Source: Hyperthermus butylicus DSM 5456 (lineage in GTDB: Archaea; Thermoproteota; Thermoprotei_A; Sulfolobales; Pyrodictiaceae). From it: 32,000 bases of DNA. Location of the stretch: contig NC_008818.1 in the NCBI RefSeq assembly GCF_000015145.1, positions 120,001 through 152,000 on the forward strand. The letters run 5' to 3'. The notes under the pieces are model-generated. The model made no database searches and had not been told where the DNA came from. It saw nothing but the letters and a program-made list of their open reading frames with translations. Of this stretch, positions 1-32,000 are shown in pieces. The translations under genes and the position numbers were made by a program. Numbering within the stretch: position 1 is the stretch's first letter; each line of letters opens with the position of its first letter.

Positions 1-220
1 GGAGCACGTCTACGAGCCTGGCGGCCCCCGAGAGGGCCTCAACCAGCTCGTCCAGCTTGGCCCAGCGGCAGGTGCCGGGCAGCATCTCGGCTAGCTTCCA
101 GTTGTGGCAGAAGGGGCAGCGCAGGTTGCACCCGCAGAGCCACAGGGTGAACGAGACGCGGCCCCTTACGTCCACTAGGCTCGGCGCCTTCCAGCCCCCG
201 ACCAGCAGTGTGTCCCGCAT
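1..220 (-). CDS. nrdG: Anaerobic ribonucleotide reductase activating protein (radical SAM), 5' part only; continues beyond the window start
   Basis: Absent from the ORF track because it has no stop inside the window. Reverse strand from the ATG at 220 reads MRDTLLVGGWKAPSLVDVRGRVSFTLWLCGCNLRCPFCHNWKLAEMLPGTCRWAKLDELVEAL... CGCNLRCPFCHN is the CxxxCxxC radical-SAM cluster motif, placed as in the NrdG/PFL-activase family. Same strand as nrdD and downstream of it. Confidence 0.8.
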   Translation of the reverse strand, partial: MRDTLLVGGWKAPSLVDVRGRVSFTLWLCGCNLRCPFCHNWKLAEMLPGTCRWAKLDELVEALSGAARLVDVL

Positions 221-813
221 GTGTTTCTGCCCCGGGTGAGCCGTGTGTACTCCTCGTGGACGCGGCGCGCCTTTGCTTCTAGCGGTGCCTCGGCATCCAG
301 GACGAGTACGTGGCGTGCTATTCGTGCTCCGTACGCCTCTACGAGCCGTGACACTTCCTGGTCTATGAACTGTATGTACTCGGGGTCCGCCTCCTCTCTG
401 GCCGTCGCCCGGCCCCGTGCTAGTACGCGGCGCGCAATCTCCAGGGGGTCGCGGGCCCTTATGTAGACTAGCAGGTCTACCGGCGGGAGTATGAGGAGCA
501 GCTTCTCCATGGCCTCGGCGGCCCCGCCACCCGATCCGCGGAGCCACCACCGAGTATAGACTGGTACTAGTAGCGGGTGGCTATCCATGACCACGGTCTT
601 GCCGTCGCTGCGGGCCTCCCGGTATGCTGCTACGAGGCGCTCGATGAAACGGGCGTAGAAGAGGAGCTGCCTAGCGGCCGGGGGCAGCCCGGCAGCCTCA
701 CCGATAGCCTCCACTTCGCGGTAGATGTAGCAGCCGGGGTAGAGCCTGGCTAGGAGCCTTGCTGTGGAGGTCTTGCCGGAGCCGTGTACACCGACAAAAG
801 CCACGAGCGGCAA
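175..813 (-). CDS. P-loop kinase-like protein (deoxynucleoside/dNMP kinase fold), function unproven
   Basis: ORF 175..813 with a TTG start and a GTG 9 nt further in. N-terminal Walker A GVHGSGKTS, then VVMDSHP, then an Arg-rich lid-like stretch RRVLARGRATAREE followed by PEYIQFIDQ. This layout matches dNK-type P-loop kinases. It lies between nrdD and nrdG, and its 3' end overlaps the nrdG start by 46 nt. Confidence 0.65.
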   Translation of the reverse strand: MPLVAFVGVHGSGKTSTARLLARLYPGCYIYREVEAIGEAAGLPPAARQLLFYARFIERLVAAYREARSDGKTVVMDSHPLLVPVYTRWWLRGSGGGAAEAMEKLLLILPPVDLLVYIRARDPLEIARRVLARGRATAREEADPEYIQFIDQEVSRLVEAYGARIARHVLVLDAEAPLEAKARRVHEEYTRLTRGRNTCGTHCWSGAGRRRA

Positions 814-852
814 GGCATTCTATGCCTCTCCGTGGCTGGCTGTTTGCAACGT

Positions 853-2763
853 CTAGAGCCTGTTGTAGTGGTGGCGTAGCCAGAACTCCCTCCTCCTTGC
901 GGGGTTCCAGTTCCGTAGCGGGCGGTAGTAGCCAACAATCCTACTCCATATCTCTGTCTCGCCTCCACACCTGGGGCATGTGGTGCGGATGCCTACGCTG
1001 CTCCAGCCGCAGCGTGGGCAGACGCTTAGTGCCGGAGTGTAGCTCCAGTAGACGAGGCTCGTGTTCGCGGCCAGCTTCCTCGTGAGGCTTGCGAGGGCCT
1101 CTGGGTCGGGCTCCTCGCCGAGGAAGATGTGCATTATCACGCCGCCGGTGAAGACTGGCTGCACCCGCTCCTCGACCTCGACCCGCTCCCATAGCTCCAT
1201 CGGCGCGTAGTAGGGGGCTATGCTGGTGCTGTAGATGGGCTCCTCGGGGTCTGGCAGGTACTCGCGTAGCTCCGGGAAGAGCTGGACGTCCCTCTCTGCG
1301 AGCCGTGCCGCGGCGCTCTCGCCTGGCACCTCCTCCACGTTGAACGGTATGCCGGTCTTCTTGCTCCACTCCCTAGTCCTCGACACGATGTGCTCCACGG
1401 TCTTCTTCATCCACTCGGCCATCCTGAACCACTGGCTCCTGCTGCCCTCAGTCCAGGCCTTCGGGTCGCCAGCCATTATCGCAGCAGCCTCCGACAGCCC
1501 TATCACGCCGACGGGCAGGAAGTACGTCGACCCCATCAACCGGAGGGCTTCCGGCACATATTCGAGAACCATACTGTAGAACTCAGGGTAGGCCTTGGCG
1601 AGCCTCTCGTAGCGCCTGGCGAACCACTCAAGGCCACTCCTTACAAGCGCCAGGGTCTCATCGAGCTTCTCGACAAACGCCTCGTCGTCGCGGCGTGCCT
1701 CAAGAGCTATCCTGGGCAGGTTAACCGTGATGACGACCTTGCTGCCAGTAATGTCGGGCATTGCCCAGAGGCCGCCCATATGCTGCTTCTCGAGGCTCCG
1801 TATGTACTCCTCCCTGGCCTGCTCCAGCTCCCTCCGGATGTCGCGTATACGCATACTCTTGCCGCCGACGCGCAGGGCGTGCCGAAGCTCATTCATGTCA
1901 ATGTTTATCCTGCAGCACATCGCAAAGCTGGCGTTCGGGTCTACGACCCGGGTGTTTAGCCAGTACCCGGTCCCCCGCCTGGCTGCAGCGCCGAAGACGG
2001 CATCGAAGATCTCCGGGTCGTCGTAGAGCAGCTTGCTGGTAGTCATAATGGTTGGGATGGGGAATGTGAAGGGTCGGCCGGCAACATCGCCCTCCATGTG
2101 TACCTCGTAGAGGGCCCGCACAAACAACCGTGCCTCGTCGAGGTACTCGCCCAGCTTGCCGACGGGCTCGCCGGCATAGATGGCGTCGTCCCTCTCAAGC
2201 TTCGTCTCCGCGGCATCCAGGACCACTGTAAAGTTAGTGAATGGTGTCTGCATGCCAACCCTGCTCGGGAAGTTGAGGTTGAAGATGAGCCTCTGCACGC
2301 CCTGCCGTATCTCCCGGTAGCCGAGCCTGTCGCGTCTTATGAAGGGGCCCGCGTAGAGCTCCACAGCGCCGAAAGCCTGGGCTCCACTGAAGTAGTGCTG
2401 CATAGCTATCAGGTAGTTCGTCACATGGTCCACAAAGGTGTCAAAGTGCCGGGCCGGCCGGGCCGTTATCGTAGGGGTCTTCAGCCCCCTGCGCAGCAGC
2501 CGCTCCACGCTATGACCGCTGCAGTACGGTATGAAGAGCGCGTATGGCAGCTTGTGCACGTAAACCCTACCGTCAAGATGAGCTCTGGCCAGGGGCTCCG
2601 GAAGCACACTCCGTACAACCGGCCGGAGAGCCTTCTCAGCAACATAGGTTAGGAGCCCGCTAGGGCCAGGATACCGGTTAGCATTCTCAAACACGTCAAA
2701 CACTGAAGCCTCCAGGTACTCCGCGACACTAACCAGGCCCTCTCGCTCTCCTATACTTTTCAA
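853..2763 (-). CDS. nrdD: Anaerobic ribonucleoside-triphosphate reductase, class III (glycyl radical enzyme)
   Basis: C-terminal zinc ribbon CPRCGWSSVGIRTTCPRCGG followed by the glycyl-radical motif RIVGYYRP; FAMCCRINID loop. The longest ORF is 853..2997 (TTG start), but its first 78 codons are W/C-rich and unlike the rest of the protein. There is no in-frame ATG in that stretch. An in-frame TTG at 2763 is preceded by GGAG and sits 25 codons before the conserved FENANRYPG region, so I prefer 2763. The start remains uncertain. Confidence 0.9.
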   Translation of the reverse strand: MKSIGEREGLVSVAEYLEASVFDVFENANRYPGPSGLLTYVAEKALRPVVRSVLPEPLARAHLDGRVYVHKLPYALFIPYCSGHSVERLLRRGLKTPTITARPARHFDTFVDHVTNYLIAMQHYFSGAQAFGAVELYAGPFIRRDRLGYREIRQGVQRLIFNLNFPSRVGMQTPFTNFTVVLDAAETKLERDDAIYAGEPVGKLGEYLDEARLFVRALYEVHMEGDVAGRPFTFPIPTIMTTSKLLYDDPEIFDAVFGAAARRGTGYWLNTRVVDPNASFAMCCRINIDMNELRHALRVGGKSMRIRDIRRELEQAREEYIRSLEKQHMGGLWAMPDITGSKVVITVNLPRIALEARRDDEAFVEKLDETLALVRSGLEWFARRYERLAKAYPEFYSMVLEYVPEALRLMGSTYFLPVGVIGLSEAAAIMAGDPKAWTEGSRSQWFRMAEWMKKTVEHIVSRTREWSKKTGIPFNVEEVPGESAAARLAERDVQLFPELREYLPDPEEPIYSTSIAPYYAPMELWERVEVEERVQPVFTGGVIMHIFLGEEPDPEALASLTRKLAANTSLVYWSYTPALSVCPRCGWSSVGIRTTCPRCGGETEIWSRIVGYYRPLRNWNPARRREFWLRHHYNRL

Positions 2764-3102
2764 GGGTCTCCACAGCGAACCCCGCTGGTATAAGGCCCTA
2801 CCCGCATAGTTAGAGTAGAACAGTCGTGAGAGGGCTGGAACACCGCATGCAGGAGTAACACCCGCGTATGCAATTGCGATATACGGTGATGGGTAACAGA
2901 GAAAGCCTGGACCACAGGGCCACCACCAACAACCAATGCTGCAATGGATTACCCGGACCCAAGCCGCCTGCACAAGAGAATCAGGGGGAGCCAGCAAAAG
3001 AAGCTAACAATGATGCATTACTCCAATAGCCAGGATAACCAGCTTGTCCCCCTTGGAGACTGGGAGTCGACCACTGAGTATAGCGCAGGGAGAAGGGGAG
3101 GG

Positions 3103-3181
3103 TGGTGCGGCGGCCGGGATTTGAACCCGGGATCGCCGGCTTGGCAGGCCGGCGTCCTAGTCCAGGCTAGACGACCGCCGC
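3103..3181 (-). tRNA. tRNA-Gly (anticodon GCC)
   Basis: The reverse complement reads GCGGCGGTCGTCTAGCCTGGACTAGGACGCCGGCCTGCCAAGCCGGCGATCCCGGGTTCAAATCCCGGCCGCCGCACCA. Acceptor stem GCGGCGG/CCGCCGC. Anticodon stem CCGGC/GCCGG with loop CTGCCAA. T-arm CCGGG-TTCAAAT-CCCGG. The 3' CCA is encoded and there is no intron. Confidence 0.93.
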
Positions 3182-3322
3182 AGCCATCCATGTTACAGCT
3201 TTCCTCCCTAATAGGGGCGGGGTTTTAACGTTTATGGCCAGTATTGTTCCTTGGCAGGTGTGTAGAGTTTATGGGGGCACACCCGCCTACCTACAGTGTA
3301 CACGTAGGGAGCTGGGAGCACT

Positions 3323-3793
3323 ATGGCAGCGAGCCGCGGCAAGCTGCGGGGCGTCAGCGAGATAGTCTCAGCAGCACTACTAGTTATCATAGTTGTTAGC
3401 GTGGGCGCGTTCGTAGTCGCCCGTATCCTTGAGACCATCGGCTACGGGATCCATGCTGGCGAGAGACAAGTCCTAAAGACAATGATATCAACCAGGCAAG
3501 CGGTAGCCCCTGCTCTAGCCTATATAGATGCCAACAATACACTACACGTTGTAATAGTGACGGGCGACTACCCGGTAGAGCTAACCGCGCTCTACATAAA
3601 TGGCAGCATTGCAACAAACTGCAATGTAACCAGTGGCAACACGACAGGTCCACTAGAGGGCTTCGTAGTGCCATACTACTCGCTGGCCCATATACAATGC
3701 AGCCTTCCAGCAGATACGAAGCTGGCAGAAGTCACACTCTACCATGGAGGTGGTGGTATTGCGGTGTTCGCCAGGAAGCTCACAGCAGCCTAG
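3323..3793 (+). CDS. Small secreted protein with an archaeal class III (type IV prepilin-like) signal peptide; pilin-like
   Basis: The N-terminus MAASRGKLRG|VSEIVSAALLVIIVVSVGAFVVARIL has a basic residue at -2, G at -1, then about 20 hydrophobic residues. This is the pattern cleaved by PibD/FlaK-type prepilin peptidases. The beta-rich remainder carries 4 N-x-S/T sequons. Confidence 0.75.
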   Translation: MAASRGKLRGVSEIVSAALLVIIVVSVGAFVVARILETIGYGIHAGERQVLKTMISTRQAVAPALAYIDANNTLHVVIVTGDYPVELTALYINGSIATNCNVTSGNTTGPLEGFVVPYYSLAHIQCSLPADTKLAEVTLYHGGGGIAVFARKLTAA

Positions 3794-6605
3794 CGGGACG
3801 AGAGCTGTAGCAACAATCGTCGGAGCCGCAATGCTAGCCCTAGCCCTACTTGCCCTAATAGCATTCTACCTCTATACGCTCCGCCAGCAAACCGAGATAA
3901 CGCAAATAGCTACCGAGGCAGCAGAAGCCAAGCTAACAGCCCCGCTTCTTGCATCAGCCATACACGGCTACTACATGTATGACAGTAGCGGCAACCTATA
4001 CATCTACATACACTCATCGGCGCCACGCACAGTACTAGCAACAAGCCTAGTAATACTCTGGAACGACACGACAACACTACTCGTAGACCGCAACAACGAA
4101 AGCCTCTCAGCACTAGGCATAGTTGCCACAGTCACACACGCCGACGGCACAAAAGAGCAAATAGACAGATTCCCAATACCCCTGGCTCCAGGAGACAGCT
4201 TCACACTAATCCTAATCGGCCGCGCAGCAAACAAGAAACCATCATCAATAGCTCTCAGCATATCAGCAAGCCCCATCGTAGCCATAATACCAATCCGCCC
4301 CTACACGCCGGTAGCAGGAAACATTACAACAGCCCAGCCGCCACAGCCTGCAGCAAAGCTCTACGCCGAACTACAAAGAACAGCCTACAGCGGCACAGTA
4401 ACATGGAGCGGAACAGCTTACGGCACAGCACTAGCAAACACCATAGCCCAACCACAACAAGTACAGCTCCTCCAAGGCTACAATCTAACACCCCTAGATC
4501 CAGCACTCATACAGGAACATGACAACAAGACACTGATAATAGAGCAGTATAAGCCAACACTAACTATAATCAATATTACGCAGGAGACAAGTAACACAAT
4601 ATACTTTCAGGATTTTGATTCGTGCAATGTGATAAGCACACAAACATGGGCTAAAATAGGTGGTGTATGGTCTGACACGCGAGGATTGCACGGGTGCGGT
4701 ATAGGTCAGTCTAAGCCTTCAACTAGTGGTGAAAGCTTCGGAGGAAGCGGAGAATATGTAGCTTATCCGAATCTTGCTACTGGATTCCTACCGAGAAGCG
4801 GGTCGTACTATATTGCCGCCCATGTCAACCTTGCAAGCTCGTTAAATTATCATGAAATAGTCTTGTTCGACGATCCTAAGAGCCAAAGTCGGCTCGTAGC
4901 GGTAGGTGTTTACTTGAGTGATACTAGTGGAATTAACAATGCGTTTCTTGTAGTTGATACATGGACGCCTAGCACTGGGTGGGACAATGTTAACTATTCC
5001 AGGTTTAGCATTACAGGTAATGCATGGCTGACTGTTCTAGCTTTCGTTAATGTATCTGCTAATCTGCTCATGGCATACGTGTATGATGAAAAAGGTCAAA
5101 CGCTTTACGCTAGTGTGCCTGCTAACTTGTCCGCTGGTAATCCGCAATTCGATCTTTCTGCTCTCTCATACGCAGGTGTAGGTACGTATGATGCTAAAGC
5201 AGTGTTTGATGACTTTATAGTATCTCGTGCAAATCCCTTGCAAATTAATTTGAGAGTCGTCGATTTAAATGGAGTCCCTCTCTCTGGGGTTAACGTGACT
5301 ATTTTCGACTCTTCCGGCGTGAAAGTCGCTAGCGGTGTTACTGGGGATGATGGTTTCGTGCAGCCACCGCTTAATATTGGCTGGAAACCTATCCTTCGCA
5401 ATGCCGTTGTAGCTGTCTACTACGATGGAGTGTCTGCTAACATAAGTGTCCCATTGCTTCTTGGCGGCGAGAACTACACCTTGTACATTTCTAGGGTCTA
5501 CACTATCAGAGTTAACGTTTCCACGATCGTCAACACAAGCCTCGACCTGGGCCCTATCCGCATCGAGTATGCCTTCTCGGCTACCGCTCCAGGCAACTAC
5601 ACTATATTTGCTAACTGGAACGGCTCCTGGGTGCTTGTTGCCAGCGGTATCTACACTGGACCAGCCCTAGTTGTAAATAGCACGCCATGGTACACGTATT
5701 CAGGGCAGATAGCTAATAAGACTAATGGTACTGTCCTAATCGGGTTAGTGTTCACCTCATCGTCACCAGTCAACGTCTCCGTGGACGAGCTTAACGCCAG
5801 GTACCAGTTCTGGAACTACTCCTCCTTCAGTGCATTCATTGTTGGTGTCGGAGGGTCAAGCATCATAGATGTCTATGATGTTGCGAGTGGTGTGCTGCAA
5901 TACCGGTACAATATGAGTGCTGGCAGTATCTTCAACGGCTCTACTGTGATAGCGTATGACCCCGCTACTCGTAGACTCTTACTATTCAACTCCAGTGGTC
6001 TCTACTCCTCCCTCCTCAGCCCCCCTGGGAACTTCATCCTGGTCAACAATACTTGTAGGGCTCAGATCAATGCCGCCATGGCAGTGGTTAATACATCCTC
6101 GGCTAGCTATGCTGTGCTCCTCGTGGGTGGCGGGGGTGACGCCTACTGTGTAGTCGATCTCTCCACCGGCAACGTTATCGATTCGGGGAACCTAAGTAGA
6201 AATATTGGCTTCACGGTTTCAACTGACCCCACACTGGTCTACACCGCTTCGGCTGTTTCGAGTGATGGCTCTACAGCCTACTTCCTAGTCTACGATACCA
6301 GTGATGGTGTGCCAGTTATAATAGAGTATAACGCTTCAACTGGTGATTGGAATGTTACAGGTGTAGCTCCAGCATCGAGAGCGGTTGGAATGGCTTACGG
6401 CAATGGGTACCTGTGGGTTCTCTATGAGCGCGGAAGCCTATACAAGATAGACCCGACGACTGGCAGATCGGAGTACGTTGACATATACCTCCCGTTCTAT
6501 CCATGGGGCCCCGGCGACCGCCTAGAGTATATTGATTCGGGCAGATTACTCCTCTTTGTACGAGCGGATGGTACTAGGGAGGTTTGGAGCATACCTACGG
6601 GATAG
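3744..6605 (+). CDS. Large surface protein: prepilin-like signal peptide, lectin-like jelly-roll, CarboxypepD_reg-like Ig module and C-terminal beta-propeller-like repeats
   Basis: N-terminus ...SGTRA|VATIVGAAMLALALLALIAFYLY (R at -2, A at -1, hydrophobic helix). The only in-frame starts are ATG 3744, GTG 3750/3753 and TTG 3759, all inside the previous gene, or ATG 3831, which would cut the helix. Middle region ends AVFDDFIVS (concanavalin/LamG-like). LRVVDLNGVPLSGVNVTIFDSSGVKVASGVTGDDGFV resembles a carboxypeptidase-regulatory-like domain. The C-terminal third has repeated strand-turn blades (GGSSIIDVYDVASG, GGGDAYCVVDLSTGNV, DGSTAYFLVYDTSDG, GYLWVLYERGSLYKIDPTTG). I counted 29 N-x-S/T sequons. 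Confidence 0.75.
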   Translation: MEVVVLRCSPGSSQQPSGTRAVATIVGAAMLALALLALIAFYLYTLRQQTEITQIATEAAEAKLTAPLLASAIHGYYMYDSSGNLYIYIHSSAPRTVLATSLVILWNDTTTLLVDRNNESLSALGIVATVTHADGTKEQIDRFPIPLAPGDSFTLILIGRAANKKPSSIALSISASPIVAIIPIRPYTPVAGNITTAQPPQPAAKLYAELQRTAYSGTVTWSGTAYGTALANTIAQPQQVQLLQGYNLTPLDPALIQEHDNKTLIIEQYKPTLTIINITQETSNTIYFQDFDSCNVISTQTWAKIGGVWSDTRGLHGCGIGQSKPSTSGESFGGSGEYVAYPNLATGFLPRSGSYYIAAHVNLASSLNYHEIVLFDDPKSQSRLVAVGVYLSDTSGINNAFLVVDTWTPSTGWDNVNYSRFSITGNAWLTVLAFVNVSANLLMAYVYDEKGQTLYASVPANLSAGNPQFDLSALSYAGVGTYDAKAVFDDFIVSRANPLQINLRVVDLNGVPLSGVNVTIFDSSGVKVASGVTGDDGFVQPPLNIGWKPILRNAVVAVYYDGVSANISVPLLLGGENYTLYISRVYTIRVNVSTIVNTSLDLGPIRIEYAFSATAPGNYTIFANWNGSWVLVASGIYTGPALVVNSTPWYTYSGQIANKTNGTVLIGLVFTSSSPVNVSVDELNARYQFWNYSSFSAFIVGVGGSSIIDVYDVASGVLQYRYNMSAGSIFNGSTVIAYDPATRRLLLFNSSGLYSSLLSPPGNFILVNNTCRAQINAAMAVVNTSSASYAVLLVGGGGDAYCVVDLSTGNVIDSGNLSRNIGFTVSTDPTLVYTASAVSSDGSTAYFLVYDTSDGVPVIIEYNASTGDWNVTGVAPASRAVGMAYGNGYLWVLYERGSLYKIDPTTGRSEYVDIYLPFYPWGPGDRLEYIDSGRLLLFVRADGTREVWSIPTG

Positions 6606-6829
6606 GCTGGCTCTAGGCTGGTGTGGCCCAGCTATCTGGTAGATTTACCCTAGGAGGCCAGCGTGGCTCTGGATACGTACCGGTTCGAGATGCAGTGTTT
6701 CTGTTAGTTTCTGGGACAAAACATTTGTTTCAAACCAAATGAAACGATGATGATTGTCTTTGTCCCAGCCTTTCCCTTTTGAGAACGGGGCCCCATCCAG
6801 GGCTCCCGGGTAGCTCGGGTGTGAGAGCC

Positions 6830-8713
6830 ATGGCATGGGGCCGTGTAGGCGTAACTGGTCTGGTTGCCCTAAGCTTCATCGTACTCCTAGTAGTTAGTAG
6901 TGTATCGCCGCTGCTGGCTAGCGTTGCAGCAGCTGAGGAGACAAATACAACACAAACTACTGATAACACTACCATAGCTAATGCTAACCTTACTGTGATT
7001 AATACTAGTGTGGCTGGTAACGCTACCGTGGAGGCTGAGGCTGGAGCTGAAACGACGGCAAGTAGTGAGTCTATTGCTGTGAACGTGAGGGTAGGTGTGT
7101 CCGTTTCGGCGCCGGGTACAGAGTTCGGCATGATGCTTACACGTCTAGATAATGTGACGCTGGGCAAGGCGCGTGCACTAGTAATGGTCTACAGTGGCAT
7201 GATGCGCAGCGCCCTGGCGCGCCTGGGCCTGCTAAATGCAACTCCGGAGCAGATAGCAGAGGCCCTGGACGTTCCTCCTGAATACGCGGCGGCGATATAC
7301 AATACTGCGAGGGTGGTTAGCCAGCAGCTAGACAGCATGACTGATGAGCAGGTAATGCAGCTCTTACACGAAGTGATGGCGGCCCATAAGATCCTTGTAG
7401 ATCGTGTGAAGGAGATGGCTGAGAGGGCTGCTGAGAGAATTAAGGAGAAGATACAGCAGCGCGTAATGGAGCACATTGCTAGGACTGTGGAGAAGATTGC
7501 ACGTCAGCTCAACGATACTGAACTGGCTCGGCTGGCACAACAGCTCAGGAACATGAGCAGACTTGGCAACTACACGGCGGCAAACATAACGAGGCTGATG
7601 AAGGATGTTGTGGCTAGGATTGAGGCTCACAATACGTTTATGCTGGCAATGAGAATGGATGATGCGGTGATGAAGCAGCTGGTACGCCTAGCAAACACGG
7701 CTAATGTAACGGATCCAGTGCGGTACATGGTGAAGCTCCAGAAGAGCCTAGCTAAGGCGATCAAGCTCCTGGAGCATGTGCGTGTAAGGCTGCAGGAGAC
7801 GGGTGCAGGCCCTGAAGCGAGAGAGGTGGTGCAGACCGCGTTGGGGAACATGGCTGGTGTCAACGAGACGGTACAGCAGGTAATGGCCATGGCTAAGATA
7901 TATGCTCGGGTCGGTGTGAACAAGACGAGCGTAGCGCTGGAGGCTGTCAAGGCAGCGTTTACGGCTAGGATAGACAGGCTGGCGTCTAGGGCAAACATGC
8001 TGGCAGAAGAGATAGCTATGCTAATGAACCTGGTGGATAACCCCAAGGCGCTGGACCTGCTGCATGACGCGCGGGAAGAGCTAGCAGAAGCCAATAGTAC
8101 TCTTGCAAAGGCTCGCGTGGCACTGGAGCAGGGCAACCTGGTTGGGGCTGTAAAGCTGCTAACTGATGTTGAGAGGAGCCTGGCAAAAGCCGAGATGTAC
8201 ATTGGTAGGGTGCACGGTCACCTCGTAAAGGCAGTGATTGAGCAGAGCCAGCACGGAAGGGAGGTGCTGGGCGAGGAGCAGCACCGGAGAATAATTAGTA
8301 ACGAGACGCTGGCAAAGCTAAAAATAAGGATAGAGGCCAAGATTAGGGAGGCTAAGCGCCTAATAAACCAGAGCATACAGGTCATATACCAGGTAAACGA
8401 TAACGAGGCTCGGAAGGAGACCCTAGACAAGCTTCACGATGCACAGGAGGAGCTACATGAGGCTCTTGCAAGCCTTGAACAAGCCGAAGAAAAGCTAGCA
8501 AAGGGCGACATTGCCGAAGCCCTTGAGCTGTACCGCGAGGCACTCGAGAAAGCCGTGAAAGCAATCCACAAGGTGAAACTATCAACTCAAATAGCTAAGA
8601 TGTACATGAACCTTGTAAAGACGATGGCAAAGATGCACCACGAGGAGAAGCATGAGAAGAAGGCCGAAGAAGCTAAGGAGAAGGCTGAGGAGAAGAGAAG
8701 AGAAGCACCGTGA
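6830..8713 (+). CDS. Secreted, heavily sequon-decorated all-alpha/coiled-coil protein, unknown function
   Basis: The track ORF starts at TTG 6779. ATG 6830 gives MAWGRVGVTGLVALSFIVLLVVSSVSPLLASVAAA|EE, a Sec-type signal. The rest is rich in A/E/K/L/R/Q and helix-forming, with 17 N-x-S/T sequons and repeated helical-hairpin modules. The tail is charged and His/Lys/Glu-rich: HHEEKHEKKAEEAKEKAEEKRREAP. Confidence 0.7.
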   Translation: MAWGRVGVTGLVALSFIVLLVVSSVSPLLASVAAAEETNTTQTTDNTTIANANLTVINTSVAGNATVEAEAGAETTASSESIAVNVRVGVSVSAPGTEFGMMLTRLDNVTLGKARALVMVYSGMMRSALARLGLLNATPEQIAEALDVPPEYAAAIYNTARVVSQQLDSMTDEQVMQLLHEVMAAHKILVDRVKEMAERAAERIKEKIQQRVMEHIARTVEKIARQLNDTELARLAQQLRNMSRLGNYTAANITRLMKDVVARIEAHNTFMLAMRMDDAVMKQLVRLANTANVTDPVRYMVKLQKSLAKAIKLLEHVRVRLQETGAGPEAREVVQTALGNMAGVNETVQQVMAMAKIYARVGVNKTSVALEAVKAAFTARIDRLASRANMLAEEIAMLMNLVDNPKALDLLHDAREELAEANSTLAKARVALEQGNLVGAVKLLTDVERSLAKAEMYIGRVHGHLVKAVIEQSQHGREVLGEEQHRRIISNETLAKLKIRIEAKIREAKRLINQSIQVIYQVNDNEARKETLDKLHDAQEELHEALASLEQAEEKLAKGDIAEALELYREALEKAVKAIHKVKLSTQIAKMYMNLVKTMAKMHHEEKHEKKAEEAKEKAEEKRREAP

Positions 8714-8720
8714 GGAGCAC

Positions 8721-8980
8721 ATGAAGCAGCTAGCAGCTGGCAATGAAATCCTACTAGCAGAGATAAAACGAGGCTGTCACCCTAGTAGACAATGCCACAA
8801 GCCTATTACAACAAGCAAAAAGAAGCTCTAGAAAACGCAGACATGGCAACAGCACACGACCTCGTAGCACAGGCGCGCGAGCTGCTAGACCAGGCTAAAC
8901 AGATACTCGACAACGTGGAGGAGCAGCTACAGCTACCAGGCGCTAGTCACCCAAGAGGAGAACACGGCACAAGACCATGA
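8721..8980 (+). pseudogene. Frame-broken helical-repeat segment: either a disrupted C-terminal continuation of the 6830..8713 gene or a decayed small paralog
   Basis: Three consecutive frames join into one sensible helical sequence. Frame 0 from 8721: MKQLAAGNEILLAEIK. Frame 1 from 8767: NEAVTLVDNATSLLQQAK. Frame 2 to 8980: EALENADMATAHDLVAQARELLDQAKQILDNVEEQLQLPG... The junctions fall at A-runs: ataaaacg at 8763-8770 and gcaaaaag at 8815-8822. Confidence 0.45.
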
Positions 8981-9425
8981 TAATAAGGGGTAAACCAGTA
9001 TATACTACGTCAACGCTACGTGATAACCGTTGTTTTCTGTGCTCCTTCCTCCACGTCTTCTATCGCAAACCCGCCTCAATGATACTTCCTCACCAACTTG
9101 CGAGAAGCTGAAAGGAAGATGAAAAGCAGAGCATGGAGTACTTGCAACTGGAACGACTCTAATGACTTTCTAGTAGGATATGCAGCATTCTAGAAGAACT
9201 CCTCTAGTAGCTGAACGGGTATACCAGCTCTACTAGGGCCTCATGGATTTTCTGCTGTCAGCGTCGACGCCTAGCTTCTCTCTAGGTGCTTGTGGAGTGG
9301 TAGTTCACGCTGTTACCATATGTGAATGTTGGAACATTGGCGGTATTCCATTTATCATGCAGTGATCGTGGTATATGTGTAGTAGGCTAAGCGCTCTTAT
9401 CTTGTTAAGTCTAACCTGACTGGAC

Positions 9426-9614
9426 TTGGGTGGAAATATGCCGAACATTTTTCTCGGTTTTGCCGGCGGGGTTTTATTGGCGGTAATTGTGCTAGCTCAG
9501 CTTCTTGGCATAAGCCTGGGCAGGCACAGGGTTAGAGGGGCTGCTCGGGGTGAGGTACTGTTTCTGCTGCTACTCTTTCTGCTAGGGGTGCTTGTGGCTG
9601 TAATGAAGCGGTAG
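9426..9614 (+). CDS. Possible small two-TM membrane peptide, or a fragment of a decayed membrane protein gene
   Basis: 62-codon ORF (TTG start, ATG at 9438) encoding two hydrophobic stretches, IFLGFAGGVLLAVIVLAQLLGI and VLFLLLLFLLGVLVAV. A further TM-like segment, AAISVAIFAVAVATTYL, lies just downstream in another frame. No other support. Confidence 0.2.
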   Translation: MGGNMPNIFLGFAGGVLLAVIVLAQLLGISLGRHRVRGAARGEVLFLLLLFLLGVLVAVMKR

Positions 9615-10138
9615 GGCTGCTTGAGGCAAGTGCACCCGAAGTCTTTAGGGCTGCTATATCCGTTGCTATCTTCGCTGTAGCAGTGGCAACTACATATTTG
9701 AGATACGTTAAGGCAAGACCTGTGTGAAAGATTAATGTATGTCCTATGACTGTCTTCATTTAAAGTCTGTAGATTCGCCACGATAGCATTGGTAATTGTA
9801 ATCACGTCGATACTTGCCGTCTACAAGCACCATGCACTAAAACTATGTAAAATGCTGCATCGCATATTTCCTGACTGCCGTTGAGGTGTAGCTGGAGCGT
9901 AACGCGACCAATCTTCAAAGCGCCTAGCAGCGCTTGCTTTCCATCAACAGCAAACATAGGATGTGAAGCCTTGCTTCACTGTTTAGCCTACTAAGGTCTA
10001 GCTAAGGCTATCAGGAAACGTATAACCTTCAAGAGTTTCGGTACTAACGTACAATTCTATCGTTTCATTTCATTCAACTGTACAATGGAACGATGAATAC
10101 TGCTAGAGGGAATTCGAGAGGAGAGATGTTAGAGGAGT

Positions 10139-10216
10139 TGGTGCCGCGGCCGGGATTTGAACCCGGGTCACGGGCTTGAAAGGCCCGCATACTTGGCCGG
10201 GCTATACTACCGCGGC
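10139..10216 (-). tRNA. tRNA-Glu (anticodon UUC)
   Basis: The reverse complement reads GCCGCGGTAGTATAGCCCGGCCAAGTATGCGGGCCTTTCAAGCCCGTGACCCGGGTTCAAATCCCGGCCGCGGCACCA. Acceptor stem GCCGCGG/CCGCGGC. Anticodon stem CGGGC/GCCCG with loop CTTTCAA. T-arm CCGGG-TTCAAAT-CCCGG. CCA is encoded. Confidence 0.93.
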
Positions 10217-10280
10217 ACGCCGCGCAGCTCTCCTCAGCCATGGTGTTAGTGTTAGCTAGCCGGGTGGGGTGGTAAATTCT

Positions 10281-10712
10281 TTACCCGGAGCTGGAGGCTG
10301 GGCCATGTTGACTCTTGATGTATTCTTCGAGGCGTTGCAGGAGTGCTCTTCCGGCTTTCACGGTGTTGTATACTAGTATCGCTGCTGAGGTGGCTGCTGC
10401 TAGTGCTGAGGTGTAGGTGTAGGGTGGCTGTGTAGTGAAGGCTGTTGTTGTATGGGCTAGGAGTAATAGGGTGTAGCCTGCCGAGGCTATCGTGTAGACC
10501 GTATATTCCAGCCTATGCCTCGTGAAGACTATTGCGATGGTGTTGACGCCTATTGAGAGTATGCCTAGCCATGCTGCTATTGTTAGTAGTATGGCGTAGA
10601 GTCCTGCTGCTCCGGGCTCGCCGTGGGCTGGGGCTACGTGGAGGAGTATCGTTAGCAGGGTTATGCCTGTTGCTTCGAGGAGTGCTACGGGGAGCCAGTC
10701 TCCCTTCCTCAT
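10281..10712 (-). CDS. Hypothetical integral membrane protein (about 4 TM helices)
   Basis: 143-aa ORF with an ATG start and four hydrophobic segments: LPVALLEATGITLLTILLHV, LYAILLTIAAWLGILSIGV, VYTIASAGYTLLLLAHT, ALAAATSAAILVY. I recognise no family motif. Confidence 0.6.
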   Translation of the reverse strand: MRKGDWLPVALLEATGITLLTILLHVAPAHGEPGAAGLYAILLTIAAWLGILSIGVNTIAIVFTRHRLEYTVYTIASAGYTLLLLAHTTTAFTTQPPYTYTSALAAATSAAILVYNTVKAGRALLQRLEEYIKSQHGPASSSG

Positions 10713-10804
10713 CCTCTAGTCCCTCCCGTGGAGGTTTCTGGTTAGCGGTTTCTCTAACCATGTTCTTTCTTTAATCCTCCCACTTCCCTATTGCTATTGG
10801 GTGT

Positions 10805-12685
10805 TTGAGAGTGAAGGCCTGGGAGGTTGCTAGAAAACCGCGTGTTATAGTTCAGCCGGATACACCGCTAACAGTTGCACGTAGTTTGATGAGGGATAAC
10901 GAGGAGCCTATAGCGGTTATTGTTGAGAGCGAGAAGACGATGAAGTTTGCAGGTTATGTCACGTGGAGGGAGGCTATACAGGTTACAAGTCACTACTCTC
11001 ACCTCCGCGTCAAGGACGCAGCACTCGACTATCCCGTCGCCTACAAGGACGATGACATAGAGGATATCGTGAAGAAGATGGAGGAGGAGAAGGTATACGC
11101 AGTACCGGTCCTCGACTCGCCCGACAACCCTGTAGTAGTTGGTGTTGCAACTATAGCAGATATCGTCAAGGCATTAATGGCAGCTGGGCTAGAGCCGGTA
11201 GCGGAGACAGTGGCGGAGGTTATGACGACGGAGAACCTCGAGGAATACATTACGACGCAGGATGAGAGGGTTAACAGGGTCTGGAGCGACCTGGTCTACC
11301 ACGGCAAGCTCGGCAAGGTGGTTGTGCGTAGCAAGGAGGAGCCGATACCTGTGGGCATTACCTCGCTCCGCGAGTTCATATCGACGGGCCGCTGGTACTT
11401 CCACCGCGAGAGCGAGCGTGGCCTCAAGACTGTGGCCAAGGTCAGGACGATAATGCTCCGTGGTGCACCGGTAGCAACGCCAGAAACGCCAATCGAGTAC
11501 GCTGCCAAGGTCATGGTGGAGAATGATATACCGATACTCCCCGTCATAGACGAGGAGACGGGCAAGCTTGTAGGCGTACTCACGATATACGATGTGGCAA
11601 GAGCCTACATTGAGGGCGCCAAGCCTGGCAGAGTAAAGCCGGCCAAGAAGGCTGCGTTGCCGATAGAGGTTAAGCCCGAGGAGCGCGTAACCTATGTCAC
11701 TGCTGAGACTGTATTGCAGCAGGTGCTTGTTGCTAAGCCGCAGGTTGAAACCCTGATAGGCTTGAGCGCAGCTGACATAGCCCGCGAGGAGCTGCCAGCA
11801 ATAACGATAAACGACACCGTGGAGCATGCACGCCGCATGATGATAAGGTACCGGACCAACTACCTCCTGGTAGTGGATGAGAGAGGCCAGATAGTAGGCG
11901 TTGTAACTAAGTGGGGCATGCTCCGTGCCATAGCCCTCAAGGGCCCGATCTGGAAGAGGAGGGTGCACGACCGCTACTTCATAGACTACGTGATGGACAC
12001 TGAGATACCGAGAGTAAAAGCTGACGATAGCATAGAGCAGGTAGCGCTGAAGATGGTTGAGGCTAAGGCCGAGCTTGTAATAGTAGAGGACGAGCAGGGC
12101 CGCCCCGTCGGTTTCATCACGAAGGACGACCTTGTGGACGCCTATGCGAGGCTACAGGCTGGCCGCGCCAAGGTAGAAAACATAATGACTCCAAGCAGGA
12201 TAGGCATTGTGCATCCACACCACAGTCTATACCACGCAGTGAAGAAGATGCAGACATTCTACCTTGACGCCCTAACAGTGTATGATGGCTCCAGGATCGT
12301 GGGCGTGATCTCGGCTAACAGGCTGCCATTCGTAGCCTACGAGGACGCTGTGACTGGCATTAAGAGCCGCCGCCTGGTATGGGTACGCAAGCTAGTCAAG
12401 GGCGCAGCCAAGAGGGGCCGCTACGTAAAGGTAACACCGCTACTAGTCATAGATGCTACCGTGCCACTACACGACGTATACGTTAAGACCAGCGACGACG
12501 TAGTCAGGGCTATAGAGCTGATGAAGGAGCACAATGTTGATGGTATACCAGTAGTAGACGAGGAGGGCAAGGTTGTAGGTATAGTAACAAAGACGGACAT
12601 CGTGAGAGAGCTAGCGAGGACAGCGAAGCTCCGCCTAGAGCGCGGCGTAACAGTGAAGATAGAGAAGAAGCCGGAAGCCAAGTAG
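10805..12685 (+). CDS. CBS-domain-only protein with eight tandem CBS domains (four Bateman modules)
   Basis: The CBS C-terminal signature (G-hydrophobic-hydrophobic-T/S-x-x-D-hydrophobic) recurs eight times at roughly 60-80 aa spacing: FAGYVTWREAI, VVGVATIADIV, PVGITSLREFI, LVGVLTIYDVA, IVGVVTKWGML, PVGFITKDDLV, IVGVISANRL, VVGIVTKTDIV. No other domain is visible. Start is TTG 10805 or GTG 10811. Confidence 0.85.
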   Translation: MRVKAWEVARKPRVIVQPDTPLTVARSLMRDNEEPIAVIVESEKTMKFAGYVTWREAIQVTSHYSHLRVKDAALDYPVAYKDDDIEDIVKKMEEEKVYAVPVLDSPDNPVVVGVATIADIVKALMAAGLEPVAETVAEVMTTENLEEYITTQDERVNRVWSDLVYHGKLGKVVVRSKEEPIPVGITSLREFISTGRWYFHRESERGLKTVAKVRTIMLRGAPVATPETPIEYAAKVMVENDIPILPVIDEETGKLVGVLTIYDVARAYIEGAKPGRVKPAKKAALPIEVKPEERVTYVTAETVLQQVLVAKPQVETLIGLSAADIAREELPAITINDTVEHARRMMIRYRTNYLLVVDERGQIVGVVTKWGMLRAIALKGPIWKRRVHDRYFIDYVMDTEIPRVKADDSIEQVALKMVEAKAELVIVEDEQGRPVGFITKDDLVDAYARLQAGRAKVENIMTPSRIGIVHPHHSLYHAVKKMQTFYLDALTVYDGSRIVGVISANRLPFVAYEDAVTGIKSRRLVWVRKLVKGAAKRGRYVKVTPLLVIDATVPLHDVYVKTSDDVVRAIELMKEHNVDGIPVVDEEGKVVGIVTKTDIVRELARTAKLRLERGVTVKIEKKPEAK

Positions 12686-12703
12686 AGATGAGGTTGTACA
12701 TTA

Positions 12704-12715
12704 TCTTCCTTTTTA
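12704..12715 (+). terminator. Oligo-T tract downstream of the CBS gene (archaeal-type terminator candidate)
   Basis: tcttcctttttag: a T5 run at 12710-12714, about 25 nt after the stop at 12685. Confidence 0.35.
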
Positions 12716-12856
12716 GCCGATAATACTGATAAGATCCGCATTGTGGCAAGTTGAGCCTTACGGTCGTGGCCCGTAGAAGCTCTCCACTCCTTCCTAAGGG
12801 CTTACAAGCTCGTATGCATAGCATAATCGTTGCTACCTCGTAAGAATTATTAATAG

Positions 12857-13560
12857 TTGCTCATCGTCTTGGTGTCTGCACGGGTCGGAGAGGAGCGCGG
12901 CTTGGAGGCTTGCCTTGCTAGCAGCCTCCTCTTCTACCTTGGACTGTCAATCCTTATTGACGGTATTCTTGTCGTAGTGGTGTCTATGAGGAGACTATGC
13001 AGAGCTAGCTTTAGGATAGCGGATGGCAAGCTCCTAGTCCACCTGGGGCGCTGTGGCAGGCTCGAGATCCCCCTAGGCTCCATATCGTCTGTGGAGATTG
13101 TAGAAAAGCTGGGCCCCGGGATCAGGCTTGGGGCACAGCTATACCCAAGCTATTCTACTCTGGGCTCTTCTGCTTCCGCGATATTGGCAAGGCGCTAGTG
13201 TATGCTGACAGGCCCGAAAACCTTCTCCTGATAGAGACCCGGGACGGGCAGAGAATACTGTTAGGGTATGATGCTGTGAAGCTGAAGGACCTGCTGGAAC
13301 GGATGGCAGGCAATGGCCCCTCGGGAGAGACGAGAATGATACTATATACTATACAACGGCCGGACCTTCGTATAGCGCTAGCACTATACGTTGCAGCCCT
13401 AGCCGTTGCCGTGGCTGCTGCAGTCCTGCTTCCCGCCAAGATTGTGTTCTTAGGAGAAGCCATGACTAAGGGAGAAGCGCTCGTGATAGCACTGGTTATC
13501 GCTGCAACAGGAATTACAGATATAGCAATATTCTACGCTCTTCTACGCTCTCAGCCATGA
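12857..13560 (+). pseudogene. Membrane-flanked bacterial-type PH domain protein, split into two ORFs (12857..13198 and 13198..13560) by a -1 frame break
   Basis: Frame 2 reads ...FRIADGKLLVHLGRCGRLEIPLGSISSVEIVEKLGPGIRLG. Frame 1 continues from 13132 with GTAIPKLFYSGLFCFRDIGKALVYADRPENLLLIETRDGQRILLGYDAVKLKDLLERM and then two TM helices. The junction is the G4 run at 13130-13133. A fifth G would give one 234-codon ORF. Confidence 0.6.
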
Positions 13561-13949
13561 CGACCCAACACTCCCTCTAGTAGCACTCCCAATCGGCTTA
13601 AGTAGGCTTCTCATGGTACTCTCCGTACTAGTCGCTGGCCTCACCTGTCCCGCGGCATAGCTGACCCAGCTCTAGCACATGGCGCTGTCTGTACACAACG
13701 ATGCCGCAATACATGAAGTCATGGCACTTCTTCTAACCTGAAACCAGGGCATGCTATATGCAATAGCTTCTTGGAGGGCGTAAATAGATCCAAATTATGT
13801 CGAAGTATGCAGCTCTTGGCCTTCCGGTACTTCGCATTCTACACTGGTTTACGGTAGAAGAGGTGGTTAGGCCTCTCTAGCTGGCATAGGTGCTGTGTGG
13901 AGGAAGCCAATACTATCTTACAGTTTTACTCCTCACCCTACTGGTGTGG

Positions 13950-14231
13950 ATGGATGTGCCTGGTAAGGTAAAGACGAACATCATGGTTGACCGGGAGTTG
14001 TGGGAGGCGTTTAAGAGGAAGATTGTATCCGAGAGGGGGCCTCGGTTTCTTAGCAGTGCGGTAGAAGAGGCGTTGGAGGAGGAGCTAGCAGAACTCTTTC
14101 TCCTCAAAGCCCTGGACAGCCTCGACGTTCCGGGTGATGTTGAGGCTCCTCCAAGTGTGGTGCGTGTAAGGCTACGAGTTGCTACAAGGGCGGAGGATGT
14201 GGTGAGGGAGCTGAGGGAGGGAAGGTATTGA
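13950..14231 (+). CDS. vapB: Ribbon-helix-helix type antitoxin (VapB-like)
   Basis: From ATG 13950: MDVPGKVKTNIMVDRELWEAFKRKIVSERGPRFLSSAVEEALEEEL..., the beta-strand then helix-helix pattern of CopG/RHH antitoxins. The stop overlaps the start of the downstream PIN gene (TTGA at 14228-14231). The upstream part of track ORF 13890.. is hydrophobic and probably not translated. Confidence 0.65.
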   Translation: MDVPGKVKTNIMVDRELWEAFKRKIVSERGPRFLSSAVEEALEEELAELFLLKALDSLDVPGDVEAPPSVVRVRLRVATRAEDVVRELREGRY

Positions 14232-14682
14232 GGGTATACCTTGACTCGAGCGCCATAGTGAAGCGGTATATTGAGGAGGATGGAAGCGAAACTGTAGCAG
14301 AGTTCTACGAGAAGGCATTGGATGGCGAGATAACACTTGCATTCTCAATATGGAATGTAGGCGAGGTTCTAGGCGTCCTGGACAAGTATCTGGCTCGTGG
14401 CTGGATATCACGTAGCGAGTACAACACGGCTCTGGCCAGCTTCAGGAGGGAAACCAAGAGGCTTATACGCCTGGGAATACTCAAAGTGGTGCTTGTGAAG
14501 AATCGTCTCCTAGCCTCCTCTTGAGGCTAGTCCTCCGGCACCACATTTACGTAGCGGATGCGCTGCAGATAGTCTCTGCACGGTATGCCCAGGCAGATCT
14601 GCTTGCTACTGGGGATAAGAGGCTAGGCCAGGTTGCCGCAGCGGAGGGTGTTAAAGCGCTTGTACTAGCAGCCGAGAACTAG
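14228..14682 (+). pseudogene. vapC: PIN-domain toxin (VapC) interrupted by a -1 frame break
   Basis: N-terminal ORF 14228..14524: MRVYLDSSAIVKRYIEEDGSE... carries the first PIN acidic residue in the YLDSS motif. The C-terminal half is in frame 1: ...LRLVLRHHIYVADALQIVSARYAQADLLATGDKRLGQVAAAEGVKALVLAAEN, stop at 14680-14682, with the DAlq and TgDkrL PIN motifs. The junction is in cctcctctt near 14513-14521. Confidence 0.7.
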
Positions 14683-14998
14683 CTGGGGATAGGTACGGCC
14701 GGTACCGTAAACATGTAGGTAGTGGTACTTGTGGCTGGCATGTAGGCTGTAGAGGGATACATATCTATCCGTAGGTCCTTGTGTAGCATTCTATGCTCGG
14801 GGATGAGCGAAACCACCGACACTGAGATAGGCCTGGCCACAGCTCTATAGCTAACGCCTGGCTTCAGCTGGGCTGCAGTGCTGAAGCCCAGCGATTGCGA
14901 CCCTCTTGCTCCGTCTTGAGACGCTCGTTGGGTTCGAGTTCAAGTGTAATAGTTGCTCTTCCCTATTGATCTCACTGCCTTAGGCATGGGGGTGGTTG

Positions 14999-15748
14999 AT
15001 GCTGGCTCCGAGGCTGGCTGTACTGCTGGCAGCAGGTCTAGGTACGAGGCTTGGTGGTAAGCCCAAGCCGCTACTACGGGTTGCTGGTAGGCCGCTGGCA
15101 TGGTATCCGCTTAGCGTACTACACCTAGCGGGGGCAAGGGAGGCCTGTATAGTTACGAGGAGCGAGATCGCTGACGAGCTGAGGGGGCTTGCATCCTCAA
15201 TATATGGTGGTGGCAGCGTCACCGTCGTCGTTAACCCTGAGCCCGAGAGGGAGAACGGATATAGCCTCCTACTAGCAGCAACGGAGTGCCCGTTATTGGT
15301 CAGCGAGCCAGCCTACGTAAGTATGACTGACCACATATACTCGCCGCTGATACCGGTAAGGGCTGGCTACAGCGTACAGACCGGCTACTATATGATAGCT
15401 GGCGACTCTGAGCCCTGCTGCATAGACATCGACGAGGCGACGTTTGTGAAGGCAGTACTTCCACGGGGCTACGATGTTGGTAAGGGGATAGCCTGGTGGA
15501 CCCATGTTGACACGGGCGTTCACGTCTATGCGCTCGACTCTTCTGAGCTACAAGCAGTTGCAGCGGGCGAGTACACTGTGAAGCTTAACACTATAACTTC
15601 GAGGCTTGCACAGCGGGGCAGGCTACTCGTAGCAGACGTCTCGTGCCTCCCCTGGACTGAGATAGATACGCCGAGGGACCTGGAGGAGGCTGAGAGGGGT
15701 CAGCGTAGGTGGGTGATAAGGCATGTCGAAGAGTGGCTCCGCAGTTAG
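14999..15748 (+). CDS. CTP:L-myo-inositol-1-phosphate cytidylyltransferase (IPCT)-like NTP-transferase
   Basis: N-terminal LAVLLAAGLGTRLGGKPKPLLRVAGRPL is the nucleotidyltransferase G-x-G-T-R-L signature. It overlaps a downstream CDP-alcohol phosphatidyltransferase by 26 nt. In several hyperthermophiles these two activities are fused as IPCT/DIPPS. ATG at 14999; the track starts at TTG 14996. Confidence 0.75.
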   Translation: MLAPRLAVLLAAGLGTRLGGKPKPLLRVAGRPLAWYPLSVLHLAGAREACIVTRSEIADELRGLASSIYGGGSVTVVVNPEPERENGYSLLLAATECPLLVSEPAYVSMTDHIYSPLIPVRAGYSVQTGYYMIAGDSEPCCIDIDEATFVKAVLPRGYDVGKGIAWWTHVDTGVHVYALDSSELQAVAAGEYTVKLNTITSRLAQRGRLLVADVSCLPWTEIDTPRDLEEAERGQRRWVIRHVEEWLRS

Positions 15749-16382
15749 CTTTGCCAAGCCAACGGACGGCATCATATCGAGAACCATTAACCGGAAGATA
15801 TCAGCGAGGATAACAATGTGGCTCGCATCGTGGAGGAGACCACCGAGCCCCGACACGGTGAGCGTCATAGCAGGGGTCATGGTTGCAGCTGGCGGCTTAG
15901 GCTTCGCTGCTGGCTACCCCTGGCTTGGCGGTATACTAGCCCAGCTCGGCAGCATACTCGACGGGGTCGACGGGGAGATAGCAAGGGTCCTAGGCCGCCA
16001 GAGCAAGGCAGGAGCACTCTTCGACACTGTACTAGATAGGCTAGCTGATATAGTACTACTCCTCGGCATGGTCCTAGCCGTAGCGGAAACACTAGACCCC
16101 ATACTGGCTGTTACGGTTGCACTAGCAGCTATAACGGGAGACCTCATGGTGTCATACATTCACGCCTTTGGCGAGAAGGTAGCCGGCAGGCACCCTGTAC
16201 TCATAGGGAGGATACCGGGCATAGCAAGCCGCGACGTGAGGCTCTTCACGGTCTTCATAGCAGGGCTGCTAGGCAGACCCCTAGAAGGCCTCATAACTGT
16301 CGCACTGCTCGGCCATACATATACTGTTGCTAAGACTGTTGAACTAATAAAGTACCTTGATCAAGGTGGGAGACCGCGCTGA
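15723..16382 (+). CDS. CDP-alcohol phosphatidyltransferase family, di-myo-inositol-1,3'-phosphate-1'-phosphate synthase (DIPPS)-like
   Basis: DGVDGEIARVLGRQSKAGALFDTVLDRLAD matches the family motif D-G-x2-A-R-x8-G-x3-D-x3-D. Multiple TM helices. The N-terminal DGIISRTINRKISARIT resembles the DIPPS juxtamembrane helix. Confidence 0.8.
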   Translation: MSKSGSAVSFAKPTDGIISRTINRKISARITMWLASWRRPPSPDTVSVIAGVMVAAGGLGFAAGYPWLGGILAQLGSILDGVDGEIARVLGRQSKAGALFDTVLDRLADIVLLLGMVLAVAETLDPILAVTVALAAITGDLMVSYIHAFGEKVAGRHPVLIGRIPGIASRDVRLFTVFIAGLLGRPLEGLITVALLGHTYTVAKTVELIKYLDQGGRPR

Positions 16383-16430
16383 ATTATAACCTCAAACCAT
16401 AAACAATAGTGGTGGAGGCGAAACAAGACC

Positions 16431-17168
16431 ATGAGCGAGTTACGCAGAAAAGCCCTCGAGATTATCGAGCAAGCCCTGCGCGAGGGCCGCAGCAAGCTCC
16501 TCGAGCATGAAGCACTAGCGGTAGCAGAACTCTATGGCGTACCCGTAGCTGGCTACGGCCTCGCACGCAACGAAGACGAAGCTGTAGAGGCAGCCGAAAG
16601 GATAGGCTACCCAGTAGTCCTCAAGATTGTTAGCCCAGACATAGTCCACAAGAGTGACGTAGGGGGCGTCATAGTAGGCCTGGAAAAACCTGAAGACGTA
16701 AAGAAAGCCTACAACGAGATCATCGAGAACGTAAAGAGGCATGCTCCCAACGCGAGAATAGTAGGAGTACTAGTCCAGAAGATGGCACCCAAGGGTGCGG
16801 TAGAAGTTATAGTTGGAGGTCTACGCGACCCAGTCTTCGGCCCAACAATAATGTTCGGCCTAGGTGGCATATTCGTAGAGGTGTTCCGTGATGTAAGCTT
16901 CCGCGTGGCACCCTTCACAGAGCGCGATGCAGAGGAAATGATAAACGAGATCAAAGCCTCAAAGATACTAAAGGGCTACAGAAACCTGCCCCCCAGGGAC
17001 ATCAAGGCATTAATCAAGGTGATAATGGCGGCACAGAAGCTAATGGTGGAAAACCCTGAGATACGAGAACTAGACCTAAACCCAGTCCTAAGCTACCCAG
17101 ACAGTGCAATAACAGTGGATGCAAGAATAATAGTTGGGAGAGAAGAGCACAGTGAGGAGCACCACTAA
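16431..17168 (+). CDS. acdB: Acetate--CoA ligase (ADP-forming) beta subunit (ATP-grasp domain)
   Basis: LEHEALAVAELYGVPVAGYGLARNEDEAVEAAERIGYPVVLKIVSPDIVHKSDVGGV...GPTIMFGLGGIFVEVFRDVSFRVAP...ELDLNPV...AITVDARI is collinear with Pyrococcus-type ACD beta subunits, as recalled from family knowledge. No alpha subunit is in the window. Confidence 0.85.
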   Translation: MSELRRKALEIIEQALREGRSKLLEHEALAVAELYGVPVAGYGLARNEDEAVEAAERIGYPVVLKIVSPDIVHKSDVGGVIVGLEKPEDVKKAYNEIIENVKRHAPNARIVGVLVQKMAPKGAVEVIVGGLRDPVFGPTIMFGLGGIFVEVFRDVSFRVAPFTERDAEEMINEIKASKILKGYRNLPPRDIKALIKVIMAAQKLMVENPEIRELDLNPVLSYPDSAITVDARIIVGREEHSEEHH

Positions 17169-17570
17169 CAACTCTCTCCGTTGACGGTGGTTGGTTTTAA
17201 CACTCCCTTAGTTAGGCACCACCAACTCCTCCCATTTACAGGCTGGAACCACACAGTAGTAGCCATGGCGGCCCCTCTTTCCCATAGAGGTGCCATGTAG
17301 CTGTCCCGTGGTCGGCACTGCCTGGAGCTGGGGTGGACATGGGAGGCTCTCGTTAGCGGGAACCGTGGAAGTCTGTTGTCTGCAAAAGTTTACAGCAAAG
17401 AAGGCTCGTGTAAGAATGAGCGTTGTGGATAGTACTAGGACTCAGCTGGTATTCGGAACCAGTGTATGGATCGGGTTTACAAGCGAGGATGAACGTGGAG
17501 CTGAGAGGCTCCTCGGGCGGCTCCTCTAGCAGTACAGCCGGAGTGTCCATGGAGAGGAGCCAGCGTCTCC

Positions 17571-17580
17571 GTAAAAAACG
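17571..17580 (-). terminator. Oligo-T tract downstream of the malic enzyme gene
   Basis: The plus strand reads gtaaaaaacg, so the minus strand has a T6 run (17573-17578) 25-30 nt after the stop at 17603. Confidence 0.4.
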
Positions 17581-17602
17581 GAATTGATTAGTCTTTTTGG
17601 GT

Positions 17603-19000
17603 CTATCTAGCTTTGAGCATTTCTTCCCTCTGGCGTCTAGCACGCTGTATTACAGCTTCTACCTCTTCGGGCAGCTTCTTTATGAGGCCTACGTCTACTA
17701 GTTTGAGTACCTTCTCTCTGCTCGTAGCGATTATCTGTTTGGCCTTCTCGTACTCCTCCTCGTATGTAGTCTTGAGCCTTGCTACTCCCTCCTCCACAGC
17801 CCTTACTGCGGTTGCGGCGGCTACGCGTGGATATACCTCCCACTCTTCCATCGATGGTATGATGTAGTCTTCTCGTAGCCCCTTCTCCTCGGCGAATCTT
17901 GCCAGCTCCTCGGCAGCAGCTATAGCCATGGTGTCGGTGATTGTCCTGGCGCGTACGTCCAGTACGCCACGGAATATTGAGGGGAATGCAAGGCTATTGT
18001 TTACCTGGTTGGGGAAGTCGCTGCGCCCAGTCGCTACGACCCTTGCACCAGCCTCCTTAGCCTCCCATGGCCATATCTCTGGCACAGGGTTAGCCTCGGC
18101 GAAGACTATGGGGTCCTTGTCCATTAGCTTTATCCACTCGGGCTTTATCACGCCTGGCCCTGGCTTGGAAGCCGCTACAACAGCTTCTGCACCTTCGAGG
18201 GCCTCCTTTATGCCGCCGCCTCGTAGCTGGTTCCAGCCGCCGTCGGTCTCGACTGCTATCTGGTACTTCCACGGGTTCTTCTCCTTCAGCTTCTCGATGT
18301 CCTCTCTCTGGCTGTGCAGTACACCCTTAGAGTCTACCACGACCATATTCTTGGGATCTACGCCATAGGCCTTCAACAGTCTGTAAAGTGCAGTGTTGGC
18401 GGCACCGGCACCTATGAGTGCTATCCTCATCTTGCGCAGGTCTCTGCCAGTGAGCTTAGCGGCGTTTATGAGGCCTGCAAGGGTTACGGTTGCGGTACCC
18501 TGCTGGTCGTCATGCCATATGGGTATGTTTAGCCGTTTCCGAGCCTCGTCAAGGAGGTAGAAGCACTTGGGGCTCTCGATATCCTCGAGGTTTATGCCGC
18601 CAAAGCTCGGCTCTATTAACACGAGTAGCTCGAGGAACTTCTCCCGATCCCTCGCCCTGTGAACTAGGGGCACGGCATCAACGCCGCCCAGGGCTTTGAA
18701 GAGAAGGGCCTTACCCTCCATTACCGGGAGGGCGCCTTCGGGCCCAATAGCGCCTAGGCCTAGAACCCTAGTACCGTCGCTTACAACGGCGACGGTGTTC
18801 CAACGCCAGGTATTGTGGAATGTTGCGTCTGGATCCTCGGCGTCCTCCTTGGCGGGGCCTGCTACGCCAGGGGTGTACCAGATAGCGAAGTCGTCTTGGC
18901 GAAATGCAGGAACCTTAGGTATAACCTCTATCTTGCCCTCGTAGAGCCGGTGTAGTTTCTTGGAGATACTATACCAGTCTATCCTCTCTTTTTCGGACAT
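17603..19000 (-). CDS. NAD(P)-dependent malic enzyme (oxaloacetate-decarboxylating malate dehydrogenase)
   Basis: ATG start. [70 protein letters not shown] and the Rossmann motif [12 protein letters not shown] are the canonical small malic-enzyme blocks. Confidence 0.9.
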
Positions 19001-19282
19001 GATATTTTGGACACCTCTAGCTGGCCGTGTTTGGTAACGATTTGTAAATGTTAAAACATGTTGTGGTTTAGAATGATTGAAAATGTTCAGTGACAGGTTT
19101 GTTCGGGGGTTAAATATGAGAACAATGCCCCCTAAGACTAGATAGAATGGTGATATATCATGATTTTAATATTAATAACTATATTTGTTTGTGGAATGTA
19201 TTCATCAATACACTTAATGTGTCCGCTCCTTGCAGACTCACTGAGTGGAGGCTACAGGGGCTTAACGGGAGGCGCGTAACAC
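19001..19282. promoter_or_regulatory. AT-rich divergent promoter/control region between the malic enzyme gene and the sdh operon
   Basis: This is the most AT-rich stretch I noticed in the window (13 G/C in the 60 nt 19141-19200). It contains perfect palindromes TGATATATCA (19151-19160), TTAATATTAA (19166-19175) and AACATGTT (19055-19062), several TATA-like words, and GGGAGG 14 nt before the sdhA ATG. Confidence 0.5.
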
Positions 19283-21040
19283 ATGGTGGATATGTTCTAC
19301 TATGACGTAGTGATAGTTGGCTCTGGATTAGCGGGTCTGCGCGCTGCACTAGAGATCAAGCGCACCTACGGCGACAAGATTAGCGTTGCGCTGATAAGCA
19401 AGGTTCAGCTCATGAGGAGCCACAGTGTCGCAGCCCAGGGTGGTACAGCGGCAGTACTCTACCCGGAGGAGGGAGACAGCTTTGCCCTACACGCCTGGGA
19501 TACGATTAAGGGTAGTGACTTCCTTGCCGACCAGGATGCGGTCTGGCTGTTTGTAAAGCTAATGCCCGAGGAAATAAGACTGCTTGAGCGCTGGGGGCTC
19601 CCCTGGAGCAGAAGGCCCGACGGTAGAATAGCACAGAGGCCCTTCGGAGGGCACAGCTTTCCCCGAGCCACATATGCAGCTGACAAGACTGGCTTCTACG
19701 AGATGCAGACCCTCTATAGCAGGCTAGTTGGCTATGACAACTGGGATCGCTATGACGAGGTCTTTGTTACAAGCATTATAATCGAGGATGGAGTATTCAA
19801 GGGTGTTACAGCCATTGATATGAGGAGTGGCGAGTTTCTAGTCTTCCGGGCTAGGGCAGGCATAATTGCTACGGGTGGTGCTGGCAGAATATACAAGTTC
19901 ACCACTTACGCCCACACGGTAACAGGCGACGGCCAAGCAATGGCGCTACGTGCTGGTATACCACTCAAAGACATGGAGTTCATCCAGTTCCATCCCACGG
20001 GCCTAGTCCCCTCGGGTATACTAATCACGGAGGGTGCACGCGGCGAGGGAGGCTATCTCATAAACAAGAACGGCGAAAGGTTCATGAAGCGTTATGCTCC
20101 TCAGAGGATGGAGCTAGCACCACGTGATGTCGTGTCGAGAGCAATTATGACTGAGATACGTGAGGGTAGAGGGTTCCGCGATCCGGTAAGCGGGCTCGAG
20201 TACGTGCTGCTTGACCTGCGCCATCTCGGCGAGGAGAAGATAAATGAAAGGCTCCCCGGTATACGCGAGATAGCAATCAAGCATGCAGGCATAGACCCTG
20301 TCACGGAGCCCATACCGGTGAGACCTGCAGCCCACTACTCGATGGGCGGCATTCACACCGACAAGTACTATCGCGTCTTAACCGTGGATGGTAAGTGGGT
20401 TAAGGGTCTCTGGGCTGCGGGTGAGGTTGCATCAGCAAGTATTCATGGCGCTAACAGATTGGGTGCCAACAGCACAGCAGAGTGTCTCACAAGCGGTCGT
20501 ATAGCTGGCAGGCAAGCAGCTCAGTATGTGATCAAGACCAAGGAGATGGGTATGCCCGACCCGAAGCCCAGCGAGTCCAGCATAGCCAAGGAGGAGAAGA
20601 GGATATTCGATATGCTATTGAAGCATGAATCCGGCTCTGCAACAGTATACGAAATTAGGGCGAAGCTCCGCGAGACAATGGACAAGTATGTCTACGTATT
20701 CCGCGATGAAGAGGGGTTAAAGAAGGCACTGAAGATAATACTAGAGCTACGCGAGGCCATGAAAAAGGTGTATCCGAGCGATAAGAGCAGGATATACAAC
20801 ACAGACATGATAACAGTTCTCGAGACCCAAAACATGCTCGATGTAGCCTACTCAGTAGCCTATGGAGCTCTACTACGTACAGAGAGTCGCGGAGCCCACT
20901 ACAGAATAGACTATCCGAAGAGAGACGATGAGAACTGGCTAAAACACACCCTAACATACCTAACAGCAGACGACAAAATAGAAGTAACCTACACACCGGT
21001 AACAATCACAACGTGGAAGCCGATAGAGCGCAAGTACTAG
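19283..21040 (+). CDS. sdhA: Succinate dehydrogenase / fumarate reductase flavoprotein subunit
   Basis: FAD-binding [25 protein letters not shown] contains the histidine that binds FAD covalently. [12 protein letters not shown], and HYSMGGI...GLWAAGE...HGANRLG are also present. Confidence 0.93.
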
Positions 21041-21093
21041 TACACCCCTATCTTGTTTCCCGTGCTTAGCGTGTCAATCTCAGATCATGGGGG

Positions 21094-21582
21094 ATGTATG
21101 GCTTGGCCGGGGAGAAGAGGAAACGTGTACTCCTCGAGAACATGCCCGGGTTCCTAGCTGCAAGCCTAAACCCATGGCTCATCAAGGCGAAGAATAACCC
21201 GGAAAGGCTAGCATTCATTCTACACCGCGTAACCGGCTTCATAATCGTAGTATACCTGCTAGCCCACGTCATCGTTACAAGCTACTCAACAAACCCTACA
21301 CAATGGGAGGATATAATGTCAACGTTTGCTAACAGCCTATTCAACAAGATTGGCGAGTGGATTGTGGCAGGTGCAGTCATCTACCATGGGCTTAATGGTA
21401 TAAGACTACTACTTGTAGAATTCTTCGGTACAGGTATCGGGAAGCCAGAGCTGCCAAAGCCTCCATACATACCGCCAAGCCTCAAGGGAGGCCAGAGAAC
21501 CGGGCTTTACATAGTGTTCGCCTTGAGCATCATAGGCTGGATGCTTGCGGGCATATTGATTTTCACGGGTCGACTATTCTAG
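21094..21582 (+). CDS. sdhC: Succinate dehydrogenase membrane anchor / cytochrome b subunit
   Basis: Three TM helices. ERLAFILHRVTGFIIVVYLLAHV and YHGLNGIRLL are SdhC-type His-containing motifs. It sits between sdhA and sdhB. An alternative start is the internal M of MPGFLAAS. Confidence 0.75.
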   Translation: MYGLAGEKRKRVLLENMPGFLAASLNPWLIKAKNNPERLAFILHRVTGFIIVVYLLAHVIVTSYSTNPTQWEDIMSTFANSLFNKIGEWIVAGAVIYHGLNGIRLLLVEFFGTGIGKPELPKPPYIPPSLKGGQRTGLYIVFALSIIGWMLAGILIFTGRLF

Positions 21583-21612
21583 GCCGAATAGACGTGAAGG
21601 AGGTGACCTAGG

Positions 21613-21969
21613 GTGGCACGTGCATCCACGCTACAGATATGGCAATACATTACAGCGATGATACTCGTATTAGTGCTAACATTCCACCTCGTAGAGCGGA
21701 TTCCAGGCATAAGCCCGCTAGCAGCAGAAAGCTACGAAGGCAGTCTTGAGGTTGAGAAGGTGCAAAATGCCTACAGCGAGTACTGGTGGATATTGGCAAT
21801 ACTCCTTGTTGCAGCATTATTCCACGGCCTCAACGGGCTTCGTGGCATGTTGCTAGAGATGAGGCAGGGTAGGGCCTGGACGATATTCGTAAACGTATTG
21901 TTCTGGATTCTCTTCATAGGCTTCACCATATACGGGCTCAACACGATAATAACTCATCTCCAGGGCTAG
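21613..21969 (+). CDS. sdhD: Succinate dehydrogenase second membrane anchor subunit
   Basis: GTG start, three TM helices. FHLVERIP and FHGLNGLRGML repeat the HGLNG-x-R motif of the preceding subunit, so it appears to be a paralogous anchor. Confidence 0.7.
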   Translation: MARASTLQIWQYITAMILVLVLTFHLVERIPGISPLAAESYEGSLEVEKVQNAYSEYWWILAILLVAALFHGLNGLRGMLLEMRQGRAWTIFVNVLFWILFIGFTIYGLNTIITHLQG

Positions 21970-22015
21970 CCCGTGAAGGCCATGCGGCAGGCTATAATGT
22001 GGGGGTGAACGATGT

Positions 22016-22939
22016 ATGGCCGAGAGGCTCGGCTCGATACCCGAGCCACCGAAGGAGGTAATCTTTCGGATTAAACGCTACGATCCCGAGACAGGGAGAA
22101 GCTGGTGGCAAGAGTACAGGGTGCAGACATACCGAGGCATGACGGTGCTTGACGCCCTGATATGGATTAAGGAGCGTCTGGACCCGACGCTGTCGATGAG
22201 GTATAGCTGCCGCCAGGGCGTCTGTGGGAGCTGTGGAATGCTGATAAATGGTACCCCGAGGCTCGCTTGTCAGACACAAGTGGGGGCAATAGCCACCAAT
22301 GAGAAGCCAGTGGTTACCGTGGAGCCGTTGCCAAACTTTCCGGTGGTACGTGACCTCGTAACAGACTTTACAAGGTTCTTCGAGAAGCATAGAGCCATAA
22401 TGCCCTACATCATAAGGCGGAACCCCAGGGAGGTTGACGAAGCCAAATACGAGTTTCTGATGAGCCCCGAGGAGCACATGGAAATATACCAGTACAGCCT
22501 ATGTATAATGTGTGGCCTATGCTATGCAGCCTGCCCAGTAGCAGCCTCCGACCCCGAGTACCTTGGGCCGCAAGCGCTAACCCAGGCCTATAGGTTCATA
22601 GTAGATGTCCGCGATGAAGGTGCAGAGAAGAGGATAGCAGTAGTAGATACAGAGCACGGCTGCCACCGCTGCCACTTTGCGGCCTCATGCAGCGCGGTCT
22701 GCCCCAAGGACGTGGATCCAGCGGCGGCGATACAGAGGCTGAGGAGAATAGTCTTCCTAGACAAGCTAGGCCTCTGGAGGAAGAGGAAGACATCAAAGGT
22801 TGCGGGTCCATTGGAGAAGCCGCTAAGACAAGTAAAGGCTGAGTACCCCAAGCACAACCTGCTAGAAGGCGTAGACCCCGAGCAACAGGCGAGGGAGCCG
22901 GTAAACATAGACCTCCACGAGGAGTGGCTCAGAGAGTGA
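22016..22939 (+). CDS. sdhB: Succinate dehydrogenase iron-sulfur subunit
   Basis: CRQGVCGSCGMLINGTPRLAC (2Fe-2S), CIMCGLCYAACP (4Fe-4S) and CHRCHFAASCSAVCPK (3Fe-4S). About 60 extra C-terminal residues follow the usual end of the family. Confidence 0.92.
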   Translation: MAERLGSIPEPPKEVIFRIKRYDPETGRSWWQEYRVQTYRGMTVLDALIWIKERLDPTLSMRYSCRQGVCGSCGMLINGTPRLACQTQVGAIATNEKPVVTVEPLPNFPVVRDLVTDFTRFFEKHRAIMPYIIRRNPREVDEAKYEFLMSPEEHMEIYQYSLCIMCGLCYAACPVAASDPEYLGPQALTQAYRFIVDVRDEGAEKRIAVVDTEHGCHRCHFAASCSAVCPKDVDPAAAIQRLRRIVFLDKLGLWRKRKTSKVAGPLEKPLRQVKAEYPKHNLLEGVDPEQQAREPVNIDLHEEWLRE

Positions 22940-22980
22940 GTGGCACATCAAAAAAGGGTTGTGTTGGCAAGCCTAATCCT

Positions 22981-23001
22981 GCTTTTTCACACCCCTCTTT
23001 T
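22981..23001 (+). terminator. Oligo-T tracts downstream of sdhB
   Basis: gctttttcacacccctcttttag has T5 at 22983-22987 and T4 at 22997-23000, 44-60 nt after the sdhB stop. The A6 run at 22950-22955 is the equivalent minus-strand T6 for the convergent fumarase operon. Confidence 0.35.
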
Positions 23002-23021
23002 AGTCTGGAAGACATCGCCGC

Positions 23022-23621
23022 TTATATCCTGCTAAGTATTTCCTCCATCCTCTTCCTAGCGTTCTCCATTACCTCGTCGTAGAGATTCTTGCCGGTTGCA
23101 TCAATGACTACTGTTAGGGGGCCGAAGTCTTCGACTTCGAAGAGCCATACTGCCTCTGGGATGCCTAGCTCCTCCAGCCAGTAGACATCAACTACCCGCT
23201 TAATTGCCTGGGCCGCTAGTACAGCAGCACCACCTGTAAAGACAGCGTAGACGGCGCCGTACCTTCTGCACGCCTCAGCGGTCCTGGGCCCCATGCCTCC
23301 CTTGCCTATAACCATTCTAACCCCAGTCTTTGCTATGAATTCGTGCTCTACGGGCTCCATCCTGGTGCTTGTTGTTGGCCCGGCAGCTACTACCTCCCAC
23401 TCGCCATTCCTCTTCCTAACAACGGGGCCTACATGGTATACTGCTAGACCCCTCGGCTCGAACGGTAGCTTCTCGTTGCGGTTGAGAAGCTCGAGAATCT
23501 TCCGGTGCGCAGCGTCCCTAGCGGTGAATATTAGGCCAGAGAGGTATACGATGTCCCCTACGCGTAGCTTGCGTACATCCTCCTCGGAGAGGGGAGTCCG
23601 GAGCCTATACACGTTGGTCAT
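23022..23621 (-). CDS. fumB: Class I (Fe-S) fumarate hydratase, beta subunit
   Basis: From ATG 23621: MTNVYRLRTPLSEEDVRKLRVGDIVYLSGLIFTARDAAHRKILE...IGKGGMG..., the typical beta-subunit sequence of the tartrate/fumarate hydro-lyase family. The track ORF extends to 23672, but that extension overlaps the alpha subunit. Confidence 0.88.
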   Translation of the reverse strand: MTNVYRLRTPLSEEDVRKLRVGDIVYLSGLIFTARDAAHRKILELLNRNEKLPFEPRGLAVYHVGPVVRKRNGEWEVVAAGPTTSTRMEPVEHEFIAKTGVRMVIGKGGMGPRTAEACRRYGAVYAVFTGGAAVLAAQAIKRVVDVYWLEELGIPEAVWLFEVEDFGPLTVVIDATGKNLYDEVMENARKRMEEILSRI

Positions 23622-23644
23622 GGGGTTCACCCCTTTGCATGGAT

Positions 23645-24529
23645 CTAGATGTGTTTTGATGTTATCTCCCACCTGCCATCGGGTGTTATGTAGCCTGTTG
23701 CCCTCCTTATGGCCCAGCAGTTGAACACGACGCCTACAGCATAGGTTGCTGGGTGTCGGTGCGCATAGTCTATGTGTACATCTAGCGCAGTGATCTTGCC
23801 GCCGAAGCCGTGTACGCCTATACCCAGACTGTTGATTGCATCGAGGAGCTTCTCCTCTAGCTCAGCTATTTCCGGCTCGGGATGCCTCTCGCCGAGAGGG
23901 CGTAGGAGGGCTGCCTTCCTGGCAATTGCCAGTGCTTGTTCGCCCAGCGCTGCGATGCCAACGCCGACGACTACGGGTGGGCATGGTTTAGGGCCGGCAG
24001 AGACAACGGCCTTTAGTACTGTCTCCCAGACGTTGCGGATCCCCCTTATCGGCAGTGCCATGTTAAGCGTTGAGGGCGCCTCGCTGCCACCGCCCTTAGC
24101 TACAAACGTGACTTCTAGCCGGTCACCCGGCACAATCTCTACGTCGAACCACGGTATGTGCCTGCCAGTATTATCGCCCGTGTTTCCACCGCGTATAGGG
24201 TTGACAGCATTGGGTCTCAATGGTATGAGCCTTGTCGCCTCTCTCACAGCTTCAGTAGCTACCTCGTATATCTTCGCCCGGAGGGGGAACTCCTCACCAA
24301 GCCTTATGTAGAACACCGGCGTACCGGTATCCTGGCATATAGGCTTACCAAGCTTTGCTGCTAGCTCGGAGTTCCTCAGAATGGCCTCCAGGTGCTGCTT
24401 CGCTATAGGGTTATCCTCAACCTCCAATGCTTTCTTAAGCGCGTTGTAGACGTCGAGCGGCAGCCGGGTCTCGGCAACCCTTATCAACTCGACGAGGAAC
24501 TCGCGTAGCCGGGCCTCAAGCTCAGGCAA
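23645..24529 (-). CDS. fumA: Class I (Fe-S) fumarate hydratase, alpha subunit
   Basis: ICQDTGTPVFYIRLG is the CQDTG cluster-ligand motif. GGNTGDNTG and FVAKGGGSE are also present. TTG start at 24529. It lies 23 nt upstream of the beta subunit. Confidence 0.9.
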   Translation of the reverse strand: MPELEARLREFLVELIRVAETRLPLDVYNALKKALEVEDNPIAKQHLEAILRNSELAAKLGKPICQDTGTPVFYIRLGEEFPLRAKIYEVATEAVREATRLIPLRPNAVNPIRGGNTGDNTGRHIPWFDVEIVPGDRLEVTFVAKGGGSEAPSTLNMALPIRGIRNVWETVLKAVVSAGPKPCPPVVVGVGIAALGEQALAIARKAALLRPLGERHPEPEIAELEEKLLDAINSLGIGVHGFGGKITALDVHIDYAHRHPATYAVGVVFNCWAIRRATGYITPDGRWEITSKHI

Positions 24530-24659
24530 CTGTCATCAACCCGTTTTGTTTCTCTGCAGCCGTACTTTCAATACTATTTACGGTGTGTAAAATATGCTAG
24601 TCAGTGCTGGTCAGAACCCAGTCAAGGACACCACCAGTATAAGCCCCGTTCAAGCAAGA

Positions 24660-25040
24660 TCGCGGAGCTGGGAGGCGGTGACGAGAAACCCCGGAGACCC
24701 GGCTTACGACCCGCCCTCGAGGCGGGGATGGGTGGAGCCCCGCATCACCGAGCCATCCTCTGTGATGTCTCCTAGGCTAAGCCCCTTGGAGCCACTGCGA
24801 CGCTAAGGGTATGACTATACTACTGTCCCTCGGAAGCTTTGAGGATGGGCCAGCCTAGCCAATTAACCTCAACGTGCAGCCAGCATCAACAGCAGCCCGC
24901 TAACAGTCGAGGTCTACGTGCTCTTGCAGCCTAGTCCATAGGCTATGTAGGCCAATCATTATAGCCCAGTTGGGCCTAGTACGTGTTGGGCCTATGAGGT
25001 AGTTTGGCTACCTCCTTAGCCCCCGCGTATTGGGGGCTGT
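24660..25040. ncRNA. Candidate structured non-coding RNA(s); identity and strand unresolved
   Basis: There is no credible ORF on either strand across the 732-nt gap 24530-25261. Local helices are dense: CCCGCC/GGCGGG (24710-24726), GGATGG/CCATCC (24726-31 with 24753-58), CATCAC/GTGATG (24743-48 with 24762-67), GAGGTAG/CTACCTC (24996-25014) and AGCCCCC/GGGGGCT (25018-25038). A possible closing helix pairs 24661-24675 with 25011-25027 (5+3+5 bp). A TATA-like TAAAATAT lies at 24586-24593. Confidence 0.3.
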
Positions 25041-25148
25041 GCTGACTTCCGGCCTTGCCGAGGCCCAAACAAGCAAAAATAGTGAAAGGAGCAAGGACAA
25101 AACAAGTTGGGACGAGAAGGCATCGGAAGAAAAAGCCTGGCCCCGCGT

Positions 25149-25192
25149 GTATCCCCTCCCGCTCACCTGCTGCTAGAGGAGGGAGGGGATAC
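25149..25192. repeat. Perfect 12-bp inverted repeat (stem-loop) upstream of the DUF62 gene
   Basis: GTATCCCCTCCC (25149-25160) and GGGAGGGGATAC (25181-25192) flank a 20-nt loop. A purine-rich tract precedes it (53 of the 65 nt in 25071-25135 are A/G). Function unknown. Confidence 0.7.
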
Positions 25193-25261
25193 TCACCATA
25201 GGGGTTTGGGATAGGCTGATTAGCCTCTCCATCGTCCTCCAGGGTTTGTAGGAGCTGGATT

Positions 25262-26101
25262 GTGGCTAGGGGGTGTCGGCTAGGTTTGGCTCCGCGGCCT
25301 ACTGGCGTGGTAGTTTACATGAGTGATTTCGGGTGGAGTGACCCTTATGCAGGCATTGTGCGCGGCGTTATCGACCTCGTCTCGGGTGGCCGTGTTAGGG
25401 TTATCGACTTGACGCATGATGTTCCCGCCTTTAGTATTGTTGCTGGCGCCTACATACTATACACTGGCTACAGGTTCTTTCGCCCCGGCACAGTCTTCCT
25501 GGTGGTCGTAGACCCGGGTGTTGGTACCGAGCGCCGAGCAATAGCCGTCGAGACTAGGAACTATTATTTCGTAGGCCCTGACAACGGCGTACTCTATCCA
25601 GCCATCGAGGAGGATGGTATTGTGAGAGTACACGAGATAAGTAACGAGGCAATATTCCTCAAACCAGTCTCAATGAGCTTCCATGGCCGCGACGTCTTCG
25701 GCCCAGCTGCAGCCCTCCTAGCCCTCGGCGTGCCTGTAAGTGCCCTCGGCGGCCCGGTTGAGCCCTCTACGCTACGTAGACTGAGCCTGAGAACACAATG
25801 CATAAATGAAGGCCGCGTTGAGGCCGAGGTAGTCTACATAGACCATTTCGGCAATGTAGCGCTAGGCCTCGAGAGGGATTGTGTGGAAAGGCTCTGCAGG
25901 CGGAGCGGCAGGGTGGTTGTGGAGACTGGTAGAGGAGTGTTTGAGGCTAAGTGTCTCCCAGTGTTTAGTCATGCAGAGCCGGGGGAGATGGTGTTCTACC
26001 TTAACAGTCTGGGGTTCCCAGAGCTGGCAGTAAACCTTGGAAATGCAGGGGAAAAGCTGGGTGTGAGGATAGGAGAGAGATTAGTTATCGCGCCTGGCTA
26101 G
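25262..26101 (+). CDS. S-adenosyl-L-methionine hydroxide adenosyltransferase (DUF62, chlorinase/fluorinase-like fold)
   Basis: VVYMSDFGWSDPYAGIVRGVI (family motif TDFG..D.Y.G..KGVI), FLVVVDPGVGTERR, GPDNG, FHGRDVFGP and YIDHFGNV. The family-typical N-terminus suggests the start may be GTG 25307 rather than GTG 25262. Confidence 0.8.
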   Translation: MARGCRLGLAPRPTGVVVYMSDFGWSDPYAGIVRGVIDLVSGGRVRVIDLTHDVPAFSIVAGAYILYTGYRFFRPGTVFLVVVDPGVGTERRAIAVETRNYYFVGPDNGVLYPAIEEDGIVRVHEISNEAIFLKPVSMSFHGRDVFGPAAALLALGVPVSALGGPVEPSTLRRLSLRTQCINEGRVEAEVVYIDHFGNVALGLERDCVERLCRRSGRVVVETGRGVFEAKCLPVFSHAEPGEMVFYLNSLGFPELAVNLGNAGEKLGVRIGERLVIAPG

Positions 26102-26359
26102 CAGGTATAGCCTCAAACCACTCCTCCCCAGGGGGCAGTCTCGCCTCTTGCCCGGGGTACAGATTCTAGCTAGTGGACAGTACTGGCATGGATTGCCGCC
26201 CCCACTTAGCTCGCGTAGATAGCCCTGGGCGAGCAGTACCGCTATGAGCATCTCAGCTGTGCCCTTATCGACTCCCAGCTCTTTCTCCAGCAGCTCTGGA
26301 GAGACAACCCTGTACCTTCTAACCACGCTGAGGGCTTTCTGGACTAGCTGCTTACCCAT
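26081..26359 (-). CDS. feoC: FeoC-like small winged-helix protein with a C-terminal four-Cys cluster
   Basis: It begins 22 nt downstream of the feoB stop on the same strand. ATG 26359 is preceded by GGGGAGGAG. The HTH-like SPELLEKELGVDKGTAEMLIAVLLAQGYL is followed by CQYCPLARICTPGKRRDC (C-x2-C-x5-C-x7-C). The assignment rests on architecture and context only. Confidence 0.55.
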   Translation of the reverse strand: MGKQLVQKALSVVRRYRVVSPELLEKELGVDKGTAEMLIAVLLAQGYLRELSGGGNPCQYCPLARICTPGKRRDCPLGRSGLRLYLLARRDN

Positions 26360-26381
26360 CAGACTCCTCCCCGCCAGCAAG

Positions 26382-28535
26382 CTATGTCAATGGTAGTAGT
26401 ACGTAGTAGGTTGCGAGCGAGAATACTGTCGCGAGTGATACCATGTATGCTAGTGCTGCTAGTACGAGCTTGGCGCTCCTAACCTCCTGATACATCACGG
26501 CCAGTGTTGCTAGGCATGGCAGGTAGAGCATCACGAATACGAGCAGAGCCATTGCTTGTGGTGTTGTTAAGCCTAGGCTCTGGAGAGCTTCTACGGGGTC
26601 CTCTGTGCCCTGCATTAGTGCAACAGTCTCTACCAGAGCCTCCTTCGCTATAAAGCCGTTGATAACCGCGAACATTACTCTCCACGCAGTTTCGCGATCC
26701 ATGCCCCACAAGGTCTCGGCTATTGGTGCGAAGTACTTGCCCAGCATGGCGCCATAGCTCTCAGCAGAATTCCCAACCACGCCGCCTGGCCCGTAGCTCA
26801 GCAAGGCCCATGTTACCACGCTCAGTGCGAGGATGATGCCACCAGCCTTCTTTAGGAAGTGTTTGCTATAGTCCCATGTTATCCACCATACAACCCTCCA
26901 GCTCGGCTTGTGTATCGGCGGTATCTCTATCACAAACTCTGGGGCATCCCTCCTCTTGAAGTATAGCCTCCGTACTAGTAGCGCTGTTAACAGGTACACC
27001 AGTATGCCGAGCAGATATGCAGCTAGTACTCCTGCAGCCTGCATCACGGGCGAATGTACGAAGGTTAGCATGAACGCTAGCAGCACCAGCAGGCGTGCCT
27101 GGCACGGTATGAACGGTATGGCTAGTACTGTTTCAATACGCTCCTCCTCCTCTATTGCAGCCCTGCTAGCCATTACGCCCGGCACGTTACAGCCAAAGCT
27201 GATCAGCATCGGGAATAGCGCCTTGCCGCTGAGCCCGAACCTGGCAAATAACCCGTGCATCGCCATAGCTATCCTCGGTGCTACGCCGGAATCCTCCATC
27301 ATTGCTATGACAGCAGATACCAGCATGATTAGCGGGAGGAATGATAATACACTGCCTACACCCGGTATCACCCCATCGGCTAGCAGGCTCACAATCCACT
27401 CCGGGGTCCTCCCAGCTAGTGCTGCCTCGGTAGCGCCTGCTAGCCAGTTGAAGAAGCTGCCCAGCAACCCGCTAATACTATACTCCTCCACCATTGCGGC
27501 GAGGTCCACGTAACCTAGTTCCTCGAATATTATGTTCAGTGGGAACCCGGTGTTAACCGTGAAGATCGCAAGGAATGCTAGGAATAGCAGCGAGAGGCCA
27601 AGCACGGGGCCAAGTATAGGCCTCTGAAAGAGTTCTTCGAGTATCGCTGCTAGCTTCGACTCCGGCCTCTGAACCCGGACAATGGCACCCTTCACCAGCT
27701 TCTCAGCATACTCGAACCTTGCTGACACTGCAGCATCCTCCGGGTTCATGCCACTACTCTTGCGGAAGTGCTCTCTCAGCTCCCTAGCCTTCTCCACGAT
27801 GTCGCCACGGCCGGCCTTCACCAGCAGTTCCTCGAGCCGTGGATCGCCCTCTATGAGGCGTACCGCTAACCACCTAGGATTGTAGTTCTTGAGCGGATTA
27901 TCCCTAGCTATGTGAGCTTCCAGCTCAGCTATGTATGGTTCGAGAACACCATAGTCTATTCTTAGTGGCTCTTTACGCCCCTTCCTCCCCTCAGCAACAT
28001 CAATCAAGGTTCTCATGAGTTCGTCTATTCCCAGCCTCTGTAGCGCCGAGACAGTAACCACGGGTACTCCCAGCTTCTTCTCGAGTTCGTCTACGTGGAT
28101 GTGTATGCCCATGCTATGGGCTAGATCCATCTTGTTAAGGGCTATGACTACTCGTGCTGTTAACTCAAGTATCTGTAGTGCGAGGTAGAGGGTTCTCTCT
28201 GGTGCTGTTGCGTCGGCGATTACGAGTATGACGTCCGGTATGCCAGTGACAATAAACTCCCTAGCTACGACCTCCTCCTGGCTGGAAGCGGAGATGCCAT
28301 AGGTGCCTGGTAAGTCTACAAAGCATATCGTCTTGTCACCATACCTACTCACAGCAGCTTCAAGCTCTACTGTTACACCGGGCCAGTTTGCAACATGGGC
28401 CGTCTTGCCCGTAAGCGTGTTGAACAATGTTGATTTGCCGACATTAGGGTTGCCAACCAATGCTACTACTAGTTTGCAATCCTTTCCTTTTTGAAGCGTC
28501 TTCGTCCCAGATTTATGGCCTATCTGTAGCACCAT
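26382..28535 (-). CDS. feoB: Ferrous iron transporter FeoB (N-terminal G domain plus polytopic permease)
   Basis: G1 motif GNPNVGKST. DLPGTY and NKMD are present, followed by a long membrane domain. ATG 28535 (MVLQIGHKSG...) is preferred over the track start at 28589, which would remove the divergent promoter. Confidence 0.92.
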   Translation of the reverse strand: MVLQIGHKSGTKTLQKGKDCKLVVALVGNPNVGKSTLFNTLTGKTAHVANWPGVTVELEAAVSRYGDKTICFVDLPGTYGISASSQEEVVAREFIVTGIPDVILVIADATAPERTLYLALQILELTARVVIALNKMDLAHSMGIHIHVDELEKKLGVPVVTVSALQRLGIDELMRTLIDVAEGRKGRKEPLRIDYGVLEPYIAELEAHIARDNPLKNYNPRWLAVRLIEGDPRLEELLVKAGRGDIVEKARELREHFRKSSGMNPEDAAVSARFEYAEKLVKGAIVRVQRPESKLAAILEELFQRPILGPVLGLSLLFLAFLAIFTVNTGFPLNIIFEELGYVDLAAMVEEYSISGLLGSFFNWLAGATEAALAGRTPEWIVSLLADGVIPGVGSVLSFLPLIMLVSAVIAMMEDSGVAPRIAMAMHGLFARFGLSGKALFPMLISFGCNVPGVMASRAAIEEEERIETVLAIPFIPCQARLLVLLAFMLTFVHSPVMQAAGVLAAYLLGILVYLLTALLVRRLYFKRRDAPEFVIEIPPIHKPSWRVVWWITWDYSKHFLKKAGGIILALSVVTWALLSYGPGGVVGNSAESYGAMLGKYFAPIAETLWGMDRETAWRVMFAVINGFIAKEALVETVALMQGTEDPVEALQSLGLTTPQAMALLVFVMLYLPCLATLAVMYQEVRSAKLVLAALAYMVSLATVFSLATYYVLLPLT

Positions 28536-28556
28536 GATCTTCTTCACCCGTTTAGA

Positions 28557-28572
28557 TTTAGATATATCTAAA
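28557..28572. promoter_or_regulatory. Perfect 16-bp palindrome TTTAGATATATCTAAA; candidate metalloregulator operator overlapping promoter elements
   Basis: It lies in the 78-nt divergent gap between feoB (start 28535) and the DtxR-family gene (start 28614). The TTAG...CTAA arms resemble DtxR/IdeR-type boxes. A TTTATAA TATA-like word (28576-28582) follows, about 32-38 nt before the 28614 ATG. Confidence 0.5.
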
Positions 28573-28613
28573 CCTTTATAAGGTGTCAAGATAGTTTTGT
28601 TTAGCAGGGGTAA

Positions 28614-29333
28614 ATGGTGGATTTTCGTAGCAGGCGGGCGGTTGCGGAGAGAAGGAGGCTAACCGGCACCGAAGCAGCAACGACAGCTCTCGAGGACTAC
28701 CTTGTAACTATATACAAGCTCGAGGAGACGCTGGGGGCTGCACGCACGACTCTTATAGCAAAGGAACTTGGGGTTAAGCCAGCTACGGTGTCGAAGATCC
28801 TGACTAAGCTTGAAGCTGAGGGCTACGTAGTGAGGGAGAAGTATCGCGGTGCACGCTTAACGGGGCTCGGTAGGAGGATTGCCGAGCGCATCATCTGGAA
28901 ACACCGTGTGATAGAGAGGTTTCTTCACGACTACGTGGGCCTAGACCCGCTCAGGGCTCACAGATATGCGCACATGATGGAGCATCTCCCCGACGAGATT
29001 ATTGATAGAATCTATGAGAGGCTTGGTAGGCCCGGCACGTGTCCGATGGGCAACCCGATCCCGGGTGCTAAGGTTCCCGAGGAGATACGGAGGGCGGTGC
29101 CGCTCTCAAGCCTCCAGAGCGGTGCATGTGGGAAGATTGTGAGGATAACAATGGCTGTCCATGAGTGGGGCCGTAGGCTCATAGAGCAGGGCATATTTAT
29201 TGGTCGTCGTGTCTGCGTAATCTATGCTGGGCAAAGCCACTTGATAGTAGACGTTGAGGGTATCGGCGAGCGAGAGGTTCCCGTCATGCACGCCTGCCTC
29301 GTATATGTTCTACCAGAAAACAGTGCTAGCTAA
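28614..29333 (+). CDS. DtxR/MntR-family metal-dependent transcriptional repressor with a C-terminal FeoA/SH3-like domain
   Basis: LEDYLVTIYKLEE...IAKELGVKPATVSKILTKLEAEGYVVRE...RLTGLGRRIAERIIWKHRVIERFL...AHMMEHLPDEIIDRIYERLGRPGTCPMGNPIPG is collinear with the DtxR family. The C-terminal GACGKIVRI...GIFIGRRVCV is FeoA-like. Confidence 0.88.
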   Translation: MVDFRSRRAVAERRRLTGTEAATTALEDYLVTIYKLEETLGAARTTLIAKELGVKPATVSKILTKLEAEGYVVREKYRGARLTGLGRRIAERIIWKHRVIERFLHDYVGLDPLRAHRYAHMMEHLPDEIIDRIYERLGRPGTCPMGNPIPGAKVPEEIRRAVPLSSLQSGACGKIVRITMAVHEWGRRLIEQGIFIGRRVCVIYAGQSHLIVDVEGIGEREVPVMHACLVYVLPENSAS

Positions 29334-29339
29334 ACGGGG

Positions 29340-29615
29340 GTGCAAGACATCTTGACGGCTATGCCTACGGACACGTCACGTCCGAGAGCGGTCCCGCTAG
29401 TAGCATTACCGCCAGGCTCTAGGGCCCGCATATTAACCGTCACAAACGGAGGCCATGGTGTAAGGATGAGGCTCCTACAAATGGGGCTAACGCCCGGCGC
29501 TGTCGTCGAGATAGTGGAGAACTATGGTAGGGGCCCTATACTCGTAAGGGTTCGCGGCGCCGTCATAGCCCTTGGGCGTGGCTTGGCGGAAAAGGTTCTA
29601 GTAGAGCCCGTCTAG
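29340..29615 (+). CDS. feoA: FeoA family protein
   Basis: PLVALPPGSRARILTV...VRMRLLQMGLTPGAVVEIVENYGRGPILVRVRGAVIALGRGLAEKVLVE follows the FeoA SH3-like pattern. The start is GTG 29340 or ATG 29361. Confidence 0.8.
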   Translation: MQDILTAMPTDTSRPRAVPLVALPPGSRARILTVTNGGHGVRMRLLQMGLTPGAVVEIVENYGRGPILVRVRGAVIALGRGLAEKVLVEPV

Positions 29616-29621
29616 AAGCCG

Positions 29622-29888
29622 TTGTTAGCGGTGTATGCTCCTTTGAGTGGGGCTGTCGACGAGCTAGCTAGGCTTCTCGAAAAGCTTGGTGCAAAGGTCG
29701 AGGAGCGCAGTGGCCTCATAGTAATACGTGTTGACGGTAAGGGATTCACACTTGCTAGCCTCCCCCGCGAGGTTTTGGAAAAGCTAGCTGTGCTTGAAAG
29801 GTTTGCTGTTGAAGCAGGTGACGGCTACTACTTCTACTTCCGCGGCGAGGATGTGAGGAGGCTTCTCGAAAAGCAGGCTATGGCTTGA
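29622..29888 (+). CDS. Hypothetical small protein (88 aa) downstream of feoA
   Basis: TTG start 7 nt after the feoA stop, on the same strand. The sequence is balanced and non-repetitive (AVDELARLLEKLGAKVEERSGLIVIRVDGKGFTLASLPREVLEKLAVLERFAVEAGDGYYFYFRGEDVRRLLE). I recognise no motif. The 3' end overlaps the convergent carboxypeptidase gene by 11 nt. Confidence 0.45.
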   Translation: MLAVYAPLSGAVDELARLLEKLGAKVEERSGLIVIRVDGKGFTLASLPREVLEKLAVLERFAVEAGDGYYFYFRGEDVRRLLEKQAMA

Positions 29889-31413
29889 GATAATCCTCTA
29901 CCTCTCCCGGCAGCTTGAGGTACTTCCACTCCAGATACTCTATGAGAGGCCCTGCAGTTATCTCTTCGCCCATAACCCTCTTCACAAGCTCCTTCGGCGG
30001 ATAGGTTGCACCCCACTTGTGTATGTTCTCGCCGAGCCATCTGCGCAGCTCTGCTAGCCTCAGCTCTCGCAGCAGCTCCTGGCTGCGGCTCCACAGAGTT
30101 CTCCATATCATTGCTGCTATCACGTTGCCTAGCGTGTAGGTTGGGAAGTAGCCTATACTCCCGTGGCTCCAGTGTATATCCTGTAGCACGCCCTCAGCAG
30201 CATTGCGCGGCCTTACGCCCAGCAGCTCCTCCATCATGTCGTCCCACACCTGGGGCACCTCGTCAACGTTTAGGCTCTGCTCTATCAGCTTCTTCTCTAT
30301 CGTGAACCTGAGGTAGATGTGGAGGTTATAGGTTACCTCGTCGGCGTCAACCCTTATGAGGCCCGGCTTCACAGTGTTAACATACCTATATAGCTCTAGG
30401 AGGGTGTAGTCCCTAGTGTAGCCTATCGTTTTGTCCATCCTCTCTTTGAGCCATGGTATGAACCAGGGGCCACGTCCAACTATGTTCTCCCAGAACCTGG
30501 ACTGGCTCTCGTGCACACCCATGCTGACACCGTGGCCTATTGGTGTGCGTGCTATCCTCGGGTCTATCTGTAGCTCGTAGAGGGCGTGGCCATACTCGTG
30601 CACGAGGCTATACACAGCCCTCTTGATGTCATAGCCCTCGTAGCGCACTGTTATTCTAACATCGTTCATGCCTAGCTCTATGGTGAATGGGTGAGCTGAC
30701 TCATCGAGCCTGCCACGATCCCATGGCCACTCAAAGCCGTTAAGTATTGATTTGAGGAGCTCCCTCGCCCTGGCCACATCGTACTTTGCCTCTTCGAGAG
30801 GGTGATTCTGCGGGTAGAAGCCGCCGCTCAGCACCTTCTCCAGGATCCTTTTGGTTGCGGGGACTAGCTCGGAGAAGATGGCTTCCATGTCGCGTGTCCT
30901 TAGTCCCTCTTCGTAGAGGTCTAGGAGCGCGTCGTAGGGGTGCTCCTCGTAGCCTAACCGTTCAGCCTTCTCCCTCTGTATCTCGACGATCTCCTTTAGA
31001 TATGGCTCGAACATCTTGAAGTCAGCCTTCTTCTTGGCCTCCCTCCAGACCACCGTAGCTTCGCTTGATACCTTTGCCTCCCTCCTAGCTAGCTCCTCCG
31101 GTATGAGCTTCACAATGCGGAGCATCCTCTTCATAACCCTTACAACGCCGCGCTCGTAGTCGTTTAGCTGGTCTAGCCTCTCATTAGCCTTCTCCACAAG
31201 CTTCTCAAGCTCCGGATCCCTGCTGAGCCTATGGAGGAGGCCCTCAAGCTCCTCGAACGCTACTGAGCGGTCCTCTACGCCGCGCGGGGGCATGTATGTC
31301 TCCAGATCCCAGCTCATGAGGCTTAGGGCGTGCTTGAGTGCCCAGAGGACGCGGGTCTTCTCAATTATCTTCTTGACGATCTCGTCCTGGAAGAGATGGG
31401 TCTGCTCGGACAA
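29878..31413 (-). CDS. Carboxypeptidase Taq-type metallopeptidase (family M32)
   Basis: HEYGHALYE (HExxH), HESQSRFWEN, DIHWSHGSIGYFPTYTLGN and IRVDADEVTYNLHI are signature M32 blocks. ATG start. Confidence 0.92.
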   Translation of the reverse strand: MSEQTHLFQDEIVKKIIEKTRVLWALKHALSLMSWDLETYMPPRGVEDRSVAFEELEGLLHRLSRDPELEKLVEKANERLDQLNDYERGVVRVMKRMLRIVKLIPEELARREAKVSSEATVVWREAKKKADFKMFEPYLKEIVEIQREKAERLGYEEHPYDALLDLYEEGLRTRDMEAIFSELVPATKRILEKVLSGGFYPQNHPLEEAKYDVARARELLKSILNGFEWPWDRGRLDESAHPFTIELGMNDVRITVRYEGYDIKRAVYSLVHEYGHALYELQIDPRIARTPIGHGVSMGVHESQSRFWENIVGRGPWFIPWLKERMDKTIGYTRDYTLLELYRYVNTVKPGLIRVDADEVTYNLHIYLRFTIEKKLIEQSLNVDEVPQVWDDMMEELLGVRPRNAAEGVLQDIHWSHGSIGYFPTYTLGNVIAAMIWRTLWSRSQELLRELRLAELRRWLGENIHKWGATYPPKELVKRVMGEEITAGPLIEYLEWKYLKLPGEVEDYLKP

Positions 31414-31524
31414 AGGGGGTCTCCTCCGCTCGTTCCCGGGCTGGGCCTTGTGGGTTTTTGGTGTTTCCGCGACAGGTATTAGATGGGTTGCAGAAGCCTA
31501 GGTCATGCCTAGGTGTAGCAGTAA

Positions 31525-32000
31525 ATGGTTAAGCCTCGTAGGTCACGTAGGCATAGTATCTTACTTGTAGCTGGTGTACTAGCTGTCGTAGTTGGTGTTG
31601 TAGCAATGTTCATGACGTATTTTCGGGGAGGAGGTGGCAGCGCCGAATTCTGCCTGGGTGATGGGCCAGCTGTAGCGGTAGTCTACGTGGATGGCCAGGA
31701 AAAACTTGCAGAAGAGCTCAAAAGGTATCTCGAACTCCAGCTAGCCGGGCATATCAGTGGTGCTAGATACTGTACCATAGAGGCGTCAAAGTTTGGAGAC
31801 GAGTTTAGGGTGTATCCGGTCATACTTGTGAAAGCCCAGAACATTAGCAGCCAGCTCGCCTCAATACTCCTAAACACTACGGTGAAGGATGGCTGGAGGC
31901 CAGTGAGGCTAGACTATACAGCGGCTTTTGCAGCCCAAATAGCAGTACAGCTCGGCGTCAAAGGCCCAGTGTACCGTAATACTGCGACGCTACTCGTAGT
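31525..32000 (+). CDS. Hypothetical membrane-anchored protein, 5' part; continues beyond the window end
   Basis: Absent from the ORF track because it has no stop in the window. From ATG 31525: MVKPRRSRRHSILLVAGVLAVVVGVVAMFMTYFRGGGGSAEFCLGDGPAVAVVYVDGQEKLAEELKRYLELQLAGH... It stays open for 158 codons to the window edge. It has a basic N-terminus and one TM helix, followed by a soluble domain of unknown family. Confidence 0.5.
   Translation, partial: MVKPRRSRRHSILLVAGVLAVVVGVVAMFMTYFRGGGGSAEFCLGDGPAVAVVYVDGQEKLAEELKRYLELQLAGHISGARYCTIEASKFGDEFRVYPVILVKAQNISSQLASILLNTTVKDGWRPVRLDYTAAFAAQIAVQLGVKGPVYRNTATLLV

Follow-up and report, generated by a model that had tools for sequence, protein, structure and literature searches.

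The adjacent genes Hbut_0140 and Hbut_0141 of the hyperthermophilic archaeon Hyperthermus butylicus probably form a translationally coupled cassette that codes for a minor pilin and a modular pilin adhesin functioning at the tip of type IV pili, a reading to which we assign a probability of roughly 0.6. A first-pass annotation of the 32,000-nucleotide stretch of DNA that was analyzed here (the window) had proposed a minor pilin together with an adhesin anchored by a pilin module, and this proposal is supported by sequence comparisons and structure models. Specifically, both proteins carry class III signal motifs that are conserved in their families, both are similar to pilins in sequence and modeled fold, the larger protein is modular, the pairing of the two genes is conserved, and the genome contains a pilus assembly ATPase. 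That the proteins are cleaved, enter a filament, are located at its tip and mediate adhesion is predicted from these features.

Hbut_0140 (ORF1; positions 3323-3793, plus strand) codes for 156 aa, predicted to be a small archaeal type IV pilin and probably a minor one, while Hbut_0141 (ORF2, plus strand) extends from 3744 to 6605 when read from its upstream ATG (953 aa), with both reading frames located exactly where the first-pass annotation had placed them. The usable ORF2 starts, namely ATG 3744, GTG 3750, GTG 3753 and TTG 3759, are also all inside of ORF1 as had been claimed, and the next in-frame Met after TTG 3759 falls within the hydrophobic helix. The original GenBank call for ORF2, ABM80014 (924 aa), begins at this helix-internal Met and therefore lacks the class III signal. 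ORF2 most probably starts at TTG 3759 (3759-6605, 948 aa), as in the RefSeq entry WP_153801337, giving a putative modular pilin-like surface glycoprotein. ORF1 and ORF2 overlap by 35 nt from TTG 3759 versus 50 nt from ATG 3744, and the 35-nt overlap that matches the TTG start is identical in the related loci L001 and L002. By sequence reading, a Shine-Dalgarno-like GGAGGTG is present in the 3′ end of ORF1 (3746-3752, plus strand) 6 nt upstream of TTG 3759, which supports both translational coupling and the 948-aa start.

The N-termini that had been read as class III signals, KLRG|VSEIVSAALLVIIVVSVGAFVV for ORF1 and GTRA|VATIVGAAMLALALLALIAF for ORF2, are exact. ORF1 has a predicted leader MAASRGKLRG (M1-G10; 3323..3352, plus strand) with cleavage expected after G10 to give a mature N-terminus at V11 (VSEIVSAALL...), and the motif R9-G10|V11-S12-E13 is conserved within its family. 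The predicted ORF2 leader MRCSPGSSQQPSGTRA (3759..3806, plus strand) would be cleaved after A21 in the 953-aa numbering, with R20 and V22 being invariant among close relatives. Both motifs match experimentally characterized archaeal processing sites such as UpsA KA|IS, AapA/B RA|LS and PilA RA|VS (PMC4371748). Conservation of the signals extends to 22 small-family members and to 63 large-family members, where the motif is present in 63/63 sequences that were themselves selected by a test for [KR][GAST]|[VIL][SGA][TSG][VI][VI] plus a stretch of ~22 nearly all hydrophobic or small residues. Two results count against the pilus-tip reading. The homologue P0004 has a Thr at position -1, a residue that is unusual there in prepilin peptidase substrates, and none of the curated pilin models, including those to which the first-pass annotation had pointed, recognized either of the two window proteins above threshold (TIGR02537 at 13 bits versus a cut-off of 20; no PF07790 match).

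Profile and fold comparisons place ORF1 among the homologues of archaeal type IV pilins with solved structures. Its AlphaFold model (pLDDT 91.5) has a 53-residue helix (residues 6-58) followed by a beta-sandwich (61-152), and the protein contains four N-x-S/T sequons. In the family alignment (n=22) residues S12, E13, S16, A17, C100 and C126 are invariant. The family profile aligns over its full length with 8FK7 (E 3.9e-4), a type IV pilin from Pyrobaculum calidifontis (PMC10334743), and the best three Foldseek matches to the model are the Sulfolobus/Saccharolobus pili 6NAV, 6W8X and 8TIB. These four best matches are similar to ORF1 in size (131-144 aa), long N-terminal helix and beta-sandwich, with identity of only ~16-21%. 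They differ in being major filament subunits, whereas ORF1 is coupled with a giant protein and is distinguished by an invariant N-terminus, VSELVSAALL, and by two cysteines that are likewise invariant. The modest E-values of the PDB and Foldseek matches (1e-4 to 5e-3), with TM-scores of 0.4-0.48, count against the pilus-tip reading. Further support for a pilin comes from sub-threshold matches to BasA in 15/22 family members, to UpsB in 8/22 and to UpsA in 6/22.

The full-length AlphaFold model of ORF2, built from an alignment of four sequences, is of moderate confidence (pLDDT 62.6), a point against the pilus-tip reading, yet it indicates along with sequence profiles that the first ~190 residues are a pilin-like module homologous to ORF1 (residues 22-190; 3807..4313, plus strand). 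This module has a long N-terminal helix (20-63) and a beta-sandwich (73-186), with a pLDDT of ~76-87 over residues 71-170. It matches the ORF1 family by hhalign (93.8%, E 1.7e-7), and among PDB entries 8FK7 is again the top match (E 0.0053), ahead of archaellins. Some ORF2-family N-modules match ArlF, arch_flag_Nterm, UpsA or BasB. The ArlF matches, found in 4/21 N-modules, recall pilin-like proteins that stay membrane-anchored, which runs against the pilus-tip reading.

Downstream of the pilin-like module is a low-confidence linker region (residues ~191-283; 4314..4592, plus strand; pLDDT <50 at 189-262) that gave no family match. This is followed by a beta-rich domain (~284-494; 4593..5225, plus strand) that ends in AVFDDFIVS and has modeled strands at 337-494 (pLDDT 55-78). 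This domain had been described as a jelly-roll lectin-like region, a label that is tentative, and a Pfam search with it and its stand-alone relatives gave no family match. Next are a CarboxypepD_reg-type Ig-like domain (~497-575) and a second beta-sandwich (~577-690), together covering 5232..5813 on the plus strand, where AlphaFold models beta strands. The proposed CarboxypepD_reg assignment is weakly supported by a PF13620 match (E 1.1e-5), but the 22.8-26.2 bits are below the cut-off of 32.3, so the assignment is tentative. The C-terminal segments that had been called blade-like do form a beta-propeller (~697-953; 5832..6602, plus strand), with a pLDDT of 75-91 over 735-953 and Foldseek matches to WD40, YWTD and BamB propellers; a PQQ_2 match was weak. 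The most conserved motif of the family, PFYPWGPGDRLEY...FVRADGTREVW, is located in this propeller, and P920, G924 and R926 are nearly invariant across 42 diverse family members. The count of 29 N-x-S/T sequons in ORF2 proved correct and compares to 9.7 +/- 2.8 in shuffled sequences. This excess of ~7 SD indicates that the product is extracellular, and the density is 30 per 1000 residues, compared to 0-4 per 1000 for the cytoplasmic proteins encoded in the window. Domain searches of ORF2 found no binding domain with a known ligand, which counts against an adhesin, and no substrate-binding-protein fold.

A small gene followed by a large gene, either overlapping or separated by <30 nt, is present in loci L001, L002/3, L004, L005, L006/7, L008, L010 and the distant L014, and in every examined related locus with an intact second gene. 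In L009 the second gene codes for a pilin module alone (177 aa) and is followed by a tRNA. L005 retains both the N- and the C-terminal end of ORF2 and has a DUF2341 region in place of the middle. Other family members have DUF2341, NIDO or bMG3 in the slot of the ORF2 ~284-494 domain, and these modules occur in 18/42, 8/42 and 5/42 members, respectively. Judged by this variation among relatives and by the free-standing 177-aa gene, ORF2 is a modular protein. A sequence search with ORF2 recovered 120 representatives at E<=1e-3.

The claim that no assembly machinery is present within 32 kb was confirmed, as Pfam searches of 20 ORFs found no T2SSE ATPase, T2SSF platform or A24 peptidase, and tblastn of the window with the ATPase, platform and KaiC proteins of a relative found none. 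An orthologous T2SSE ATPase is encoded elsewhere in the H. butylicus genome (P0170, 67% identity), which is reported to have three clade-4 ATPases and no archaellum (PMC4858521 Table S3). In L008 and L010 a PilA-type pilin (MRTLRAVSPVV...) adjoins a T2SSE ATPase at 4-9 kb from the pair; L008 additionally has two T2SSF genes and a KaiC-like ATPase, and L010 stops within the ATPase gene. The absence of nearby machinery is thus valid for the H. butylicus window but not for the family. The cassette is separate from assembly genes in H. butylicus, in the P. occultum T4P locus and in L014, which leaves it only weakly linked by genome position to any one pilus and counts against the pilus-tip reading.

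As a minor pilin and modular pilin adhesin, both preproteins would be inserted into the membrane, where a PibD/FlaK-type prepilin peptidase of the genome would remove the short basic leaders after R-G in ORF1 and after R-A in ORF2. The hydrophobic N-terminal helix of ~20 residues would then hold each protein in the membrane until an ATPase and platform encoded elsewhere extract both into a filament. The Hbut_0141 pilin module would bear ~750 heavily N-glycosylated residues comprising the beta domain, the Ig-like domains and the beta-propeller, and this protein would be too bulky for other positions in the filament and thus would be limited to the tip. Hbut_0140 would join it in a tip or priming complex, with the outer modules of Hbut_0141 binding a surface or glycan ligand.

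The best analogy appears to be with PilA-PilC of Streptococcus sanguinis. PilC and PilB there, like ORF2, have a small pilin module with bulky C-terminal effector modules, of which the family has many alternatives. Tip placement of these bacterial modular pilins was likewise modeled on steric grounds, and PilC carries a lectin module (PMC8179133). As with ORF1 and ORF2, the small non-modular minor pilin PilA partners PilC, the two being reported to interact in a glycan-binding complex (PMC9934059). The archaeal pair differs in having class III signals (R-G/A|V-S/A-T-I-V) in place of the bacterial G|FxxxE N-methylation motif (IPR012902), in its distance from assembly genes, and in the ~750 residues, four or more modules, terminal propeller and heavy N-glycosylation predicted for ORF2. 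PilY1/PilC tip adhesins and the large archaeal DUF2341 proteins proposed as pilus-tip adhesins (Makarova et al. 2016, PMC4858521) share with ORF2 a conserved propeller C-terminus, variable upstream modules and the suggested tip role. However, DUF2341 is absent from ORF2 itself, PilY1 docks on minor pilins without being one whereas a pilin module is built into ORF2, and the ORF2 propeller matches only generic propellers and not the PilY1 family (PF05567). The Sulfolobus bindosome similarly combines small pilin-like proteins (BasABC), to which the small family is weakly similar through BasA, with large surface proteins that have class III signals but are not subunits of classical filaments. These are sugar-binding proteins, whereas ORF2 has no ABC substrate-binding fold, no basEF adjoins the cassette, and BasA model scores are far below the cut-off.

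We consider it unlikely that Hbut_0141 is instead an envelope-anchored surface protein, similar to those of the bindosome or to ArlF/ArlG, in which the pilin-like N-termini merely provide an anchor and Hbut_0140 is a helper. The proteins would then form a very short pseudopilus or be monotopic in the membrane, with the propeller and beta domains acting at the cell surface rather than on a long pilus, for instance by capturing substrates or contacting the S-layer. This would be consistent with the BasA matches, with those to the archaellum stator protein ArlF, with FlaG at rank 32 among the ORF1 Foldseek matches, and with the orphan location of the cassette, which is surrounded by housekeeping genes in the window as well as in L014 and others. 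Conservation that is highest in the propeller is also expected if it contacts an unvarying partner, for example the S-layer. However, BasA scores of 16.7 bits are far under the cut-off of 230, the large protein does not have a substrate-binding-protein fold, H. butylicus lacks the archaellum system that needs ArlF/ArlG, and the best structure and sequence matches are filament-forming pilins and not stator proteins.

It is still less probable that the cassette yields a separate thin filament, with Hbut_0140 as major subunit and Hbut_0141 as cap, and is not an accessory to a PilA-type pilus, with assembly by one of the three type IV pilus ATPases. The full-length alignment with the major pilin 8FK7, the size and fold common to both, and inheritance of the cassette as a unit without other pilins would fit this model, and ATPase/TadC pairs have been argued to serve different stand-alone pilin sets (PMC4858521). 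Set against it are the separate canonical PilA-type pilins right beside the ATPase in L008 and L010, which fit a PilA-type major subunit, and the 1:1 translational coupling to a giant tip protein, which is more typical of minor pilins. Finally, a conventional Sec-secreted S-layer protein, protease or enzyme with a chance likeness to class III signals is highly improbable. ORF2 is large, beta-rich, propeller-bearing and presumably glycosylated like many envelope proteins, and the pilin models all scored below threshold. On the other hand, the motif is in every test-selected large-family member, homology to pilins is indicated, the pilin module exists alone as the small L009 gene, and the genome has a different Sec signal, as seen in the neighboring 644-aa protein. 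The first-pass annotation had named the lack of a class III call by dedicated predictors, mature N-termini at residue 1, or a conventional Sec-dependent S-layer or protease family member as findings that would argue against it; in silico searches of ORF1 and ORF2 found, so far as they reach, no Sec-type signal and no S-layer, protease or enzyme family match.

The genomic slot of the cassette is bordered by tRNA genes that were called by ARAGORN and Rfam. A tRNA-Gly(GCC) (3103..3181, minus strand) is the conserved upstream neighbor and directly precedes the small gene in L001, L002, L004, L005 and L009. The conserved downstream boundary is a tRNA-Glu(UUC) (10139..10216, minus strand), with tRNA-Glu located right after the large gene in L004, L005 and L009 and ahead of the pair in L006 and L010.

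The two overlapping genes on the forward strand are Hbut_0140 (window 3323-3793; ABM80013, 156 aa, by cluster look-up) and Hbut_0141, which ends at 6605 and likely begins at 3759 (ABM80014, 924 aa; RefSeq WP_153801337, 948 aa). Read from ATG 3744, which sets the residue numbering used here, the second gene gives a 953-aa ORF that a database match found to be 100% identical to an H. butylicus hypothetical protein. As the first-pass annotation had stated, every usable start of this gene (ATG 3744, GTG 3750, GTG 3753 and TTG 3759) lies within Hbut_0140. Since GGAGGTG (3746-3752) stands ahead of TTG 3759, and this codon yields a 35-nt overlap equal to that in the homologous loci of two relatives (L001 and L002), it is likely the start as judged from sequence; the RefSeq reannotation also begins there. 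In the region 3744-3830, the ABM80014 start is a Met inside the hydrophobic helix, which removes the class III signal. Thus, the original GenBank start is wrong and the signal peptide was lost with it, so that signal-based censuses using the old annotation would have overlooked the protein.

Both proteins exhibit the class III feature, a basic leader ending in [KR]-[G/A/S] followed by about 20 hydrophobic residues at the extreme N-terminus, and the junctions reported earlier, KLRG↓VSEIVSAALLVIIVVSVGAFVV in Hbut_0140 and GTRA↓VATIVGAAMLALALLALIAF in Hbut_0141 (the arrow marks the predicted cleavage), are exact. The leader motif is kept in 22 members of the small family of Hbut_0140 relatives. 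For the large family of Hbut_0141 relatives, a full-library profile search at E<=1e-3 returned 120 representatives, one per 50%-identity cluster and many of them 880-1000 aa long. Specifically, 63 of these 120 carry [KR][GAST]↓[VIL][SGA][TSG][VI][VI] followed by 22 residues with at least 20 hydrophobic or small, the 63 being the members selected by this motif-plus-hydrophobic-stretch test itself; many representatives outside the 63 are fragments that start inside the protein, and one homologue has Thr at -1. The predicted Hbut_0140 site, RG↓VS, agrees with characterised archaeal sites (UpsA KA↓IS, AapA/B RA↓LS and PilA RA↓VS; PMC4371748). The archaeal N-terminal models suggested as a check are both short and compositionally biased: Hbut_0140 scored 13 bits with TIGR02537 (arch_flag_Nterm) against a cut-off of 20 and did not match PF07790 (Pilin_N), Hbut_0141 matched neither, and some family members reached E 8.5e-4 (TIGR02537) and 0.068 (PF07790). 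The bacterial prepilin motif (IPR012902: G↓F/M-x-x-x-E, with its N-methylation site) is absent, there being no Glu at +5 in Hbut_0141 and a Glu at +3 in Hbut_0140. With N-termini of archaeal type, the pair is therefore an analogue, not a member, of the bacterial modular pilin family. The leaders would be removed by an A24 prepilin peptidase, and arCOG02298 (FlaK/PulO) is near-universal across archaeal genomes in PMC4858521 Table S1. Small ORFs at 12857-14231 were also inspected for further pilin-like N-termini and none was found.

A profile search with Hbut_0140 recovered 25 relatives, and an alignment of 22 sequences shows the N-terminus R-[G/A/S]↓[V/I/L]-S-E-L-V-S-A-A-L-L and two cysteines to be invariant or almost so. 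When the 22 members were scanned with NCBIfam, they matched pilin-like proteins of Sulfolobales, 15 of them BasA (best E 7.7e-6), eight UpsB and six UpsA, all below threshold. A sequence profile search of the PDB gave one significant match, to 8FK7 chain A, over the full length (E 3.9e-4). The AlphaFold model (pLDDT 91.5) has a 53-residue helix (residues 6-58) followed by a beta-sandwich (61-152), and its best three PDB matches by Foldseek, all aligned end to end, are pili of Sulfolobus islandicus and S. solfataricus (6NAV, 6W8X and 8TIB). This is the 'lollipop' fold of solved archaeal pilins, an N-terminal helix of about 50 residues carrying a beta-sandwich head, and the N-terminal module of Hbut_0141 is modelled with it as well. 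Together with the cleavage-site agreement, the family motif, the BasA, UpsB and UpsA matches, the 8FK7 profile match and the modelled fold with its Foldseek matches identify Hbut_0140 as a predicted divergent archaeal type IV pilin.

Several observations indicate that Hbut_0141 begins with a pilin module of its own. Alignment by hhalign of 37 large-family N-terminal regions with the Hbut_0140 family gave a probability of 93.8% (E 1.7e-7) over the signal, the helix and the first strands, and the best PDB match of the N-module profile was again 8FK7 (E 0.0053), with archaellins as the next four. Individual N-modules match ArlF, arch_flag_Nterm, UpsA and BasB. In the Hbut_0141 model the helix covers residues 20-63 and the beta-sandwich 73-186, with pLDDT of about 76-87 across 71-170. 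The most telling evidence comes from a Pyrodictiaceae MAG (L009), where the small pilin is followed by a 177-aa module-only gene that ends where the Hbut_0141 module ends and is directly followed by a tRNA, with nothing of the remaining gene present at this locus. Stand-alone N-modules of 160-220 aa also occur among the profile search matches.

Beyond the module, the AlphaFold model of Hbut_0141 has a low-confidence linker (residues ~191-283), a beta domain without a family match (~284-494), an Ig-like domain with a second sandwich (~497-690) and a propeller (~697-953, pLDDT 75-91). The blade-like repeats noticed in the first pass thus correspond to a propeller, which also has propeller matches by Foldseek, and the 29 N-x-S/T sequons counted there compare with 9.7 +/- 2.8 after shuffling, and with 0-4 per 1000 residues in the window's cytoplasmic proteins. 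Other labels from that annotation fared less well. The CarboxypepD_reg-type module does match at 501-538, with a weak score of 22.8-26.2 bits under a cut-off of 32.3. The region called lectin-like, which ends in AVFDDFIVS (residues 486-494), is beta-rich in the model and had no informative Pfam match across ~284-494; among ten stand-alone relatives of this middle domain, nine had no Pfam match and one only weak Ig-like matches, none being of lectin type. Pfam and NCBIfam scans of Hbut_0140, Hbut_0141 and segments of the latter gave nothing above threshold, and the full-length Hbut_0141 profile matched no PDB sequence. Foldseek with the whole Hbut_0141 model returned generic WD40, YWTD and BamB propellers as its best 50 matches, which is uninformative for the N-module and the middle domain. 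On the propeller segment Pfam gave only PQQ_2 and DUF4394 at ~2e-3, with no match to the PilY1-type propeller (PF05567; IPR008707) at E<=10.

When 42 diverse members of the large family are compared, the N-module and the C-terminal propeller are retained and the middle differs, with DUF2341 in 18 of the 42 (best E 2.2e-30), NIDO in eight, bMG3 in five and Kelch in two. The most conserved stretch is P-x-Y-P-x-G-P-G-D-R-L...V-R-x-D-G-T. For example, Hbut_0141 and the L005 protein are alike at both ends and unrelated in the middle, where L005 has a DUF2341 domain. Hbut_0141 itself does not match DUF2341 (PF10102) in Pfam, although its presence in the relatives means that the large family overlaps the DUF2341 adhesin class. 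Overall the modelled layout, the L009 and L005 loci and the 42 members give Hbut_0141 the architecture of a modular type IV pilin, in which a pilin module, a linker and non-pilin modules are evolutionarily separable.

The small and large genes occur as a pair, overlapping by 23-41 nt or lying <30 nt apart, at seven loci of relatives (L001, L002/L003, L004, L005, L006/L007, L008 and L010) and also at the distant L014, where the large protein is 27% identical to Hbut_0141 in the family alignment and the small partner (leader ERG↓VSPIF) matches the Hbut_0140 family at 99.6%. A genome scan with the small-family motif returned Pyrodictiaceae only, and named members of the wider large family come from Desulfurococcales and Thermoproteota MAGs. 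In most Pyrodictiaceae loci (the window, L001, L002, L004, L005, L006, L009 and L010) the cassette occupies a slot with tRNA-Gly(GCC) at one end and tRNA-Glu(UUC) at the other, here at 3103-3181 and 10139-10216. The slot holds the pair alone in L004 and L005, the small pilin and the module-only gene in L009, and in H. butylicus the pair together with a 644-aa gene and 1.4 kb in which there are no long ORFs. A GC content of 0.49 versus 0.54 and a 29-nt repeat (3103-3131 and 10139-10167) had raised the idea of a genomic island; this was rejected, because the repeat belongs to two intact tRNAs that have 28 of 29 nt in common at their 3' ends. As the same tRNAs also flank the cassette in relatives, its position reflects old synteny, not recent integration.

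The absence of assembly machinery from the 32 kb, remarked on in the first pass, holds. Pfam assigned only housekeeping functions among the 20 other ORFs (NrdD, a CBS protein, two genes with NTP_transf_3 and CDP-OH_P_transf domains, ATP-grasp, succinate dehydrogenase, fumarase, FeoB and an M32 peptidase), and tblastn of the window with the ATPase, platform and KaiC proteins of a relative gave no match; a 465-aa ORF at 17603-19000 agrees in size and position with the malic-enzyme gene of L003. Machinery is nearer the pair in two relatives. L008 has, at a distance of 4-9 kb, a canonical PilA-type pilin (MRTLRAVSPVV...) with a T2SSE ATPase, two T2SSF proteins and a KaiC-like ATPase. L010 has the pilin at 8.5-9.7 kb, along with the first part of this ATPase, where the examined stretch stops; in both, the conserved housekeeping genes in between are those that follow the pair in H. 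butylicus. Pyrodictium occultum (L013) has no such pair within 10 kb of the same machinery, and L014 has no assembly genes near its pair. H. butylicus itself has an orthologue of the ATPase, P0170 (67% identity), and PMC4858521 lists three clade-4 ATPases and no archaellum for this organism. Thus, the machinery is present in H. butylicus even though the cassette is usually orphaned from it. The cassette products would be assembled by the genome's type IV pilus ATPase and TadC-like platform.

The canonical PilA-type pilin (MRTLRAVSPVVATALLVLIAV...) is directly beside the T2SSE ATPase in the Pyrodictiaceae relatives L008 (6091-6519, minus strand), L010 (18987-19427, plus strand) and L013 (9199-9677). 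It is likely the major subunit of the pili on which the cassette products would be carried. The corresponding P. occultum gene is split into ORFs of 89 and 79 aa, perhaps because of a frameshift or a miscall.

By analogy, the most economical reading is that Hbut_0140 would act as a minor pilin and Hbut_0141 as a modular pilin, whose pilin module would insert the protein into the filament with the outer modules displayed. The tip location would follow from the steric reasoning used for bacterial modular pilins, where PilB was modelled only at the tip and PilC has a lectin module (PMC8179133); PilC is also reported to interact with the small minor pilin PilA (PMC9934059). Translational coupling of the two genes fits a stoichiometric complex of both proteins. 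Leader cleavage, filament incorporation, tip location and binding are all inferred. The main alternative is an anchored or bindosome-like surface protein, a view suggested by the BasA and ArlF matches, the orphan location and the conserved propeller. However, unlike the Sulfolobus bindosome, Hbut_0140 reaches 16.7 bits with BasA against a cut-off of 230, Hbut_0141 has no SBP domain, and the window contains no ATPase or platform (basEF). It is also possible that the pair forms a self-contained fibre with Hbut_0140 as its major subunit. A Sec-type S-layer or protease protein, on the other hand, was rejected as no match supported it.

The minor pilin plus modular pilin reading invites comparison with several known systems. 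Streptococcus sanguinis PilB and PilC likewise have a pilin module with grafted modules, but their bacterial motif is missing from the H. butylicus pair. The propeller differs from that of PilY1/PilC adhesins in having no PF05567 match. Large DUF2341 proteins were proposed as PilY1-like tip adhesins in archaeal type IV pilus loci (Makarova et al., PMC4858521); relative to these arCOG03508-like adhesins, the domain is lacking in Hbut_0141 and present in 18 of 42 relatives. Class III-signal proteins, archaeal pilins and modular pilins are each already a known kind. Hbut_0141 joins a pilin module to an unassigned beta domain, an Ig-like region and a propeller, and a small pilin is its dedicated partner; the large family, with ~120 uncharacterised representatives, is not covered by any model in Pfam or NCBIfam. 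A bolder proposal, which we consider improbable, is that the cassette is an archaeal counterpart of the 'minor pilins plus PilY1' tip complex known from bacteria, reduced to two polypeptides. An exchangeable effector would then lie between two constant parts, the pilin module and the C-terminal propeller, and the tRNA-Gly/tRNA-Glu slot would be where Pyrodictiaceae swap or delete that effector (module-only in L009, DUF2341 in L005, another beta domain in H. butylicus), amounting to cassette exchange for adhesin specificity with the machinery elsewhere.

Archaeal type IV pili are known mainly through their major subunits, and tip predictions rest on gene neighbourhoods. To our knowledge their tip composition and surface recognition are largely unknown, and we know of no experimental study of archaeal modular pilin-like examples. 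The cassette, a pilin with grafted surface modules and its small partner, provides a concrete, conserved tip candidate in hyperthermophilic Thermoproteota. It also shows that such genes can be orphaned from their assembly locus, so that neighbourhood-based censuses miss them. If the tip-adhesin role is true, the modular-pilin principle extends from bacteria to archaea.

Other features of the slot and its surroundings deserve mention. The 644-aa gene (6779-8713, plus strand; ~627 aa from the probable start ATG 6830) codes for a secreted protein that has a Sec-type signal (MAWGRVGVTGLVALSFIVLLVVSSVSPLLASVAAA) and 17 N-glycosylation sequons; its long helical body resembles a coiled coil and ends in a Lys/Glu-rich tail. 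It has no family match above threshold and could serve as an envelope stalk or be associated with the S-layer. Among relatives, downstream genes were examined in L002/L003, L006/L007 and L008, and all lack it at the corresponding place, so the gene is an insertion specific to H. butylicus that separates the cassette from tRNA-Glu. The following ~1.4 kb (8714-10138, GC 0.47) has no ORF >102 aa and no Rfam match at the gathering threshold, and could represent decayed genes or an uncharacterised RNA. Further on, 10281-10712 (minus strand) codes for a 143-aa multi-pass membrane protein without a family match, with tRNA-Glu on one side and the CBS-domain gene on the other. Finally, 13890-14682 has a toxin-antitoxin-like layout, in which a 113-aa ORF (13890-14231) with no Pfam match precedes a candidate toxin (MRVYLDSSAIVKRY...) that looks PIN-like on our own reading of it. 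The candidate toxin appears split into two ORFs, 14228-14524 and 14521-14682, and may be a frameshifted toxin gene.

Follow-up and report, generated by a model that had tools for sequence, protein, structure and literature searches.

The intergenic region between the fumarase alpha and SAM_HAT/DUF62 genes carries, with a probability of roughly 0.85, two independent archaeal box C/D sRNA genes on the plus strand instead of one large structured RNA. Judged by base complementarity, the first of them (sRNA 1) is apparently aimed at glutamine tRNA and the second (sRNA 2) at the large ribosomal RNA. The assignment draws on box motifs, k-turn geometry, stem covariation, guide invariance, complementarities in N+5 register, and phylogenetic spread, all of which were observed or computed, and on the presence of three protein genes, those for fibrillarin, Nop5, and L7Ae, in the same genome. 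Each of the two sRNA genes has a TATA-like box ≈25-30 nt upstream. A cluster of guide sRNAs was one of the identities offered in the initial annotation of this gap, and it is the one that proved correct.

Boxes, stems, and distribution of sRNA 1

Archaeal box C/D sRNAs bind L7Ae at two kink-turns (k-turns), C/D and C'/D', and recruit Nop5 and fibrillarin. Their target for ribose 2'-O-methylation is selected by the 10-13 nt that precede box D or D', and the methylated nucleotide is the partner of the fifth guide base upstream of the box. Positions below are those of the window, the whole 32,000-nt stretch of Hyperthermus butylicus DNA that was analyzed. The predicted parts of sRNA 1 are as follows.

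24637-24644, plus strand: TATA-like box AGTATAAG, ≈30 nt upstream of sRNA 1, a putative promoter
24674-24754, plus strand: sRNA 1, 81-nt box C/D sRNA (covariance model (CM) hit 24672-24756), assigned from BLAST conservation, CM, and covariation
24674-24676 with 24752-24754, plus strand: terminal stem GGC/GCC, switching between GGC/GCC and GGG/CCC
24678-24684, plus strand: box C, GUGACGA, one nt after the terminal stem
24685-24694, plus strand: conserved 5' element GAAACCCCGG, antisense to the tRNA T arm, positions 48-55
24696-24704, plus strand: D' guide GACCCGGCU, antisense to tRNA-Gln nucleotides 9-1
24706-24709, plus strand: box D', ACGA, directly 5' of the internal stem
24710-24726, plus strand: internal stem-loop CCCGCC-CUCGA-GGCGGG, six covarying pairs
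24728-24734, plus strand: box C', AUGGGUG (AUGAGUA in relatives)
24735-24747, plus strand: D guide GAGCCCCGCAUCA, complementary to tRNA-Gln
24748-24751, plus strand: box D, CCGA (CNGA in all homologs)

The C/D k-turn of sRNA 1 reads GGC-G-GUGACGA ... CCGA-GCC and is closed by a covarying terminal stem, in which column pair 5/97 of a 12-sequence alignment is CG in six sequences and GC in six. The U, G, A, G, and A of the box C consensus RUGAnGA are invariant in these 12 family sequences, and an alignment of 32 sequences has one exception at each of four positions and two at the last A. A second k-turn takes the form ACGA-stem-GAU bulge-GGGU (AUGAGUA in relatives), with A24709 opposite G24730 across the 3-nt bulge, as read from alignments A3 and A4. 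Its second G·A pair is G·G or A·A in most sequences; the internal boxes of both sRNAs are degenerate, and their 2b·2n pair is often G·G or A·A, not A·G.

The internal stem of sRNA 1 corresponds to the helix that had been noted at 24710-24726, and it covaries: both-side changes occur in four of six pairs among 12 sequences and in all six among 32, where 92% of cells are paired. For the 32 sequences the covariation score reaches 0.39; shuffled columns give 0.105 and slid registers no more than 0.14. The alignments, having been fitted by CM, are biased toward the modeled structure. sRNA 1 combines this true internal k-turn with an unusually long D' spacer (C to D' 21 nt, against the usual ≈12; C' to D 13 nt). 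Among the homologs of sRNA 1 and sRNA 2, canonical 12-nt spacers do occur (L092 and L120). By itself, sRNA 1 folds no better than its shuffles (z = -0.79). Values near those of shuffled sequences are usual for C/D RNAs.

The sRNA 1 block recurs with 73-85% identity at unrelated loci in the genomes of 13 relatives, as detected by BLAST. The H. butylicus locus scores 102 bits with CM R1, and other family genomes give 45-98 bits. By CM search, 18 of the 19 genomes of the family carry sRNA 1, which also turns up in five further families of the order, canonical forms of 62-70 nt among them. One sister family lacks the sRNA, with 0 hits among 34 genomes searched. Most homologs have an A/T-rich box at the same distance upstream. 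Another TATA-like sequence, TAAAATAT, had been put forward as a promoter; it exists but starts at 24588, not 24586, the single error among the sequences and local complementarities quoted in the initial annotation, and it lies ≈80 nt upstream of sRNA 1, so that the conserved box at 24637-24644 is the better placed. We found no conserved gene context for sRNA 1, the upstream genes being different (ATP-grasp, SfsA, translin, and others). The one pattern in context is seen in a sister family, where a tRNA-Met gene immediately precedes sRNA 1.

Predicted tRNA targets of sRNA 1

The D guide forms 12 contiguous Watson-Crick pairs with tRNA-Gln(CUG) and 12 pairs, including one G-U, with both tRNA-Gln(UUG) and tRNA-Pro(UGG); in the guide-match comparison, NNGA sites taken at random in the gap reach only 9.5-11. 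Because pairing begins with the second base upstream of box D, the N+5 nucleotide, C24743, falls opposite G26 of tRNA-Gln. The core of this guide, GCCCCGCAU, is nearly invariant over 50 homologs, and the target stretches of tRNA-Gln are identical across the order. In two genomes, tRNA-Gln has C at position 33, and their sRNA 1 has the required G opposite.

The D' guide forms 9 bp with tRNA-Gln, and its N+5 nucleotide, G24701, pairs with C4. The sequence ACCCGGCU is present in 13 family homologs and GCCCGGCU in a 14th. Farther upstream, the GAAACCCCGG element is conserved across the order as GRAAYCCCGG and forms 8 bp with tRNA-Gln; in the 62-nt homolog L092, it is itself the 12-nt D' guide, followed by CCGA.

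Ribosomal RNA was rejected as a target of sRNA 1, the best pairing being an unconvincing 9-10 bp. A third complementarity, GGCGGGGAU against tRNA 59-67, was judged to be chance because that stem varies between species whereas the tRNA does not. Our literature search turned up no report that C4, or specifically G26 of tRNA-Gln, is ribose-methylated; Pyrococcus C/D sRNAs have been predicted to target G26 of tRNAs, and m2,2Gm26 has been observed (PMC7668247).

sRNA 2 as a predicted dual rRNA guide

The predicted parts of the second gene are as follows.

24958-24964, plus strand: TATA-like box ATTATAG, 22-28 nt upstream of sRNA 2, read from the sequence as a candidate promoter
24986-25068, plus strand: sRNA 2, 83-nt box C/D sRNA, assigned from alignments, CM R3, covariation, and fold z = -4.45
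24986-24992 with 25062-25068, plus strand: terminal stem (alignments)
24994-25000, plus strand: box C (alignments)
25003-25014, plus strand: D' guide UUUGGCUACCUC, 11 Watson-Crick pairs with 23S rRNA
25015-25018, plus strand: box D' (alignments)
25019-25024 with 25032-25037, plus strand: internal stem (alignments)
25039-25045, plus strand: box C' (alignments)
25046-25057, plus strand: D guide CUUCCGGCCUUG, 11 pairs (one G-U) with 23S rRNA
25058-25061, plus strand: box D (alignments)

The C/D k-turn of sRNA 2 reads UUGGGCC-U-AUGAGGU ... CCGA-GGCCCAA on a covarying stem, its box letters being fully or almost fully invariant, and the second k-turn reads CUUA-stem-UGU bulge-GCUGA. All nine modeled pairs covary, among them those of the internal stem, which corresponds to the helix noted earlier at 25018-25038. 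The neighboring helix at 24996-25014 also exists, but only its outer GAGG/CCUC part recurs in relatives. The spacers are 12 nt (C' to D) and 14 nt (C to D'). CM R3 scores 89 bits at this locus and matches 16 of the 19 family genomes, and in other families sRNA 2 occurs in a canonical 62-nt form.

Both guides match 23S rRNA in the correct register. The N+5 position of the D' guide is 23S index 2121, or U1931 in Escherichia coli numbering, and that of the D guide is index 2093, or G1903; the two sites are 28 nt apart, on either side of helix 69. sRNA 2 would thus act as an ordinary dual rRNA guide that selects G1903 and U1931 flanking this helix.

How sRNA 1 may act on its substrate

From the features described above, we infer transcription of both genes, assembly of the RNPs, and methylations at the targets of both sRNAs. 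The D guide of sRNA 1 is predicted to pair with positions 23-34 of tRNA-Gln (CUG and UUG) and tRNA-Pro(UGG) and to select G26, and the product would be Gm26, or m2,2Gm26 after the action of Trm1. The lengthened D' spacer found in Pyrodictiaceae could in addition pair with nucleotides 1-9 of tRNA-Gln, selecting C4, and with its T arm.

It is possible, at somewhat less than an even chance, that sRNA 1 is a box C/D RNA in which only the D guide works. ACCCGGCU would then form a CCGG/CCGG hairpin with the preceding CCCCGG, shortening the 21-nt spacer to the length needed by the Nop5 ruler, and the match to the acceptor strand would be incidental. Single-sequence folds do draw this hairpin, the CCGG tracts are constant whereas the loop between them measures 4-18 nt, and one orphan guide is usual in tRNA-targeting sRNAs (PMC7994747). 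The hairpin shows no covariation, however, both arms being invariant. The conserved stretch also exceeds CCGG (A-CCCGG-CU), and in 14 of 14 sequences the antisense stretch lies exactly 1 nt from box D' whereas its distance to box C varies. It matches, moreover, the same tRNA as the D guide, and by a simple count ≈3 in 10,000 cases would give a 9-mer match to one chosen tRNA.

A further reading, which we offer tentatively and with the odds against it, is that the Pyrodictiaceae sRNA 1 is a substrate-unfolding guide dedicated to one tRNA, a single sRNP methylating both C4 and G26. The D' spacer would copy the 3' strand (nucleotides 57-72) of the acceptor/T-arm helix of tRNA-Gln. With that strand displaced and the 5' acceptor and T-stem strands held, the tRNA core would be opened, and the otherwise buried G26 would be exposed.

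A role as an antisense chaperone or regulator of tRNA-Gln folding or availability, or as a tRNA-derived element, instead of a methylation guide appears improbable. Four stretches of sRNA 1, 38 nt in total, are complementary to tRNA-Gln, and the D' spacer resembles the tRNA's own 3' strand (nucleotides 57-72), as such a role might lead one to expect. Against it, sRNA 1 has all four boxes (C, D, C', D'), conserved and in k-turn geometry, its N+5 register is exact, and its homologs in sister families are of canonical size; one of the four stretches, furthermore, lies in a stem that varies between species although the tRNA is constant.

The gap as a whole

As first described, the gap is flanked by fumarase alpha (PF05681; 23645-24529, minus strand) and the SAM-hydrolase gene (SAM_HAT/DUF62). 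The extent given then, 24530-25261, delimits a real gap that probably runs on to 25318 instead, given that the ATG at 25319 is where the downstream gene has its conserved start; this ATG and the ≈45 nt preceding it (≈25274-25318) align with the ortholog in genome G011. Its description as GC-rich and hairpin-dense holds up less well. GC content is 53.9% in the window and 55.5% in the gap, where it reaches 63.5% only in 24600-24800, and the fold of the whole gap (z = -2.0) is equaled by one of 20 shuffles. Most of that fold signal comes from sRNA 2 and from a 12-bp hairpin at 25149-25192, the one strong hairpin in the gap outside both sRNAs. The recurrence of AGCCCC is uninformative, since the window contains 28 copies of the motif, both strands counted.

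It is very improbable that all 732 nt form one large structured RNA closed by pairing of 24661-24675 with 25011-25027, be it of a new class or a divergent form of RNase P or SRP RNA. The proposed complementarities do exist in the sequence, and the region folds slightly better than shuffles. Conservation is nevertheless limited to two blocks of ≈80 nt, which sit at different, unrelated loci in every other genome. The closing helix would join the flank of sRNA 1 to the interior of sRNA 2, and none of the other genomes examined has these genes linked; the helices 24726-24731/24753-24758 and 24743-24748/24762-24767 would likewise pair conserved parts of sRNA 1 with its nonconserved 3' flank. Between the blocks, 24755-24985 lacks conservation, and its fold is no better than that of shuffles. 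Outside the genus, we detected no conservation in 24755-24985 or in 25069-25318, except for the ≈25274-25318 segment shared with G011, and in 24846-24985 neither structure nor conservation was found on either strand.

The window was scanned against Rfam with gathering thresholds, and the gap with a cutoff of E ≤ 10; the only matches were tRNAs elsewhere and chance miRNA-type hits. Neither RNaseP_arch nor Archaea_SRP matches the gap at E ≤ 10, and full-length RNase P RNA (G000:2947-3271, 147.9 bits) and SRP RNA (G000:1383619-1383932, 146.2 bits) lie elsewhere in the genome, which refutes a divergent RNase P or SRP RNA here. The likeness of ACCCGGCUUAC to the CR-V element is a short resemblance only. 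No Rfam C/D family matches the gap at its gathering threshold (best sR40, 15.1 bits against 50, E = 3.6), and at 12 homologous loci Rfam finds only neighboring tRNAs, the homologs themselves matching no family.

Two further candidates were set aside. A third C/D-like element at 24755-24848 on the plus strand (GUGAUGU ... AUGACUA ... UUGA, AUCC/GGAU) came from a pattern scan and was not accepted: it has no BLAST conservation, its stem-to-box spacing is wrong, its guide matches are within noise, and its fold z is +0.41. An ACA follows the stem of the 25149-25192 hairpin on the minus strand. An H/ACA reading of that hairpin fails on its uninterrupted 12-bp stem, which leaves no pocket, and the Pab91 match has E = 1.6 and is accompanied by no conservation.

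A small protein gene can be dismissed: an ATG-started 70-aa ORF (24594-24806) spans the conserved block, but it has no Pfam match, conservation ends at the 81-nt block, the lengths of 12 homologs differ by non-multiples of 3 with four of the 12 stopped in all three frames, and the variation is covariation of paired columns, not third-codon change, so that the gap stands as coding-free.

Comparison with known guides and significance

Eukaryotic box C/D snoRNAs with accessory ('extra') substrate base-pairing next to the guide are said to have been described by van Nues et al. in 2011. sRNA 1 resembles them in its conserved extra complementarity outside the D guide, to T arm positions 48-55 and acceptor positions 1-9, a predicted pairing, and differs in its tRNA substrate and archaeal host.

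Among archaeal tRNA guides, Pyrobaculum sR27 acts on U34 of tRNA-Gln, Sulfolobus acidocaldarius guides act on U34 and G18 of tRNA-Gln, and Pyrococcus guides are predicted for G26 of tRNA-Val and tRNA-Gly (PMC6009581, PMC7668247). tRNA-targeting C/D sRNAs are typical, as are dual rRNA guides whose two sites lie <100 nt from each other (PMC7994747, PMC6009581). sRNA 1 shares with the former its C/D and C'/D' boxes, terminal stem, N+5 rule, apparent tRNA target, guide ending one nt before box D, and free-standing gene with a putative promoter of its own. Unlike known tRNA-targeting guides, it appears to address G26, and possibly C4, of tRNA-Gln and tRNA-Pro in place of positions 34 or 18; it is 81 nt long against 50-65, with a 21-nt C-to-D' spacer, has a real C'/D' k-turn on a 6-7-bp stem where they have a k-loop, and matches no Rfam family. 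sRNA 2 resembles the dual rRNA guides of Crenarchaeota (Dennis et al. 2015, PMC4644070; Lui et al. 2018, PMC6009581) in its two 23S sites 28 nt apart. Its distant homologs, at 62 nt, are as canonical as those guides, whereas the Pyrodictiaceae copies depart from them in a 6-7-bp D'-C' stem and a D' spacer of 14-19 nt.

Overall, an unexplained 0.7-kb intergenic region is resolved into what are probably ordinary genes missed by current annotation and Rfam, and the two CMs, with ≈50 and ≈25 homologs, are usable for annotation across Desulfurococcales-type archaea. The sRNA 1 family may illustrate how a canonical 62-nt guide can gain a true k-turn stem and a second antisense element against the same tRNA. 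m2,2Gm is present in Pyrodictium tRNA, and reviews list the 2'-O-methyltransferase for m2,2Gm26, a modification tied to tRNA stability above 100 °C, as unknown (PMC6313347); sRNA 1 is a concrete candidate for the addition of this ribose methyl group. If the substrate-unfolding reading is true, sRNA 1 would also provide hyperthermophile tRNA with the 2'-O-methyltransferase activity for m2,2Gm26 that has long been missing.

Two conserved genes between fumarase and SAM_HAT

Hyperthermus butylicus, which the NCBI taxonomy places in the Pyrodictiaceae, Desulfurococcales, has a genome of one contig (1,667,163 bp, 53.7% GC). Between its fumarase and SAM hydroxide adenosyltransferase (SAM_HAT) genes lies a gap that contains two box C/D sRNA genes.

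23645-24529, minus strand: class I fumarase alpha (PF05681)
24674-24754, plus strand: sRNA 1
24986-25068, plus strand: sRNA 2
other flank of the gap, plus strand: SAM_HAT (PF01887/PF20257)

The SAM_HAT start conserved with the orthologue in the relative G011 is ATG 25319, which is alignable together with the preceding ~45 nt, and the Pfam domain of the long ORF begins at residue 18. The gene probably starts at this ATG rather than at GTG 25262. Because the conserved downstream start is ATG 25319, the non-coding stretch probably spans 24530-25318.

When the gap was compared with 40 relatives by BLAST, conservation was confined to two short blocks. The first, 24674-24754, is 73-85% identical in 13 family genomes from seven genera, with gene neighbors that vary between genomes; the second, ~24988-25065, has matches in five genomes, at different loci. 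The blocks are therefore free-standing small genes, neither pieces of one RNA nor the leader of either flanking gene. In none of the other genomes examined does sRNA 2 adjoin sRNA 1; its G011 copy is found ~1.1 kb upstream of the SAM_HAT orthologue. Both sRNAs are new members of the known box C/D kind.

The initial annotation described the gap as one GC-rich, hairpin-dense structured RNA candidate, possibly a divergent RNase P or SRP RNA or a cluster of guide sRNAs. The observation is largely real, and all of the sequences and local complementarities listed exist, the sole error being the position of TAAAATAT, which starts at 24588. The framing as one RNA is contradicted by two conserved blocks at separate loci in other genomes, and the guide cluster proved to be right. 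Rfam searches of the gap returned nothing at gathering thresholds and only chance matches at E<=10, and genuine RNase P (147.9 bits) and SRP (146.2 bits) RNAs were found elsewhere in the genome, which disposes of these two identities. The GC enrichment is weaker than claimed (55.5% in the gap vs 53.9% in the window, with 63.5% reached only in 24600-24800), as is the hairpin density (whole-gap fold z = -2.0, equalled by one of 20 shuffles), and AGCCCC, singled out as recurrent, occurs 28 times across the window. The A/T-rich boxes TAAAATAT and AATACTATTTAC (24570-24595) lie 40-65 nt from the opposite-strand fumarase start and may belong to a divergent fumarase promoter, not to sRNA 1.

A C/D-like arrangement at 24755-24848 was rejected as a third gene: its stem-to-box spacing is wrong, it is not conserved, its guide matches do not rise above noise, and its fold z is +0.41. 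Nothing was found on either strand of 24846-24985. Within 25069-25318, there is a purine-rich tract, and 25149-25192 forms a perfect 12-bp hairpin (GUAUCCCCUCCC / GGGAGGGGAUAC, 20-nt loop, z about -2); on the minus strand, ACA and an oligo-U run (GGCUUUUUCUU) lie 3' of it. We rejected an H/ACA reading: the hairpin lacks a pseudouridylation pocket, Rfam gives it no significant match, and the regions upstream of the SAM_HAT orthologues in four relatives (G011, G006, G013, and G010) do not share it. Possible readings are a minus-strand small RNA that ends in an oligo-U terminator and a structure in the SAM_HAT 5'-UTR.

Architecture and distribution of sRNA 1

The layout of sRNA 1 (24674-24754, plus strand) was read from an alignment of 12 copies.

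Terminal stem: GGC/GCC in some copies, GGG/CCC in others
Spacer: one nt, between terminal stem and box C
Box C: GUGAnGA
Conserved element after box C: GAAACCCCGG
Variable insert: differing in length, between GAAACCCCGG and ACCCGGCU
Second conserved element: ACCCGGCU
Box D': nnGA (ACGA at 24706-24709)
Covarying stem-loop: 6-7 bp, 24710-24726
Bulge: 3 nt, GAU
Box C': AUGRSUR
D guide: 13 nt, GAGCCCCGCAUCA
Box D: CNGA

At C/D as at C'/D', the geometry is that of a k-turn, with the G.A pair adjoining a Watson-Crick stem and a 3-nt bulge on the C or C' side. Its 81 nt, true internal k-turn, and 21-nt D' spacer make sRNA 1 an unusual variant. An A/T-rich box precedes most copies by 25-35 nt (AGTATAAG, 24637-24644, in the window copy).

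Pairing holds for 92% of cells in the MAFFT alignment, compared with 75% in shuffles and at most 56% in slid registers, and double changes occur in six pairs. Across 32 sequences, covariation scores 0.39 vs 0.105 for shuffles, in an alignment fitted to the model, which favors the structure. Covariance model R1 detects sRNA 1 in 18 of the 19 family genomes. At lower scores, R1 and a second model, R2, extend it to five more families of the order (seven at E<=0.01); the same searches yielded no copy among 34 genomes of one large family and none in other orders of the class. At 62-75 nt, the distant copies are more compact and resemble textbook C/D sRNAs; locus L092, for example, reads AUGAUGU-12 nt-CCGA-CUU-GAUGAGG-13 nt-CUGA.

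Dicistronic tRNA-sRNA transcripts have been described for other archaea. In a sister family (L064, L065, L066, L073, and L074), the sRNA 1 homologue lies ~20-85 nt downstream of tRNA-Met(CAU) on the same strand, an arrangement that suggests such a transcript.

sRNA 2 and its predicted rRNA targets

Features of sRNA 2 (24986-25068, plus strand) are as follows.

Terminal stem: 7 bp, then one spacer nt
Box C: AUGAGGU
C-to-D' spacer: 14 nt, ending in invariant UUUGGCUACCUC
Box D': CUUA (CUGA, CCGA, or CGGA in relatives)
Covarying stem: 25019-24 with 25032-37, then bulge UGU
Box C': GUGCUGA
D guide: 12 nt, CUUCCGGCCUUG
Box D: CCGA

Its fold (z = -4.45) is far better than those of shuffles, and all nine modelled pairs covary. 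Model R3 finds it in 16 of the 19 family genomes; other families have it too, as canonical sRNAs of ~62 nt. The two guides each form 11 bp with 23S rRNA (indices 2118-2128 and 2090-2100), placing N+5, the nucleotide paired with the fifth guide base upstream of box D or D' and the proposed 2'-O-methylation site, at indices 2121 and 2093. We take these to be E. coli U1931 and G1903, on either side of helix 69, from alignment to the E. coli sequence of that region, with its numbering anchored on m5U1939 and m5C1962.

The direct repeat TTGGGCCTA occurs at 24970-24978 and 24986-24994. The second of these forms the 5' strand of the sRNA 2 terminal stem; the first, 16 nt upstream, lies between a TATA-like box and the gene. 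The repeat may reflect a partial duplication or offer an alternative 5' stem.

Predicted pairing of sRNA 1 with tRNA-Gln

From the second base before box D, the D guide of sRNA 1 forms 12 contiguous Watson-Crick pairs with the tRNA-Gln(CUG) of the genome and 12 pairs, one of them G-U, with tRNA-Gln(UUG) and tRNA-Pro(UGG); its best rRNA match is 9 bp. C24743, the fifth base upstream of box D, pairs with G26. The 9-nt stretch that precedes box D' in the Pyrodictiaceae copies (GACCCGGCU) is antisense to nucleotides 9-1 of tRNA-Gln, which puts N+5 at C4; it stands exactly 1 nt from D' in 14 copies and at a variable distance from box C. GRAAYCCCGG, an element found across the order, pairs with positions 48-56 of the T arm; in canonical-size relatives it is itself the D' guide and places N+5 at about G50. 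A fourth tRNA-Gln match, in the internal stem, was judged to be chance, as the stem varies between species and the tRNA does not.

Across the order, tRNA-Gln is 96-100% identical, and the target stretches are identical, which explains the invariant guide and leaves almost no guide/target co-variation to compare. Two genomes have C at position 33 of tRNA-Gln, and their sRNA 1 carries G opposite, which is consistent with pairing, though weak as evidence because G is also found elsewhere at that sRNA position. At L034 (G008) and L035 (G014), tRNA-Gln(UUG) has GGGGCCUUGG vs GGGGCUUUGG in all others, with C at the normally universal U33. The tRNA-Gln(UUG) of H. butylicus (830868-830966 of the genome, outside the window) has a 23-nt intron, and ARAGORN wrongly reports it as 'tRNA-Stop(tta)'; its exons differ from tRNA-Gln(CUG) at position 34 only.

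Similar anti-T-arm guides are present in other C/D sRNAs of this genome. Weaker model matches give further box C/D sRNAs of 65-85 nt at 431489-431570, 948349-948415, 1270524-1270594, 801132-801212, and 268878-268959; an AAACCCCG-type (anti-T-arm) D' guide is common to three of the five, and a D'-C' stem is present in at least one. The long architecture may be common among its C/D sRNAs.

Genes for fibrillarin, Nop5, and L7Ae are present, and we infer transcripts, RNP binding, and methylations for both sRNAs. Guides that target tRNAs, dual rRNA guides, and clustered sRNA genes are normal in thermophilic archaea (PMC7994747, PMC6009581). C/D guides have been predicted for G26 of Pyrococcus tRNAs, m2,2Gm26 has been observed, and Sulfolobus guides are reported for U34 and G18 of tRNA-Gln (Wolff et al. 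2020, PMC7668247). The modification m2,2Gm occurs in Pyrodictium occultum tRNA, and the ribose methyltransferase for m2,2Gm26 is listed as unknown (Hori et al. 2018, PMC6313347). As judged from its complementarities, sRNA 1 may direct two guides and an accessory pairing against one tRNA.
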